In this document: one piece after another, positions 1 to 56,432 of the stretch | Layout of the letters: every line of letters starts with the position of its first letter | Position numbering within the stretch: the first letter of the stretch is position 1 | IMG/VR virus record: IMGVR_UViG_3300047552_000689 | Location: 1-56,432 of that record | Length of the DNA stretch: 56,432 nucleotides | Reading direction: 5' to 3' (one strand) | Source: a virus | Lineage: Duplodnaviria; Caudoviricetes | Made by a program: the position numbers and the translations under genes | Notes under the pieces: model-generated | The model's database searches: none | Told to the model about the DNA's origin: nothing | What the model saw: only the letters and a program-made list of their open reading frames with translations

Positions 1-52
1 CAATTGTGCTATGCGCGCGCGCCGCGCGCCGCGCAATAGTGCCGCCGCGCCG

Positions 53-68
53 TTAACCGAAAATTAAC
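53..68 (+). promoter_or_regulatory. CtrA-binding box (TTAA-N7-TTAAC)
   Basis: TTAA(53-56)-CCGAAAA-TTAAC(64-68) matches the alphaproteobacterial CtrA consensus exactly; it ends 18 bp upstream of a -35 hexamer. Confidence 0.7.
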
Positions 69-86
69 CATCGCACCAGCGGGTAC

Positions 87-115
87 TTGCAAAACGCGGC
101 GCGCCGCGTTATGTT
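87..115 (+). promoter_or_regulatory. sigma70-type promoter with palindromic spacer
   Basis: TTGCAA(87-92)-17 bp-TATGTT(110-115); 93-110 is the perfect palindrome AACGCGGCGCGCCGCGTT; AAGGA RBS and ATG at 172 follow. Confidence 0.65.
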
Positions 116-171
116 TAGATCATGGAAGCGCGGAGATAGTCGAAGCGCCCATAACCGAAAGGAAACTAAAA

Positions 172-441
172 ATGTCTAAGGAAATCGCAAAGTTGGCCGT
201 TGTCGCCCCGGTGTCCCGTTCGCAGGCCGCGCCGTTCGCCGACAAAGTGCGTGAAATGTGCAGCGGCGCGGGCGCAAGTGTCGCGCAGATCATGGCGGCG
301 CTGAAACTGTCCGACCGGGAAGCGCGCCGCGTTATCGACCACATCCGCGCGAAGGAAAGTTACGACGCCTTCCCGCGCGTCGGAAAGGCCTTCGTTTATC
401 GTGGGCTCGACGGCAAGGGGTTCGCCCCGAAGGCCAAGTAA
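172..441 (+). CDS. small basic protein, possible winged-HTH DNA-binding regulator
   Basis: 89 aa, good RBS; GASVAQIMAALKLSDREARRVIDHIR looks like an HTH followed by a wing-like GKAFVY. Confidence 0.55.
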   Translation: MSKEIAKLAVVAPVSRSQAAPFADKVREMCSGAGASVAQIMAALKLSDREARRVIDHIRAKESYDAFPRVGKAFVYRGLDGKGFAPKAK

Positions 442-444
442 CAC

Positions 445-475
445 AAACGCGGCGCGCCAATGGCGGCGCGCCGCC
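445..475. repeat. second copy of the promoter-spacer palindrome / hairpin
   Basis: AAACGCGGCGCGCC (445-458) is identical to 92-105; GGCGGCGCGCCGCC (462-475) is a perfect palindrome; 449-458 can pair with 465-474. Confidence 0.7.
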
Positions 476-493
476 CCTCAAGGGTCTAAGGCA

Positions 494-622
494 ATGTCCA
501 ATCTTTCCCCCGCCCAACGCGCCGCCCTAGTAGATCAGGCATGGCGCGCCATGCAAACCGCAACCACCGACGCCGCATTTGAGCGCGCGCGGGCAGAATA
601 TGAAAGGCTAATCAAATGTTAA
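494..622 (+). CDS. hypothetical protein (42 aa)
   Basis: MSNLSPAQRAALVDQAW...; AAGG before the ATG; stop overlaps the next start. Confidence 0.5.
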   Translation: MSNLSPAQRAALVDQAWRAMQTATTDAAFERARAEYERLIKC

Positions 623-807
623 CGAAGTTCTACGCGCCGCGCGCCATTGCTCACCCCGCCGCTTGCGATGCAACAAAGCGCAAGGCTAACCGCGCGGCAA
701 TCCAAGCGCGCCACAGGGCGAAGAATAAACTTTTAATCGAAGCGCGCGCCATGTGCATTATTGTTGCGCCGCCAATTCGTAAGCCCCGCTATACCGGGCG
801 CGCATAG
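616..807 (+). CDS. hypothetical basic protein (63 aa)
   Basis: Overlaps the previous ORF end; K/R-rich; followed by a hairpin. Confidence 0.4.
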   Translation: MLTKFYAPRAIAHPAACDATKRKANRAAIQARHRAKNKLLIEARAMCIIVAPPIRKPRYTGRA

Positions 808-810
808 CTA

Positions 811-838
811 AAGGCGCGGCGTACCCCCGCCGCGCCTT
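811..838 (+). terminator. GC-rich hairpin closing the left cassette
   Basis: AAGGCGCGGCG-TACCCC-CGCCGCGCCTT inverted repeat right after the stop at 807; no long U tract. Confidence 0.5.
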
Positions 839-870
839 AACCCCCTGTTAACCGCATAGGGTCCGTTAAC
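837..870 (+). promoter_or_regulatory. second CtrA box plus half-site
   Basis: TTAA(837-840)-CCCCCTG-TTAAC(848-852), plus TTAAC at 866-870. Confidence 0.65.
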
Positions 871-921
871 TATACGGGGCCGGGGGGATCCCAGGCGTCG
901 GTCGAGTTCATCCCTGGGGGA

Positions 922-945
922 GACCCCCTCATTCCTGAGAGGGTC
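922..945. terminator. hairpin between convergent units
   Basis: GACCCCCTCA-TTCC-TGAGAGGGTC (one mismatch), just downstream of the minus-strand ORF ending at 958. Confidence 0.35.
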
Positions 946-957
946 CCCTTCTGGGTC

Positions 958-1260
958 TCAGTGCACCTTCCTGTTCTCGAAATATGAGAAGCTGGTCTCA
1001 GTGCTCCCAGGGTCGGTGTGGCAGTCCACAAGCAGCCGTGGCACGCCATCCTCCTTGTAGACGAGCAGAGCGTCACTGCCATCAGGCCCATCGGCCTGCC
1101 GCGATGACAACTCGTGCTCGTGCCCTCGCCCGAGCCGCTTGAAGCGGTCGAAGCTGATGGCCTTCCAATGCACGTTGAGCAGGTCTCTCATGTGGAGACT
1201 CCCAGGCGACCAAGCGCCTAGCACTACCCTGCACCCATGATTGTCCCTCGCAAGTGCCAA
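958..1260 (-). CDS. hypothetical protein (start may be ATG at 1191)
   Basis: Open frame MRDLLNVHWKAISF...; codon style matches the neighbouring minus-strand genes. Confidence 0.45.
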   Translation of the reverse strand: MALARDNHGCRVVLGAWSPGSLHMRDLLNVHWKAISFDRFKRLGRGHEHELSSRQADGPDGSDALLVYKEDGVPRLLVDCHTDPGSTETSFSYFENRKVH

Positions 1261-1274
1261 AGGTACACAGGGCC

Positions 1275-1523
1275 ATGGGAGAGACTCCAGCAGAGATCAG
1301 CAGCTACCGCCGCGACACGCGCGTCATACGAGCGGTGATTATCTCAGGCTGGGTGATGACACTGCTCATGACCTTCGGCCTCATAGGCGCGGCGGTGGCA
1401 CTGTGGTACGCGGGGATCGAGGTCCCAGACGAGCTGAAGCAGTGGGCGGCGATGAGCCTCGGCTTTCTCTTCGGGACTTTCCCGACGATGCTCCGCGACT
1501 ACATCGCAGCCGCGTCTGACTAG
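1275..1523 (+). CDS. small two-TM membrane protein
   Basis: Hydrophobic VIISGWVMTLLMTFGLIGAAVALWY and WAAMSLGFLFG segments; converges with ORF 1520-1996. Confidence 0.55.
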   Translation: MGETPAEISSYRRDTRVIRAVIISGWVMTLLMTFGLIGAAVALWYAGIEVPDELKQWAAMSLGFLFGTFPTMLRDYIAAASD

Positions 1524-1996
1524 AGCTGGCCGATCAGCCTGATCATCAGGTCCATCCGCGTCTTGTCAGGGATGCCCTCTGAGAGGGGGTGGGCCAGGTG
1601 CTTGAGCTGCTGGACAGTCCGGTCGTGGTCGCCGTCCAGCGCCAGGAACGGGACCCCCATGAAGTGGAACACCTCCCCCTGCCGGAGCTTGAGCGACGCG
1701 GCCTCGCCGATGAGCCTCTGCCGCAGGCGCTCGTGGTCCTCCATGGACAGCACGATCTTGGCGCTGCCGTTGATGTCGAGCCGCGTGAGCGCCTCGCTCA
1801 GGTCGATCATCAGCAGGTTGGTCGGGTTGTCTCTCTTCACATGTGCCATGTCGTCCTCCTTGATGATGGTGCCTCGTCTCTTGATCATGTCAACCTCCGG
1901 GCTCCCACCAGTGTAGAGCGAGCATCGCGAGGCCTCCTCTGGGCCTCCGCACCGAGGCTTGGTGCTCACGTTGCAGTACCAGCATGGATGGTCCAT
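1520..1996 (-). CDS. hypothetical protein with N-terminal Cys motif (CWYC...C...C)
   Basis: ATG overlaps the upstream stop at 1996; typical codon usage. Confidence 0.55.
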   Translation of the reverse strand: MDHPCWYCNVSTKPRCGGPEEASRCSLYTGGSPEVDMIKRRGTIIKEDDMAHVKRDNPTNLLMIDLSEALTRLDINGSAKIVLSMEDHERLRQRLIGEAASLKLRQGEVFHFMGVPFLALDGDHDRTVQQLKHLAHPLSEGIPDKTRMDLMIRLIGQL

Positions 1997-2259
1997 CACC
2001 AACCCCCTCGAAATTCCTCGCGGTGCTCAGGGTAGCCCTCGTCAGTGTCACCGAGCTCGCGACGCCAGTGAGTGCACCTGAACCACCTGTCATCATCATC
2101 GCTGACCACGGTGCGGATCTGGTATCGCTCGAGCCAGACCTTGCTGTAGGGTCCGGTCCTCACCGGGAGCCAGGCGAACTTGGTTCGCCAGAGAGCCTCG
2201 AAATCCCTGATCATCTTGCGGACAGCAGGGTTGTCCATGTCGATGCTGCTGAATCTCAT
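1996..2259 (-). CDS. hypothetical protein
   Basis: MRFSSIDMDNPAVRK...KFAWLPVRTG...VWLERY; ATGA coupling to the upstream gene. Confidence 0.55.
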   Translation of the reverse strand: MRFSSIDMDNPAVRKMIRDFEALWRTKFAWLPVRTGPYSKVWLERYQIRTVVSDDDDRWFRCTHWRRELGDTDEGYPEHREEFRGGW

Positions 2260-2462
2260 TCGCCCAGCACCATGCGCAGCATGCGCGCCGTCGAGATCAG
2301 GTTGGCGAGGTTGACCCCCATCGCCTGCTCGAGGCCCCGATGCTGAGGGGCGGCCGAGCCGGGAGGGGGCAGCATCATCACCGCCTCGTCGAGAGCGCGC
2401 AGGAAGTTGTCGAGTGCCACCTTGCGCTTGGCGATGGCCACGATGTTTGGGGTCTCGGTCAT
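2256..2462 (-). CDS. hypothetical protein
   Basis: MTETPNIVAIAKRK...; AAGGAG RBS; coupled on both sides. Confidence 0.6.
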   Translation of the reverse strand: MTETPNIVAIAKRKVALDNFLRALDEAVMMLPPPGSAAPQHRGLEQAMGVNLANLISTARMLRMVLGE

Positions 2463-2653
2463 GTCGTCTCCTTTGGTTCGAATAGTCTTCCGCCAAGGCA
2501 CTTGCCACCAACGTCGCGCTCCTCGCGGCAGTCGCCCCAGATGGCCTCGCCATCGACAGGGTCGATACCCATGATCTGAGGGTGCTTGCAGAAGTGGCTG
2601 TGGCTCAGCTTCTTGTGCCACTTGCACTCGATGCAGAGGGACTGGCTCTTCAC
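2459..2653 (-). CDS. small Cys-rich (Zn-ribbon-like) protein
   Basis: GTG start overlaps the upstream stop; CIECKWH...C...C...C pattern. Confidence 0.55.
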   Translation of the reverse strand: MKSQSLCIECKWHKKLSHSHFCKHPQIMGIDPVDGEAIWGDCREERDVGGKCLGGRLFEPKETT

Positions 2654-2853
2654 GAGCACAGCCTCTTGACGCGATCCATGACCGAGCCGACCTGCTCCAC
2701 GCACTTGAGCGACTCCTCCTCGCCAACGATGCAGATGCTGGTGCCGCCGTCGGCGGTGCCTGTTATCCGCGTGATGTGGGCGATGTTCACATAAGTGCCG
2801 AAGGTGCCGTTCCCGAAGACGGGGCGGCACTCTAGATGGATGAACTTGGACAT
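2650..2853 (-). CDS. hypothetical protein, first gene of the leftward operon
   Basis: GGAGGT RBS; MSKFIHLECR...YVNIAHITRI. Confidence 0.6.
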   Translation of the reverse strand: MSKFIHLECRPVFGNGTFGTYVNIAHITRITGTADGGTSICIVGEEESLKCVEQVGSVMDRVKRLCS

Positions 2854-2953
2854 TGCACCTCCGTTGGTTGCACCCCCTATGTGCCCCCTGGGGTTGTCGC
2901 GGGCTATCCACAACTGTATGTCGATCGGCACCGGATGTCCGGAGGAGTGGTAG

Positions 2954-4420
2954 ATGTCTGCCGAGCAGAATGTCATTTGGCGACCCCAGGCGGGATCGCA
3001 GGAGATCTTCCTAACAAACGAGATCCCAGAGCTGCTGTACGAGGGCACACGCGGCCCCGGCAAGACAGACGCGCTCATCATGGACTTCTGCCGCGATGTC
3101 GGACAGGGCCATGGCCCAGCGTGGAAGGGCATTCTCTTCCGGCAGACCTACGCGCAGCTCACGGACGTGATCTCAAAGTCCAAGAAGTGGATCCCCCAGA
3201 TCTGGCCGGGCGCGCGGTACAACTCCGCCGAGCACTTCTGGCACTGGCCGAGCGGCGAGCAGCTTCTCCTCCGCCACTTCATGAAGGAGGACGACTACTG
3301 GAACTATCACGGTCACGAGTATCCATGGATCGGGTGGGAGGAGCTCTGCAACTGGGCCATGCCTGGAGGCTACCTCCGCATGATGTCCACGAACCGAAGC
3401 TCGGTCAAGGGTGTGCCGAAGCGGATTCGCGCGACGACCAACCCGTATGGACCCGGCCACAACTGGGTGAAGTTCCGGTGGCGTCTCCCAAGCCATCGAA
3501 ACAAGATCATCACCGACAGTCTCGACGAGGACGGTCGCATTGAGCCGCCGCGCGGGTCGATCTTCGGCAGTCTCTACGAGAACAAGATTCTCCTCGAGAA
3601 CGACCCGGACTACATCAGCCGACTGCGCAGCTCCGCGCGCAACGACGCCGAGCTCCAGGCGTGGCTGTATGGATCGTGGGACATCGTCGCTGGCGGCATG
3701 TTCGACGACGTCTTCCGCTACAACTACAATGTGGTGAAGCCATTCGCGATTCCGCACTCGTGGCGCGTCGACCGCAGCTTCGACTGGGGCTCGAGCAAGC
3801 CCGCGTCCGTGGGTTGGTGGGCAGAGTCGGATGGCAGCGACTACATCGACCATCGCGGCAACGTGCAGTCCTCTGTGCGCGGCGACATCTTCCGGATCCA
3901 GGAGTGGTACATCTGGAGCGGCAAGCCGAACGAGGGGCGGCGCATGCTGGCGACGGACATCGCGGCGGGCATCGTCCAGCGCGAGGTCTCCTGGGGCATC
4001 CACGAGCGCACGCGGCCCGGCCCGGCCGACGCGTCGATCTTCGACGTCGAGAACGGGCTGAGCATCGCCCAGGACATGGGCAAGAACGTGCGTCTCAAGT
4101 CTGGTCGCGTCTACAGGGGCGTCTCCTGGGTCAAGGCCGACAAGACGCCCGGCTCCAGAAAGAACGGCTGGGAGCTCATGCGCAAGATGCTCCAGAACGC
4201 CCACCCGCCGAAGAATGGAGGCCCCAGGGAGCACCCTGGTCTGTTCATCTTCGACTGCTGCGAGAACTGGATTCGCACCGTGCCAGTCCTGCCACGCGAC
4301 GAGCGTGACATGGATGACGTCGACACGGACACCGAGGACCACATCGCGGACGAGTCGCGCTACCGGGTCCGGGCCTCGAGCATGCGTCACAAGAGCAACC
4401 GATCGATCGGCTTGTTCTAG
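2954..4420 (+). CDS. terL: terminase large subunit
   Basis: WRPQAGSQ Q-motif, Walker A GTRGPGKT, Walker B WIGWEEL, motif III ATTNP, nuclease FDWG and EDHIADESRY. Confidence 0.95.
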   Translation: MSAEQNVIWRPQAGSQEIFLTNEIPELLYEGTRGPGKTDALIMDFCRDVGQGHGPAWKGILFRQTYAQLTDVISKSKKWIPQIWPGARYNSAEHFWHWPSGEQLLLRHFMKEDDYWNYHGHEYPWIGWEELCNWAMPGGYLRMMSTNRSSVKGVPKRIRATTNPYGPGHNWVKFRWRLPSHRNKIITDSLDEDGRIEPPRGSIFGSLYENKILLENDPDYISRLRSSARNDAELQAWLYGSWDIVAGGMFDDVFRYNYNVVKPFAIPHSWRVDRSFDWGSSKPASVGWWAESDGSDYIDHRGNVQSSVRGDIFRIQEWYIWSGKPNEGRRMLATDIAAGIVQREVSWGIHERTRPGPADASIFDVENGLSIAQDMGKNVRLKSGRVYRGVSWVKADKTPGSRKNGWELMRKMLQNAHPPKNGGPREHPGLFIFDCCENWIRTVPVLPRDERDMDDVDTDTEDHIADESRYRVRASSMRHKSNRSIGLF

Positions 4421-4465
4421 GAGACGGGGCGGGATATCAGGGTCTCATCAACTCAGGAGGGCGAC

Positions 4466-4615
4466 ATGCTCGAGTTCTTTCTCAGTCTCAAGTTCATCTC
4501 CGGCGTCGTGACGGGTCTGGCCATCCAGTACCTGTTCCCCAAGGCCATCGCCGCGATGAACGCCCGGATCAAGGCCAGGGTCGACGACATCGACATCTAT
4601 CCCGACGTGAAGTGA
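4466..4615 (+). CDS. 49-aa single-TM protein (below ORF-track cutoff)
   Basis: AGGAGG RBS; MLEFFLSLKFISGVVTGLAIQYLFPKAIAAMNARIKARVDDIDIYPDVK. Confidence 0.65.
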   Translation: MLEFFLSLKFISGVVTGLAIQYLFPKAIAAMNARIKARVDDIDIYPDVK

Positions 4616-4623
4616 GCTGATCC

Positions 4624-6117
4624 ATGGCGACCGCGCGGACAGGCGTCCAGACGACGCACCCCCAGTACGATGAGCACCTGGCCGATTGGCAGATGCTCGA
4701 GGACGCATACAAGGGTGAGCGTCATGTGAAGGCCAAGGGCTCAGTCTATCTGCCGCCCACCTCCGGCATGGTCGCGGATGGCATCGCCAACTCCGCCCAG
4801 CTCGGCTATCAGGCCTACGAGGCGTATCTGACCCGCGCCGTCTTCCCAGAGTTCATGACCGAGTCGGTCAACACCTGCATGGGCATGCTCTGGTACAAGG
4901 ATCCCGTGATCAAGCTGCCCAAGGTTCTCGAGCCGATGCTCGATCGCGCGTCCGTCAAGGGCGAGACGATGAAGCAGCTCCTGCGCCGGATTCACGAGCA
5001 GGTTCTCAGCGTCGGTCGCTGCGGTCTGCTGCTGGATCTTCCCGAGACAGTCCCCATCGACACCCCGGTCCTCCCGTACATCGCCATGTACGAGGCCGAG
5101 AACATCATCAACTGGGATGACGGTCGCGTCGGTGGCCCCACACTGCAGACGCTCAACTTCGTTGTGCTCGACGAGAGTGAGATGGTCCGCAAGGGCTTCA
5201 CCTGGGAGCAGGAGGATCGCTACCGCGTCCTCTATCTTGGCGACGAGGCCACCAACGAGTCCATGGGCAAATATTTCGTCCGCGTCCTCTCCTCGGACGA
5301 GACCGAGATCAAGAGCCCGATCATGCCCATGTTCGCAGGCAAGGCGCTCGACGAGATCCCGTTCGTCTTCGTCAACGCCAAGGATCTGCTGCCGGACCCG
5401 GATGTCCCGCCGCTGATCTCGCTGGCGCGTCTCTGCATGACCATCTACCGTGGCGAGGCAGACTATCGCCAGAACCTCTTCATGCAGGGCCAGGACACGC
5501 TGGTCATCATCGGCTCCGACAACCAGGACCAGAAGTTCCGCGTCGGTGCCAACGCTGTGCTCGAGCTGCCTGTCGGCGGCTCCGCCGAGTACATCGGTGT
5601 GAACTCCAAGGGTCTGGCCGAGCAGCGGCTGTCCCTCGAGAACGATCGTCGTCTGGCTGCGTCCCGCTCTGGGCAGCTCGTGGACACCACTTCACGCCAG
5701 CGTGAGTCTGGAGACGCGCTTCAAACGCGAGTGGCCGCGCAGACCGCCACGCTCAACGACATTGCACTGACATCGGCTGGGGCGCTCGAGCGCATCCTGA
5801 AGATGGCAGCACGGTGGGTTGGTGCGAATCCCGACGAGGTCTCGATCCAGCCGAACCTCGACTTTGTGAACGTGCAGCTTACCTCCCGCAGCATTGTCGA
5901 GCTCCAGACTGCCAAGAAACTGGGCGCGCCGATCTCGCAGAAGACCATCCACTCGATCATCAAGCAGCGCCAGCTCACCTCGATGGACTTCGAGGAGGAG
6001 CTCGCCGCGATCAAGGCGGAAGAGCCACTCGTAGAGGAGGAAGTTGATGCCGGAGCCAACGAAAACCAGCAGGCCGGATCTCAGGGTGGTGACGGACGCG
6101 GGACTGCGGGTGTCTGA
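4624..6117 (+). CDS. portal protein (DUF4055-like)
   Basis: 497 aa after terL; HPQY...YLP...Y..YLTRAVF N-terminus and ESGDAL motif typical of this portal family. Confidence 0.9.
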   Translation: MATARTGVQTTHPQYDEHLADWQMLEDAYKGERHVKAKGSVYLPPTSGMVADGIANSAQLGYQAYEAYLTRAVFPEFMTESVNTCMGMLWYKDPVIKLPKVLEPMLDRASVKGETMKQLLRRIHEQVLSVGRCGLLLDLPETVPIDTPVLPYIAMYEAENIINWDDGRVGGPTLQTLNFVVLDESEMVRKGFTWEQEDRYRVLYLGDEATNESMGKYFVRVLSSDETEIKSPIMPMFAGKALDEIPFVFVNAKDLLPDPDVPPLISLARLCMTIYRGEADYRQNLFMQGQDTLVIIGSDNQDQKFRVGANAVLELPVGGSAEYIGVNSKGLAEQRLSLENDRRLAASRSGQLVDTTSRQRESGDALQTRVAAQTATLNDIALTSAGALERILKMAARWVGANPDEVSIQPNLDFVNVQLTSRSIVELQTAKKLGAPISQKTIHSIIKQRQLTSMDFEEELAAIKAEEPLVEEEVDAGANENQQAGSQGGDGRGTAGV

Positions 6118-6424
6118 CCCTCCGGGGTCTGAAGAGCTCACGGTCATCGAGGACGTTGCCGACGAGGACGTGGACAACAAGTTCACGGCCATGATTGACC
6201 GGATGGGCGACGGTGTCGAGAAAGGCATCCGCGCCGGACACACAGAGGGCCTCGTCATCACCTTTGGCGAGGATGGCAGCTTCGGCTTCGAACTGACCAA
6301 CAACGTGTCTCTCATCCAGGTGGTTGGAGTGCTTGACGTGCTGAAGGCTGACTTCATCGACGACTTCCGGTGTGGCCAGTCAGACCCAGAGGATGCAGAA
6401 GAGGATGGCCCGATCTCGTCTTAA
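6047..6424 (+). CDS. acidic hypothetical protein overlapping the portal 3' end
   Basis: GAGGAGG RBS before ATG 6047; D/E-rich. Confidence 0.55.
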   Translation: MPEPTKTSRPDLRVVTDAGLRVSDPPGSEELTVIEDVADEDVDNKFTAMIDRMGDGVEKGIRAGHTEGLVITFGEDGSFGFELTNNVSLIQVVGVLDVLKADFIDDFRCGQSDPEDAEEDGPISS

Positions 6425-6740
6425 GATCGACATGCGACGCCCGCCAGTACTGGTGATTCGGCGTCTCGGTCGACATCAGGCAGACGGGCTGGCCTACATC
6501 TGCCCCAGCGATCCCGCGCACAAGCAGGGCACCATGGAGGTGGATATCACCCTCACTGGTCGCCGTCTGCTAGAGACTGTCATCCACGAACTCATCCACC
6601 TCGTCTTCCCTGGGATGCTGGAGGAGGACGTCGCACGACTCGCCCGATACCTGGCGCTCTGCCTCTGGGCTTGGGGAGTCAGGATTGACGAGGAGCACTT
6701 CAAGGCCCTTGTCCAGGGGCGAGATCCGGACGAAGTCTAG
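6405..6740 (+). CDS. small HExxH zincin-like metallopeptidase
   Basis: LETVIHELIH followed by EEDV; GAGG RBS. Confidence 0.55.
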   Translation: MARSRLKIDMRRPPVLVIRRLGRHQADGLAYICPSDPAHKQGTMEVDITLTGRRLLETVIHELIHLVFPGMLEEDVARLARYLALCLWAWGVRIDEEHFKALVQGRDPDEV

Positions 6741-6779
6741 CGAGCCGGGATGACCCGGTGACACAGAAGGAGACGAGGC

Positions 6780-7598
6780 ATGGCCCTCAAGGCAGTGTAT
6801 GATAGTGCAGACCAGATCCCCAGCGGCTTCGCGGAGTTGTACTCAGAGCGAGGTGGTAAGTGGGAGCTGACGGGCATCGAAGGGGTCAAGACCCAGGCCG
6901 ATGTCGACCGTCTTCAGACGGCTCTCACAAACGAGCGCAACGAGCACAAGACCACGAAGGAGCGTTTGAGCCCCTGGCTGTCTCTCGGCAAGAAGCCGGA
7001 AGAGATCCAGTCTCAGCTTGATCGCGTGGGCGAGCTCGAGCTGCTCACCAAGGACAAGGACCCGGCTGCGGTCGAGGCCCTCGTCGAAGCGCGCGTCAAG
7101 GGGCGGATCGCCCCCATCGAGCGCGAGCGTGACCAACTCAAGGTCGAGGTGGGTGAACTCAAGCAGGAGAACACCCAGTACAAGACCAAGGAGAAGACCC
7201 GCACCATCCACGACGCGGTCCGTCAGGCGGCCACCAAGGTCGGCCTCCTGCCCACTGCGATCGAGGATGCTCTCATGTACGGCGAGCGCGTGCTCGACGT
7301 GGATGACGAGGGCAAGGTCCGCACCAAGGACAACGTCGGCGTCACGCCCGGTATCGACCCGGATGTGTGGCTCGGCGACATGAAGCAGACCCGCTCGCAC
7401 TGGTGGGGCCAGACCGTCGGTGGCGGCGGCTCCGGTGGCGGCGGTGGCAATCGCTTCACCAACAACCCGTGGTCGGCAGACCACTGGAACATGACTCGCC
7501 AGGGCGAGATCTACCGTGAGGATCCGAAGAAGGCCGAGCAGATGGCCAAGGCAGCGGGTTCCAAGATCGGTGGTCAGCGTCCGGCCCCCAAGAAGTAG
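6780..7598 (+). CDS. capsid scaffolding protein
   Basis: Coiled-coil, Gly-rich linker, C-terminal NPWS...WNMTRQG; lies upstream of the capsid gene. Confidence 0.8.
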   Translation: MALKAVYDSADQIPSGFAELYSERGGKWELTGIEGVKTQADVDRLQTALTNERNEHKTTKERLSPWLSLGKKPEEIQSQLDRVGELELLTKDKDPAAVEALVEARVKGRIAPIERERDQLKVEVGELKQENTQYKTKEKTRTIHDAVRQAATKVGLLPTAIEDALMYGERVLDVDDEGKVRTKDNVGVTPGIDPDVWLGDMKQTRSHWWGQTVGGGGSGGGGGNRFTNNPWSADHWNMTRQGEIYREDPKKAEQMAKAAGSKIGGQRPAPKK

Positions 7599-7614
7599 CA
7601 ACAAGGAGATCGCC

Positions 7615-8067
7615 ATGAAGTGGATTGTTTCAGCACTGCTCGCCCTCATCCTGGCGATCTCCCCCTCCTGGGGTCTCTCTACAGAGACCATGCCGGAGAG
7701 CGACAACATCGAGCTCGCCAATCAGCGCTGTCCTGACTACGACAACAGCCTGATGCGAGCGCAGCAGTACGTGATCGAGAAGGCCAAGGAGGCCGACTGG
7801 CAGGATCTGAAGATGATCCACATCATCTCAGATGCCACAGTGTCTCAGGTTCTCAACTTTGTCACAGTCCTCCCAACGCTCAGCATGGCCCCGCGCCTCG
7901 AGGAGGTTGTGAAGGCTGAGACCAAGATGATCATGATCGTCTACGCGCCGTCTCGGCCCAGGGCGATCTTCGTCTTCGTGGATAAGAGCGACTGTGTCAT
8001 CGCCAACGGCCCGATCGACTCTGAGACGACCGCGTCGATGCTCAAGATCCTCGAGATTCCGCACTGA
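7615..8067 (+). CDS. exported protein with N-terminal signal peptide
   Basis: AAGGAG RBS; MKWIVSALLALILAISPSWG signal-peptide pattern; two Cys. Confidence 0.65.
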   Translation: MKWIVSALLALILAISPSWGLSTETMPESDNIELANQRCPDYDNSLMRAQQYVIEKAKEADWQDLKMIHIISDATVSQVLNFVTVLPTLSMAPRLEEVVKAETKMIMIVYAPSRPRAIFVFVDKSDCVIANGPIDSETTASMLKILEIPH

Positions 8068-8182
8068 TCATTTTTCGTTGCCTCCTGAGAGAAACGAGAG
8101 TATCTCCAAGGCACAGCAGCGACTGCCATGTGGCGGCTGACACACTTTCAACCAACCATGACAACCTGAAAGAGGTATCCAC

Positions 8183-9211
8183 ATGGCCGCAGGCACCACT
8201 CGGATCGCGGACGTCGTCGTTCCGGAGATCTTCACCCCCTACGTTCAGCAGATCACCGAGCAGAAGTCTCGTCTGATCCAGTCTGGCCTCATGGCCAGCT
8301 CTCCGCTCCTGGGCAACCTGCTCGCGGGCGGTGGTCTCACCTTCAACGTCCCCGGCTGGAAGGACCTCGACGACGACGCGGAGAACGTGTCGACGGACGA
8401 CCCGTCCACCCTGTCCTCGCCGAAGAAGATCGGCTCCGCGACTGAGATCGCGGTTCGCCTCAACCGCAACCAGTCCTGGAGCTCCATGGACCTCGCCGCC
8501 CAGCTCGCTGGCGACGACCCGATGGAAGCCATCGCCTCCCGCGTCGGTGCCTACTGGGCTCGGCGTCTGCAGGACGTCACCATCGCCACCCTGAAGGGCG
8601 TCTTCGCCGACAACGCCGCTGCCCCCTCCGGTTCGGAGCACACCCAGAACGACATGATCGTCGATATCTCGGGCGTTTCCTACTCGGCTGGTGTGACGGA
8701 CTTCTCGGCCGAGGCCTTCATCGATGCCTGCCAGACCATGGGTGATTCCGCTGAGGACATCGTGGCCATCGCGGTGCACTCGGTGGTCATGGCCCGGATG
8801 CAGAAGAACAACCTGATCGACTTCATCCCCGACTCCGAGGGCCGGATCAACATCCCGACCTTCCTCGGTCGCCAGGTGATCGTCGACGACAAGATGCCCG
8901 TCACCTCGGGTGTCTACACCTCGTGGCTGTTCGGTCGCGGCGCGCTGATGTTCGGTCAGACCAATCCCCCGGTCCCGACCGAGACGGATCGCATCGCCGA
9001 GGCTGGTAACGGCTCCGGTCAGGACGTCCTGCACAATCGCGTGCAGTGGTGTATCCATCCGGTCGGCCACAAGTACGCGGGCACGCCCGCGAACGGCGGC
9101 CCCGGCAACGGCACGGGCTCCAACGACCTGGCGAACGCCGGATCCTGGCAGCGCGTCTACGCCGAGCGCAAGATGATCAAGCTGGCTCAGCTGGTCACCC
9201 GCGAGGCATAA
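8183..9211 (+). CDS. major capsid protein
   Basis: 342 aa; TRIADVVVPEIFTPY, AGDDPMEAIA..V..YW, GRQVIVDD; strong codon bias; followed by a hairpin. Confidence 0.92.
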   Translation: MAAGTTRIADVVVPEIFTPYVQQITEQKSRLIQSGLMASSPLLGNLLAGGGLTFNVPGWKDLDDDAENVSTDDPSTLSSPKKIGSATEIAVRLNRNQSWSSMDLAAQLAGDDPMEAIASRVGAYWARRLQDVTIATLKGVFADNAAAPSGSEHTQNDMIVDISGVSYSAGVTDFSAEAFIDACQTMGDSAEDIVAIAVHSVVMARMQKNNLIDFIPDSEGRINIPTFLGRQVIVDDKMPVTSGVYTSWLFGRGALMFGQTNPPVPTETDRIAEAGNGSGQDVLHNRVQWCIHPVGHKYAGTPANGGPGNGTGSNDLANAGSWQRVYAERKMIKLAQLVTREA

Positions 9212-9231
9212 GCCACCGGAAACTGAACTCT

Positions 9232-9254
9232 GGAGGGGGCCACTGGCCCCCTTC
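9232..9254 (+). terminator. hairpin after capsid gene
   Basis: GGGGGCC-ACT-GGCCCCC followed by TTCATT. Confidence 0.55.
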
Positions 9255-9271
9255 ATTGCATGGAGGGACTG

Positions 9272-9655
9272 ATGAGCACTTGGTATCGGATCTGGCGTCG
9301 TCGGCGCGAGCGCGAGGACTTCAAAGAGTACTCAGAACTGGTCTCGACGCCGCTCGAGGACGGGGCCTTCAACGTGTCGGACACCCTGGACATCCCCCTC
9401 CCTGCCCCTGGGACTCTGCTCATTCGCGCGAGCGCGACGCTCGCCGCTGGTCGAGTCACCGTCTCGACGGGCGATGGCACCACCGCGACTCACCCCGCGC
9501 TGGCCGCCAACGAGGTTCACGTCCTCGGCACCTTCGAGGAGAGCGAGGAAGTCACTGTCACGCGCAACGCGGGTGCCTTCTCCGGTCTGATCGAGATCGG
9601 CGTGCGCGACCCGGCTGGCCGCTTCCGCACTATCGCCGAGCTCACTTGCCCCTGA
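9272..9655 (+). CDS. hypothetical virion-region protein, beta-rich
   Basis: GGAGG RBS; Arg-rich N-terminus WYRIWRRRRER. Confidence 0.6.
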   Translation: MSTWYRIWRRRREREDFKEYSELVSTPLEDGAFNVSDTLDIPLPAPGTLLIRASATLAAGRVTVSTGDGTTATHPALAANEVHVLGTFEESEEVTVTRNAGAFSGLIEIGVRDPAGRFRTIAELTCP

Positions 9656-9704
9656 GACTGACCTGGACTATTCACTGATCATCTAGAACCAAGGGAGAAG
9701 CCTA

Positions 9705-10535
9705 ATGGCCCGCGCATCCATCCGTCGTCGTCACCTCCGTCACGGTCGCTACAATCGCGTCCGTCGCTCCAAGGACATGCTCGCCTGGCTCGCCGCCGAG
9801 CAGGCAGATCTGGCCACCACGATGGCCGCTGGTAAGACGGTCACCATGTCCGGCGCGGTCGCCGCCTCGGCCACCCTGACCCTGGCTGCCAATCCCAGCA
9901 ACAACGACACTCTCACGGTCGGCGCGAAGACCTATCGCTTCCGCAACACCACGGCCCAGGCGAACGACGTCAAGATCGGCGCGTCCGCCGCTGCCACGAT
10001 CACCAACCTGGTCGCCGCGATCAAGGCGAATGGCACGGGCGATGGCACCGACTATCACACGGGCACGACCGCGAACGCGACTGTCGACGCGGCCGATGGC
10101 ACGGGCGACACTGTCACGCTCACCGCGCTCACCGCTGGTGTGGCGGGCAACCTCATCGCTGTCAGCGAGACCTTCACCGACGCGGGCAACGTGCTCTCCG
10201 GAGAGTATCTCTCTGGTGGTCTCGACCTCTCGGTCTTCACGAACACGGGTCACGGCTACGATGTGGGCGAAGGCCCCTTCGTCATCACCGCTGGCACGAC
10301 TCTCCCTGCGGGATATACCGCTGGCGATCTCCTGTGGATCCGCACGGTTCCCACGGCCAACACCTTCACGGTCACCACCGAGAAGGGCAGCCAGATCCTC
10401 AAGACCTTTGTGGATGATGGCACGGGCACGCTCACCTTCCGCCGCAAGGACAGCGAGGAGGCCATCTACGAGCTGCTCAAGCAGAAGAAGTCGGTGCAGA
10501 TCACGAATGCCACCGATATTGACGACCTGACATAA
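9705..10535 (+). CDS. putative head decoration/fibre protein
   Basis: Thr/Ala/Gly-rich beta protein after the capsid gene, highly biased codons, Arg-rich N-terminus. Confidence 0.55.
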   Translation: MARASIRRRHLRHGRYNRVRRSKDMLAWLAAEQADLATTMAAGKTVTMSGAVAASATLTLAANPSNNDTLTVGAKTYRFRNTTAQANDVKIGASAAATITNLVAAIKANGTGDGTDYHTGTTANATVDAADGTGDTVTLTALTAGVAGNLIAVSETFTDAGNVLSGEYLSGGLDLSVFTNTGHGYDVGEGPFVITAGTTLPAGYTAGDLLWIRTVPTANTFTVTTEKGSQILKTFVDDGTGTLTFRRKDSEEAIYELLKQKKSVQITNATDIDDLT

Positions 10536-10545
10536 GGAGCACGAT

Positions 10546-11103
10546 ATGAATCTCGCCGAAGCAATTGCATCGCTCGACCCGAAGAACGACGAGCACTGGA
10601 CCGAGTCCGGTGTGCCCAAGCTCGACGTCATCAAGGAGCTCACGGGCCAGTCCTACTCCCGCAAGGAGGTCACCGAGGCGGCCCCCAAGGTCACTCGCGA
10701 GGCCCTCCTCCTGGGGCAGGACACGAGTGTCAAGCCGCCCCAGGCGGATGTCGCCGCCAACCCCGAGGTGAAGCTCGCCGCCGAGCCGAAGGCCGACGAG
10801 GCCGTCGCCGAGGACGCGCTGAGCAAGGCGAAGGCCGCGCTCGAGTCGATCGAGGCCGAGCGTTACGCCGCCGAGCAGGTCTTCAAGGAGGCCAAGATCG
10901 TCCTGGACGACCTGACCGCGAAGCGGGACAAGCTGTCTCAGGAGGTCGACTCTCTCACCCCGAAGCCGAACACGATGTCGGATATCCAGTTCTGGCTCAA
11001 GCGCCAGCACGAGATCCGCCTCGCCCGTGGTCCCAAGCAGGGTCCGTCCGACCTCGACAAGGGTCTGCGTCTTCGCGCGCGCCCGGCTCGGGGTCTGCTC
11101 TAA
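10546..11103 (+). CDS. conserved head-region protein
   Basis: LDPKNDEHWTESGVPK N-terminal motif plus coiled coil; AAGGAG RBS. Confidence 0.6.
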   Translation: MNLAEAIASLDPKNDEHWTESGVPKLDVIKELTGQSYSRKEVTEAAPKVTREALLLGQDTSVKPPQADVAANPEVKLAAEPKADEAVAEDALSKAKAALESIEAERYAAEQVFKEAKIVLDDLTAKRDKLSQEVDSLTPKPNTMSDIQFWLKRQHEIRLARGPKQGPSDLDKGLRLRARPARGLL

Positions 11104-11115
11104 GAGGAGGCAGGC

Positions 11116-11637
11116 ATGCCCTTCACCGTAGAGGATGGCACTGGCGTCACCAACGCCAATGCCTATGTCTCAATCGTCGACAGCGAGGCCTACTGGGCTG
11201 ATCGTGGAGACACGGTGTGGGCAGGTCTGACCGACGCTGTGCAGCAGGCCGCGATCATCAAGGCGACCGACTACATCGACGCTCGCTTCGGCCCCAGGTT
11301 CCGTGGAACCAAGCTGATCACGACCCAGGGGCTGATGTTCCCTCGAGCCGACATCTACGACGAGGACGGCAACGAGATCGAGTACGACAACGGCCTCCCG
11401 GTCCCGTTCATCAACGCGGTCTGCGAGTACGCCTACCGGGCGCGCTCGGCTGATCTCTGGAACGAGCCCGAGCTGAACCGCAAGGGACGGCTCGTCGTTG
11501 AGCGCAGCAAGGTCGGCCCGATCGAGGAGGACATCCGCTACGTCTTCAACCGCGACGTGAGCCAGATCAAGCCCGTCCCTGGGGCAGACCGTCTCATCCT
11601 CAAGTATTGCATCCCCTCCGGCCTCGTGTTCAGGTGA
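11116..11637 (+). CDS. head-tail adaptor (DnaT-like phage family)
   Basis: FTVEDGTGVTNANAYVS...ATDYID...QGLMFPR...KVGPIE signature. Confidence 0.8.
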   Translation: MPFTVEDGTGVTNANAYVSIVDSEAYWADRGDTVWAGLTDAVQQAAIIKATDYIDARFGPRFRGTKLITTQGLMFPRADIYDEDGNEIEYDNGLPVPFINAVCEYAYRARSADLWNEPELNRKGRLVVERSKVGPIEEDIRYVFNRDVSQIKPVPGADRLILKYCIPSGLVFR

Positions 11638-11641
11638 CCTG

Positions 11642-12067
11642 ATGGCAGTCAACTACACGCGACTGCAGGCACTGGCGAAACGGCTGATCGAGGAGAATGG
11701 TCGGCAAGTGACGCTGAACAAGCTCGCCCCGGTCACTCCGGCGGACACCAACAAGCCCTGGCGCTCGAAGGCGGCCCCGCGCGACAGTCTCCCGACCGAG
11801 CAGACTGTCAATGTCATCGCGGTCTTCCTCGACACGATCTCGAGCCGCTATCTTGGCATCACCATCCAGGCGGATGGAACCGAGGACGCCGAGGCCAAGT
11901 ACGTGATGATTGCCACGACCTCCGCCCCGGACCATGATCTCCGCTCGTTCAACGAGCTCGTGGACGAGACCGAGGTCTACAAGATCACGACCCTGAACGT
12001 GCTGCATCCCGGCAGTGATGAGATCTTCGTCGCGTTCAAGGCCCAGAAGAGGAAGCTGTTCGAGTGA
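11642..12067 (+). CDS. head closure / head-tail joining protein
   Basis: Y.RLQALAKRLIEENGR N-terminus; synteny. Confidence 0.7.
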   Translation: MAVNYTRLQALAKRLIEENGRQVTLNKLAPVTPADTNKPWRSKAAPRDSLPTEQTVNVIAVFLDTISSRYLGITIQADGTEDAEAKYVMIATTSAPDHDLRSFNELVDETEVYKITTLNVLHPGSDEIFVAFKAQKRKLFE

Positions 12068-12504
12068 GCCTGACCATCGCACAAGCACGGGACGAGATCC
12101 TGACGATGCTCAAGACGGCCATCGACGCGTCGTCCTATGATGACATCGAGATCCGCTACCAGGACATCCCGGTCGAGCGCGTGAACTCGGTCGCGGGCGC
12201 GGACGAGAATCCGCCGCCCTTCCTGCAGGTCGAGATCATGCACCTCGGTGGAGGCCAGACCTCCCTGGGACCCGTGGCCCGCTGGACCCGGCGCGGTCTG
12301 CTTCGCGTCCAGGTCTTCGCCCCGACCGGACTCGGCATGTCAACCCTGGATGAGATCGCTCAGATTGTCTTGGACGCCTATGAGGGACATAGCTCTCCAG
12401 GAGGCGTCTGGTTTCGGAACGGTCACATCCGTGAGATGGGGCCAGATGGTATCTGGACCCGAATGGATGTACTGGTCGACTTCACCTACAACGAGCGCAA
12501 GTAA
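12064..12504 (+). CDS. tail terminator
   Basis: R.G.L.VQVFAP.G.G...GVWFRN pattern; directly before the tail tube. Confidence 0.7.
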   Translation: MSLTIAQARDEILTMLKTAIDASSYDDIEIRYQDIPVERVNSVAGADENPPPFLQVEIMHLGGGQTSLGPVARWTRRGLLRVQVFAPTGLGMSTLDEIAQIVLDAYEGHSSPGGVWFRNGHIREMGPDGIWTRMDVLVDFTYNERK

Positions 12505-12517
12505 GAGGAACTGAAAC

Positions 12518-14062
12518 ATGGCCCAGGTGGCAAACATCGACAGCAACAGCTCTGGTCTGTCCTTCGCCGAGGAGGCCAGTCTCAAGACGCTTCCGGGCAC
12601 GCCGACTTGGCGTCAGCTCGAGCCCAACAGCTATGGCGATTTCGGCGGCACCAACACGCTGATCGCCCGCAACCCCATCAACGCCGGACGCCAGCGCAAG
12701 AAGGGCGTGGTCGTCGATCTCGAGTCGATGGCCGAGTTCGAGACCGATCTCACCTACTCGCGTGACGAGCTTCAGGAGCTCTGGTCCGGCGCGGTCTGCG
12801 CGGACTTCCACGAGAAGGGTGCCGAGACCGTCACCGCCGTCGACATCGACGCGGGCAACCCGGACGAGTACGAGGTGGCCGCCACCGCTGGCTTCCTGGT
12901 CAACTCGCTCATCATCGGCCGCAACTTCACCAACGCCGCGAACAACGCGCTGAACCTGGTGACTGCCGTCACCACGAACGCCTCGGTCGAGGTAGCCACT
13001 GGCCAGCTCGTGGCCGAGGCCTCCCCGCCCAGCAACGCTCAGATCCTGGTCGTGGGCCACCAGGGCGCGACTGCCGACATCACCGTAGACGTCTCGGGCA
13101 CCTTCCCGGCCTACAAGTCCACCTCGCTCGACTTCACCACGCTGAATCTCAATCCCGGCGAGTGGATCTACGTGGGTGGAGACGCCACGGCCAACAAGTT
13201 CGCCAACGCCGCCAACAACGGCTTCAAGCGCATCCGGTCGATCGCCACGCAGACGCTCACGGTCGACAAGTCGGACGCCACGATGGTGACCGACGCGGGC
13301 ACGGGCAAGGACATCCAGATCTTCTTCGGCCGCTTCCTGCGCAACGAGCAGGGCTCGGACATCGTGAAGAAGACCTACCAGATGGAGCGCACGCTCGGCG
13401 CGCCGGACGACGCCCAGCCCACGCAGATCCAGTCTGAGTACATCACTGGTGCGATGGTGAACGAGGTCGAAATGACCATCGCCGCCGCCGACAAGGTGCT
13501 GGTCAACTGGGCCATGATGGGCCTCGACAACGAGCTGCGTGATGGTGCGACGGGCGTCAAGTCCGGCAACCGTCCGGCGCTCGTCTCCGACGACGCCTTC
13601 AACACCAGCTCGGACTTCTCCCGCATCCGGCTCGCCCCTGTGTCGGCGACGGACGAGGCTCCCACGTCTCAGTTCGTCTACGTCATGGAGATGACGCTGA
13701 ACATCAACAACAACATCACTGCCAACAAGGCGGTGTCTGTCCTGGGCGGCTTCGGTCTCACCCTGGGCACCTTCGAGGTGGGTGCAACGCTGAATGCGTA
13801 CCTGTCCACCATCGACGCCCTACAGTCGGTCAAGGACAACGACAGCGTCACGCTCGACGTTGCCATGGTCAAGGCCAACAAGGGCATGGTCTTCGACTTC
13901 CCGCTCGGCACTCTCGGCGACGGTCGCCCGGACGTCGAGCAGGACCAGTCGGTCATGGTGCCCCTGGAGTTCCAGGCCGCCGAGGCCACGGCAGTCTCGA
14001 CTGACTACGACTACTCGATGTCTATCACCTTCTTCGACTATCTCCCCTCCGCCGCAGGCTAA
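12518..14062 (+). CDS. major tail tube protein
   Basis: 514 aa; LEPNSYGDFGG....ARNPI..GRQRKKG..VD signature of YuA-like tail tubes. Confidence 0.85.
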   Translation: MAQVANIDSNSSGLSFAEEASLKTLPGTPTWRQLEPNSYGDFGGTNTLIARNPINAGRQRKKGVVVDLESMAEFETDLTYSRDELQELWSGAVCADFHEKGAETVTAVDIDAGNPDEYEVAATAGFLVNSLIIGRNFTNAANNALNLVTAVTTNASVEVATGQLVAEASPPSNAQILVVGHQGATADITVDVSGTFPAYKSTSLDFTTLNLNPGEWIYVGGDATANKFANAANNGFKRIRSIATQTLTVDKSDATMVTDAGTGKDIQIFFGRFLRNEQGSDIVKKTYQMERTLGAPDDAQPTQIQSEYITGAMVNEVEMTIAAADKVLVNWAMMGLDNELRDGATGVKSGNRPALVSDDAFNTSSDFSRIRLAPVSATDEAPTSQFVYVMEMTLNINNNITANKAVSVLGGFGLTLGTFEVGATLNAYLSTIDALQSVKDNDSVTLDVAMVKANKGMVFDFPLGTLGDGRPDVEQDQSVMVPLEFQAAEATAVSTDYDYSMSITFFDYLPSAAG

Positions 14063-14076
14063 TCCCTCCGGCTCTG

Positions 14077-14114
14077 TTGCCCTATCGAGGCCCTGGGTGT
14101 ATATCCAGGGCCTC
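14077..14114 (+). promoter_or_regulatory. possible promoter and/or hairpin before chaperone genes
   Basis: TTGCCC(14077-82)-17 bp-TATATC(14100-05), overlapped by the inverted repeat GAGGCCCTGG/CCAGGGCCTC. Confidence 0.35.
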
Positions 14115-14134
14115 ATCTACAAGGAGCAACATAG

Positions 14135-14569
14135 ATGGCGTCTTCTCTCTTCAAGCAGTTCAAGACCGATGCAAAGCTCGAGACCGAGGGTGTGACCTTC
14201 GAGATCGCGGACAGCCGCATCACGATGGCCCGCGCTGGCGTCGGCAATCCCGCCTATGCCACGTCCATGACGAAGCGGACCCAGGCCGTGCGACGGCAGC
14301 TCGCCCGCAACGAGCTCACTCCGGAGCAGGAGGTTGAGATCCTCCGCCAGGTCTACGCCGACTCGATCGTCACCAACTGGGAGGTTCGCGACGGCGAAGG
14401 CTGGCGTCAGGGCATCCCGGCCGAGGACGGCAGCGTCCGAGCCTACAACCGCGACAACGTGGTGAAGATCCTGGCCGAGCTGCCCGAGCTCTTCCTCGAG
14501 CTCCAGAGCCTCGCTTCGAACTTCCAGAACTACCGCGCCGAGGTCCTGGAGTCTGACGCAAAAAACTGA
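14135..14569 (+). CDS. tail assembly chaperone (gpG-like)
   Basis: FKTDAKLETEGV...ARAG..NP.Y; ends DAKN at a slippery site. Confidence 0.85.
   Translation: MASSLFKQFKTDAKLETEGVTFEIADSRITMARAGVGNPAYATSMTKRTQAVRRQLARNELTPEQEVEILRQVYADSIVTNWEVRDGEGWRQGIPAEDGSVRAYNRDNVVKILAELPELFLELQSLASNFQNYRAEVLESDAKN
14560..14566 (+). other. -1 programmed ribosomal frameshift site
   Basis: A AAA AAC heptamer just before the stop; the -1 frame is open through to ORF 14596-14979. Confidence 0.8.
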
Positions 14570-14979
14570 GGGAACTGCTCGACTTCCATCTGAAGATGGG
14601 AGTGGGGCAGGCCCGCAAGTTGCGTGAGATGAACGAGAGGGCGGGGCTGCCGATCCCAGAGGATCTGTACCCGCCCATCCTCCCCCTGGGGCTCGAGTCG
14701 CACTTCTCGGCCTTCGTCGACCTCAGCACCACTCGTGTATTCGGACCAACTGGTCCGGCCCAGATCTCCTGGCTGTCAATCGAGGAGTACGCGGACAGGC
14801 TTGGCTTTCACGGCGATGTCAGGCAAGACTTGCACTATCACGTGAGATCTCTCGACGAGCACTACCTCGCCGAGGTGGCCAAGGCAGCGAAGCAGAGGAG
14901 CAAGAGGGCGAAGCCTGATGCGGATTCGAGTGGACATTCTCAGGGCAGACCTCCGCCGAAGCGTCGATCGCGCGGATAA
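14566..14979 (+). CDS. tail chaperone gpGT C-terminal extension
   Basis: F.DLST.R.FG..GP.QI.W.SI.EYA pattern; reached by -1 shift. Confidence 0.75.
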   Translation: MRELLDFHLKMGVGQARKLREMNERAGLPIPEDLYPPILPLGLESHFSAFVDLSTTRVFGPTGPAQISWLSIEEYADRLGFHGDVRQDLHYHVRSLDEHYLAEVAKAAKQRSKRAKPDADSSGHSQGRPPPKRRSRG

Positions 14980-15334
14980 GGGCATGGTGAAGGCCCTTCG
15001 CGCGTGCACGTCTGCGATGCTGCGCGCGGGCGTCAACATGACCCCAGTCGACACTGGTAAGGCCGTCTCCAACTGGCGCGTCGGCGTCGGACAGCCCACT
15101 CGCGCCGAGGTCGAGGCCCACTCCCCTGGGACCCAGGGGTCGACCGCCTCGGCCAACCGAGCCACTGCGATCGCTGACGGCGAGTCTCGTATTAACTCGA
15201 TCAGCAAGATCCAGGCTGTCTATGTCAGCAACAATGTCAGCTATCTGCAGTACATCAAGCGGCTCCGTGGAGTCGAAGATGTGATGCTCGCGGCTGGCCG
15301 CGTCGCCTTTGAAGCCAACAAGAAGGTGCTCTGA
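14918..15334 (+). CDS. HK97 gp10-like tail completion protein
   Basis: TPVDTGKAVSNW and VYVSNNVSY motifs. Confidence 0.7.
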   Translation: MRIRVDILRADLRRSVDRADKGMVKALRACTSAMLRAGVNMTPVDTGKAVSNWRVGVGQPTRAEVEAHSPGTQGSTASANRATAIADGESRINSISKIQAVYVSNNVSYLQYIKRLRGVEDVMLAAGRVAFEANKKVL

Positions 15335-18006
15335 TGTCGGTCAACCGTCTCATCATCGTCGCCTCCATCGAGGGCGTCGGCAATGTTGTCAAGCGAATCG
15401 GCGACATCGGGAACGCTGCCGCCGCCACCCAGCGGCAGACCGCGCTCCTCGGAAAGTCGCTGGGTGGGCTTGTCGCCGCTGTGGGAATCAGTGGCGTTGC
15501 CCGTCTGTCCGACGAGTTCACCAACCTGGAGAACAGGCTGCGCACTGTGACCACGAGCTCTGAGCAGCTCGGCGCGGTCTACAAGCAGCTCTTCCAGGTG
15601 GCCCAGGAGACGCGCTCCAGCTTCGACGCGACGGCCAAGCTGTTCCAGCGCGTGTCGCTCGCGAGCAAGCAGCTTGGCGGCACGACGCAGCAGAACATCC
15701 GCTTCACCGAGTTGCTGAACAAGGCGACGATCATCTCAGGTGCCTCGACCATCGAAGCCGAGGCCGCGCTCATCCAGCTCTCCCAGGGTATGGCCAAGGG
15801 AAAGCTGAACGGCGACGAACTTCGCTCCGTCCTCGAGCAGCTGCCGATCGTGGCCGACGCCATCGCTATGAAGATGGGCGTCACGCGCGGCGCTCTGCGC
15901 GATCTTGGCGCCGAGGGCCAGATCACGTCCAAGATCGTCTACGACGCGGTCCTCGCAATGAGTGAGTGGGACGCCATGTTCGCAAAGCTGAGCCCGACTA
16001 TGGCTCAGGGTCTCAACAACATCCGCAACGCCTTCGGCAACCTGCTGCGCGACATCAATCAAGTGACAGGTGTCTTTACCGCGATCGGAAATTCCATGCT
16101 GTTCGTCGCGGACAACATGAACATGCTCGCCACGATGCTTGGCGGCGCGGCGATCGTCGCCACGATTGGCTACTTCACCCAGCTCAAGGATGTGACACTC
16201 ACCCTGTCGACTGTCCTGAGTCGGCAGCTCGGCCCGGTCGCGATGCAGGTCGTCCGCAGCATGACGCAGATGCAGCTCGGCCTGCTCATCGTCCGCACCG
16301 CCTTCCTTCAAGCGGCCACCGCTGCAGCAACCTTCGTCCGGTCCAACCCGTTCACTGCCATCGGGGCGGCGCTGGTTGTGCTGCTTCCGCTCATGTATCA
16401 GTACGGCGACTCGATCAACCTTGTGAACCAGAACCAGGCTGGCATGGAGGGCAAGGTCTACACGCTCCGCATGCTGCTCGATCAGCTCGGCATCACCATC
16501 CAGCAGGCAGTCATCCCGATCATGCAGGGCCTGAGCCAGGCATTTCAGACGATCTGGACGCTGCTGCAGACGATGGCCGCGCCGATCTACGCCGCGCTCG
16601 AGGGCTGGCAGCTCATGGGTCAGAATCTGGTTGCGACGGGTGGTACAGTGTTCACGTTCACTGGCGCGCTCTACGCTCTCGCCGAGGGCTTCAGCTTCGC
16701 GCTGCAGACCGCCGTCCTCCCCTTCGGTCTGGCCGCCCAGTCCCTGGGGCAGATCATGTTCAATCTCGGCTGGATCACCGCCGAGTCGCTCAAGGTGATC
16801 AACGACAACACCCAGAGCATCGGCGAGTGGGCCAAGGCCGGACTCGACGCTGGTGAGCGCATCGCCGCATTTGATGAGAAGCTGGCCAAGCTGACCGAGG
16901 AGCTCGGCAAGAACAAGGTCAGTCTCGACGAGGCCAGTGCTGGACTCAGCGGCTACGGTGGAGCAGCAGACGACGCGGCCAACGCGACTGGCAATCTCGC
17001 CAGCAAGCTCAACACCGCCAACGCCTCTATCTGGGACTCGACCGCTGCAGGTCAGGCCCTGCGTGATGAGTTGTTCGGTGTCGGCGAGGGCGCTGGTGCC
17101 GCTGATGAGGCCTATGGTGGCTTCAACAGCACGCTGAATCAGTTCACTGGTATCGACGGTCAAGTCGCCAACGGACTCAACGGCATCGCCTCCGGCCTGG
17201 CAGGTGTCGCCAACGCGGCCAACTCCGCTGCCAACGCGGTCCGCAACTTCAACGCTGCCTCTAGCGGTGGTGGAGGCGGTGGTGGCAGTGGTCCGTCTTC
17301 CACCCCTCTGGGCGGCTTCGGCTTCAAGCTGAAGAGCATGACGGTCATCAGTGGCAAGACGGGCAAGCCGATCTCGGGCGCTCGCGCGAATGGTGGCCCC
17401 GTCAGCGCAGGCAAGACCTACCTCGTTGGTGAGAACGGCCCAGAGCTGTTCACGGCCAAGGAGGATGGTGACATCCACCCCTCGCTTGCCAATGACAACT
17501 GGTACAAGAATCTCAAGCGCAAGTATGACGAGGTCCAGAGCCAGATCAAGGCCTTCTGGGAAGGCCCAGGAAAGAACGGCGCGGTCGGCCCCTACGAGGT
17601 CGGCTCGATCATCGGTCTTCAGAACCGCCGCACTGACATCAAGGAAGATCTCGACGCGTATGTCGCTCGCAAGATGCGAGGCATTGAAGAGAAAGAGCGC
17701 AAGGCGCTCAGGCGCGAGTTCAAGAATGGCTTCCAGGACGATGGCATGATCAACGCCCCTGGCTTCGAGGACTACAACAAGCCCGCGCCAAAGATCGACT
17801 TCCAGACTCCCACCCCGTGGCAGAGCGGCAGCCCAATGCCTCTCCAGGGTGGCTCTGGATCAGGATCTGTTGGTGGTGGGGGAATGCAGATTGTCGTCAA
17901 TATTCAGACGGCTGATGTAGAGTCCTTCCGGCGCAATCGGGCGCAGGTCGAAGAGGATATCCGAGCGACCGTCGAGCGTGCGATGCGTCGCAAGAACCGG
18001 AGGTAG
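15334..18006 (+). CDS. tape measure protein
   Basis: 890 aa, Ala/Gly-rich; QLSQG..KGKLNGDELRSVLEQ tape-measure domain; C-terminal RANGGPV...YLVGENGPELF. Confidence 0.92.
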   Translation: MSVNRLIIVASIEGVGNVVKRIGDIGNAAAATQRQTALLGKSLGGLVAAVGISGVARLSDEFTNLENRLRTVTTSSEQLGAVYKQLFQVAQETRSSFDATAKLFQRVSLASKQLGGTTQQNIRFTELLNKATIISGASTIEAEAALIQLSQGMAKGKLNGDELRSVLEQLPIVADAIAMKMGVTRGALRDLGAEGQITSKIVYDAVLAMSEWDAMFAKLSPTMAQGLNNIRNAFGNLLRDINQVTGVFTAIGNSMLFVADNMNMLATMLGGAAIVATIGYFTQLKDVTLTLSTVLSRQLGPVAMQVVRSMTQMQLGLLIVRTAFLQAATAAATFVRSNPFTAIGAALVVLLPLMYQYGDSINLVNQNQAGMEGKVYTLRMLLDQLGITIQQAVIPIMQGLSQAFQTIWTLLQTMAAPIYAALEGWQLMGQNLVATGGTVFTFTGALYALAEGFSFALQTAVLPFGLAAQSLGQIMFNLGWITAESLKVINDNTQSIGEWAKAGLDAGERIAAFDEKLAKLTEELGKNKVSLDEASAGLSGYGGAADDAANATGNLASKLNTANASIWDSTAAGQALRDELFGVGEGAGAADEAYGGFNSTLNQFTGIDGQVANGLNGIASGLAGVANAANSAANAVRNFNAASSGGGGGGGSGPSSTPLGGFGFKLKSMTVISGKTGKPISGARANGGPVSAGKTYLVGENGPELFTAKEDGDIHPSLANDNWYKNLKRKYDEVQSQIKAFWEGPGKNGAVGPYEVGSIIGLQNRRTDIKEDLDAYVARKMRGIEEKERKALRREFKNGFQDDGMINAPGFEDYNKPAPKIDFQTPTPWQSGSPMPLQGGSGSGSVGGGGMQIVVNIQTADVESFRRNRAQVEEDIRATVERAMRRKNRR

Positions 18007-18008
18007 AA

Positions 18009-18608
18009 ATGATCATCGACAACGTCCGGCTGCCGATCGATGTTGAGCAGGGGGTCAAGGGTGGCCCCCAGTTCAACACGACCATCAACATGACCGATGG
18101 CGGCCACATCATCGCCAACCAGAATTGGGAATATCCACTGTATGTTGGGAATGTCGGCTATGGTATCCAGGATCGCGACGATCTTGAAGCGGTCATCGAG
18201 TTCTTCTATGCCCGACGCGGTCGACTGCGTGGCTTCCTCTTTCGAGACTGGTCTGACTACCAGTTCACGAATGAGAACCTCGGCACAGGAGACGGAGTCG
18301 AGCGCAACTTCCAGTGCATCCGCACCTACTCCGACACGGTCCTCCCATTTGTCCGTCCGCTAAAGTACCCGATCGAGAGCAGCATGACAGTCTACAACAA
18401 CGGGGTCGCAGTCAACGGCTCTCAGTGGTCGCTGCTCAGCACGGGCGAGGTTCGCTTCACCACGGCCCCAGCACTCGGCGAGGTTATCACTGCGACGGGC
18501 GAGTTCAACATCGCCGCGCGCTTCCTCACTGACACGCTCGAGATCGACATGCTGCTGTTCAGCACGGGCTCGATCCCGGCGATCCCCATCGCCGAGGTGC
18601 GCGAATGA
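18009..18608 (+). CDS. distal tail protein (DUF2460, GTA-like)
   Basis: GGPQFNT, FF.ARRG.L.GF.FRDW.DY, G.GDG...FQ motifs. Confidence 0.85.
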   Translation: MIIDNVRLPIDVEQGVKGGPQFNTTINMTDGGHIIANQNWEYPLYVGNVGYGIQDRDDLEAVIEFFYARRGRLRGFLFRDWSDYQFTNENLGTGDGVERNFQCIRTYSDTVLPFVRPLKYPIESSMTVYNNGVAVNGSQWSLLSTGEVRFTTAPALGEVITATGEFNIAARFLTDTLEIDMLLFSTGSIPAIPIAEVRE

Positions 18609-19459
18609 GGACGATCAACGGCACTCTTCAGACCCGCCTCGCCTCTGGGACCACGACGCTCTGCCACCTGACGCGAATCACGCGCCGGGACGGCACGATC
18701 TTGCGCCTTACAGACCACGACACAGATGTGGTCTTCAGCGGCAACACCTACTCGGCCGACAAGTCCGTCCGCATTGCTGGCATCACCTCGTCGACCAACA
18801 ACGGCATCCAGTCCACCAACTGCGACGTCTTGTTCACGACTGGTGGAATCACCGACGAGGACGTGGTGCGCGGACTCTATGATAACGCCACCGTCGAGTT
18901 CTCAATCGTCGACTACACCAACACCGCGCTCGGCGAGATCCTGCTGATGAAGGGGATCATCTCAGTCTTCTCCATCACGGATAAGGGGCTGGGCGACTTC
19001 GAGATCCGTGGCCTCCTCACGCGCGGTAACGCGCGAGTGGGCGAATACTACTCTGCTGAGTGTCGGGCCGATCTTGGTGACACTCGCTGCGGCGTCTCAC
19101 TGGCCAGCTATCAGGACACGGCGACCGTCTTCAGCGTCTCGACCTCGACCAGTTTCCTGGTCACCCCAGCGGGGAGTCCGGCCAATGGCTTCTACTCCTT
19201 CGGTCTGATCACCTTCACCTCGGGTGATAACAGTGGGCGCACGATGGAGATTCTGTCCCAGGCAGCGGAGAGTGGTAGGCAGCGAATCAAGCTGCCGCTC
19301 GCCTTCCCCTACAACCCTGCCCCTGGGGACACGCTGACCCTGACGGCGGGCTGCGACCATCGCAAGGAGACCTGCAAGACGAAGTTCAACAATCTCCTGA
19401 ATTTCCGTGGAGAGCCTTTCGTCCCCGGCCAGGACATCCTCAATGACCTCGATATCTAG
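18605..19459 (+). CDS. tail hub protein (DUF2163/BR0599, GTA-like)
   Basis: TDHD, CRADLGD.RC, AGCD....C..KFNN..NFRG.P.VPG motifs. Confidence 0.88.
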   Translation: MRTINGTLQTRLASGTTTLCHLTRITRRDGTILRLTDHDTDVVFSGNTYSADKSVRIAGITSSTNNGIQSTNCDVLFTTGGITDEDVVRGLYDNATVEFSIVDYTNTALGEILLMKGIISVFSITDKGLGDFEIRGLLTRGNARVGEYYSAECRADLGDTRCGVSLASYQDTATVFSVSTSTSFLVTPAGSPANGFYSFGLITFTSGDNSGRTMEILSQAAESGRQRIKLPLAFPYNPAPGDTLTLTAGCDHRKETCKTKFNNLLNFRGEPFVPGQDILNDLDI

Positions 19460-19871
19460 GCAGGCCATCGTCGACGAGGCCCGCTCCTATCTCGGCTGCC
19501 CCTTCAAGCATCGGGGCCGGACCCGGAATGGCATCGACTGCGTCGGCCTCCCCATTGCCATTGGCTGGTCCCTGGGGCTCCACAAGTACGAGGACGAGGT
19601 CGAGTACACTCGACAGTCTACCGGGCACGTCCTGCTAAAGCCCTTCCTCGAGCACTGCGAGCGCCTCTCGAACCCGGCTCTAGCTCAAGACGGGGACATC
19701 CTAATCCTGCGGGACCAACTCTTCCCGCACCACACGGCGATCCGGGCGAGCAACGGTGAGATGATCACCCTGATCCATGCTTGCGTCTGGAGAGGCCGAG
19801 TGGTAGAAGACGTGTTCACCGACGAGTATCGATCCAAGCTCGTCACCGTGTTCAAGTTCAGGAGCCTGTAG
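19443..19871 (+). CDS. NlpC/P60 tail-associated peptidase
   Basis: ARSYLGCPFKHRGR..NGIDCVGL, H...IHA. Confidence 0.85.
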   Translation: MTSISRQAIVDEARSYLGCPFKHRGRTRNGIDCVGLPIAIGWSLGLHKYEDEVEYTRQSTGHVLLKPFLEHCERLSNPALAQDGDILILRDQLFPHHTAIRASNGEMITLIHACVWRGRVVEDVFTDEYRSKLVTVFKFRSL

Positions 19872-19873
19872 CC

Positions 19874-22800
19874 GTGTCAGCGATCTCCGGTTTCACATGG
19901 AGCCTTCTCCGACAGGGCGGTGTGCTCACCGGGTCCAAGAAGCCTGGCACTGCAGCGCAGGCACTCCTTGACGCCAAGCTCGGTGGTCCACGTGGAAACG
20001 ACATTGTCTCCTACACTGTCATCGAGCCGCCGGATGATCGCTACTATCCGGGGTACAGCTACACCCAGGCGGATGGTGACGTCCGGACGGTCGGCCCGCG
20101 CCTGAAGGATCTGAACATCCCCTTCTCGCTCTACGGCCTGCCCATCCCGTTCACCTTCGGTGTGCGCCGCCTCTACGGGAACATGATCTGGGCGACTCCG
20201 CTCAAGGAGACGGTCAAGAAGAAAAAGAAGGGTGGCAAGGGCAACAAGAAGAAGTCCGAGCTCTACGAATACTTCGCCACCTTCGCAGTCGGCTTTGGCT
20301 ATCCTGGCTTCGGCTCTGCTGGCTCGCGCCAGATCCTGCGCATGTGGGCAGACGGCTCGTTGATCTATGATCGCCGCACCTTCGGCAAGACCAAGGTCGA
20401 GGGGTTGAGCTTCGTGTTCTACCCTGGCACAGAGACGCAGATGCCAGATCCGACGATCGAGGCGCGCGAGGGCTCGGGCAATGTCCCGCCCTATCGTGGC
20501 ATGATGTACGTGGTGCTCAAGGAGCTGCCTGTCGGCCCCTACGGCGACCGTCCGCCTGCGATCTCGATTGAAGTCGGCGACGTCACCTCGCCCACGACCA
20601 CTGTCAACAACATCCAGGCCTCGCTCTACAATGGCAGTCGCTCCATGACGCAGATCGTCGTGGACTGGGATCGCTACCAGGCCTACACGGTCGGCAACGG
20701 AGTGGTCCGCACCTTCGACCTGATCAACAACGTCGAGAGCAACGTCGTCGTCGCCAACCCCATCGGCATGGGTTGGGACACGAACGTGTCCACGATCACT
20801 GGCACTCCGCTCAACGTGATCGGGGTGGGCCTGACCAACGAGGACATGGGCTACATCCCATGGCTCAACAAGATCATCTGCGGTCCCCCTGGGGCTGGCT
20901 CCACGGCTGTTGGTCTCATGGACCCGGCCTCCGGCATTGTCACCCACTGGATCGGCGCGGACGGCCCCGTCACCAACGCGTCCTACCCGAACAACGAGGT
21001 GAGCGCCGCTGACAAGATGATCGATGGCACCAGTGCCTTCTACAGTGGCTACATCCCCGCTGGACGCCGCTACGCCTCGCAGATCTTCTACAACCTGTAC
21101 TGGACTGAGACGTTCATCTTCGTCCAGTCGACGGTCTACAACGACTTCGTGGTCCTGCATCTGCGTGGTAGGGACGACATCCTTGACATGCTCTACATCG
21201 CCAATGGCACCGTCTACGACGAGGTGGTCCCAGGGACGGTCGGTGTTGGCTACTCGGACGTCTACTACGTCTCCGGCAGCACCATCTATCGCAGCCGCCT
21301 AACCGCGCTCACCTTCCGCACCAAGGTCGGCAGCGAGAACACGCCCGGCGACTTTGCCATCACGTCCTGGAAGGTTATGCCCTCTGGGATCAACAACATC
21401 TGGTACTACGCGCCGGATGACGTGCTCTGTGTCCTGCTCGACAACGGCGACTTCTACAAGTATTCCTGCGTCGATGGCAGCGAGCTCCTCAACACCACGA
21501 TCACTGGCACGCTCCCCAGCGCGCACTACGTGAACAAGAATTGCAGCAACATCGGCTATGGGGCCGTCGCCTATGACGTGGGCAGCAACGTCCGCGAACT
21601 CGACCTGATCTTCGGCACGGTCGCCACGCTCACTGGTGGCAGTGGCTGGGCTGCAAGCGGAAACAAGTTCGACTCTGGCAGCCGCTCCATCGTCGGCATC
21701 GGCACGGGTGGCTCGGGCAGCAACGGCACCGGGCAGTCCCAGTCGATGGCGGACGCGGTCACGCGCTGCTTCTACGACCGCATCCAGAACGGGCGCATCC
21801 CGCTGGCAGACTTCCTCGAGGGCGTCGCGATCATGGCTGGCTACGACCCCAGTGAGATCGAGATCAGCTCCAACATCGACGACACGATCGACGGTGCCAT
21901 GATCCTGAACGTCACCACGTTCAACTCGATCATGGACCCTGTGTCCGCGCTCTACCGCTTCGACATCATCGAGTCTGGTGGCAAGATCAAGTTCATCCGG
22001 CAGGCACTCAGCGCCCCGGCAACCAACTTCACGATCGACGAGGGCGAGACGCTCATGTCGAGCGAGAACGCGATGGGCACGCCCACCTTCTCACTTCGTC
22101 GCGAGGAGGAGGCCGAGGTCCCGCAGAAGGTGTCGATCCGCTACCTCGACGCGGCGCTGTCTTTCAACTGGTCGATGCAGTTCAGCTCGCGCTCGCGCAC
22201 GATCACCACCAACGACTCGAACAACCAGATCACCTACGAGGTGCCGATCGTCATGACGGCATCCGAGGCCAAGGCGCTCTCCTACAAGGCGCTCTGGACC
22301 GCGTGGAACAGCCGCGTCGCATACAACTTCCGAGTCAGTCCCGAGTGGCTCAAGATTGAGCCGGGCGACATTGGGACAGTCACCGCTGTCGGTATCACCT
22401 ACACGGTTCGCGCTGTGCAGGTCACCTACAACAACGACTTCACCATCAGCGTCCAGGCGGTCGGCTGGCTCTCGGACGAGGCCGTCGACATCAGCGCGGA
22501 CGAGGGCGCGGGCTATCCCCAGACGATCCCGTACACGGTCGGCGCGGCTGCCTACATCCTCGACATCCCGCTGCTCCAGGAGACGGACGATCTCAACTAC
22601 GCTGGCCAGTTCCCAGTCTACGTGGTCCTCGGTGGTCTCACCCCTGGGTCTGACTGGCCGGGTGGCTCGATGTGGGCAGCCTACGACAGCCTCAACTTCG
22701 AGGAGGACGTGGGCAGCCAGACGGACAGCTATGTGGGCGTCGTCCCGACTGTGCCGACTGTGCCCGACTCCATCCTGGCTCGCGACGACTTGAACACCAT

Positions 22801-23719
22801 GACCGTCTACACCAAGGAGGGTGATGTCACCCTGCTGACCACAGCAAGCGAGCTCGAGGTTCTGAACGGGGCCAACTTCGCCGCCTATGGTGCGAACGGA
22901 CGGTGGGAGGTCATCCAGTTCGAGACCGTCACAGACAACGGCAACGGCTCCTACACGCTCTCTGGCATCTATCGTGGGCAGCGTGGCACCGACTACGCGG
23001 TTGACAACCATCGTCCCGGCGACACCTTCGTGCTGCTCGACTCCGACTGGCTAAACTACATCAGCTTCCCGCTCTCGGACGTGGAGCTCGGCTTCCGCTA
23101 CAAGGGCGTCGGCGTCGGCCAGGACCAGACGCTCATCCCGCCGCAGCTCGTCCAGCTCAATGGCTACGGCGCGCGCCCGTGGCCTCCAGTCAACATCCGG
23201 GCGACCCGGTCGCTCTCGGCCCTCACTGGCGACCTCACTCTCTTCTGGGAGAGGCGCTCGCGCACGAGCGGGAACCTGGTGGACGGCGGCGAGATCGCCC
23301 CGCTCGAGGCCACCGAGGCGAACGACTACCTCGTCTCGATCCGCCGCTGGGCCCACAAGGACTACGAGTGGAGTGGCTCGAACTGGGACGAGGTGACGGA
23401 CACCACCAACGACGTTGTCACCTTCGAGGTGACGGGCGCGACCGAGCTCGTCCTGACCGCCGCCCAGATCCGGACGGCCGAGCTCTACGAGTACGCCGAG
23501 CCTGACAACCCGGCCACCGAGGGCACCTCCTTCACCCAGGTGAGTGGAGACACGATCCCGGCCTCGGCGACTATCAACGAGCAGATCGCGGACTTGGGCT
23601 TTGGCGAGTTCGTACGGATGAAGTATCTCGAGATCATGGTGCAACAGAGGACGACCGTGCCCCACTCGAGTGGATATGGCCCCGGACGGTGGACAACCGT
23701 CCAGATAGAGGACACGTGA
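19874..23719 (+). CDS. central tail tip / host-specificity protein (GTA-like)
   Basis: YG.PIP..FG..R..GN.IW, PPYRG..Y.V, WEVIQF....L.G..RG.RGT motifs; GTG start after GGAG. Confidence 0.85.
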   Translation: MSAISGFTWSLLRQGGVLTGSKKPGTAAQALLDAKLGGPRGNDIVSYTVIEPPDDRYYPGYSYTQADGDVRTVGPRLKDLNIPFSLYGLPIPFTFGVRRLYGNMIWATPLKETVKKKKKGGKGNKKKSELYEYFATFAVGFGYPGFGSAGSRQILRMWADGSLIYDRRTFGKTKVEGLSFVFYPGTETQMPDPTIEAREGSGNVPPYRGMMYVVLKELPVGPYGDRPPAISIEVGDVTSPTTTVNNIQASLYNGSRSMTQIVVDWDRYQAYTVGNGVVRTFDLINNVESNVVVANPIGMGWDTNVSTITGTPLNVIGVGLTNEDMGYIPWLNKIICGPPGAGSTAVGLMDPASGIVTHWIGADGPVTNASYPNNEVSAADKMIDGTSAFYSGYIPAGRRYASQIFYNLYWTETFIFVQSTVYNDFVVLHLRGRDDILDMLYIANGTVYDEVVPGTVGVGYSDVYYVSGSTIYRSRLTALTFRTKVGSENTPGDFAITSWKVMPSGINNIWYYAPDDVLCVLLDNGDFYKYSCVDGSELLNTTITGTLPSAHYVNKNCSNIGYGAVAYDVGSNVRELDLIFGTVATLTGGSGWAASGNKFDSGSRSIVGIGTGGSGSNGTGQSQSMADAVTRCFYDRIQNGRIPLADFLEGVAIMAGYDPSEIEISSNIDDTIDGAMILNVTTFNSIMDPVSALYRFDIIESGGKIKFIRQALSAPATNFTIDEGETLMSSENAMGTPTFSLRREEEAEVPQKVSIRYLDAALSFNWSMQFSSRSRTITTNDSNNQITYEVPIVMTASEAKALSYKALWTAWNSRVAYNFRVSPEWLKIEPGDIGTVTAVGITYTVRAVQVTYNNDFTISVQAVGWLSDEAVDISADEGAGYPQTIPYTVGAAAYILDIPLLQETDDLNYAGQFPVYVVLGGLTPGSDWPGGSMWAAYDSLNFEEDVGSQTDSYVGVVPTVPTVPDSILARDDLNTMTVYTKEGDVTLLTTASELEVLNGANFAAYGANGRWEVIQFETVTDNGNGSYTLSGIYRGQRGTDYAVDNHRPGDTFVLLDSDWLNYISFPLSDVELGFRYKGVGVGQDQTLIPPQLVQLNGYGARPWPPVNIRATRSLSALTGDLTLFWERRSRTSGNLVDGGEIAPLEATEANDYLVSIRRWAHKDYEWSGSNWDEVTDTTNDVVTFEVTGATELVLTAAQIRTAELYEYAEPDNPATEGTSFTQVSGDTIPASATINEQIADLGFGEFVRMKYLEIMVQQRTTVPHSSGYGPGRWTTVQIEDT

Positions 23720-23720
23720 C

Positions 23721-25175
23721 ATGACTAATCACCTCGGCCGGACCGAGCTCAGCACGAATATGACCAACAAGGTCGCTGCAATCAACAACAGCGACGGCAT
23801 CCTCGACGCGGCCATCACCTCGGCGCTCACTTTCACGTGGGCGGGCGCTGAGACTCTCAAGACCGCGTCCACGGTCCAGACTCAGCAGAACGTCGCCTTC
23901 GTCTTCGCGGGCTCCACCTCGGGCAGCCCCAGCTTCAAGTTCGGCAACATCCAGCGTGGCATGGTCGTCGTCGTGAACGACATGGCCCAGAACGTCACGG
24001 TCTCGGACTACGCTGGCACCGACTCCTACGTCGCCCTCGCTGGGACCACCACGGTCCTCTACATCGAGGACGATCGCCTCGAGACCATCGTCACCTCCAA
24101 CTCCGTCCCAGAGGCGGCCAACGACGGCGCGCGCTACGTCCGGCAGAGCCTCGGCTGGTCCGACTCTGGCGGCCTGGTCACGGTCGAGACGGGCACCACC
24201 GACTCGCTCACCACGGCAGACGTCGACGACACGATCCAGTACACCAACGCGGGCGCGATCACGGTCACGATCCCGCTGAACTCGTCCCAGGCGATCCGGG
24301 TGGGTGGCACCATCCGCCTCATTCAAGGCCCCTCTGCAGGCGTCGTCACCGCCTCGCCGACTGGTGGCGTCACCCTCCTGGGTGCCACTGCGACCACTGG
24401 CGCGAACACGCAGCTCCTGCTCATCAAGCTGGACACCGACACGTGGCTCGGCGTGGCCGCCTCCGGCATCAGCGACGCGACCAACGACGGCAACATCTAC
24501 GCGCGCCAGAGCGCGACCTGGACTGACATCGGTCAAAAGGTCAACACGACCGCCTCCTCGTCGATCACGCTGGCGCTCACGGACCGCAACGACACGATCA
24601 CCTGCACTGCCTCTGGGGCCATCACCTGTCAGCTGCCCCAGAACAGCACGACTGCCTTCCCCGTGGGCACCTGGATCCGGTTCATCCTCGGCACGGCAGG
24701 CACCTCGCTCACGCTCTCGGCGGGCACGGGTGCGACCGTCCGCGGAACCAAGCTGGTGGCCAATCGTCCCGGCGAGGAGCTGTTCGCCCTCAAGACGGAC
24801 ACCAACACCTGGTATGTCTTCCACGCGGACACTGGTGGCCTCTACAACGTGAGCGGCTTCTTCACCGCCGCGCCTGTGGCCTCCGAGCTGCTGCTCAAGC
24901 ATGTGTTCAGCGAGACGGTCTACTTCCCGGACAACTTCGCTGGCTCGGTCGGCCACGTGGGGACCAACCCCGCAGCCACGTTCGACTGTGACGTCAAGAA
25001 GAACGGCTCGAGCATTGGCACAATCAGTGTCAGCACTGGCGGTGCTGTCACATTCACTACCTCCGGCTCTGGTGAGGAGAGCTTCGCCTCTGGCGATCGT
25101 ATAGAGATTGTCGCTCCGGCCACTCCAGATGCGAGCGTGCTCAACTTCAGTTGGACTCTCAAGGGACGTAAGTGA
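23721..25175 (+). CDS. tail fibre with two foldon-like repeats
   Basis: Thr/Ser/Gly-rich; VPEAANDGARYVRQ...W and ISDATNDGNIYARQ...W lie 121 aa apart. Confidence 0.7.
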   Translation: MTNHLGRTELSTNMTNKVAAINNSDGILDAAITSALTFTWAGAETLKTASTVQTQQNVAFVFAGSTSGSPSFKFGNIQRGMVVVVNDMAQNVTVSDYAGTDSYVALAGTTTVLYIEDDRLETIVTSNSVPEAANDGARYVRQSLGWSDSGGLVTVETGTTDSLTTADVDDTIQYTNAGAITVTIPLNSSQAIRVGGTIRLIQGPSAGVVTASPTGGVTLLGATATTGANTQLLLIKLDTDTWLGVAASGISDATNDGNIYARQSATWTDIGQKVNTTASSSITLALTDRNDTITCTASGAITCQLPQNSTTAFPVGTWIRFILGTAGTSLTLSAGTGATVRGTKLVANRPGEELFALKTDTNTWYVFHADTGGLYNVSGFFTAAPVASELLLKHVFSETVYFPDNFAGSVGHVGTNPAATFDCDVKKNGSSIGTISVSTGGAVTFTTSGSGEESFASGDRIEIVAPATPDASVLNFSWTLKGRK

Positions 25176-26212
25176 TGGGCATCGTCCACGCCATCAGCTT
25201 TGACGACATGACCGACAACGGGGCGGGCTACGCGCTCTACAACTTCACAGAGCTCACGACCTACGGCAACGTCCCCCGCGCCGCTGGTCGCTATGGAGGC
25301 TATGCCTTCAGCGCGGGCACCACTGGCACCATCGATCGCTCGCTCGAGCTGCCTGCCTTCTCCGAGTCGCTCGAGTGGAACATTGGCTTTGACTTCTACT
25401 ACGCCTCTGGCACTGAGACCGATCCGCGTGGCTTCTTCGACTTGCTTGATCACAACAGTGCCCGCATGTGTCGTCTCGCACTCGCGGCCGATGGCTCGCT
25501 CAAGTGGTATCGTGGCAATGGTGCGACTCTGATCGGCACGACCTCCACGCTGCTGTCCGCCGCGACCTGGTACTTCATTGAGATGCAGTTCCGCCTCAAC
25601 GACACCACTGGCTACATCCAGCTCAAGATCGACGACGTTCTTGATATCAACGTGACCGGGACGGACACGCTCGAGGCGGGCGTCGGCCTCCCCAGCTACT
25701 TCCTCCTGGGCAGCTTCGGCAGCGCCACGGGCCATCGTGAGAAGCGCATCGACAACCTGCTCATCCGCGACGACCTCACCTGGATGGGGCCGCTCAAGGC
25801 AGAGCCGCTCACTCTTACAGCTGACACTGCGGACAAGGATTTCCTGCGCTCGACTGGCTCGGACAACTACGCGCTCATCGACGAGACAGTGGTGAGCGAG
25901 ACCGACTACATCTACTCTGGGACCCCAGGCGACCTTGACCTGTACACGCTGTCCAACCTCTCGGACATCCCGGAGGACATCGCCTTTGTGCAGACCATGA
26001 CCATCGCTGAGATGACAACGGTGGGCACGCGCGTGATCCGATCCAAGATCAAGAGTGGCTCCTCTACAGCGGATGGCGATGAGTTCGGTGTGACTGACAG
26101 TGCCGACCCGTCTCCGATCTTCCAGCGGTTCACCACCGACCCGGCGACGGGTGTGGCCTGGACCAAGTCTGGCATCGATGGCATGACCGCCGGAGTTGAG
26201 GTGGTGCGATGA
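25175..26212 (+). CDS. virion protein, lectin-like beta-sandwich (paralog 1)
   Basis: SFDD N-terminus, WYFIE...G..QLKIDD, C-terminal DPATGVAWT. Confidence 0.6.
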   Translation: MGIVHAISFDDMTDNGAGYALYNFTELTTYGNVPRAAGRYGGYAFSAGTTGTIDRSLELPAFSESLEWNIGFDFYYASGTETDPRGFFDLLDHNSARMCRLALAADGSLKWYRGNGATLIGTTSTLLSAATWYFIEMQFRLNDTTGYIQLKIDDVLDINVTGTDTLEAGVGLPSYFLLGSFGSATGHREKRIDNLLIRDDLTWMGPLKAEPLTLTADTADKDFLRSTGSDNYALIDETVVSETDYIYSGTPGDLDLYTLSNLSDIPEDIAFVQTMTIAEMTTVGTRVIRSKIKSGSSTADGDEFGVTDSADPSPIFQRFTTDPATGVAWTKSGIDGMTAGVEVVR

Positions 26213-27291
26213 CCACACTCCACTTTGATGGCTTCGACGACTACGCGACCAAGAGCAACTCGGTCACAGGCATCCAGGGAGGCGGGTGGATTGTCGCGGG
26301 CAACACCCAGGGAGGTTGCACGGTGGGAGGGCGCAACTCCGACTTCACGGCCATGGCTCTGCGCTGTCTCGAGTTCGCCAACCCGACGAGTTCGTTCACC
26401 CAGGACGAACGCGATCTCGGGACCAACTACACCTCCCTGGGAGGCGGCCTGGCGATCTATGCCAACGTCATCCCGCGCGACTGGTACAATGCGACGCTGA
26501 AGGGCGAGCGCATCATGGCCTGGTACGACTCCGCTCGCGTCTACCAGTGCGAGTTGGTGATGGACTGGTTCGGCAGGTTCCACTTCTGCCGTGGCTCCAC
26601 GATCCTCGCCTCGTCCACTCTCTCCAATCCGGCCCATCGCCTCCGCGAGGGTCGCTGGGGCGCGCTCGACTGGGAGATCACCTTCAGTCAGACCGTCGGC
26701 ACCTTCGAGCTCTGGCTCAACGATGTCAAGATCATTGACGCCACTGGTCTCGACAACTGTGACACCGCGAATGCCAACTGCCGCTATGTCCGCCTGAGTA
26801 TCAGCAATGGCCTTGACAGCACTCTGTATGTCGACGATTGGTACATCACCGATGGCGCGCGCCTCGAGCACCCCTTTGTGCTGTCCCTCAAGCCCAACAA
26901 CGATGGCGGTGTGAACGTCTGGACGGCGAGCTCCGGCACCGACGAGTTCGCCATGGTCGACGACCCCACGCCGGACACTGACACGACGTACAACCAGGCC
27001 TCCACCGCTGGTGATGAGAGCCGACATGGCTGCGAGAATCTCCCCTCCTATGTGACAGAGGTTCTCAGCGTGGGTGCCCACGCTCTGCTTCGGAAGACAG
27101 ATGCCACGGCGCGGACGGCGCGCGTGCTGCTGAACTCGAACGGGACCGAGTCGCTTGGGAACACCCACACGTTGACCACGACCTATGGCGGCTCCTGGAT
27201 CAACGCTCTTGACACAGATCCTGACACCGCCGCCGCGTGGACACTCTCCGGAGTCAACGCGCTCGAGGTCGGCTACGAGGTGGTGAGCTAA
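26209..27291 (+). CDS. virion protein, lectin-like beta-sandwich (paralog 2)
   Basis: GFDD N-terminus, W..LDW...G.FELWLND, C-terminal DPDTAAAWT. Confidence 0.6.
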   Translation: MTTLHFDGFDDYATKSNSVTGIQGGGWIVAGNTQGGCTVGGRNSDFTAMALRCLEFANPTSSFTQDERDLGTNYTSLGGGLAIYANVIPRDWYNATLKGERIMAWYDSARVYQCELVMDWFGRFHFCRGSTILASSTLSNPAHRLREGRWGALDWEITFSQTVGTFELWLNDVKIIDATGLDNCDTANANCRYVRLSISNGLDSTLYVDDWYITDGARLEHPFVLSLKPNNDGGVNVWTASSGTDEFAMVDDPTPDTDTTYNQASTAGDESRHGCENLPSYVTEVLSVGAHALLRKTDATARTARVLLNSNGTESLGNTHTLTTTYGGSWINALDTDPDTAAAWTLSGVNALEVGYEVVS

Positions 27292-27458
27292 TGGCAAACG
27301 AGTATCGCGCGACAAAGGCCAATCTTCGCGTCCTGGCCCGCAACGACACCGCCGAGGTGAAGATCTACCACTTCCGCGTGGAGGTCTGGCGTCATCCTGA
27401 CACGGCTGTCTCGACTGGCTCGGGAAGCGGCTCCCGCCGGATGCAGATCATTAGCTAG
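27291..27458 (+). CDS. small protein coupled to tail genes (55 aa)
   Basis: TAATG overlap; MANEYRATKANLRVL... Confidence 0.55.
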   Translation: MANEYRATKANLRVLARNDTAEVKIYHFRVEVWRHPDTAVSTGSGSGSRRMQIIS

Positions 27459-27531
27459 TCTCACCCTGGGGAACCAGAGGTTTGCCCAGGAAGTCAGAAA
27501 TAGGGCATTCTGAGGCCGAAGGAGACACCTC

Positions 27532-28551
27532 ATGTTTGACAAGACCACGGTTTCAGAGATCCAGAAGATCGCAGACGATCTCGAGGTCCCGGCCCCGGCC
27601 CTCCTGGCTGTGGCCGAGGTCGAGTCGGCAGGCGTCGCACAGTGGCAGGTGGGCTCCAAGAAGCTGCCTCCGATCCGCTTCGAGGGCCACTATTTCTACC
27701 GCCTCCTGAAGGGGAAGCAGCGCGACCAGGCCGTCCGAGCAGGTCTCGCCAACCCCAAGGCCGGGGCGGTCAAGAATCCGAACAACTACGCGGCGCGCTA
27801 TGAGATGCTCGCTCGCGCGGCCAAGATCAACAAGGAGGCCGCCTATGCCTCCACCTCCTGGGGTGTGGGCCAGGTCATGGGCGACCACGCCAAGCGCCTC
27901 GGCTTCGGGACTGCCGTCAAGATGGCCTCCAAGTGCATGGAGGACGTGGCCGGGCAGGTGGAGGTGATGGCCGCCTACATCAAGTCCTTCGGCCTCGTCG
28001 ACGAGCTCCAGAGCAAGGGCTGGGCCGCCTTCGCCAAGCAGTACAACGGCAAGAACTACCGGGCGAACCGCTATGACACGAAGATGGCCGCTGCCTTCAA
28101 GCGGTGGTCGAGCAAGGGCATGACGCCCCAGAGGTCGGAGCGTGGTGCGATCGCCGAGCTTCAGCGCAACCTCAAGTCGGTCGGCTTCTACAAGGGCAAG
28201 GTCGATGGCGTCTATGGGCCTCACACTCGGGCCGCCGTCCGGCAGTTCCAGAAGGAGCAGGGCCTGGTCGTCGATGGCAAGTACGGGAAGATGACCGACG
28301 AGGCTCTCGACCGGGTGATCGCCAACAAGCAGCGGGATCGCGGCGAGAAGGCAATCGGCGCGGGCGGTGGGGCGGTGGGCTCCGGCGCTGCCGTCGAGGT
28401 CATCAACAATCAGGTCGAGAAGCTCGAGACGATCAGCCAGTACTCCGACATCATCACCTACGGTGTCATCGCACTGGTGCTGCTCGGCGTTGGCCTCACG
28501 CTCTACGGCTTCATCAAGCGCCGCCGCGCCTATAGCGATGGAGCTGAGTGA
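27532..28551 (+). CDS. endolysin: DUF3380 N-acetylmuramidase + PG-binding domain + C-terminal TM
   Basis: AVAEVESAG, RFEGHYF, STSWG.GQVMG, FA..YNG..Y..N.YD; VDG.YG..T..AV..FQ...GL.VDG; hydrophobic C-terminus. Confidence 0.9.
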   Translation: MFDKTTVSEIQKIADDLEVPAPALLAVAEVESAGVAQWQVGSKKLPPIRFEGHYFYRLLKGKQRDQAVRAGLANPKAGAVKNPNNYAARYEMLARAAKINKEAAYASTSWGVGQVMGDHAKRLGFGTAVKMASKCMEDVAGQVEVMAAYIKSFGLVDELQSKGWAAFAKQYNGKNYRANRYDTKMAAAFKRWSSKGMTPQRSERGAIAELQRNLKSVGFYKGKVDGVYGPHTRAAVRQFQKEQGLVVDGKYGKMTDEALDRVIANKQRDRGEKAIGAGGGAVGSGAAVEVINNQVEKLETISQYSDIITYGVIALVLLGVGLTLYGFIKRRRAYSDGAE

Positions 28552-28976
28552 TGTTCTTCAGCTTCATCGCCTTCATCCTCACCAAGTTCGTCAGCCCCCT
28601 GGGCCTCAGCTTCCTCGAGCCGCTCCTCAACTTCTTCAACGCGAGAGAGGCCGCTGGGGTCGCCAAGACCGGGCAGTTCACGACCGCGCTGCAATCGGCT
28701 CTCGACGCCGAGGTGCAGTCGCGCCGGATCGCCTCGCAGGAGCGAGTCGCGCTCTGGGGAGATACCTGGTACAAGCTCCTGATATATCTAATCGTCGGCC
28801 CTCCTGCTATATACAGTGGTGCAGTCTTCGCCGACTCGGTCTTCAACTTTGACTTTGTAGTGAATGCCGCACCAGCTCGCTTCGAGGAGTTGGGATTCGG
28901 CATCCTCATGACCTTCATCGGCGCGTCTGGAGCGGTCGGTGCAGTCTCAGGATTGAAGGGCATTTGGAGAAAGTGA
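28548..28976 (+). CDS. multi-TM holin-like protein
   Basis: Three hydrophobic segments, basic C-terminus, coupled to the endolysin. Confidence 0.55.
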   Translation: MMFFSFIAFILTKFVSPLGLSFLEPLLNFFNAREAAGVAKTGQFTTALQSALDAEVQSRRIASQERVALWGDTWYKLLIYLIVGPPAIYSGAVFADSVFNFDFVVNAAPARFEELGFGILMTFIGASGAVGAVSGLKGIWRK

Positions 28977-29242
28977 TGGCGGAACGAGAGAAGATGATCA
29001 ACCTCACGCAAGATGAACTCAAGGCAATCGTGTCAACCACGGTTGACGAGGTGCTCACTCGCATCGGTATCGATCACAGCAACCCGGTTGAGATGCAGAA
29101 GGACTTCGCTCACCTGCGCAAGTGGCGCGGGGCGGTGGACACTGCCCAGTCGACATCCATGCTGGCCGCCCTCGGCATCCTCACCAGCGGCTTCCTGGCC
29201 GCGCTGTGGCTTGGTCTCAAGTCAATGATCCTGGAGAAATAA
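28976..29242 (+). CDS. single-TM lysis-region protein
   Basis: EMQKDF.HLR.WR followed by a C-terminal TM. Confidence 0.55.
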   Translation: MAEREKMINLTQDELKAIVSTTVDEVLTRIGIDHSNPVEMQKDFAHLRKWRGAVDTAQSTSMLAALGILTSGFLAALWLGLKSMILEK

Positions 29243-29244
29243 GA

Positions 29245-30843
29245 ATGAGTGGAGCAGATGTGAAGGGCCTGGACTCGAAGAAGGTCTGGGAGAAGTACCT
29301 CGAGCTCGATCGGAACATCTCAGCGACAGCTCGTCACTTCAAGATCACAAGGCCCACTGTCCTCTACCACCTCCGCAAGATGCCTGGCTTCGGCAAGCCT
29401 GTGATCGGTGGCAAGGTCCATGGCACTCGCGCCGTCAAGGCCGCCCCCTCTGGGGCTGTCCGCCGCTACATCCTCACCTCGGCGCAGAACAACACACTGG
29501 TCCCAGAAAAGCTCTGGGAGAACCTGATGGCGCTGAAGGAGTTCTACCAGGCCGAGCTCATGATCGGCACCTTCACCTACAACAAGAATGCCTACGGTCC
29601 CATGTCCGTCAAGTGGGGAACGGACGATGCCCCAGAGGAGCTCTGGTACGACGAGCGTCTACTTCCTTATATCCGTGATGAACGGGTTGAGCTCGCCAAG
29701 GGATTGGTGTGGTGCGGGGAAATGAACATCCTGCCAACTGCCGTCCGGCCTCTCTCCGAACTTCACACTTACACCGGGATGGACTCCGGCATCTTTCCCC
29801 ATGCCAAGATTGCCCTGAAATGCGTTGCGACAGCGAAGTCGGAGCCGCCCAAGTTCAACTACACAACGGGCGCTTGCACGATGCGCAACTACATCAAGAA
29901 ACTCGCCGGACTTCGGGCAGAGTTTCACCACACGTATGGTGCCCTCCTCGTAGAAGTTGACGTTGACGGCGTGTGGTTCGTCCGTCAGCTTAACGCTGAC
30001 AGCAAGTGGCGCATTCATGACCTCGACGTAGTCGCCGAAGGTGGGGTTGTGCAGACAGACGTTGACGTCGAGGGGATGGTGTGGGGCGATGTACACACGC
30101 CTCGTACAGATGATCAACTCATTGAAGTGTGCTGGGGAAGCGGTGGGATTCTCGATGAACTTCGTCCACGCCATCAGGTCTTTCATGATCTCCTCGATTT
30201 CTACGGGCGCAATCACCACGAGGTGAAGAACCACGTCAAGATGTTCAAGCGGTACGTCAACGGCCAAGACTCGGTCGTCGATGAGATCCGCGCGGCGGCT
30301 GCCTTCCTCGACAAGGCCTACCGTCCATGGTGTACCAGCGTCGTTGTCAACAGCAATCATGACCGGGCACTCGAGCGCTGGGTCGTCGACGCGGACTACA
30401 AGAAGGATCCCAAGAACGCCCTGTTCTACTTGAGAGCAACTGCCGCCTGGTACGAGGCCATCGCCAAGGGAGACACCAACTTCCTCCTGCTCGAGTGGGT
30501 GATGGAGGAGGCCGGGCTCGTCAACGACACCAGGTTCCTCCGCCTCGACGAGAGCTACACCATCCTCGACATCGAGCACGGCTTCCACGGCGACCTGGGG
30601 CCGAACGGGACCAAGGGCGACGCCCGCTCGCTCAGCCACATGGGGCGCAAGCTAACGATGGCCGACAAGCACACTGCCGAGATCCATGATGGCGTCTATG
30701 TCGCGGGCACCTCGTCCCGGCTCGACATGGGCTACAACCATGGTCCATCGTCCTGGAGCCACAGCCACGTGGTCCTCTATCGCAACGGCAAGCGTGCCAT
30801 CATCACCATGCGAGACGGTCGCTGGCGTGTTCCACGCTCCTGA
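29245..30843 (+). CDS. T5 A1-like protein: N-terminal HTH + metallophosphoesterase/nuclease
   Basis: ILTSAQNNT, EMNILPTAVRPLS, GDVH, HDLLD, SNHD, HGDLGPNG, GPSSWS; NISATARHFKITRPTV HTH. Confidence 0.75.
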   Translation: MSGADVKGLDSKKVWEKYLELDRNISATARHFKITRPTVLYHLRKMPGFGKPVIGGKVHGTRAVKAAPSGAVRRYILTSAQNNTLVPEKLWENLMALKEFYQAELMIGTFTYNKNAYGPMSVKWGTDDAPEELWYDERLLPYIRDERVELAKGLVWCGEMNILPTAVRPLSELHTYTGMDSGIFPHAKIALKCVATAKSEPPKFNYTTGACTMRNYIKKLAGLRAEFHHTYGALLVEVDVDGVWFVRQLNADSKWRIHDLDVVAEGGVVQTDVDVEGMVWGDVHTPRTDDQLIEVCWGSGGILDELRPRHQVFHDLLDFYGRNHHEVKNHVKMFKRYVNGQDSVVDEIRAAAAFLDKAYRPWCTSVVVNSNHDRALERWVVDADYKKDPKNALFYLRATAAWYEAIAKGDTNFLLLEWVMEEAGLVNDTRFLRLDESYTILDIEHGFHGDLGPNGTKGDARSLSHMGRKLTMADKHTAEIHDGVYVAGTSSRLDMGYNHGPSSWSHSHVVLYRNGKRAIITMRDGRWRVPRS

Positions 30844-31067
30844 CATGAGTTCGCTGAGTATGCTGCTCATTGAGGCCTATTGCCTCTTTACCCTGCATCC
30901 CCCTGGGGTTGAGGTCTACACCCTATCGAACTGGGCCCAGGGGGCGCGTGGGTTGGGTGGCTAGGGTGTGGGCTATTTACTCTCTTCTCTCCTCTCTTAA
31001 AGAGAGTAGAGTAATTAGAGCTAACCCCAAGTCACCACTTGTATAGACCTGGCTCGGCCGCCTCCTC
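30844..31067. other. non-coding region, candidate replication origin
   Basis: G-tract cluster 30933-30972 followed by AT-rich nested inverted repeat 30977-31014, between late and replication modules. Confidence 0.45.
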
Positions 31068-32717
31068 ATGGACACTCAACGAACTCATCTCCAGGGACAG
31101 CAGCAAACTGACGCCCAGGGAGAGCTGCTGGGCTATGCAGAGGCCATGGCCCCATTCACCTACAAGACCAAGCCACTTGACCACCAGCGCGCTCACTTCG
31201 AGAAGCACGCTCGCGAGGCGAGGTTCGCCCTGCTCTGGGAGCAAGGCACTGGCAAGACGAAGGAGATGATCGACGAGCTCGCGCTGATGATCGCTGAGAA
31301 GCGGATCGGTTGCATCCTGCTCGTCGCGCCGAATGGCGTCCATCGGAACTGGCTCACCGACGAGATCCCTAAGCACATGCCAGACGAGATCCGCGATCGG
31401 ATCCACCCGTTCATCTACCAGAGCAACAAGGCCTCGACCAAGTGGCACAAGCGCGCGCTGGACCGCTGCGTCGGCATCGATGGCAAGCTGCCGATGCTGA
31501 TCTTCAGCTACGATGGCTTCATGACCGACGCGGGCAAGAAGGCAGCTTGGCGACTGCTGCAGCGTGGCGACTGCTGCTACATCCTCGACGAGGCGCACCA
31601 CATCAAGACCCCAGGGGCGAAGAAGACCAAGTCGATCCTGGCCTCGTCCAAGTACGCGCCCGTCCGCCGCATCATGACGGGCACTCCGATCGCCGTTGGA
31701 CCGTTCGACCTCTACAGCCAGCTCAAGTTCATCGACGAGCACATCTGGGATGACATCGGCTGCTCGACCTTCGCAGCGTACAAGACGTTCTTTGGCGTCT
31801 GGGAGAAGGGCTACAACAAGAAGCAGGGCCGCGAGTTCCCGATCCTGGTCCGCTACCGGAACCTCGACATCCTGCAGAAGAAGCTGGACAAGATCTCGAC
31901 GCGCGTGCTGAAAGACGACGTCCTCGATCTGCCGCCGAAGCTCTTCACGACGCGGTACTATGAGATGACGCGCCAGCAGGCCGAGATCTACGAGACGCTG
32001 AAGAGCGAGTTCATGTACGACCACGGGAACGGCAAGTTCACCAATGCCAGCCTCGCGATCGTCCGGCTGCTTCGCTTCCAGCAGGTTCTCTGTGGCTACC
32101 TGCCCTTCGAGGACGAGCTCGGGAACCGTGGCGTCGAAGTGATCCCAGGAGGCAACCCGAGGCTCGACTTGCTCCACGAGTGCATCGAGGATCTGCCTCA
32201 TCAGGCCATCATCTGGGCGCGCTTCACCAAGGACATCGACCTCATCCTCGACCGGATCAAGGCGATGGGGAAGAGGGCCGGGCGCTATGATGGGCAGTGT
32301 GGAAGCGACGAGCTCGAGCGAACCAAGCGCGGCTTCAACGCGGGCGAGCTCGACTTCTTCGTCGGCAACCAGAGCATGGGCTCCGAGGGCCTCACCCTGA
32401 ACGCTGGCAAGTCGACGATCTACTACAACAACACCTTCCGCTACATCCACCGCAGGCAGAGCGAGGATCGCAACCACCGCTTCGGCCAGGACGGCGCGGT
32501 CCACGAGTTCGAGGCTCTGCCCGACGATCCATACGCGGCATTCCGCGAGCCGGGCGAGGTGCAGCGGACTCCCTCTGGGCCAGTTCGGGGCGTCCTGTAT
32601 ACAGACCTGATTGCCCAAGACACGGTGGACGAGCACTTTGTACGCAACCTGCTCGCCAAGCAGGCGCTGTCCGATCAGATCACTGGTGATCGCGTGAAGG
32701 AGTGGCTGTCGATATGA
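31068..32717 (+). CDS. SNF2-family helicase (start may be ATG 31146)
   Basis: EQGTGKT, DEAH, MTGTP, GLTL, QSEDRNHRFGQ. Confidence 0.9.
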   Translation: MDTQRTHLQGQQQTDAQGELLGYAEAMAPFTYKTKPLDHQRAHFEKHAREARFALLWEQGTGKTKEMIDELALMIAEKRIGCILLVAPNGVHRNWLTDEIPKHMPDEIRDRIHPFIYQSNKASTKWHKRALDRCVGIDGKLPMLIFSYDGFMTDAGKKAAWRLLQRGDCCYILDEAHHIKTPGAKKTKSILASSKYAPVRRIMTGTPIAVGPFDLYSQLKFIDEHIWDDIGCSTFAAYKTFFGVWEKGYNKKQGREFPILVRYRNLDILQKKLDKISTRVLKDDVLDLPPKLFTTRYYEMTRQQAEIYETLKSEFMYDHGNGKFTNASLAIVRLLRFQQVLCGYLPFEDELGNRGVEVIPGGNPRLDLLHECIEDLPHQAIIWARFTKDIDLILDRIKAMGKRAGRYDGQCGSDELERTKRGFNAGELDFFVGNQSMGSEGLTLNAGKSTIYYNNTFRYIHRRQSEDRNHRFGQDGAVHEFEALPDDPYAAFREPGEVQRTPSGPVRGVLYTDLIAQDTVDEHFVRNLLAKQALSDQITGDRVKEWLSI

Positions 32718-33019
32718 CCAAGAGAGCGCAGGGCCGAGGCACCGTCTCAGTGCAGCACAAGACGAGCGACGACCTAACCGATCACGAGCTCGCATGGGTG
32801 GCCGAGGTCGAATACACGACCGACTACGAGCCATTCGGCAGCACCTATGTTCCCAGAGAGTCAGCTGAGATGCTCGAGGGCCACTGGGAGTGGGACGGCG
32901 AGGAGAAGGCCGAGTGGTGGATCAACAGCAGGCTGCTGATGATGGGCTACAAGATCGAGGAAGTGGGCCAGCTCAAGACGCGGGCCACCGAAAACTGGAA
33001 AGCAGAGGAAGCATTCTGA
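32714..33019 (+). CDS. hypothetical protein
   Basis: Coupled on both sides; acidic and Trp-rich. Confidence 0.55.
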   Translation: MTKRAQGRGTVSVQHKTSDDLTDHELAWVAEVEYTTDYEPFGSTYVPRESAEMLEGHWEWDGEEKAEWWINSRLLMMGYKIEEVGQLKTRATENWKAEEAF

Positions 33020-33567
33020 TGACACACGACTACAGCGAGTTCGCCACTCCGATCGGCGACAACAGCATGGCTCGGCTCTCTGGGCTCGCCAAGCTGCAGA
33101 AGGAGCGCGAGCAGCGCGTGGCCGAATTGCAGCGCCAGCTCCAGGAGGCCCAGGACGAGCTCGAGCAGATCGCGGGCAAGGAGTTGCCCGAGCTCATGCA
33201 GGATCTCCGCCTGGAGAACTTCACCACGTCCGATGGCATCACCATCAACATCAAGGAGAGCATCCACTGCTCGATCCCCAAGGCGCGCCAGGACGAGGCA
33301 TTCGAGTGGCTCGAGAAGGCGGGCGACGATGGCATGGTCAAGCGCAAGTTCATCATCGCGTTCAACCGCGACGAGGAGGCCTGGGCCAACAAGTTCCGCG
33401 CCGATCTGGCCAAGCGGAAGAAGCCCGTCAACGCCATCATCGAGCGCAAGGTCGAGCCGCCGACTCTCAAGAGCTACGTGACCAAGAAGCTCGAGGCGGG
33501 CGAGCCGATCCCGCAGGAATTGTTCGGCGTCCACCGTCGGAAGATCGCAACAGTAGAGGTGAAGTGA
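33019..33567 (+). CDS. conserved replication-module coiled-coil protein
   Basis: LPELM....F...DG, AFEWL...G....K, V.P.TLK motifs; TGATG coupling. Confidence 0.65.
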   Translation: MTHDYSEFATPIGDNSMARLSGLAKLQKEREQRVAELQRQLQEAQDELEQIAGKELPELMQDLRLENFTTSDGITINIKESIHCSIPKARQDEAFEWLEKAGDDGMVKRKFIIAFNRDEEAWANKFRADLAKRKKPVNAIIERKVEPPTLKSYVTKKLEAGEPIPQELFGVHRRKIATVEVK

Positions 33568-33728
33568 TGGCAAAGAAAGCCAAGAAGCCTGAGAAGACCA
33601 AGGACGAGCTCCGGAATGTATATCCGGATGATGGTCGCACGCACTCGGTGGGCGAAGAACCCTGCTGGTGCGAGCCCAAGGAGGTCGACGGTCAGCGGAT
33701 CCACAATCCTGGCGGGCAGACTGTTTAG
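33567..33728 (+). CDS. small protein with H...CWC.P...H motif
   Basis: TGATG coupling, GAGG RBS. Confidence 0.5.
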   Translation: MAKKAKKPEKTKDELRNVYPDDGRTHSVGEEPCWCEPKEVDGQRIHNPGGQTV

Positions 33729-33851
33729 GAGACCCAGCGCCCCCTCCCTGGGGCATGCTCCACATTGACCGCGCTGGGCGGTATATCCCAGCAAGACGGC
33801 CGATGCACGGAGCGGCCATAAAAGTCTCCCTGCGAACAGAAGGAGGCCCAT

Positions 33852-34667
33852 ATGGGCAACAAGTCTAAGGCCGTCGCCACGGCTGAAAACAAGGCGCTTG
33901 CACCTGTCTACGACTACGGCGACGACGCCGGGGCTGGCTTCGAGGGGACGAAGTCAACCGACCTTGCAATCCCCTTCCTCAATGTCATGCAGTCCAACTC
34001 GCCCTCGGTCGCCGATGGCGTGAACAAGAACGGTGACATCGTCAACTCCGTGACTGGCGAAGTCTGGTCCGGCGACGAAGGAATCCCCTTCCAGGCAGTC
34101 CACCGCGAGCGCAAGTTCGTCAAGTGGAAGCCGCGCGACCAGGGCGGTGGCTTGATCGCCGTCTACGACCCGGAAGACCCCTACGTCGAGAAGGTCAAGT
34201 CGATGAACGCCTCGACCTACGGCAAGCTGAAGACCGAGGACGGCAACGAGCTCATCGAGACTCACTACGTCTACGGCCTCATCCTGAACAACGAGGGCAC
34301 CGAGCAGAATGGCTTCGCTCTCATGGCCTTCACCAGCACCAAGATCACCCCGTGGAAGAAGTGGTTCACGGCCATGAACTTGGTCAAGGGGAAGCCGCCC
34401 ATCTTCGCCTTCCGGGCGCGGATGACCACGACGAATGAGAAGAACGACAAGGGTCAGGCCTACAAGGGCGTCGACTTCAAGCCCCTGATCGGCAAGACCT
34501 GGGTTGACACTCTCATCCCGCCGACCGACCCCATGATGCTCGAGGCCAAGAACCTCCGCGACATGATTCTCTCTGGCATTGCCAAGGCTGACTTCAGCGC
34601 TCAGGAGCGTGGGCCTGAGGGAGACGCCGCTGGCAAGACTGGTGGTGAGAAAGAGGTGCCGTTCTAG
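33852..34667 (+). CDS. putative ssDNA-binding/annealing protein
   Basis: DLAIPFL.VMQ.NSP, W.PR..GGG, ETH; C-terminal tail ending EVPF; strong RBS. Confidence 0.6.
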   Translation: MGNKSKAVATAENKALAPVYDYGDDAGAGFEGTKSTDLAIPFLNVMQSNSPSVADGVNKNGDIVNSVTGEVWSGDEGIPFQAVHRERKFVKWKPRDQGGGLIAVYDPEDPYVEKVKSMNASTYGKLKTEDGNELIETHYVYGLILNNEGTEQNGFALMAFTSTKITPWKKWFTAMNLVKGKPPIFAFRARMTTTNEKNDKGQAYKGVDFKPLIGKTWVDTLIPPTDPMMLEAKNLRDMILSGIAKADFSAQERGPEGDAAGKTGGEKEVPF

Positions 34668-34700
34668 TCGTTCCGCCCCTGCTTCCCGACTAGAACAACA

Positions 34701-34725
34701 GGGGGTGGTCTCATGGGCCACCCCC
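34701..34725 (+). terminator. hairpin
   Basis: GGGGGTGG...CCACCCCC after the SSB-like gene. Confidence 0.45.
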
Positions 34726-34744
34726 ACTTCATCAGGAGACCATC

Positions 34745-35023
34745 ATGGTTGGAACTTTCAAGAGCATGTTTCGTGGTGGCGTCGCGCCGCCGAGCATCAA
34801 TCACATACTGAGCCAGATGAAGTGGCTCGGGGGACCAGAGATTCCAGAGGAGCCGCGCCGCCTCCGCCTGGGCGAGGGTCCAGTCAATGGCATCCCCAAG
34901 GGCTCCTGGGGACGTCGCGTCGGCGCGTGGGAGGTCGACCCTGACAACCCCAACCGCCTCCGGGCCTTCCACTACACCAAGGGGTGGCGCTACCAGAGGA
35001 ACCCCGATGCAGTGGTCTCCTGA
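34745..35023 (+). CDS. hypothetical protein
   Basis: AGGAG RBS; C-terminal HYTKGWR. Confidence 0.55.
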   Translation: MVGTFKSMFRGGVAPPSINHILSQMKWLGGPEIPEEPRRLRLGEGPVNGIPKGSWGRRVGAWEVDPDNPNRLRAFHYTKGWRYQRNPDAVVS

Positions 35024-36269
35024 GCAGGACCGGGCGCTCCAGGCCATCGACAAGTGGGCGCGCGACCCAGGGTCGCCACAGGTGTTCAAGCTGTTCGGCT
35101 ACGCGGGCACAGGTAAGACCACGCTCGCGAAGACGATCGCCGAGGGCATCGACGGGCGCGTCCTCTTCGGGGCGTACACAGGCAAGGCAGCTCATGTCCT
35201 CCGGGGCAAGGGCTGCCCGAACGCCGACACGATCCACTCGATGATCTACCACTCTCGCGATCAGAGCGCCCTGCGCCTCAAGCAACTGGAGCTCAGCCTG
35301 CTCGAGTTCAAGCAGGAGATCGCGGCCGAGCACGCACCAGAGGATCGCAATTCGATCGACTGGGGGCAATACAAGCAGTACAACGAACTTTGTCGGGAGA
35401 TCGACGCCGAGCGGATGAACTGCAGCAAGCCCATGTTCAGTCTCAACTTCGAGAGCGAGGTGAAGTACGCGAACCTCGTCATCATCGACGAGTGCTCGAT
35501 GGTGGACACGACCATGGCCGACGACCTGCTGTTCTTCGGAACCAAGGTCCTCGTCTTGGGAGATCCCGGCCAGCTTCCCCCGGTCATGGGCACTGGCTAT
35601 TTCATCCAGGGCGAGCCGGACTTCATGCTCCAGGAGATCCACCGCCAGGCGCGCGACAACCCGATCATCGCCATGGCATCGCACGTGCGCGAGGGCGGGG
35701 CACTCAAGGTTGGAGAGTGGGGTGAGAACCAGATCATCCCAGTCGAGGAGCTGAAGCAGCACGGCCACATCATGACCGAGGCGGACCAGATCCTCGTCGG
35801 TCGCAACAACACTCGTCGCGACTACAACAAGCGCATGCGTCAGGTCCTTGGACGCTCGGCCTCCTGGGACAAGTGGCAGCCCGTCGCCCAGGACAAGCTG
35901 GTCTGCCTCCGCAACAACAAGGAGCTCGGCCTGCTGAATGGTGCGCAGTGGGAGGTCACCTCCGTTCTCAGCTTCACCGAGGACCGGGTGAATATGCAGC
36001 TCCGCTCGCTCGACACGCAGGCGCTGCTCGACGTCGAGGGGCACACTCACCACTTCATGGGCAAGACCGAGGCCATGCCGTGGTGGGAGCGCAAGGAGGC
36101 CGAGGAGTTCGACTATGGATACGTGATGACGACGCACAAGGCCCAGGGGTCGCAGTGGGACAAGGTCGTCGTGTTCGATGAGAGCTTTGTGTTCAGAGAG
36201 GATAGAAGCAAGTGGCTGTATACAGCGATCACAAGAGCGGCTCAGCAGCTCCACATCGTGAAGATGTAG
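35007..36269 (+). CDS. RecD/Dda-like SF1 helicase
   Basis: GYAGTGKTT, TIHS, DECSM, GDPGQLPPV, HRQA, TTHKAQGSQW, YTAITRA. Confidence 0.9.
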   Translation: MQWSPEQDRALQAIDKWARDPGSPQVFKLFGYAGTGKTTLAKTIAEGIDGRVLFGAYTGKAAHVLRGKGCPNADTIHSMIYHSRDQSALRLKQLELSLLEFKQEIAAEHAPEDRNSIDWGQYKQYNELCREIDAERMNCSKPMFSLNFESEVKYANLVIIDECSMVDTTMADDLLFFGTKVLVLGDPGQLPPVMGTGYFIQGEPDFMLQEIHRQARDNPIIAMASHVREGGALKVGEWGENQIIPVEELKQHGHIMTEADQILVGRNNTRRDYNKRMRQVLGRSASWDKWQPVAQDKLVCLRNNKELGLLNGAQWEVTSVLSFTEDRVNMQLRSLDTQALLDVEGHTHHFMGKTEAMPWWERKEAEEFDYGYVMTTHKAQGSQWDKVVVFDESFVFREDRSKWLYTAITRAAQQLHIVKM

Positions 36270-36492
36270 GGGCGTGGCTCGAGCGCGTGCATGAGGATAT
36301 AACGCGAGTCGGCCTGCCTGTAGTTATGATGATAGTGAGGCGGCGGATGTCCAGACACCAGATGCTCGCGGTGGCAAGCACTCTAGAGCGTGTTGCAGCT
36401 GACATCAGATCACGCCTTGCTAGTTGAGACATGAGACATTCAGAATGGGAGCCCTGCACGTGATGCAGCAGATCAATTCAAGAGGTTGGGAA

Positions 36493-38226
36493 ATGTACGG
36501 ACCGCAGACGCCGCTCGGACAGGAGATTCATGCAAACAACTATCGTGAGGAGGGGGAGAGTTTCCGCGAGTACGGCAACCGAGTTGCCAGCGCGCTGACG
36601 GACGGGGCCGACGAGTTCCAACTCTTCCGCGACGACCTGCTCACGCAGCGGACGCTGCCCGGTGGTCGCATCCAGAAGGCGGCGGGCTCGATTCGTGGTG
36701 TCACGATGTATAACTGCTTCGTCTCTGGGACCATCGAGGACAGCTTCGTCTCCGGTCCAGGCAATATCATGCAGGCGCTCACCGAGAGCGTCACGACCAT
36801 GCGCCTCGGCGGTGGCATCGGCTACGAGTTCAGCACGCTCCGCCCCAAGAACGCGCCGATCAAGAAGCTCGGCTCGAAAAGCTCCGGGCCGCTCGCGTTC
36901 ATGGACATGTTCGACGCTGGCTGCGGCTGCGTCAAGTCGGCGGGCGATCGCCGTGGAGCCCAGATGGGCACCTTCGACATCCACCACCCGGACATCATGG
37001 ACTTCATCCACGCGAAGCAGGGGTCCGGTCGCTTCAAGAATTTCAACCTGTCCGTCCTCGTGACCGACGAGTTCATGGCCGCGCTCGACGCGCATCAGCC
37101 CTACGAGCTCCGCTTCGCCGGGGAGAGCTATGGGCAGGGTGATCCCAGGGTAGTGTGGGACGCGATCATGCGGTCGACCTACGACTGGGCCGAGCCGGGT
37201 GTGATCTTCATCGACCGGATCAACCAGCGGAACAACCTGTGGTACGCCGAGCGCATCCGTGCCACCAACCCCTGCGGCGAGCAGCCCCTCCCTCCATACG
37301 GGGCCTGCCTCCTGGGTTCGATCAACCTCACCAAGTTCGCCAACCGGGGCTTCGGTGGCCGCTGGGTGTTCGATTGGCAGGGCCTCGCCCAGGCCGCCGA
37401 GCGGTTCGTCCGCGCCCTCGACAACGTGGTCGACCGCAGCATCTACCCCCTCGAGCAGCAGCGTGCAGAGGCCCTCTCGAAGCGCCGCATGGGCATCGGG
37501 GTGACGGGCCTCGCCAATACCATCGAGGCTATGCTCGGCCGCCCTGCCTACGGCGAGGAGGAGTTCGTCGCCATCCAGGACGACATCCTCCGCACGATCG
37601 CCGAGGCCGCCTACAACACCTCCGTCGACCTGGCGAAGGAGCGCGGTCCCTTCCCGCTCTTCGACCGGGACAAGTACCTCTACGGAAACGAGGAGGCCTT
37701 CGCCCAGAGGCGGCTTCCGGAGTGGCTCAAGGAGAAGATCTGGAAGCACGGCATCCGGAACAGCCACCTCCTCTCGATCGCCCCGGCTGGCACGATCTCC
37801 ATCGTCGCGGACAACGTGAGCTCGGGCGTCGAGCCTGTGTTCCTCCACCGCTACGACCGGACGGTCATCACCCCTGCTGGGACCAAGGTCGAGACCGTCG
37901 AGGACTATGGCGTCCGGGTGTTCGGCATCGAGGGCAAGACGACCGAGCATGTCACCGTGGACGAGCACCTCGCCGTGCTGGCGAAGGCCGCCGAATGGGT
38001 TGACAGCGCCGTGTCGAAGACCGTCAACATCCCCGAGTCGTACGACTTCGAGGACTTCAAGAAGGTCTACCGCAAGGCCTACGATCTCGGGGCCAAGGGC
38101 TGCACGACCTTCCGCACTGGCGGGAAGCTCCAGGGCATCCTGCAGCCGACCAAGGAGGAGCCGAAGGAGGAGGCCGTCGAGGCCTGCTTCATCGACCCGG
38201 TGAGCGGCAAGCGCGAGTGCGCCTAG
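36493..38226 (+). CDS. nrdJ: ribonucleotide reductase, class II (B12-dependent)
   Basis: PGGR, NCFV, GGGIG, RRGAQMG, TNPCGEQPL, SIAPAGTIS, C-terminal Cys pair; no beta-subunit gene; frame opens at 36424. Confidence 0.85.
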   Translation: MYGPQTPLGQEIHANNYREEGESFREYGNRVASALTDGADEFQLFRDDLLTQRTLPGGRIQKAAGSIRGVTMYNCFVSGTIEDSFVSGPGNIMQALTESVTTMRLGGGIGYEFSTLRPKNAPIKKLGSKSSGPLAFMDMFDAGCGCVKSAGDRRGAQMGTFDIHHPDIMDFIHAKQGSGRFKNFNLSVLVTDEFMAALDAHQPYELRFAGESYGQGDPRVVWDAIMRSTYDWAEPGVIFIDRINQRNNLWYAERIRATNPCGEQPLPPYGACLLGSINLTKFANRGFGGRWVFDWQGLAQAAERFVRALDNVVDRSIYPLEQQRAEALSKRRMGIGVTGLANTIEAMLGRPAYGEEEFVAIQDDILRTIAEAAYNTSVDLAKERGPFPLFDRDKYLYGNEEAFAQRRLPEWLKEKIWKHGIRNSHLLSIAPAGTISIVADNVSSGVEPVFLHRYDRTVITPAGTKVETVEDYGVRVFGIEGKTTEHVTVDEHLAVLAKAAEWVDSAVSKTVNIPESYDFEDFKKVYRKAYDLGAKGCTTFRTGGKLQGILQPTKEEPKEEAVEACFIDPVSGKRECA

Positions 38227-38306
38227 TTATGGATACCCACGGACGGCTGCTGGTGCACTATGCACAGGCAGCCCCCTCTGGGGCCATCAACTAGGGAAAC
38301 ACTGAC

Positions 38307-38660
38307 ATGCCTGACGAACAATACCCAGGAATGCGCTCGCATCCAGGCTATCATCTGCTGCGTCAAGAGAAGCGACAGCTTGGAGATCTAATCTGGGATC
38401 TCAAGAACGGCGCCATCTACAAGTGGGATATCAACACCCCCTCTGGCCAGTCGTACTTGGCGAAGCTCCGGAACCAGGTTCGCCTGCTCCATATCACACA
38501 CCGCTACTTGCGCGGTCGCACGTATCGCGGCTGCGAGAGCAAGACGCACAACCGACTCTCGAACGAGTGGGTGGCGCGCATCGAGTTCCTTGCCAACCTC
38601 TACGGCGGGCCGCTCCACGGCGACATGCCTCCCGTGTCCGAGTGGGTCAAGGCCAACTGA
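38307..38660 (+). CDS. hypothetical protein
   Basis: R.LH....YLRGR.Y...E motif; coupled to the next gene. Confidence 0.55.
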   Translation: MPDEQYPGMRSHPGYHLLRQEKRQLGDLIWDLKNGAIYKWDINTPSGQSYLAKLRNQVRLLHITHRYLRGRTYRGCESKTHNRLSNEWVARIEFLANLYGGPLHGDMPPVSEWVKAN

Positions 38661-39235
38661 TGCTGAAGCCGATTCTCATCGGGCAGGCCCCTGGGCCGAA
38701 CACCGACCCAGCCCTCCCGCTATTCCCGCTCCCCAGCACATCCGCTGGGGGGCGGCTCTGCTCTGTCATGGGGCTCTGCTACAAGGACTACATCCGGCGC
38801 TTCGATCGCGCCAACGTCCTCGTCGAGTTCCCAGGGAGGCACAAGCGGGATGACAAGTTCCCGCTCCGTGATGCCAAGCTCGCCGCTCGATCGATGAAGC
38901 AGCTCCTCAAGGGCCGTCATGTCATCCTAGTCGGCCGCAACGTGGCAGCGGTGTTCAACGTGCTGGATCTCCCATTCCACCACGCGAGCGAATATCACGA
39001 TTGGTGCAAGACTCTCGCAGTCGTGCCCCACACCAGTGGTCGCAATCACTGGTACAACTCCGCTGCGAATCGTGAGGAGGCCCGGAGATTCTGGCTTCAA
39101 CACATTCCGGCTATTCTTGACACTAAGCTGTTGCTTTCGGCTGTCAGCCGGGGCACTTATATGCAACACCCGGTGCTGGGTGAGACAGGAGCAAGCTATG
39201 ACGACAGTCACGTATCAGGGCATCCAGTTCACTGA
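38660..39235 (+). CDS. uracil-DNA glycosylase superfamily protein
   Basis: LIGQAPG (motif A), AGGRL, VILVGR, VPHTSGRNHW (motif B). Confidence 0.7.
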   Translation: MLKPILIGQAPGPNTDPALPLFPLPSTSAGGRLCSVMGLCYKDYIRRFDRANVLVEFPGRHKRDDKFPLRDAKLAARSMKQLLKGRHVILVGRNVAAVFNVLDLPFHHASEYHDWCKTLAVVPHTSGRNHWYNSAANREEARRFWLQHIPAILDTKLLLSAVSRGTYMQHPVLGETGASYDDSHVSGHPVH

Positions 39236-39755
39236 ACAGATGCTCCAGGAGGAGAAGACCTCCGACCTGCTGAAGACCTACAACCGCATCGCCGAGGCGA
39301 ACGACGAGAAAGTCGTCAACAAGTTCGCCGACCACGCGACCGCTGTGAAGCGGACGTGGGCCATGCTCCAGAAGCACGGCAAGTCCGTGAAGAAAGAGGT
39401 CAAGGTCGCCACCGAGCGTCGTCTCCGGACGAAGCACTTCAACTATGTCGCAGTCGGCCAGCCCAAGCCTCGCCGCGAGTCCAGCGCCGACAACCCGGTG
39501 CTGCGCGACATGCTGCTGACTCGCCTGCTCACGCCAGAGGGCCTCAGCTTCAACCAGGCCAAGGAAGTCGTCGCCGAGTTCGACGAGCTTCGCGAGCGCC
39601 TCGGCAAGCCCGTCCGCAACGGCGGCGAGCATACCGTCGAGACGCGGGCCTACGAGGGCCTCCGCCTCATCCACTACTATCTCAACTACTCCCTGAAGCA
39701 GGACGGCGAGGGCGACGACGCGCCCATCCGCATCGTCGGCAACAGGAAGTCGTAG
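39198..39755 (+). CDS. hypothetical, possibly DNA-binding protein
   Basis: AGGAG RBS; YN......V.KFAD..TA.KR motif; basic linker. Confidence 0.6.
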   Translation: MTTVTYQGIQFTEQMLQEEKTSDLLKTYNRIAEANDEKVVNKFADHATAVKRTWAMLQKHGKSVKKEVKVATERRLRTKHFNYVAVGQPKPRRESSADNPVLRDMLLTRLLTPEGLSFNQAKEVVAEFDELRERLGKPVRNGGEHTVETRAYEGLRLIHYYLNYSLKQDGEGDDAPIRIVGNRKS

Positions 39756-40633
39756 TGCGGAACTACCAGCGCCTGAGCATCGAGGACTTCGGCGCGCATC
39801 TTCTCAAGACGGGCGACCTCGACCCGATCTACATCGCACTGCAGCGAATGCGACTCCCCGCTGGCCAGCTTCATCGCTGGCTGGCGGCCTACTGGTGCTT
39901 CTACCACGCGGGCGTCGCCTGCCACATGTCCGAGCTCCAGGGCGAGGACTACTGGCGTGAGATGCAGACAGCCACCGAGAACGTGCTCCCCGCCCCTCCT
40001 GGGACGAGGTGGCCCAGAGGTCACGAGCGTCGCCACTTCAGGGGCGAGCAGGGCAATCTCGCCATGCTGAGCCTCCGGTCTCGCTATCCCAACGACGCTG
40101 ACGACTGGCTGCTGACGATCCAGGAGAAGGCGCTTTCCAAGACTGGCACAGGCGCGCATGTACCATTCTCCACGATCTCCGAGATTGTGCAGGAGGAGCG
40201 CGGCTTCGGCCCTTGGATCTCGTTCAAGGTCGGCGACATGCTCGAGCGACTCGACCTGCTCAAGGTAGACTTCACCGAGGCCGAGGTGTTCATGTTCAAG
40301 GACCCCAGGGAGGCCGCGTTCCGGCTCTGGCGGGTCAAGGCTGGGCTGAGCGAGCACGCAATTCCCAAGAATCCTGGTGGTGTCATCACCGATGTGGTGA
40401 CCTACCTGACCGAGCACTTCAAGGACCACGCGGCACCGCCCCGCAAGGAGCGCCCTGTTGGTCTGCAAGAGGTCGAGACGATCCTCTGCAAGTGGAAGTC
40501 CCACATGAACGGACACTATCCGCTCTTCAACGACACGACTGAGATCCGCGCAGGCCTGCTCGAGTGGGATCACACGGAAACTGCTCGCCTGATGTTCAAC
40601 AAGATGCCAGAGGTGCATGATGTACTACCGTGA
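39755..40633 (+). CDS. amino acid:DNA transferase (aGPT-Pplase2/ADDT family)
   Basis: TGDLDP.Y, YWCFY, RG.ERRHFRG, FGPW..FK..DM.ER, QEVET.LCKWKSH.NGHY. Confidence 0.85.
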   Translation: MRNYQRLSIEDFGAHLLKTGDLDPIYIALQRMRLPAGQLHRWLAAYWCFYHAGVACHMSELQGEDYWREMQTATENVLPAPPGTRWPRGHERRHFRGEQGNLAMLSLRSRYPNDADDWLLTIQEKALSKTGTGAHVPFSTISEIVQEERGFGPWISFKVGDMLERLDLLKVDFTEAEVFMFKDPREAAFRLWRVKAGLSEHAIPKNPGGVITDVVTYLTEHFKDHAAPPRKERPVGLQEVETILCKWKSHMNGHYPLFNDTTEIRAGLLEWDHTETARLMFNKMPEVHDVLP

Positions 40634-40790
40634 TGAAGGACCAGACTTGACGTGGCTGCTCGCGTTCGTCGTGCTCATGATGATAGGTGCCGTGGTCCTT
40701 GGGACCGACGAGCAAGAGCAGCGCGTCGCCCGTGGCAAAGTAGACCGCGAGAACGTCCTGGTCGTCTATCCAGAGCAGCTTCGCCAATGA
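40617..40790 (+). CDS. small TM protein
   Basis: GAGG RBS; WLLAFVVLMMIGAVVLG. Confidence 0.5.
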   Translation: MMYYRDEGPDLTWLLAFVVLMMIGAVVLGTDEQEQRVARGKVDRENVLVVYPEQLRQ

Positions 40791-40894
40791 AGTGGTGGAT
40801 GCTCTGGTGGGCTGGCGCGATCTACGCAATCTTGCAGCTAGGCTTCGTCCTTGGGACAGCCTGGATGCTACTTAATGGAGTGAAGCTGCCATGA
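40787..40894 (+). CDS. small TM peptide (35 aa)
   Basis: ATGA coupling on both sides; MKWWMLWWAGAIYAILQLGFVLG. Confidence 0.5.
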   Translation: MKWWMLWWAGAIYAILQLGFVLGTAWMLLNGVKLP

Positions 40895-41697
40895 AAATCG
40901 GCATCGTCGGCAACGGCCTATTCGGGTCCATCATCGGGGACACCTTGCTCCGACAAGGGCATGAAGTCCACAGGTACGATATCGTCCGGCCGAACAATGG
41001 CTCGCAACCCGCTGCTTGCCTCATGAAGCCGGGCTGGCTCAGCAAGGTGCCGAGGCTCAACGAGGTCTTCGACCTGCTCGACGAGCTCTATGGCTTGCAA
41101 GAGTTGACCTTCACGGCGAACGGCATGCTCGACTTCCAAGTGAAGTGGGTGAATCCGCGTCGAATCCTTCACCCGCTTCTATGCGCCACAGAGATCTCCC
41201 ATGTCAACACTGATGGTGTGATCGAAGACAAGCGTGGCGTCGAGATCAAGTTCGACCGCGTGATCGTCGCTGCTGGCGTCTGGACCAAGGAGCTCTGCCC
41301 CTGGGTCCCAGTGGAGGCGCGGTGGGGGATGGCCCTGCTCTGGAGGAACCACCAGGAGAGCGTTCTGCCCTCGACGATCAGCCAGTGGGCTCCGTACAAG
41401 CAGCTCATCGGCTTCCAGCGGGGCGACGGTTTCTGGGGCGGCGACGGCAGCGCACTGAAGAGGTGGGAGCACGAGGCCGAGCAGCGCGTCTACGATCGCA
41501 TCTACGACCACTTCGACCTCGGCCCACACCCTGTCAAGTTGATAGGGCAACGACCGTATGTGGCGCAAACTACACCCGGTCACCCCTGCTGGCTAGAGCA
41601 GCGGGACAAGCTGATTATTGCAACAGGAGGAGCGAAAAATGGAACTGCGGCTGCGGGATTCTGTGCTCTCACCATCCGGGAATGGCTCCGTGGTTGA
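40891..41697 (+). CDS. FAD-dependent oxidoreductase (glycine/D-amino-acid oxidase-like)
   Basis: IVGNGLFG Rossmann motif, VAAGVW, GQRPY, TGGAKNG. Confidence 0.85.
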   Translation: MKIGIVGNGLFGSIIGDTLLRQGHEVHRYDIVRPNNGSQPAACLMKPGWLSKVPRLNEVFDLLDELYGLQELTFTANGMLDFQVKWVNPRRILHPLLCATEISHVNTDGVIEDKRGVEIKFDRVIVAAGVWTKELCPWVPVEARWGMALLWRNHQESVLPSTISQWAPYKQLIGFQRGDGFWGGDGSALKRWEHEAEQRVYDRIYDHFDLGPHPVKLIGQRPYVAQTTPGHPCWLEQRDKLIIATGGAKNGTAAAGFCALTIREWLRG

Positions 41698-42166
41698 GCT
41701 CGGACGACCCATCGTCTGCACCTTCGCCAAGCCGACCGACCATGTCAAGCTGGTGAAGCTCGCCAAGACGAGCCCCTACACGAGCCACTTCAGCAACCGG
41801 ATCATGTTCTCGAGTGACGCGGCCTACGCCAAGGGCTGGATCCGCATGCTGTACGACTCGGCCGACCCCGACAACCCGATGGCGCTCACCTGCGTCCGGC
41901 ACAAGTCGCGCGAGCCCAAGTCGACGGCGCTCTACTTCCTGGTGGTCCGGCCCGACCTGCGCGGTCGAGGCTACGGCGACTTGATGATCTTCGACCTGGT
42001 GCAGCAGTCACCATCCAAGATCATCCAGCTCAACGTCGCCAAGGACAACGAGTCGGCCATCCGCTTCTACAAGCGTCACGGATTTGATACCATCGGAGAG
42101 TCGTTGTACGACAAGGACGGCAAGCCGCATGGTTGGCTCATGGAGTTGAAGAGTGCATCCGATTGA
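41690..42166 (+). CDS. GNAT acetyltransferase
   Basis: LVVRPDLRGRGYG (motif A), NESAIRFYKRHGF (motif B). Confidence 0.88.
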   Translation: MVELGRPIVCTFAKPTDHVKLVKLAKTSPYTSHFSNRIMFSSDAAYAKGWIRMLYDSADPDNPMALTCVRHKSREPKSTALYFLVVRPDLRGRGYGDLMIFDLVQQSPSKIIQLNVAKDNESAIRFYKRHGFDTIGESLYDKDGKPHGWLMELKSASD

Positions 42167-42458
42167 CAAGTTCCGCAAAGAAGCAGTAGAGTCCCACCTG
42201 TTCGTCTCTGACCGCGAGGTCGAGTCGTTCATCGAGGGCACACTCGCCTCTCGTCGCGTCTCCTACCGCGCGCAGGAGTTGACATACCCAGAGGCTCAGC
42301 TAGGTGATGACCTGCTGGAACTACTGGAGCAGTTGAAGGGAATACGTGATGATCATCAACTTGAGAGGGACCTCGGGCTCAGGGAAATCCACCCTGATGC
42401 GCCACGTCATGGACTGCTACACCGGATCAAGGCTGCGCTTCAAGCGCGATGGTCGTAA
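42153..42458 (+). CDS. hypothetical protein
   Basis: GTG start; 3' third overlaps the kinase gene. Confidence 0.4.
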   Translation: MHPIDKFRKEAVESHLFVSDREVESFIEGTLASRRVSYRAQELTYPEAQLGDDLLELLEQLKGIRDDHQLERDLGLREIHPDAPRHGLLHRIKAALQARWS

Positions 42459-42924
42459 GCAGCCTCTGGGCTACCTCCTGGGACGTGGTGACAACGTCGA
42501 GCCGGGCAAGTCGCTCTTCATCCCAGGGCACTACGAGGTGGCCTGTGGAGGCTGCGACACGCTAGATGGCTATGACACGATCTACGGCCTGGTCCGCACG
42601 GCCCACGCCGCTGGACACGATGTCCTCTACGAGGGCCTCCTGATCAGCGGCGAGAGCGCCCGGCCGATCGCCCTGCACAACGAGGGCTACCCGATCCAGG
42701 TGATCGCCCTCAATACACCAATCGACGTCTGCATCGACTCGATCAACGCGAGGCGGCAGGCGAAGAAGGGGCCGGACGCGCCTCCGGTCAAGGAGCGCAA
42801 CACGATCGCCAAGGCGCGGGCGGTAGAGATCGCAATGGAGAAGATGAAGGAGGCAGGAATACCATGTCAATGGGCAAGTCGGGACGACGCGCTAATCCTG
42901 ATAAGGAACGCGCTCAGAGTATGA
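42346..42924 (+). CDS. P-loop kinase associated with T hypermodification
   Basis: RGTSGSGKST, G.Y...CGGCD, DVLYEG. Confidence 0.8.
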   Translation: MMIINLRGTSGSGKSTLMRHVMDCYTGSRLRFKRDGRKQPLGYLLGRGDNVEPGKSLFIPGHYEVACGGCDTLDGYDTIYGLVRTAHAAGHDVLYEGLLISGESARPIALHNEGYPIQVIALNTPIDVCIDSINARRQAKKGPDAPPVKERNTIAKARAVEIAMEKMKEAGIPCQWASRDDALILIRNALRV

Positions 42925-43082
42925 ACAACACCCCGCTCGCACGGATCGTGTGCGGGCTTCAAGCACAGGTGAAGACGATGGAGCGCCAGCTCCGCCGCCA
43001 GGATATCGACATCAACAACCTCCGCAAGCAGCTCGACGATTTCAGGCGCGAGCAGAACAGAGGCTACCTGGGCTATGACTGA
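42921..43082 (+). CDS. small coiled-coil protein
   Basis: ATGA coupling; heptad pattern. Confidence 0.5.
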   Translation: MNNTPLARIVCGLQAQVKTMERQLRRQDIDINNLRKQLDDFRREQNRGYLGYD

Positions 43083-43950
43083 CACGTTCGAGAAGAACAT
43101 CGAGGGCTTCTTCTGGCTGGCGCGAGAGCGGCAGGAGATGAAGCGCAAGCGGGAGGCCTACCTGCCTCCCCCTTGGACCAAGGACTACGTGCTGGCCAAC
43201 TATCGCTTCTGCAACGTGCACAGACGAGACGACAAGGTCAGCGCGTGGATCATCGACAACATCTACGAACCGCTGCATGGCTCTCCAGCCATCTTCATGG
43301 CAGCCTATGTGGCACGGTGGTTCAACAAGATCGAGACGCTCGACCTCATCAAGGATGAGATGAAGGGCGAGTTCGACCTGATGCGGATGAAGGAGATCCT
43401 CCACCCCGTCTTCAGCCAGGGCAACCCGATCTTCGGCTCGGCCTACATCATTCAGAGCCCCACCGGGGAGAACAAGCTTGACGGCATCCTCTGGGCGATC
43501 GGCAACGTGACCAAGCGGTGGACCGAGGGCTACAAGATCGCCACCGAGACCAAGTCCATGGCACAGACGCACGCTTGGCTCCAGCAGTTCCCCCACATGG
43601 GGCCATTCATGGCGTATCAGGTGGTCTGCGACCTGACCTACACGCCGATCCTCGAGAACGCGGTCGACAAGATGGAGTGGACCTGCGCTGGCCCAGGAGC
43701 GGCCCGAGGCCTGGGGTGGCTCTACCACGACCTCGAGGGGGCCTTCAACTACAACGGGGCCAAGGACCAGCTCATCATGAAGGCGCACATGCACGAGGTG
43801 CTAAAGTTGAGCCAGCAAGAAGTCTACTGGCCTAGCATTTGGGGTGCGTGGGAGTTGGCCACTGTTCAGCACTGGTCCTGCGAGTACGACAAGTGGAGGC
43901 GTGGCCACAGTGGCCAGTCTCTGAAGCGGAGGTATGAAGCATGTACGTGA
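43075..43950 (+). CDS. 5-hmdU DNA kinase family (aGPT-Pplase1)
   Basis: ER......PPWT.D.VL..YRFCNV.R.DD.VS, G.FMAYQ...DL, GPGA.RGL, CEYDK. Confidence 0.85.
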   Translation: MTDTFEKNIEGFFWLARERQEMKRKREAYLPPPWTKDYVLANYRFCNVHRRDDKVSAWIIDNIYEPLHGSPAIFMAAYVARWFNKIETLDLIKDEMKGEFDLMRMKEILHPVFSQGNPIFGSAYIIQSPTGENKLDGILWAIGNVTKRWTEGYKIATETKSMAQTHAWLQQFPHMGPFMAYQVVCDLTYTPILENAVDKMEWTCAGPGAARGLGWLYHDLEGAFNYNGAKDQLIMKAHMHEVLKLSQQEVYWPSIWGAWELATVQHWSCEYDKWRRGHSGQSLKRRYEACT

Positions 43951-44984
43951 TCGAGGGGCGCAACGCCCAGTCTATCCTGCCAGAGGCGATCCGCCTTCTG
44001 GACATCCACGGAGTCGACCGTGACAGCCGAAACGGCCCGGTGCGCATGTTCCCCATGCCCGCCGCGATCGTCTACGCCCGGCCGACCGAGCGTGTGATCT
44101 TCTGGGAGGAGCGGGATGCAAACCCGTTCTTCCACTTCATGGAGTGCCTGTGGATGATCAACGGGCGCAACGACGTCGCCTGGCTCGACACCTACAGCGG
44201 TGGCATCAAGCGGTACAGCGACGATGGCAAGACCTACCACGGGGCCTACGGTCACCGCTGGCGTCGGCACTTCCAGATGGACCAGCTCATGATGGCCGTC
44301 GAAGAGCTGAAGCGCGACCACAACAACCGTCGCGTCTACATCGCGATGTGGGATCCTGAGTACGACTTGGCCAAGGAGGGGAAGGACTTCCCCTGCAACG
44401 TGGGCCTCACCTTCCAGGTGAACTTCCTCGGGGCGCTTGACATGGTCGTTCACAACCGATCCAACGACCTGGTCTGGGGCGCGCTCGGCGCGAACGCGGT
44501 GCACTTCAGCTTCCTCCAAGAGGTGGTGAGCGCGATGGTCGGAGTCCCAGTGGGTGGCTACTGGCAGGTGAGCAGCAATCTCCATGCCTACCACGACACC
44601 TACAAGAAGGTCGAGGTCCTGAGGCACGCGGCACCCGACCCCTACAGCACCTCCCGTCCCTGGGACCCCTACGCCTACACGACCGACCCTGTGGAACCGT
44701 TCCCGATCATGAGCGTGGCCCCAGACGTCTGGTTCCAGGACCTGGGCATATTCATGAAGGAGGGGCCGATCGTCGGCTTCCGCGATCCGTTCTTCAGGCA
44801 GGTGGTCACGCCGATGTACATGGCTCACAAGGCCTACCGCGACCGCACTGATCCTGACCGCCACCATCGCGCAATTGAGATACTGTCGACCCAGTGTCGG
44901 GCATCAGATTGGCGCAAGGCCGGAGTGGAGTGGCTCGAGCGTCGACTGAAGGCCTGGCTCGAGAGTGACAAGGAGCGCCTATGA
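43941..44984 (+). CDS. thymidylate synthase homolog, likely dUMP hydroxymethylase
   Basis: RDANPFFH, YS.DG....GAYG.RW, DFPCN, RSND..WG..GAN (Asn = dUMP-type), NLHAY; cluster context. Confidence 0.85.
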   Translation: MYVIEGRNAQSILPEAIRLLDIHGVDRDSRNGPVRMFPMPAAIVYARPTERVIFWEERDANPFFHFMECLWMINGRNDVAWLDTYSGGIKRYSDDGKTYHGAYGHRWRRHFQMDQLMMAVEELKRDHNNRRVYIAMWDPEYDLAKEGKDFPCNVGLTFQVNFLGALDMVVHNRSNDLVWGALGANAVHFSFLQEVVSAMVGVPVGGYWQVSSNLHAYHDTYKKVEVLRHAAPDPYSTSRPWDPYAYTTDPVEPFPIMSVAPDVWFQDLGIFMKEGPIVGFRDPFFRQVVTPMYMAHKAYRDRTDPDRHHRAIEILSTQCRASDWRKAGVEWLERRLKAWLESDKERL

Positions 44985-45205
44985 GACTGCTAAAGCTATT
45001 CACTGTCGACATTCTCACGTTTTGCGCGTGGCTCCTCCTGTTCTTGATCATGGGTCTCGGCTTCGCGCTGATATCGAGCTCGCTGTTCAGCACAGCCTTC
45101 CCACTCGCCGGGCTCGTCTACGGCATCCTCGGGTGGCTGGCGGGTGACGCTGTGCGGCCTGTCTACCTCTGGCTCAGGGAGCAGTTCCATGTTGACCAAT
45201 CTTGA
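44981..45205 (+). CDS. two-TM membrane protein
   Basis: AAGGAG RBS; two long hydrophobic stretches. Confidence 0.6.
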   Translation: MRLLKLFTVDILTFCAWLLLFLIMGLGFALISSSLFSTAFPLAGLVYGILGWLAGDAVRPVYLWLREQFHVDQS

Positions 45206-45764
45206 CATCAAGAATCGAGCCTACGCCATCCTCGGCGCTCGCGCTGGTGGACGAGTGGAGCGGTGCCACAGCATCCCACACCAGGGCTCCTACAGCAACG
45301 CCGCCCACTCCTGGGGCGTCGCCATGCTCATGCAGCAGATCTGGCCGGAGGACTTCCCTCGGCTGGCACTGGCCTGCCTGACCCACGACATTCCAGAGTT
45401 CTGGGTGGGCGACATTCCCGCGCCGACGATGCGCGCGGTCCCAGGGTTGAAGGAGTCCCTGGTGCAGATCGAGGACAGGTGCCTCGAGCGCCTCGAGCTC
45501 CCTGGGCTCGTGAACTTGAGCGAGGAGGACTACCGGAAGCTCAAGGCCTGTGACTGGCTCGAGTTCTGGCTCTGGTGCAAGGATCAAGAGTACATCGGCA
45601 ACGGCTTTGTCAAGGTCTCCAAGATCGAGATCGAGAGCTACATCGAGACGATGAAGCTGCCGAACCCGGCGGACTGGCTCTACGGAGTGCTGAAAGACAT
45701 GGACCCCCTGGTCTCCCAGGGGCCTGTCCTGCGCGACATCATCGGGAGGATGCAAGATGGGTGA
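45189..45764 (+). CDS. HD-domain deoxynucleotide phosphohydrolase (YfbR-like)
   Basis: V.RCH, S.A.HSW, THD.PE...GD.PAP, K..D.LE. Confidence 0.82.
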   Translation: MLTNLDIKNRAYAILGARAGGRVERCHSIPHQGSYSNAAHSWGVAMLMQQIWPEDFPRLALACLTHDIPEFWVGDIPAPTMRAVPGLKESLVQIEDRCLERLELPGLVNLSEEDYRKLKACDWLEFWLWCKDQEYIGNGFVKVSKIEIESYIETMKLPNPADWLYGVLKDMDPLVSQGPVLRDIIGRMQDG

Positions 45765-46341
45765 GCACTACGACATCGGTGGTGGTCGAGAGCGATACAT
45801 GGCCGACAAGGCCAAGAGGTTTCGAGAGAGTAACAAGCTCCTTGAACACACTATCAATCTAAACTTGAAGGCAGCGGTCGAGTCCGCGCAGAGGAGAAAG
45901 AAGATGACACACTACGAGGATGACCGCAGCACTTACGAGGCTGGCATCAAGAGCAAGGCCAACGAGAAGCAAGTCGGCGGGAAGCACTACAAGTCTGGCT
46001 ATCAGCACTGGGACCTGGTGCTGGACTTCGGGCTCCACTACCTGGAGGGCTGCTCAACCAAGTACGTCACGCGGCGCAAGGGCAGCCGGGGCGAGGACAT
46101 CGGCAAGGCGATCCACTACATCGAGAAGCTGATGGAGGAGCTCACCGCGCGCAACTTCCCCATCCGCATCGAGGGTCGACTGTCCAAGGAGACCGACTCG
46201 TTCCGTGAGATGAAGCTCAAGGAGTACGCGCTCGCCAACAACCTCACCTTCCGTGAGCATGTGATCATCAAGAACATCGTCTATCACATGGACTACGACC
46301 AGGCGCTCGCGCACATGAAAGAATTGCAGAAGGAGGTTTGA
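45757..46341 (+). CDS. DUF3310 protein (putative nucleotide kinase; start may be 45904)
   Basis: QVGG.HYK...QHWD....Y.EG...KY..R...ED..KA.HY. Confidence 0.72.
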   Translation: MGEHYDIGGGRERYMADKAKRFRESNKLLEHTINLNLKAAVESAQRRKKMTHYEDDRSTYEAGIKSKANEKQVGGKHYKSGYQHWDLVLDFGLHYLEGCSTKYVTRRKGSRGEDIGKAIHYIEKLMEELTARNFPIRIEGRLSKETDSFREMKLKEYALANNLTFREHVIIKNIVYHMDYDQALAHMKELQKEV

Positions 46342-46342
46342 A

Positions 46343-46867
46343 ATGCCAATTCGTGACGGCAACATGCCGATTCAAATGCCGCGTCATCGCAAGCAAGCAG
46401 AGTGCGACAAGAGCAAGACGCAGAGAATCAAGTGGCGGACATCTACCATCGGTCAGCTCGCCAAGGTGATCGCCCACGCGGCTGCAGTCTCCAAGGCTGG
46501 CAGCCAGGACGCTCTCCTGCGGAAGCGGGATTGGGCCAAGGAGTTCGGTGTCACAGGAGCCTACCTCCTGCATGTCACCTTGTTCTTCCTGCCTCAGTTC
46601 GAGCGGGAGATGGAGCGGGCCTACCCCGAGATCAGCCCCAGTGAGCGGATGGTCGTGGTTGCGAGGCAGCTTCGGCATCGAGTGTACTACATGTATCACA
46701 AGGACGAGGATGTCGCGACACTGACGGGCAAGCATGCCATCCCGCAGATCAGCGACGAGCATCCGCAGCACGCCTTGATCACCAAGACCAGGTGCTTCAC
46801 TCCCGAGAACATCGAGCTCGGTGAGCGTATCTGGGCCAGGGGCCTCCCGTATCGCCTGGAGAACTAA
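46343..46867 (+). CDS. hypothetical protein
   Basis: AGGAGG RBS; TAATG coupling to polA. Confidence 0.6.
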   Translation: MPIRDGNMPIQMPRHRKQAECDKSKTQRIKWRTSTIGQLAKVIAHAAAVSKAGSQDALLRKRDWAKEFGVTGAYLLHVTLFFLPQFEREMERAYPEISPSERMVVVARQLRHRVYYMYHKDEDVATLTGKHAIPQISDEHPQHALITKTRCFTPENIELGERIWARGLPYRLEN

Positions 46868-48909
46868 TGGCCAAGAAGTCGACAATGCGCAGCGTGGGCG
46901 GGCTTCAACTCCCGCTCATCGCTCCTGAGTGCACGTGGAAGATCCCGAGCCTCTCAGACCTCCCGCCTGATTGGAACGTCTCGAAGCGAGTCGGCTTCGA
47001 CGTGGAGACCAGGGACGAGGACCTGAAGACGCTGGGCATCGGCGTGCGCCGTCCTGGGAACTACATGGTTGGCTACAGCTTCGCCTTCGAGGACGGGCCG
47101 AGCTACTACGTCCCGCTCCGTCACGAGGGCGGTGGCAACATGGAGCACACCGAGGCGGCTCTCCAGTATCTCCGCGACCAGACTCGGAACTACAAGGGCA
47201 TCGTCGTCGGGGCGAACATACAGTACGATCTCGACTACCTCATGGAGGAGGGCGGGAACTTTGACCAGGCCAAGTGGATTCGAGACGTCCAGATCGCCGA
47301 TCCGCTCATCTACGAGCTCCACCAGTCCTACTCCCTCAAGTCCATCGCCGAGCGCCTGAGCGTCGGCACCAAGGACCAAGCCATGCTGGAGGAGGCGGCG
47401 CGGGCCTACGGTCTGGACCCCAAGAACGGCCTCTGGCGCCTCCCTGGGCAGTACGTGGGGCAATACGCCGCCACCGACGCGGCCCTCCCTCTGACTATCC
47501 TGCGCCTTCAGGAGCGGCGCATCGACGCTATGGACCTCTGGGACATCTACAACCTGGAGTCCCAAGTCACGCCCGTGCTCGTGAAGATGAGGCGGCGGGG
47601 CATCCGGATCGACTTCCAGCAGCTCGAGACCATGGAGAACTGGGCCTCGGAGGAGGAGCACAAGGCTCTGAACGAGGTCGAGCGGATCACTGGCTACCAA
47701 GTCGGCTTCGGCAACGTCTGGAAGTCGGAGGCGATGGCAGAGCCTCTCCGGAGGATCGGCCTCACAATCCCGGTGACGGCCCAGGGGAAGGACTCGATCG
47801 ACAAGGACTTCATGTCCGGGATCGACCACCCGGTGGCCAAGCATCTGGCTCGCGCCCGCAAGGTGAACAAGCTGAGAACGACCTTCGCCGCGTCCGTGCG
47901 ACGGTACATGGTCAACGGTCGCATCCACTGCACCTTCAACCAGATTCGCGGCGACGAGGGCGGTGCCCGGTATGGTCGCCTCTCCTGCTCGGACCCGAAC
48001 CTCCAGCAGCAGCCCTCGAGAGACGAGTTCGCCAAGCCCTGGCGGAAGAGCTACCTCCCCGAGGAGTGGGGCCTCTGGTGCTCGAACGACTACAGCCAGC
48101 AGGAGCCTCGATGGACGACGCACTTCGCCGCGTCGTTCCCGTTCGACCACGCTCATATTCGAGAGTCAGCTCTCAGGGCGGCCAAGGTCTACAACGACGA
48201 CCCGAACGCTGATAACCATGACATGATGACCCGCATCGTCTTCGGTGACGAGTGGGTGGCCCAGGCCGACAAGGACGCCTACAAGGCGGCGCGGACGAGC
48301 TGCAAGATCATCTACCTCGGCCTGTGCTACGGCGAGGGCGGGGCCAAGCTCTGCGATGACCTCGGCCTCCCGACGCGGTACGCGGTGGCCTACAAGGATG
48401 TCAACCGGACGCGCGTGATCGAGTACTTTGAGACCGAGGCCGACGCCTTCCGCCGGAACAACGAGGTGGCAGGCTTCTGCTGGCGCGCGGCTGGCGAGGA
48501 GGGACAGCGCATCCTCGACCAGTTCAACGAGAACGCGCCTCACATCGGAGCTCTGGCCAAGGAGGCCACCAAGATCGCCGATGGCCGAGGCTACATCACC
48601 ACCATCCTCGGACGCCGCCTCAACTTCGAGCCAGAGAGCGGTGGCAAGGGTGGCTACAGGTGGACTCACAAGACCCTGAACCGCATCATCCAGGGCTCCT
48701 CGGCCGACCAGACCAAGAAGGCCATCGTCGAGATCGACCGGGCCGGGCATTTCGTCCAGCTCCAGGTCCACGACGAGATTGCCTGCACCGTCAAGGATGA
48801 GAGCGAGGCGCGGGCCATCGCGGATATCATGCGCACCTGCGTCCCGGCGCTCGTGCCGTTCAAGGTTGACACAGAAATCGGCTCCTCCTGGGGCCATAGC
48901 ATGGGATGA
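46867..48909 (+). CDS. polA: family A DNA polymerase with 3'-5' exonuclease
   Basis: FDVET (ExoI), N..YD (ExoII), YA..D (ExoIII), GRLS...PNLQQ, DYSQQEPR, K....GLCYG, QVHDE. Confidence 0.95.
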   Translation: MAKKSTMRSVGGLQLPLIAPECTWKIPSLSDLPPDWNVSKRVGFDVETRDEDLKTLGIGVRRPGNYMVGYSFAFEDGPSYYVPLRHEGGGNMEHTEAALQYLRDQTRNYKGIVVGANIQYDLDYLMEEGGNFDQAKWIRDVQIADPLIYELHQSYSLKSIAERLSVGTKDQAMLEEAARAYGLDPKNGLWRLPGQYVGQYAATDAALPLTILRLQERRIDAMDLWDIYNLESQVTPVLVKMRRRGIRIDFQQLETMENWASEEEHKALNEVERITGYQVGFGNVWKSEAMAEPLRRIGLTIPVTAQGKDSIDKDFMSGIDHPVAKHLARARKVNKLRTTFAASVRRYMVNGRIHCTFNQIRGDEGGARYGRLSCSDPNLQQQPSRDEFAKPWRKSYLPEEWGLWCSNDYSQQEPRWTTHFAASFPFDHAHIRESALRAAKVYNDDPNADNHDMMTRIVFGDEWVAQADKDAYKAARTSCKIIYLGLCYGEGGAKLCDDLGLPTRYAVAYKDVNRTRVIEYFETEADAFRRNNEVAGFCWRAAGEEGQRILDQFNENAPHIGALAKEATKIADGRGYITTILGRRLNFEPESGGKGGYRWTHKTLNRIIQGSSADQTKKAIVEIDRAGHFVQLQVHDEIACTVKDESEARAIADIMRTCVPALVPFKVDTEIGSSWGHSMG

Positions 48910-48916
48910 GGTGAAA

Positions 48917-49183
48917 ATGATCTCGCTTGAAGAATACCAGCAGTGGATGAAGTACGCGAAGCCAGGAGACTGGATCACGTATCATCGCGGTCCCCACCTG
49001 TTCGGGATCAACGCGAAGAAGAAGGACGCGGCCAACGAGGTCTACAAGGCGGCCATGGACGGAGAGCTTTTCGTCGCCCAGAGGCGAGTCGCAACCGAGA
49101 AGCCGGGCATCTTCGAGTTCGAGTATCGTGCGATGAAGCTCAACACAGACCTCAAGAAGAAGGCCAAGGCATGGGACCGATAG
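48917..49183 (+). CDS. hypothetical protein (A.PGD...YHRG motif)
   Basis: GAGGTG RBS; MISLEEYQQWMKYAKPGDWITYHRG. Confidence 0.55.
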   Translation: MISLEEYQQWMKYAKPGDWITYHRGPHLFGINAKKKDAANEVYKAAMDGELFVAQRRVATEKPGIFEFEYRAMKLNTDLKKKAKAWDR

Positions 49184-49632
49184 ACAAATGGGACCTCAGA
49201 TTCCTGAAACTAGCAGATCACGTGGCTCAGTGGAGCAAAGATCCCAGCACGAAAGTGGGGGCAGTGATCGTAGACCGCGAGCGCCGGGTGATCTCCCTGG
49301 GCTACAATGGCTTCCCTCGTCGAGTGCACGATCTCGAGGAGCGATACAGCACGAGAGAGCTGAAGTACGAGCTTATTGTGCATGCCGAGGCGAACGCCTT
49401 GCTTACCTCTCCGAGCTCAGTGATGGGCTGCACCCTGTATACAACCCCTCTCCCTACGTGCGCCCGGTGCGCTGGTCTAGTGATTCAAGCTGGAATCGCT
49501 CGAGTGGTGTCAATGACAAAGAGTGACAGCAATATCAACTGGGCCACCTCTTGCGACTTGGCATCACAGATGTACGAGGAAGCAGGGGTAGAGTTCAAGG
49601 TCTATGTCACAGAGGAGAGGCTTGTTGGATGA
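49171..49632 (+). CDS. dCMP deaminase
   Basis: SKDPSTKVGA, GYNG, HAEANA, PTCARC. Confidence 0.92.
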   Translation: MGPIDKWDLRFLKLADHVAQWSKDPSTKVGAVIVDRERRVISLGYNGFPRRVHDLEERYSTRELKYELIVHAEANALLTSPSSVMGCTLYTTPLPTCARCAGLVIQAGIARVVSMTKSDSNINWATSCDLASQMYEEAGVEFKVYVTEERLVG

Positions 49633-50027
49633 GCGAGCAACATATGCGAAAGCGCGTGCTCCAGTGGCTGAAGCCCTTGGACGCGATCCCAGTGGAGAAC
49701 CCTGCGCAGCCTGGGACGCCAGACGTGAACTACGCCGAGGGCTGGCTCGAGCTGAAGAAACTGACAGGGTGGCCGAAGCGGCGAGAAGATATCGTCACCT
49801 GCCGCCACTTCACACCTCAGCAGCGAAACTGGCTCTTTCTCCGGACGCGCAAAGGAGGAAACGCTTGGCTTCTGCTCCAGGTTAAGAATGAGTGGCTGCT
49901 CTTCCACGGGGCAGACGCGGCGGCCTACTTCGGCAAGGTAGATAGGGAGACCCTTAAGAACCTCGCCACGCGATACTGGCCATCCGGCATGAAGGCCGAG
50001 GAGTTGAGGGCGAAACTGAAATCATGA
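49629..50027 (+). CDS. PD-(D/E)xK nuclease (VRR-NUC/resolvase-like)
   Basis: VEN...PGTPD......WLELK, F.P.Q..W. Confidence 0.78.
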   Translation: MSEQHMRKRVLQWLKPLDAIPVENPAQPGTPDVNYAEGWLELKKLTGWPKRREDIVTCRHFTPQQRNWLFLRTRKGGNAWLLLQVKNEWLLFHGADAAAYFGKVDRETLKNLATRYWPSGMKAEELRAKLKS

Positions 50028-52441
50028 CTGACGTCAAGCCAGACATCGATGCGACGCTGGCATTCCTGGCTCGCTTTGAGCCTGAGGGGCCGTGGTCGCT
50101 CTACGCGAAGACCGACAACAACAAGTTCATCGTGGACACCTTCCATCCGGGTCAGGAGGACAAGGTGCGCGCGTTCATGGAGAAGCACGCGAGCACGTGC
50201 AACATGTATGTTGCGATCAACCCGCCGATCACCGACCTCCAGAAGAAGGCCAAGCGCGAGGACTTGAAGGAGATGAGGTGGCTCCACGTCGACGTGGACA
50301 GCCGCGCTGGCGAGGAGCTCGAGGACGAGCTCTTCAGGATCAAGACGCTGATGGGCGAGAAGCGCCCGGCCATCCTGCCAGAGCCTACCATGGTGATCTA
50401 CTCAGGCGGTGGCTACTGGGGCCTGTGGCGACTCGAGGAGCCCGTGCCGATCAACGGCTCGGTGGCCACCTGCGAGGATCTCCACCTCTACAACATGCAG
50501 ATCAGCCAGCTCCTCGGTGGTGACAACTGTCACAACCTCGACCGGATCATGCGTCTCCCTGGGAGCATCAACTTCCCGGATGAGAACAAGCGGCGGAAGG
50601 GCCGCAAGGTCACACTCACCACGGTGGCCGAGGCTCGCGACGTCAGCTATCCGCTGGATCGCTTTGTCAAGGCGACACCGCTCCAGACCAAGGACACTGG
50701 ATTCACCAGCGTGTCCAATCCCGGCATCAAGGTCGACATCAGTGGCAACGTCGCAAAGGTGTCCGGCCCAGAGGAGCTGGATCAGTGGAAGGTGCCGGAT
50801 CGCATCAAGCTCATCGCATGGCGCGGCCGAGAGGGCGGCGTCGAGATCCACGGGCCGAAGGAGGGCGACAACAGTCGAAGCGCCTGGCTATTCGATGGCG
50901 TCTGCGGATTGGTGAAGGCCGGGGTGCCAGACGAGACCATCTACTCCATCCTCATGGACAGCGAGTGGGGCATCAGCGAGTCGATCCTCGACAAGGGCAG
51001 CGCGGCCCAGAAGCACGCGCAGCGCACGATCGAGCGAGCCAAGCTCTACACGAAGGACCCCATCCTCGCTGAGATGAACGACAAGTTCGCAGTGATCTCA
51101 TCCATAGGTGGTCGCTGCTTGATCATCGAGGAGATCTACGACGACAGCCTCGACCGCTACCGTCTGGTGAAGCAAGGCTTCGATCACTTCGGCAATCGCC
51201 ACAAGCATCGCAAGGTCGAGATGCAGGGCAAGGATGGCCCTCTCTACATCCCCCTGGGAAAGTGGTGGACCGAGCATCCCGATCGTCGCCAGTACGAGAG
51301 CATCGTGTTCAACCCCGAGCGCGAGGACCCGAGCAAGTACAACCTCTGGCGCGGCCTCGCCTTCGAGGCTCGTCCTGGGGACTGCAGCCTCTACCTGACT
51401 CACCTGAAGGAGGTGGTCTGTGGTGGGAACGAGGAGCACTATCAGTACCTGCTCAAGTGGATGGCACGCGCCGTCCAGTACCCTGGGTCCCAGGGAGAGG
51501 TTGCCATCGTGCTGCGCGGTGAGCAGGGAACGGGCAAGGGCATGACGATCAAGATCTTCGGTCGCCTGTTCGGTCGCCACTTCCTGCAGATCTCCGACAG
51601 TAAGCACTTGGTCGGCAACTTCAACGGCCACTTGCGAGACGCGGTGCTGGTCTTCGCCGACGAGGCCTTCTTCGCAGGCGACAAGAAGCACGAGTCCATC
51701 CTGAAGACGCTGGTCACCGAGCCCCACCTCATGATCGAGTCCAAGGGTGTCGACGCCGAGATCGCCGCCAACTGCATCCACCTCATGATGGCATCAAACT
51801 CGAACTGGGTCGTGCCAGCGGGTGATCACGAGCGGCGCTTCTTCGTGCTCGACGTCAAGAACACCCATCGCCAAGATCGCAACTACTTCAAGGCGATGAT
51901 CAAGCAGATGGAGAGCGGTGGCTACGAGGCCCTGCTCCTTGAGCTGAAGAGCATGAAGGTCGGTCGAGACGACTTCGACGTGACGAGTTTCCCAAGGACC
52001 AAGGCCCTGAGCGAGCAGCAGGACTACACGCTCACCTACGAGGAGAGCTGGTGGTACGAGAAGCTGAAGTCAGGCGATCTCCTCGAGGGGAAGCCGGGCT
52101 GGCCGGATCACGTGGTGAAGGATGCCCTGTTCGAGGATTGGATCCAGCATGCCAAGCGGCTGAACATCCAGCGGCGCGGGACGCAGACTGCTTGGTATCA
52201 CTTCCTCGCTCGTGAGATTGGCACTCTGGCCAGCAAGCAGCGCCTCGTGACGGTGAAGGACTACGACGAGCGCGGTGTCGCCACGGTCCGGAAGGAGCGC
52301 AAGTACACGCTGGAAATGCCCTCGCTGGCTCGCTGCCGGGAGATCTGGGACAGCAACCATGGCGGACGAAACTGGGCTCAGGTCGTGGTTGAGCCGCCTC
52401 CCGAGCTGCCGGACACTCTTCCAACCAAGAGCCCATTCTAG
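50024..52441 (+). CDS. primase (RepB-like) fused to SF3/D5-type helicase
   Basis: LHVDVD, SGGG, DRIMRLPG.N; GEQGTGKG, FADE, MASN, ERRF. Confidence 0.88.
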   Translation: MTDVKPDIDATLAFLARFEPEGPWSLYAKTDNNKFIVDTFHPGQEDKVRAFMEKHASTCNMYVAINPPITDLQKKAKREDLKEMRWLHVDVDSRAGEELEDELFRIKTLMGEKRPAILPEPTMVIYSGGGYWGLWRLEEPVPINGSVATCEDLHLYNMQISQLLGGDNCHNLDRIMRLPGSINFPDENKRRKGRKVTLTTVAEARDVSYPLDRFVKATPLQTKDTGFTSVSNPGIKVDISGNVAKVSGPEELDQWKVPDRIKLIAWRGREGGVEIHGPKEGDNSRSAWLFDGVCGLVKAGVPDETIYSILMDSEWGISESILDKGSAAQKHAQRTIERAKLYTKDPILAEMNDKFAVISSIGGRCLIIEEIYDDSLDRYRLVKQGFDHFGNRHKHRKVEMQGKDGPLYIPLGKWWTEHPDRRQYESIVFNPEREDPSKYNLWRGLAFEARPGDCSLYLTHLKEVVCGGNEEHYQYLLKWMARAVQYPGSQGEVAIVLRGEQGTGKGMTIKIFGRLFGRHFLQISDSKHLVGNFNGHLRDAVLVFADEAFFAGDKKHESILKTLVTEPHLMIESKGVDAEIAANCIHLMMASNSNWVVPAGDHERRFFVLDVKNTHRQDRNYFKAMIKQMESGGYEALLLELKSMKVGRDDFDVTSFPRTKALSEQQDYTLTYEESWWYEKLKSGDLLEGKPGWPDHVVKDALFEDWIQHAKRLNIQRRGTQTAWYHFLAREIGTLASKQRLVTVKDYDERGVATVRKERKYTLEMPSLARCREIWDSNHGGRNWAQVVVEPPPELPDTLPTKSPF

Positions 52442-52509
52442 TCAACCCAAGCCCATTGCCCAGCGAACGTCACCGTGGCACGCTGCCCTGGTAGTTAAGG
52501 AGTAAGGCT

Positions 52510-53160
52510 ATGAGCAGTGAGTTGACGAACACGCTCCGGTATCGAGAGGAGTGGCTCCACGAGGGAGTCAACATGATTCGCCCGTGGTTCAAGGATCGGA
52601 ACAAGCCGATCTCCGAGAAGATCTTCATCAGCTGTGGCTTCCCCAAGGGGCGTCACGGTCGAGGCCGTGCCATTGGCCAGTGCTGGCCGCCGCAGGCCAC
52701 GAAGAACGGCGTGGTGCAGATGTTCATCTGCCCGACGCTGGACAACCCGGTCGAGGTTCTGGCCACGGCGGTGCACGAGTGCTGCCACGAGGCGTGCGGC
52801 AACGAGTGCGGACACAAGGGGCCGTTCAAGGAGCTCGCCCTCTCCCTGGGCCTCGCAGGCAAGATGACAGCCACCTACGCCGAGGAGGGCACGCCCCTCC
52901 ACGACGCCCTGAGCTCGATCGCCGAGAGCCTCGGTCCCTATCCCCACTCTGGCATGATTCTCAAGACCAAGGAGAAGAAGCCGAGCAAGTGGATCCGGCT
53001 CCAGTCCCGCATCATCGAGGAGTACACCCTGGTCATTTCCAAGGACTCCATAGACGCCCACGGATGGCCTGTGGATCCCCACGGGATGGCGCTGGTTCCC
53101 AAGAAAGAGTGGGAGTGGGACGGCGGACGCCCGATCCCAGGGACAGAAGATGACAACTAA
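52510..53160 (+). CDS. SprT-like zinc metalloprotein
   Basis: REEWL, CGFP, IGQCW, HECCH, GHKGPF. Confidence 0.7.
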   Translation: MSSELTNTLRYREEWLHEGVNMIRPWFKDRNKPISEKIFISCGFPKGRHGRGRAIGQCWPPQATKNGVVQMFICPTLDNPVEVLATAVHECCHEACGNECGHKGPFKELALSLGLAGKMTATYAEEGTPLHDALSSIAESLGPYPHSGMILKTKEKKPSKWIRLQSRIIEEYTLVISKDSIDAHGWPVDPHGMALVPKKEWEWDGGRPIPGTEDDN

Positions 53161-53216
53161 GTTGATACGCTGCGAAAGCTGGGGGCCTATAGTGGGCCTC
53201 TTTATAGGGAGTTGTA

Positions 53217-53420
53217 ATGACTGATTCGCTTACGTTCAAGCTCTTCGCCGTGTATCTGCTTATCGGCATGTGCATCTCACTGGTGGGCGGTGGTTGGCGG
53301 CCACACAACGGGAGTCGGCTGGCTGGCATCGTCGCTGGCATCGCTGGCACTCTACTGTGGCTGCCAACCATCATGGCCTTCACCATCTTCGGCACGCCCA
53401 ACAAGCGAGTCGACGAGTGA
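53217..53420 (+). CDS. two-TM small membrane protein
   Basis: GGGGAG RBS; two hydrophobic helices. Confidence 0.55.
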   Translation: MTDSLTFKLFAVYLLIGMCISLVGGGWRPHNGSRLAGIVAGIAGTLLWLPTIMAFTIFGTPNKRVDE

Positions 53421-53677
53421 AGCGCCGTCCCCAGGACGCCCGGTGGCTCGGTAAGATGGCCGAGCTCCTGAGGGCAGACGCGATGCAGGTCCGCGAGAGC
53501 GAGGCCGTGCACCAAGGCTACAACACCCCCGCCGACGCCAAGCGGGCGGCTCGCAGAGCTGTTCGCGCGGTGTCGAAGGCGGCTCGAGATGGGGGCAAGC
53601 GCCCCCCAACCCACCTGCAGCGCAAGGTCGCGCTGTTGGTTCCACTAGTGAAAACCAAGGAGAAGCAAGATGGGTGA
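53417..53677 (+). CDS. hypothetical basic protein
   Basis: GTGA coupling. Confidence 0.45.
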   Translation: MKRRPQDARWLGKMAELLRADAMQVRESEAVHQGYNTPADAKRAARRAVRAVSKAARDGGKRPPTHLQRKVALLVPLVKTKEKQDG

Positions 53678-53906
53678 CAACCCGAGTGTCGTGATCGACG
53701 AGGACTGGCAGCCGCCGACAGCGGTCTCCAACCTCCCCTGGGACAAGCTGGAAGTGGGCCGTGGCTCATTCCGCGTGAAGGGCACCAAGAGCTCGCAGCT
53801 CTCGTCTGCTCGTCAGCGGGCAGAGCGCGAGCTCGGCCGCCAGTTCAAGACCAAGGTGGTGATCGAGGACAACGAGTCCTGGATCCGCGCCTGGCGCGTG
53901 AAGTGA
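53670..53906 (+). CDS. small putative DNA-binding protein
   Basis: PW..LEVG..SF...F.T.........R.WRV motif; AAGGAG RBS. Confidence 0.6.
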   Translation: MGDNPSVVIDEDWQPPTAVSNLPWDKLEVGRGSFRVKGTKSSQLSSARQRAERELGRQFKTKVVIEDNESWIRAWRVK

Positions 53907-54268
53907 AGCGCGCGCTCTTCAACGCCTGGATCTCGGCCCTGCGCTCCGGTAACTGGAGACAGGGCCGATACCAGCTTGAGAGTCGTGACGGTCATTTCTG
54001 CTGTCTCGGCGTTCTCATCAGGAACGACCGCTGGAGCAAGTTTGAGCGGCGAGCCCACCCCGCGTCTGGAATAATGTTCCGCGACCGGGAGGGTGTGCAG
54101 TTCTATGCTCATCCGAGTCTCGACTATCAGCAGCAGGCAGGGATCGATAACGATCTCGTGTGCAGGCTGATCGACATGAACGACCTTCACGAGAAGACAT
54201 TCGTGGAGATCGCCGACTACCTGGAGTCAATCAAGGAGACCTTCGTTGATGAAGAGAAAGTTGCTTGA
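53903..54268 (+). CDS. conserved phage hypothetical protein
   Basis: W..ALRSG...QG...L.......CCLGVL...L..MND.....F.EIAD motif. Confidence 0.7.
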   Translation: MKRALFNAWISALRSGNWRQGRYQLESRDGHFCCLGVLIRNDRWSKFERRAHPASGIMFRDREGVQFYAHPSLDYQQQAGIDNDLVCRLIDMNDLHEKTFVEIADYLESIKETFVDEEKVA

Positions 54269-54875
54269 GCTCCTGGGCGCTGTCCCAGAGCAGGCGTTGA
54301 ACAACGCCATCGATGCCAACCACGCGCTGCTGAAGCGAGTGGAGAACTTGCGACACGAGCTCGACGCGGAGAAGCTGGTGACCGACCGCTTCATCTTCGC
54401 CGACTCGATGGACAAGAGCCTCGACGTGGAGATGAAGACCAACTACGTCGACCGATTGGACGTCACCTGGAAGTGGGGAATCGAGCGCCTCAGCATCCCC
54501 ATTCCGCGCAACGGCCTCACTGGAGACGATCGGGAGAAGCTCAAGCAGCGTGTCAAGACTGCGATGCTGACCCGGCTTGTCAACGCCATATCCGGTATAG
54601 GAATCTCAATCTCTACTGGAGCTCACAATCATTCCGACGGGGAAGGACAAGATGTCAAACAATCAGCTGACACCAGCTCAGGCAAAGGTCGTGTGGGAAA
54701 GAATATTTCCAAACACACCCTTCCCTCCGATCGGATGGCCACTGCTGTTCCAGTCTCTCGAAAGACAGCATCCAATGCGTCTCGGGTTCGAGGTCGGAAG
54801 GCTGCTGCATCCAAGCAAGTACATCGAGCTCGAGGTGGCAAAGCCTCCAGCTCCAAGCGGAGTGTGAAGGGCTAG
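54249..54875 (+). CDS. hypothetical protein with basic low-complexity tail
   Basis: AAGGAG RBS; C-terminal third fully contains ORF 54652-54867. Confidence 0.55.
   Translation: MKRKLLELLGAVPEQALNNAIDANHALLKRVENLRHELDAEKLVTDRFIFADSMDKSLDVEMKTNYVDRLDVTWKWGIERLSIPIPRNGLTGDDREKLKQRVKTAMLTRLVNAISGIGISISTGAHNHSDGEGQDVKQSADTSSGKGRVGKNISKHTLPSDRMATAVPVSRKTASNASRVRGRKAAASKQVHRARGGKASSSKRSVKG
54652..54867 (+). CDS. hypothetical protein nested in another frame
   Basis: GAAGGA RBS, ATG, globular-looking sequence. Confidence 0.45.
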   Translation: MSNNQLTPAQAKVVWERIFPNTPFPPIGWPLLFQSLERQHPMRLGFEVGRLLHPSKYIELEVAKPPAPSGV

Positions 54876-54904
54876 GTCCTCTTGCCTCGTCCCAGAGCAT
54901 CCCT

Positions 54905-55110
54905 GCTAGTCGCGCGCCCCTCTCCCGGCCTACGCCGCCATCCTAGAGGGTGGAAGGCTAATCCTGCGAGAGGGGCCGATCTAGGCAGCCATGGCTGCTG
55001 GATTCAGCGACCGCTAGATCCCAGTCTTCTGCGATCTAACCGCCCAACCCGGTTGTCCCCTGATTGTCAGGGGGCCACCATAGTCTCACATCGGCACTAC
55101 CGCCGAGAGG
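54905..55110. ncRNA. candidate structured RNA / leader
   Basis: Multiple consecutive stems in the largest non-coding gap of the right arm. Confidence 0.3.
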
Positions 55111-55124
55111 AAATGGAGCGAGAC

Positions 55125-55526
55125 ATGGAATATACAATCAAGATGGTCAAGACTCTGGAGCCGAAGCGCATCCAAGATCTTGTCATCGGCTTCGTCGAGA
55201 GCGGCTACTCCCCCTGGTGCCAGAAGGTCCGGTTCTTCTCCTGGGACGAGAGCAACGAGCCTCACGAGGTTCCCTATGGGACAGTCATCGACGACAGCGC
55301 CGACTTCTTCAAGACGCGCTGGAGCATGGAGCTCCTCGTGGAGAATCCCAAGAGCGACGGGCCTGACTATATCACCGTGCGCGTGGGCTGGAAGAAGCTG
55401 AAGTGGGCCTTCGAGCGCGAGGCGATCCGGAGGCACGTGAGCGACTTCCTCGACGAGAACGACGACGCGAACACATACGACTGCATCATCCAGACGGCAG
55501 TCTTCAAGGAGGTTGTCTATGGCTGA
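55125..55526 (+). CDS. conserved phage hypothetical protein
   Basis: GGAG RBS; C-terminal DA...D.IIQ.AVF.EVVYG. Confidence 0.65.
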   Translation: MEYTIKMVKTLEPKRIQDLVIGFVESGYSPWCQKVRFFSWDESNEPHEVPYGTVIDDSADFFKTRWSMELLVENPKSDGPDYITVRVGWKKLKWAFEREAIRRHVSDFLDENDDANTYDCIIQTAVFKEVVYG

Positions 55527-55722
55527 TGTCAAGTACCCACACATCACCGTCCAGCTCACAGGCGAGGACGGGAACGCCTTCTTCATCATCAGCCGCGTGC
55601 GCGTGGCCTTGAAGAAGAACAAGGTGCCCCAACCAGAGATCACGGCCTTCATGAACGAGGCCATGAGCGGTGACTACCAGCACGTCCTATCAACTGTTCA
55701 GAAATGGGTGAACGTCCAATGA
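55519..55722 (+). CDS. conserved small phage protein
   Basis: L.GEDGNAF.I..RV..AL...AMSGDY..VL; AGGAGG RBS. Confidence 0.7.
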   Translation: MADVKYPHITVQLTGEDGNAFFIISRVRVALKKNKVPQPEITAFMNEAMSGDYQHVLSTVQKWVNVQ

Positions 55723-56150
55723 CACAGCTTCCGAAGATTACCACAGATCGCATCAACAGTTTCTTGGAGAAAGCCAGGGTGGCAATGATCCAGGGAGCAG
55801 AGCACGGGATCAAGATTGGCCAGCGCGACGTTGAGATGAATATCTCCATTCGAGAGAGAATCCCACTCACAGAGCGACCAATCATATCCGCCTACACATT
55901 GATGAGCCTGTTGCTCAAGGGCAGGTTCCGGCCGATGACCGCTGACAGAAGGCAGAGCTTCCAAGGAGCAGAGGGCCACACCTTCTACTACGAGACAGCG
56001 GATGACTTGATCGTGGCCGACTTGTGTAATGGGTGCACGACCTTCGAGATCTACGACGCCGACAGCGTCGAGTCTGGTGCCCGTCAAAGTCTCCAACTCT
56101 GGCACGACAATCTAGACTCGGAGCTAGCATCGCTCCGGACAACCCCCTAG
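55719..56150 (+). CDS. hypothetical protein
   Basis: ATGA coupling; 143 aa. Confidence 0.55.
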   Translation: MTQLPKITTDRINSFLEKARVAMIQGAEHGIKIGQRDVEMNISIRERIPLTERPIISAYTLMSLLLKGRFRPMTADRRQSFQGAEGHTFYYETADDLIVADLCNGCTTFEIYDADSVESGARQSLQLWHDNLDSELASLRTTP

Positions 56151-56208
56151 TCCTGAGATTATCAGCGGGGCAAGCTAGTCACAGTGGCACTTCCGCCACA
56201 TGGAGGAC

Positions 56209-56432
56209 ATGATGAAGTACCGTTTGATCTACATTTGTCGAGAGGAGCGTGGAGGCCGTGCTCAGTGCGTCTACGATCGCGACTGGGAGGGGCTCGACTT
56301 CGCGAAAGGCTTCTGCGCCTCGTACCACCAGATGTTCGGTCATCAGCACCTTGGCGTTCCTCACATCCTCGATGTGAAGCACGGGATCTGGTACTGGTGG
56401 GATGGCGTCGCCTTCCAGGACGTCTGCGGCGA
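56209..56432 (+). CDS. hypothetical protein, truncated by window edge
   Basis: GGAGG RBS; MMKYRLIYICREE... stays open to the last base. Confidence 0.55.
   Translation, partial: MMKYRLIYICREERGGRAQCVYDRDWEGLDFAKGFCASYHQMFGHQHLGVPHILDVKHGIWYWWDGVAFQDVCG

Follow-up and report, generated by a model that had tools for sequence, protein, structure and literature searches.

A probable PaMx11-type thymidine hypermodification gene cluster in a 56.4-kb phage genome

The 5-acetylaminomethyl-dU (5-AcNmdU) pathway of Pseudomonas phage PaMx11 (Abidjanvirus) was described by Lee et al. in 2021, with gp46 listed as a glycine transferase, gp47 as a flavin lyase, gp48 as an acetyltransferase and gp49 as a kinase (PMC8989533). 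In that account, gp46, gp47 and gp48 were assayed with M6 gp54 as the kinase, the kinase role of gp49 being listed only, and PaMx11 virion DNA was unobtainable, so that 5-AcNmdU was not shown there as the native base (PMC8989533). Structures of the PaMx11 enzymes (8z2m, 8z2n, 8z2o and 8z79) have since been reported (PMC11472151). The Pseudomonas phages M6 and YuA (Yuavirus) encode a related 5-NedU pathway, in which the glycine adduct is tailored by a radical SAM isomerase and a PLP decarboxylase. Additionally, a 2026 structure paper on YuA defined a glycine pocket in which two residues switch the donor (PMC13458397).

The window analyzed here, that is, the whole stretch of 56,432 bp, is a complete virus record. 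Judged from its sequence, it quite probably carries a working thymidine hypermodification pathway of the PaMx11 type, as the preliminary description had proposed, and the phage is a distant new example of an already described system rather than of new chemistry. This reading is supported because counterparts of gp46–gp53, the polymerase and the deaminase are syntenic with PaMx11, catalytic and substrate-binding residues are kept in the transferase and the flavoenzyme, and nothing in the genome matches the radical SAM and PLP enzymes of YuA. The window block is collinear with PaMx11 gp45–gp59, with 14 window proteins matched at 23–52% amino-acid identity (23% for ribonucleotide reductase, 26% for the gp45 counterpart and 34–52% for the other matched proteins). 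The shared order runs from a gp45-like gene through the transferase, flavoenzyme, GNAT, kinase, Pplase1 paralogue, thymidylate synthase (TS)-like enzyme, HD protein, gp53-like protein, polymerase, dCMP deaminase and gp57-like protein to the primase; since this order is the same in both phages, the co-occurrence of the genes is not ascribed to chance. The features are listed below.

39198..39755, + strand: conserved gene directly preceding the transferase gene, equivalent to PaMx11 gp45 and YuA gp08 (tblastn)
39755..40633, + strand: amino acid:DNA transferase (AADT / aGPT-Pplase2 / PUGT), predicted glycine-specific (PF18724, E 1e-19)
40617..40894, + strand: two tiny predicted membrane ORFs between transferase and flavoenzyme (read from sequence)
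40891..41697, + strand: putative FAD-dependent N-alpha-glycinylthymidine oxidase/lyase, homologue of gp47 (NGTO) (solved-structure match)
41639..42166, + strand: GNAT acetyltransferase, gp48 homologue (PF00583, E 6e-11)
42153..42458, + strand: 101-aa ORF filling the GNAT–kinase gap (coding-like GC pattern by codon position)
42346..42924, + strand: putative P-loop 5-hmdU DNA kinase (5-HMUDK), gp49 homologue (Zeta_toxin-like Pfam match, E 1e-6)
42921..43082, + strand: 53-aa coiled-coil ORF, flanked by the kinase and Pplase1 genes (read from sequence)
43075..43950, + strand: aGPT-Pplase1 / HMUDK_hel paralogue of the transferase, gp50 homologue (PF18723, the former aGPT-Pplase1, E 2.7e-49)
43941..44984, + strand: thymidylate-synthase-family enzyme, predicted dUMP hydroxymethylase (PF00303, E 5e-20; phrog_5131, E 1e-123)
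44981..45205, + strand: 74-aa predicted membrane ORF (read from sequence)
45189..45764, + strand: HD-domain hydrolase, YfbR-like 5'-deoxynucleotidase, gp52 homologue (PF12917, 31.5 bits against a cut-off of 25.9)
45757..46341, + strand: gp53 homologue, weakly DUF3310 / T7 gp1.7-like, candidate dNMP kinase (phrog_5839)
46867..48909, + strand: family A DNA polymerase, gp55 homologue (52% identity to PaMx11 gp55 over 673 residues)
49171..49632, + strand: dCMP deaminase, gp56 homologue (PF00383, E 2.7e-18; phrog_174, E 2.7e-44)

Profile and structure searches recovered, on the + strand, all the cluster enzymes first named from the letters alone (transferase, FAD enzyme, GNAT, P-loop kinase, aGPT-Pplase1, TS-like enzyme and HD hydrolase), and the dCMP deaminase at 49171 was likewise borne out; of the remaining labels only DUF3310 proved weak. 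Identity to the characterized enzymes is 36–50%. The window differs from PaMx11 in five small ORFs without a PaMx11 counterpart, in a UDG-fold gene 0.5 kb upstream that is missing from the PaMx11 stretch compared, and in a capsid protein of a different type. In a quick tree of the transferase, the window sequence falls outside the PaMx11/Epa5 clade and is sister (SH-aLRT 97) to that of IMGVR_UViG_3300015606_000302, an uncultivated contig (loci L016 and L035) and the closest relative found. In this contig the flavoenzyme is likewise accompanied by a GNAT, and both the gap ORF and the UDG-fold gene recur; identities are 52% for the flavoenzyme, 58% for the transferase, 65% for the kinase, 71% for the polymerase and 76% for ribonucleotide reductase, although per-protein identity is only 45–76% overall and the two tiny membrane ORFs have no detected homologue there.

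A rival reading is that the cluster is a decayed or silent relic, with canonical virion DNA. All of its genes are intact ORFs with conserved catalytic residues and a GC pattern of coding type, and the same gene set is kept, 52–76% identical, in the uncultivated relative, which makes a relic highly improbable.

Both tiny membrane ORFs (57 aa at 40617–40790 and 35 aa at 40787–40894) are absent from PaMx11; start and stop codons overlap as ATGA at both junctions, and no homologue was found among the loci compared at E ≤ 0.01. The 101-aa ORF shares 112 nt with the kinase gene and has a homologue in the closest relative (46% identity, E 4e-13), while neither a Pfam nor a PHROG family was found for it; a promoter-like site lies in the same region at 42163–42192. 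The 53-aa ORF gave only weak coiled-coil matches in Pfam and no homologue among the loci compared, and no family was found for the 74-aa membrane ORF.

The transferase gene begins with GTG at exactly 39755, as first called, sharing one base with the TAG stop of the preceding gene. That preceding gene, for which no Pfam family was found, is matched by tblastn immediately before the transferase gene in most loci compared, including PaMx11 (L001) and YuA (L003), and is 71% identical in the closest relative. The transferase itself matches solved structures (25qc_A, E 9e-87; 8z2m_A, E 3e-82) and is 48% identical to PaMx11 gp46 and 50% to the YuA enzyme (143/283 aligned columns). The gp46 structure paper (PMC11472151) names 21 residues, and the window enzyme shares 19 of them, among which are the catalytic Cys, Glu and Thr as metal ligands, and Asp24, Trp146 and Lys150. 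The amino-acid donor had been held to be unreadable from sequence, a statement now out of date: all six glycine-pocket residues defined in YuA are kept. Seven pocket and clamp columns were examined in the putrescine transferase PhiW-14 gp109, used as a control; three of them hold Tyr, Gly and Asp, and the enzyme differs at the discriminating positions, consistent with statements in both structure papers (PMC11472151, PMC13458397). Since the window enzyme keeps all six pocket residues and gp109 does not, it can be argued that the donor is glycine. All six are kept in 29 of 30 transferase sequences examined; these were the window sequence, that of YuA (M6-type) and those of 28 loci where a flavoenzyme homologue adjoins the transferase, a few of these loci being fetched twice. 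The placement of glycine in the pocket is described differently in the two structure papers (PMC11472151, PMC13458397).

A donor other than glycine would fit with a family that also uses serine, putrescine and 1,3-diaminopropane (PMC8989533, Table 1; PMC13458397) and with an identity of only ~48–50% to the two glycine enzymes. The retained pocket, however, includes the Lys/Tyr pair that sufficed to turn a diamine enzyme to glycine use (PMC13458397), and the adjoining flavoenzyme, of the type that oxidizes glycine adducts, keeps its carboxylate-binding Arg. Attachment of another amino acid or amine is thus very unlikely, and any N-linked alpha-amino acid would presumably yield the same 5-aminomethyl-dU (5-NmdU) after oxidative cleavage.

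The flavoenzyme matches the solved PaMx11 gp47 chains 8z2o and 8z79 (E 7e-37) and phrog_16743 (E 3e-36), is 36% identical to gp47, and scores 24.4 bits against Pfam DAO, under the 27.9 cut-off. Nine of the 13 named gp47 residues are identical, including W51, Y180, Q182, R242, Y244 and K268; those kept include the base cage as well as the Arg suggested to bind the carboxylate of glycine. The four changes are F52L, R181K, N205R and R210A, three of which affect DNA-backbone contacts. M6 and YuA share with the window the kinase, glycine transferase, Pplase1 paralogue, TS-like enzyme and HD protein, whereas the window has the flavoenzyme and GNAT in place of their tailoring enzymes; in agreement with the preliminary description, neither the YuA PLP nor the radical SAM enzyme found a match anywhere in the 56.4-kb genome (best tblastn E 0.95 and 0.34, respectively).

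The GNAT gene starts with an ATG at 41639, just after an AGGAGG ribosome-binding site, and its product is ~23 residues longer at the N-terminus than PaMx11 gp48. Its acyl-donor specificity, as already noted in the preliminary description, is not revealed by sequence. With only 39–41% identity to gp48 and this extension, the enzyme could use another acyl-CoA or acceptor, so that the same route to 5-NmdU would end in a different N-acyl-aminomethyl-dU or in plain 5-aminomethyl-dU. Of 87 distinct contexts of the transferase, the flavoenzyme stands without a GNAT in 30 and with one in 14, so pathways ending at or branching from 5-NmdU are common. Nevertheless, gp48 is the best match (E 2e-27), the gene sits exactly at the gp48 position, its closest relatives occur in other loci with both flavoenzyme and GNAT, and acetyl-CoA is the default donor of the GNAT superfamily. 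A different final product is therefore unlikely, and 5-AcNmdU remains the preferred one.

The kinase is 50% identical to PaMx11 gp49 over 188 residues (E 2e-50), with the Walker A motif aligned; the "terminase small subunit" label of phrog_800 is a mislabel for this P-loop kinase. The Pplase1 paralogue is 40% identical to PaMx11 gp50, and its AlphaFold model (pLDDT 93.8) best matches PaMx11 gp46 (8z2n_B; Z 12.4, rmsd 3.7, 224 residues aligned), with its invariant C269 aligned by hhalign on the transferase catalytic Cys. The TS-like enzyme is 50% identical to PaMx11 gp51 and 52% to the YuA gp17 region, annotated as a putative deoxyuridylate hydroxymethyltransferase. It lies nearer to a hydroxymethylase than to any true TS: among solved structures the CMP hydroxymethylase MilA matches best (E 8e-22, compared with 2e-10 for true TS), an Asn here being aligned with the MilA Asp, and all matches to NCBIfam TS equivalogs fell far under the cut-off. 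The HD hydrolase matches phrog_6047 (E 2e-39) and PaMx11 gp52 (37% identity), and the deaminase is 51% identical to PaMx11 gp56. The gp53 homologue is a weak candidate for a dNMP kinase; it matches phrog_5839 (E 3.7e-27; function listed as unknown in PHROGs) and the "nucleotide kinase" phrog_236 (E 4.7e-7). Besides these two matches, its DUF3310 label is backed only by 44% identity to a CDS so annotated in Rhizobium phage RHph_TM26 and by a weak match of one motif to T7 gp1.7 (hhalign probability 6%, E 0.006), and Pfam gave no match to that family even at E ≤ 10.

RHph_TM26, a phage of an alphaproteobacterial host, also has a flavoenzyme (39% identical), a transferase (35%), a kinase, Pplase1 paralogue, TS-like enzyme, polymerase and deaminase, but its flavoenzyme precedes the transferase, the two are separated by a CDS annotated as polynucleotide kinase/phosphatase, and no GNAT homologue was found within the stretch compared. 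An alphaproteobacterial host for the window phage, as suggested earlier, is indicated only by the tail-fibre C-terminal domain, since each of the 12 phage records matching it belongs to a phage of Alphaproteobacteria; the large terminase and replication genes, however, are closest to Pseudomonas phages.

By homology, dCMP deaminase would supply dUMP before replication, the TS-like enzyme would hydroxymethylate it to 5-hmdUMP, and the gp53-like protein with host kinases would take this to the triphosphate, while the HD hydrolase would remove competing thymidine nucleotides and the phage polymerase would place 5-hmdU in DNA. The later steps, shown in vitro for PaMx11 and M6 enzymes, are extrapolated to the window proteins. 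After replication, the P-loop kinase would phosphorylate the hydroxymethyl group; the transferase would flip the base out, expel the phosphate via a Cys–C6 adduct and attach glycine by its amine to yield N-alpha-glycinylthymidine. The flavoenzyme would then oxidize the glycine N–C-alpha bond, releasing glyoxylate and leaving 5-aminomethyl-dU, whose amine the GNAT would acetylate to 5-acetylaminomethyl-dU. M6 virions hold canonical thymidine together with a fifth nucleoside that replaces ~30% of thymidine (PMC5889632), so the hmdU expected earlier alongside 5-AcNmdU is unlikely in the DNA; by this analogy the unmodified positions should be thymidine, and the modification would occupy only part of the thymidine positions, blocking host nucleases. 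If active, the pathway would thus convert part of the thymine in the phage DNA into an acetylated aminomethyl-uracil, for escape from those nucleases.

Across its 56,432 bp, the window, a complete virus record, has a G+C content of about 62% and carries nearly every gene on the + strand; no tRNA genes were found in it. Profile searches delineate an unbroken run of nucleotide-metabolism and DNA-modification genes from 39.2 to 49.6 kb, and the block is collinear with gp45–gp59 of the characterized Pseudomonas phage PaMx11. The cluster is a distant example of the already known PaMx11-type system and leaves the knowledge of its chemistry unchanged. That the pathway is complete and of this type, as the preliminary description had proposed, is supported by gene order, by conserved residues and by the lack of matches to M6-type enzymes. 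The coordinates of the cluster (39755-46341) were likewise exact, the GTG start of the transferase gene at 39755 overlapping the stop codon of the preceding gene.

Genes of the block, with amino-acid identity to the PaMx11 counterparts
39755-40633, + strand: amino acid:DNA transferase (PF18724, E 1e-19); 48%
40891-41697, + strand: FAD enzyme (match to solved PaMx11 gp47, 8z2o and 8z79, E 7e-37); 36%
41639-42166, + strand: GNAT (Pfam PF00583); 39-41% to gp48, E 2e-27, same position after the flavoenzyme
42346-42924, + strand: P-loop kinase (Pfam); 50% to gp49, E 2e-50, Walker A motif aligned
43075-43950, + strand: former aGPT-Pplase1, here Pplase1 paralogue (PF18723, E 2.7e-49); 40%
43941-44984, + strand: thymidylate-synthase-family (TS-like) protein (Pfam, PHROGs); 50% to gp51
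45189-45764, + strand: HD hydrolase (Pfam, PHROGs); 37%
45757-46341, + strand: gp53-like protein (PHROGs only); 34%
46867-48909, + strand: family A polymerase; 52% to gp55
49171-49632, + strand: dCMP deaminase (Pfam, PHROGs); 51%

The biochemical reference for this block is the work of Lee et al. (2021, PMC8989533), in which gp46 is listed as a glycine:DNA transferase, gp47 as a flavin-dependent lyase, gp48 as an acetyltransferase and gp49 as a 5-hydroxymethyl-dU (5-hmdU) DNA kinase. The reported in vitro assays of gp46, gp47 and gp48, with gp54 of phage M6 as the kinase, yielded in turn N-alpha-glycinylthymidine (315 u), 5-aminomethyl-dU (5-NmdU, 257 u) and 5-acetylaminomethyl-dU (5-AcNmdU, 299 u). 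By homology to this work, we infer that the enzymes of the window would operate by the same mechanism.

The transferase was compared with the residues of gp46 that Wen et al. (2024, PMC11472151) name, together with those of gp47, as contacting DNA, metal, glycine or FAD. In the window transferase, 19 of the 21 gp46 residues are identical, including Cys247 (proposed nucleophile), Glu243 and Thr244 (metal ligands), and Asp24, Trp146 and Lys150 (glycine contacts); only one main-chain contact, with Gly for Leu, and Lys261, with Asn in its place, differ. Additionally, Pplase2 of YuA, a Pseudomonas phage of the M6 type, is reported by Li et al. (2026, PMC13458397) as solved with 5-hmdU DNA and glycine, its glycine pocket comprising D24, E96, K159, K248, Y257 and D262, and introducing Lys and Tyr at two of these positions is described there as switching a diamine transferase to glycine. 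All six pocket residues are retained in the window enzyme. They are also retained in 29 of 30 transferases examined (the window, M6-type YuA and 28 flavoenzyme-adjacent loci, a few contigs having been fetched twice), with Lys248 replaced by Cys in the other. Since the pattern used in the IMG/VR transferase scan contains the pocket Lys, and is thus biased to glycine-type enzymes, that scan was unfit as a control for pocket conservation, and PhiW-14 gp109 was taken instead. At the Trp clamp and the two switch positions, this putrescine transferase carries Tyr, Gly and Asp, in agreement with the reports in PMC11472151 and PMC13458397. Because the catalytic, glycine-contact and pocket residues are kept and the PhiW-14 control differs, the amino-acid donor is most probably glycine; the earlier view that the donor could not be read from the sequence is thereby superseded. 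Were another alpha-amino acid N-linked instead, the oxidase step would be expected to leave the same 5-NmdU.

The flavoenzyme scores 24.4 bits against the Pfam DAO family, under the 27.9 cut-off, so its initial FAD oxidoreductase label is not carried by Pfam; the firm match to solved gp47 does sustain it. Nine of the 13 named gp47 residues are identical, the changes being F52L, R181K, N205R and R210A. The flipped-base cage (Trp51, Tyr180, Gln182 and Lys268) is kept, as is Arg242, proposed in PMC11472151 to hold the glycine carboxylate, and the N-terminal Rossmann Gly-rich motif is invariant in alignment A1. The alternative M6 route to 5-NedU, which employs a radical SAM isomerase and a PLP decarboxylase, is excluded because the two YuA enzymes, gp11 and gp12, find no match across the whole genome by tblastn (best E 0.95 and 0.34), bearing out the earlier remark that neither type of enzyme is visible.

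Judged from the sequence, the pathway most likely ends in 5-AcNmdU, present beside thymidine, and we hold this assignment with good confidence. The preliminary description had predicted hmdU together with 5-AcNmdU or a variant; its second component is kept as the probable product, whereas, by analogy with M6, thymidine is expected in place of hmdU. A published measurement of 5-AcNmdU in virion DNA was not found in literature searches on the base; PaMx11 is stated to have been unobtainable for a virion-DNA check (Lee et al. 2021, PMC8989533), and phage Ab18 is said to carry the base in a 2025 preprint, on citation of Lee et al. As to the kinase (42346-42924, + strand), no solved relative was found by sequence. 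phrog_800 and several deposited annotations label this 5-hmdU DNA kinase "terminase small subunit", which is a propagated misannotation.

In the superfamily of the TS-like enzyme, Asp at the base-discriminating position selects cytosine, and uracil-specific enzymes have Asn. The window protein has Asn at this position, where MilA, a CMP 5-hydroxymethylase and its best solved relative (E 8e-22; true thymidylate synthases 2e-10), has Asp. Its scores stay far under the cut-offs of all NCBIfam thymidylate-synthase models (best 66 bits vs 174.55), and it shares 50-52% identity with PaMx11 gp51 and YuA gp17, the latter annotated as a putative deoxyuridylate hydroxymethyltransferase. These features fit a predicted dUMP hydroxymethylase, the choice between methylation and hydroxymethylation lying beyond proof from sequence. 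Putative roles in this pre-replicative arm fall to the HD-domain protein, which is a 5'-deoxynucleotidase of the YfbR-like kind, and to the gp53-like protein. The DUF3310 label first given to the latter (45757-46341) has no Pfam match even at E <= 10; it retains PHROG support (phrog_236 "nucleotide kinase", E 4.7e-7) and a weak, motif-level hhalign match to T7 gp1.7 (probability 6%, 31 columns). Upstream, a single-chain ribonucleotide reductase (36445-38226, + strand; PF02867, E 3e-107) matches the YuA region at 54% but PaMx11 NrdA at only 23%; by this comparison, the module here follows YuA rather than PaMx11.

The Pplase1 paralogue (43075-43950) raises the question of whether it is a mere helical accessory of the kinase or an active enzyme on flipped-out 5-phosphomethyl-dU, possibly turning unmodified positions back to thymidine. 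Among solved structures, its AlphaFold model (pLDDT 93.8) resembles the gp46 transferase most (224 residues aligned at Z 12.4 and rmsd 3.7), with helix-hairpin-helix DNA glycosylases next at Z about 10; these Z scores come from re-alignment of Foldseek's own list, and for all-helical proteins values below about 13 may reflect only a common arrangement. Foldseek alone returned no match at E <= 0.001 for the model, and no solved relative was found by sequence. The likeness to gp46 would favor an active enzyme, as would a profile alignment with the transferase that places the Gly-Pro-Phe segment on the FGPW wedge and a Cys invariant in 22 of 22 Pplase1 homologues on the catalytic Cys, although this hhalign match is weak (E 6e-4, probability 28%) and SP10 carries the domain as a fusion with the kinase. 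Formation of thymidine is a testable idea because about 70% of the thymidine positions in M6 virions are reported to hold thymidine itself (PMC5889632) and the hmdU-to-thymidine step is described as unexplained by Lee et al. (2018); furthermore, the M6 counterpart, gp55, is reported to be dispensable for glycinylation. Against such a role, no reductant-binding domain is visible. On balance, we consider the active-enzyme reading unlikely. If true, a thymidine-forming role would set the fraction and identity of the positions that stay modified; the question is family-wide and not particular to this window.

Several smaller genes accompany the cluster. A 191-aa gene 0.5 kb upstream of the transferase (38660-39235, + strand) has a predicted uracil-DNA-glycosylase-superfamily fold: its model (pLDDT 84.5) resembles UdgX, TDG, MUG and SMUG1 (Foldseek probability 0.97-1.0, TM-score 0.38-0.57, lowest for SMUG1), and some of its database homologues carry PF03167. 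Three fetched loci (L016, L007 and L028) share the gene, whereas the PaMx11 stretch retrieved for comparison gave no match to it. M6, YuA and Ab18 are reported targets of Brig2, a host defence that resembles UDG. The gene directly upstream of the transferase (39198-39755, + strand) keeps its position in PaMx11-type and M6-type loci (PaMx11 gp45, YuA gp08), and its counterparts are not named as pathway members in the available text of the cited pathway papers. Whereas the transferase and flavoenzyme genes abut in PaMx11, the window has between them a translationally coupled pair of tiny predicted membrane ORFs, of 57 and 35 aa (40617-40894, + strand). A 101-aa ORF (42153-42458, + strand) occupies the 180-nt interval separating GNAT from kinase and continues, in a different frame, for 112 nt within the kinase gene; its GC pattern resembles that of coding sequence, and L016 has a counterpart of 46% identity. 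A promoter-like site, TTGACA-18-TAGAGT, occurs at 42163-42192, in a promoter and terminator scan whose sites as a whole were no more numerous than in shuffled sequence.

In the phage collection, 93 records carry a transferase homologue and 20 a flavoenzyme homologue, the latter comprising 17 Pseudomonas phages, Stenotrophomonas phage Sonora, phage Simon and Rhizobium phage RHph_TM26. The flavoenzyme is present in 30 IMG/VR loci, an alignment query being needed since a single query returned only one distant locus; another scan there retained 80 loci with a transferase. Pooling gave 87 distinct transferase contexts, a sample biased because loci were picked via the flavoenzyme or a glycine-type motif: 14 with flavoenzyme and GNAT (including the window, PaMx11 and Epa5), 30 with flavoenzyme only, 24 with PLP and radical SAM enzymes, three with radical SAM only, one with PLP only, 13 with none of these and two too short. 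Many flavoenzyme loci without GNAT (L011, L013, L017, L006, L113 from phage Simon, and others) hold about 1.7-2.5 kb of other genes between flavoenzyme and kinase, which probably encode other tailoring steps on 5-aminomethyl-dU. The phylogenetic comparison suggested at the outset was carried out for the transferase as a quick maximum-likelihood tree with SH-aLRT support only. It places the window apart from PaMx11 and Epa5 and sister (SH-aLRT 97) to the enzyme of the uncultivated contig IMGVR_UViG_3300015606_000302 (L016, also fetched as L035), and tailoring types are interleaved over it (33 changes vs a minimum of 6). Taken over all proteins, L016 is likewise the nearest relative, with per-protein identities of 45-76%. 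No near-identical deposited phage was found, with coverage of at most 3% in megablast of window positions 1-25000 and at most 23% in blastn of the cluster, in searches from which entries for this very genome may have been excluded.

Pseudomonas phages of the genera Abidjanvirus and Yuavirus have large terminases about 60% identical to that of the window, and collinearity with PaMx11 extends over the replication module, whose genes are closest to Pseudomonas phages. These two features would fit Mesyanzhinovviridae (YuA/PaMx11-like siphoviruses), but the capsid protein is 66% identical to that of JG012/NP1-type phages, which we take to be members of Queuovirinae. According to the Lydia paper (PMC11946847), the alphaproteobacterial member PhiJL001 has a Queuovirinae-related capsid protein. 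In the tail fibre (23721-25175, + strand), the C-terminal 110 residues (373-483) match only phages of Alphaproteobacteria, in 12 of 12 records (Sphingomonas, 4; Caulobacter, 4; Loktanella, 2; Erythrobacter, 1; PhiJL001, 1), so an alphaproteobacterial host is plausible. The initial assignment to an alphaproteobacterial phage thus finds backing in the tail fibre but not in the terminase and replication genes. An endolysin scan of genome contigs returned one irrelevant partial match. As the tail fibre, the terminase and replication genes, and the capsid protein each have different nearest phages, the genome is, on these affinities, mosaic.

Overall, the PaMx11-type cassette of flavoenzyme and acetyltransferase is extended to a lineage with only 34-52% protein identity to the characterized one across the cluster. 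The glycine pocket kept in so distant a homologue is a useful data point for donor prediction in the transferase family, and the phage, if in culture, would be a second source for demonstrating 5-AcNmdU as a native virion base.
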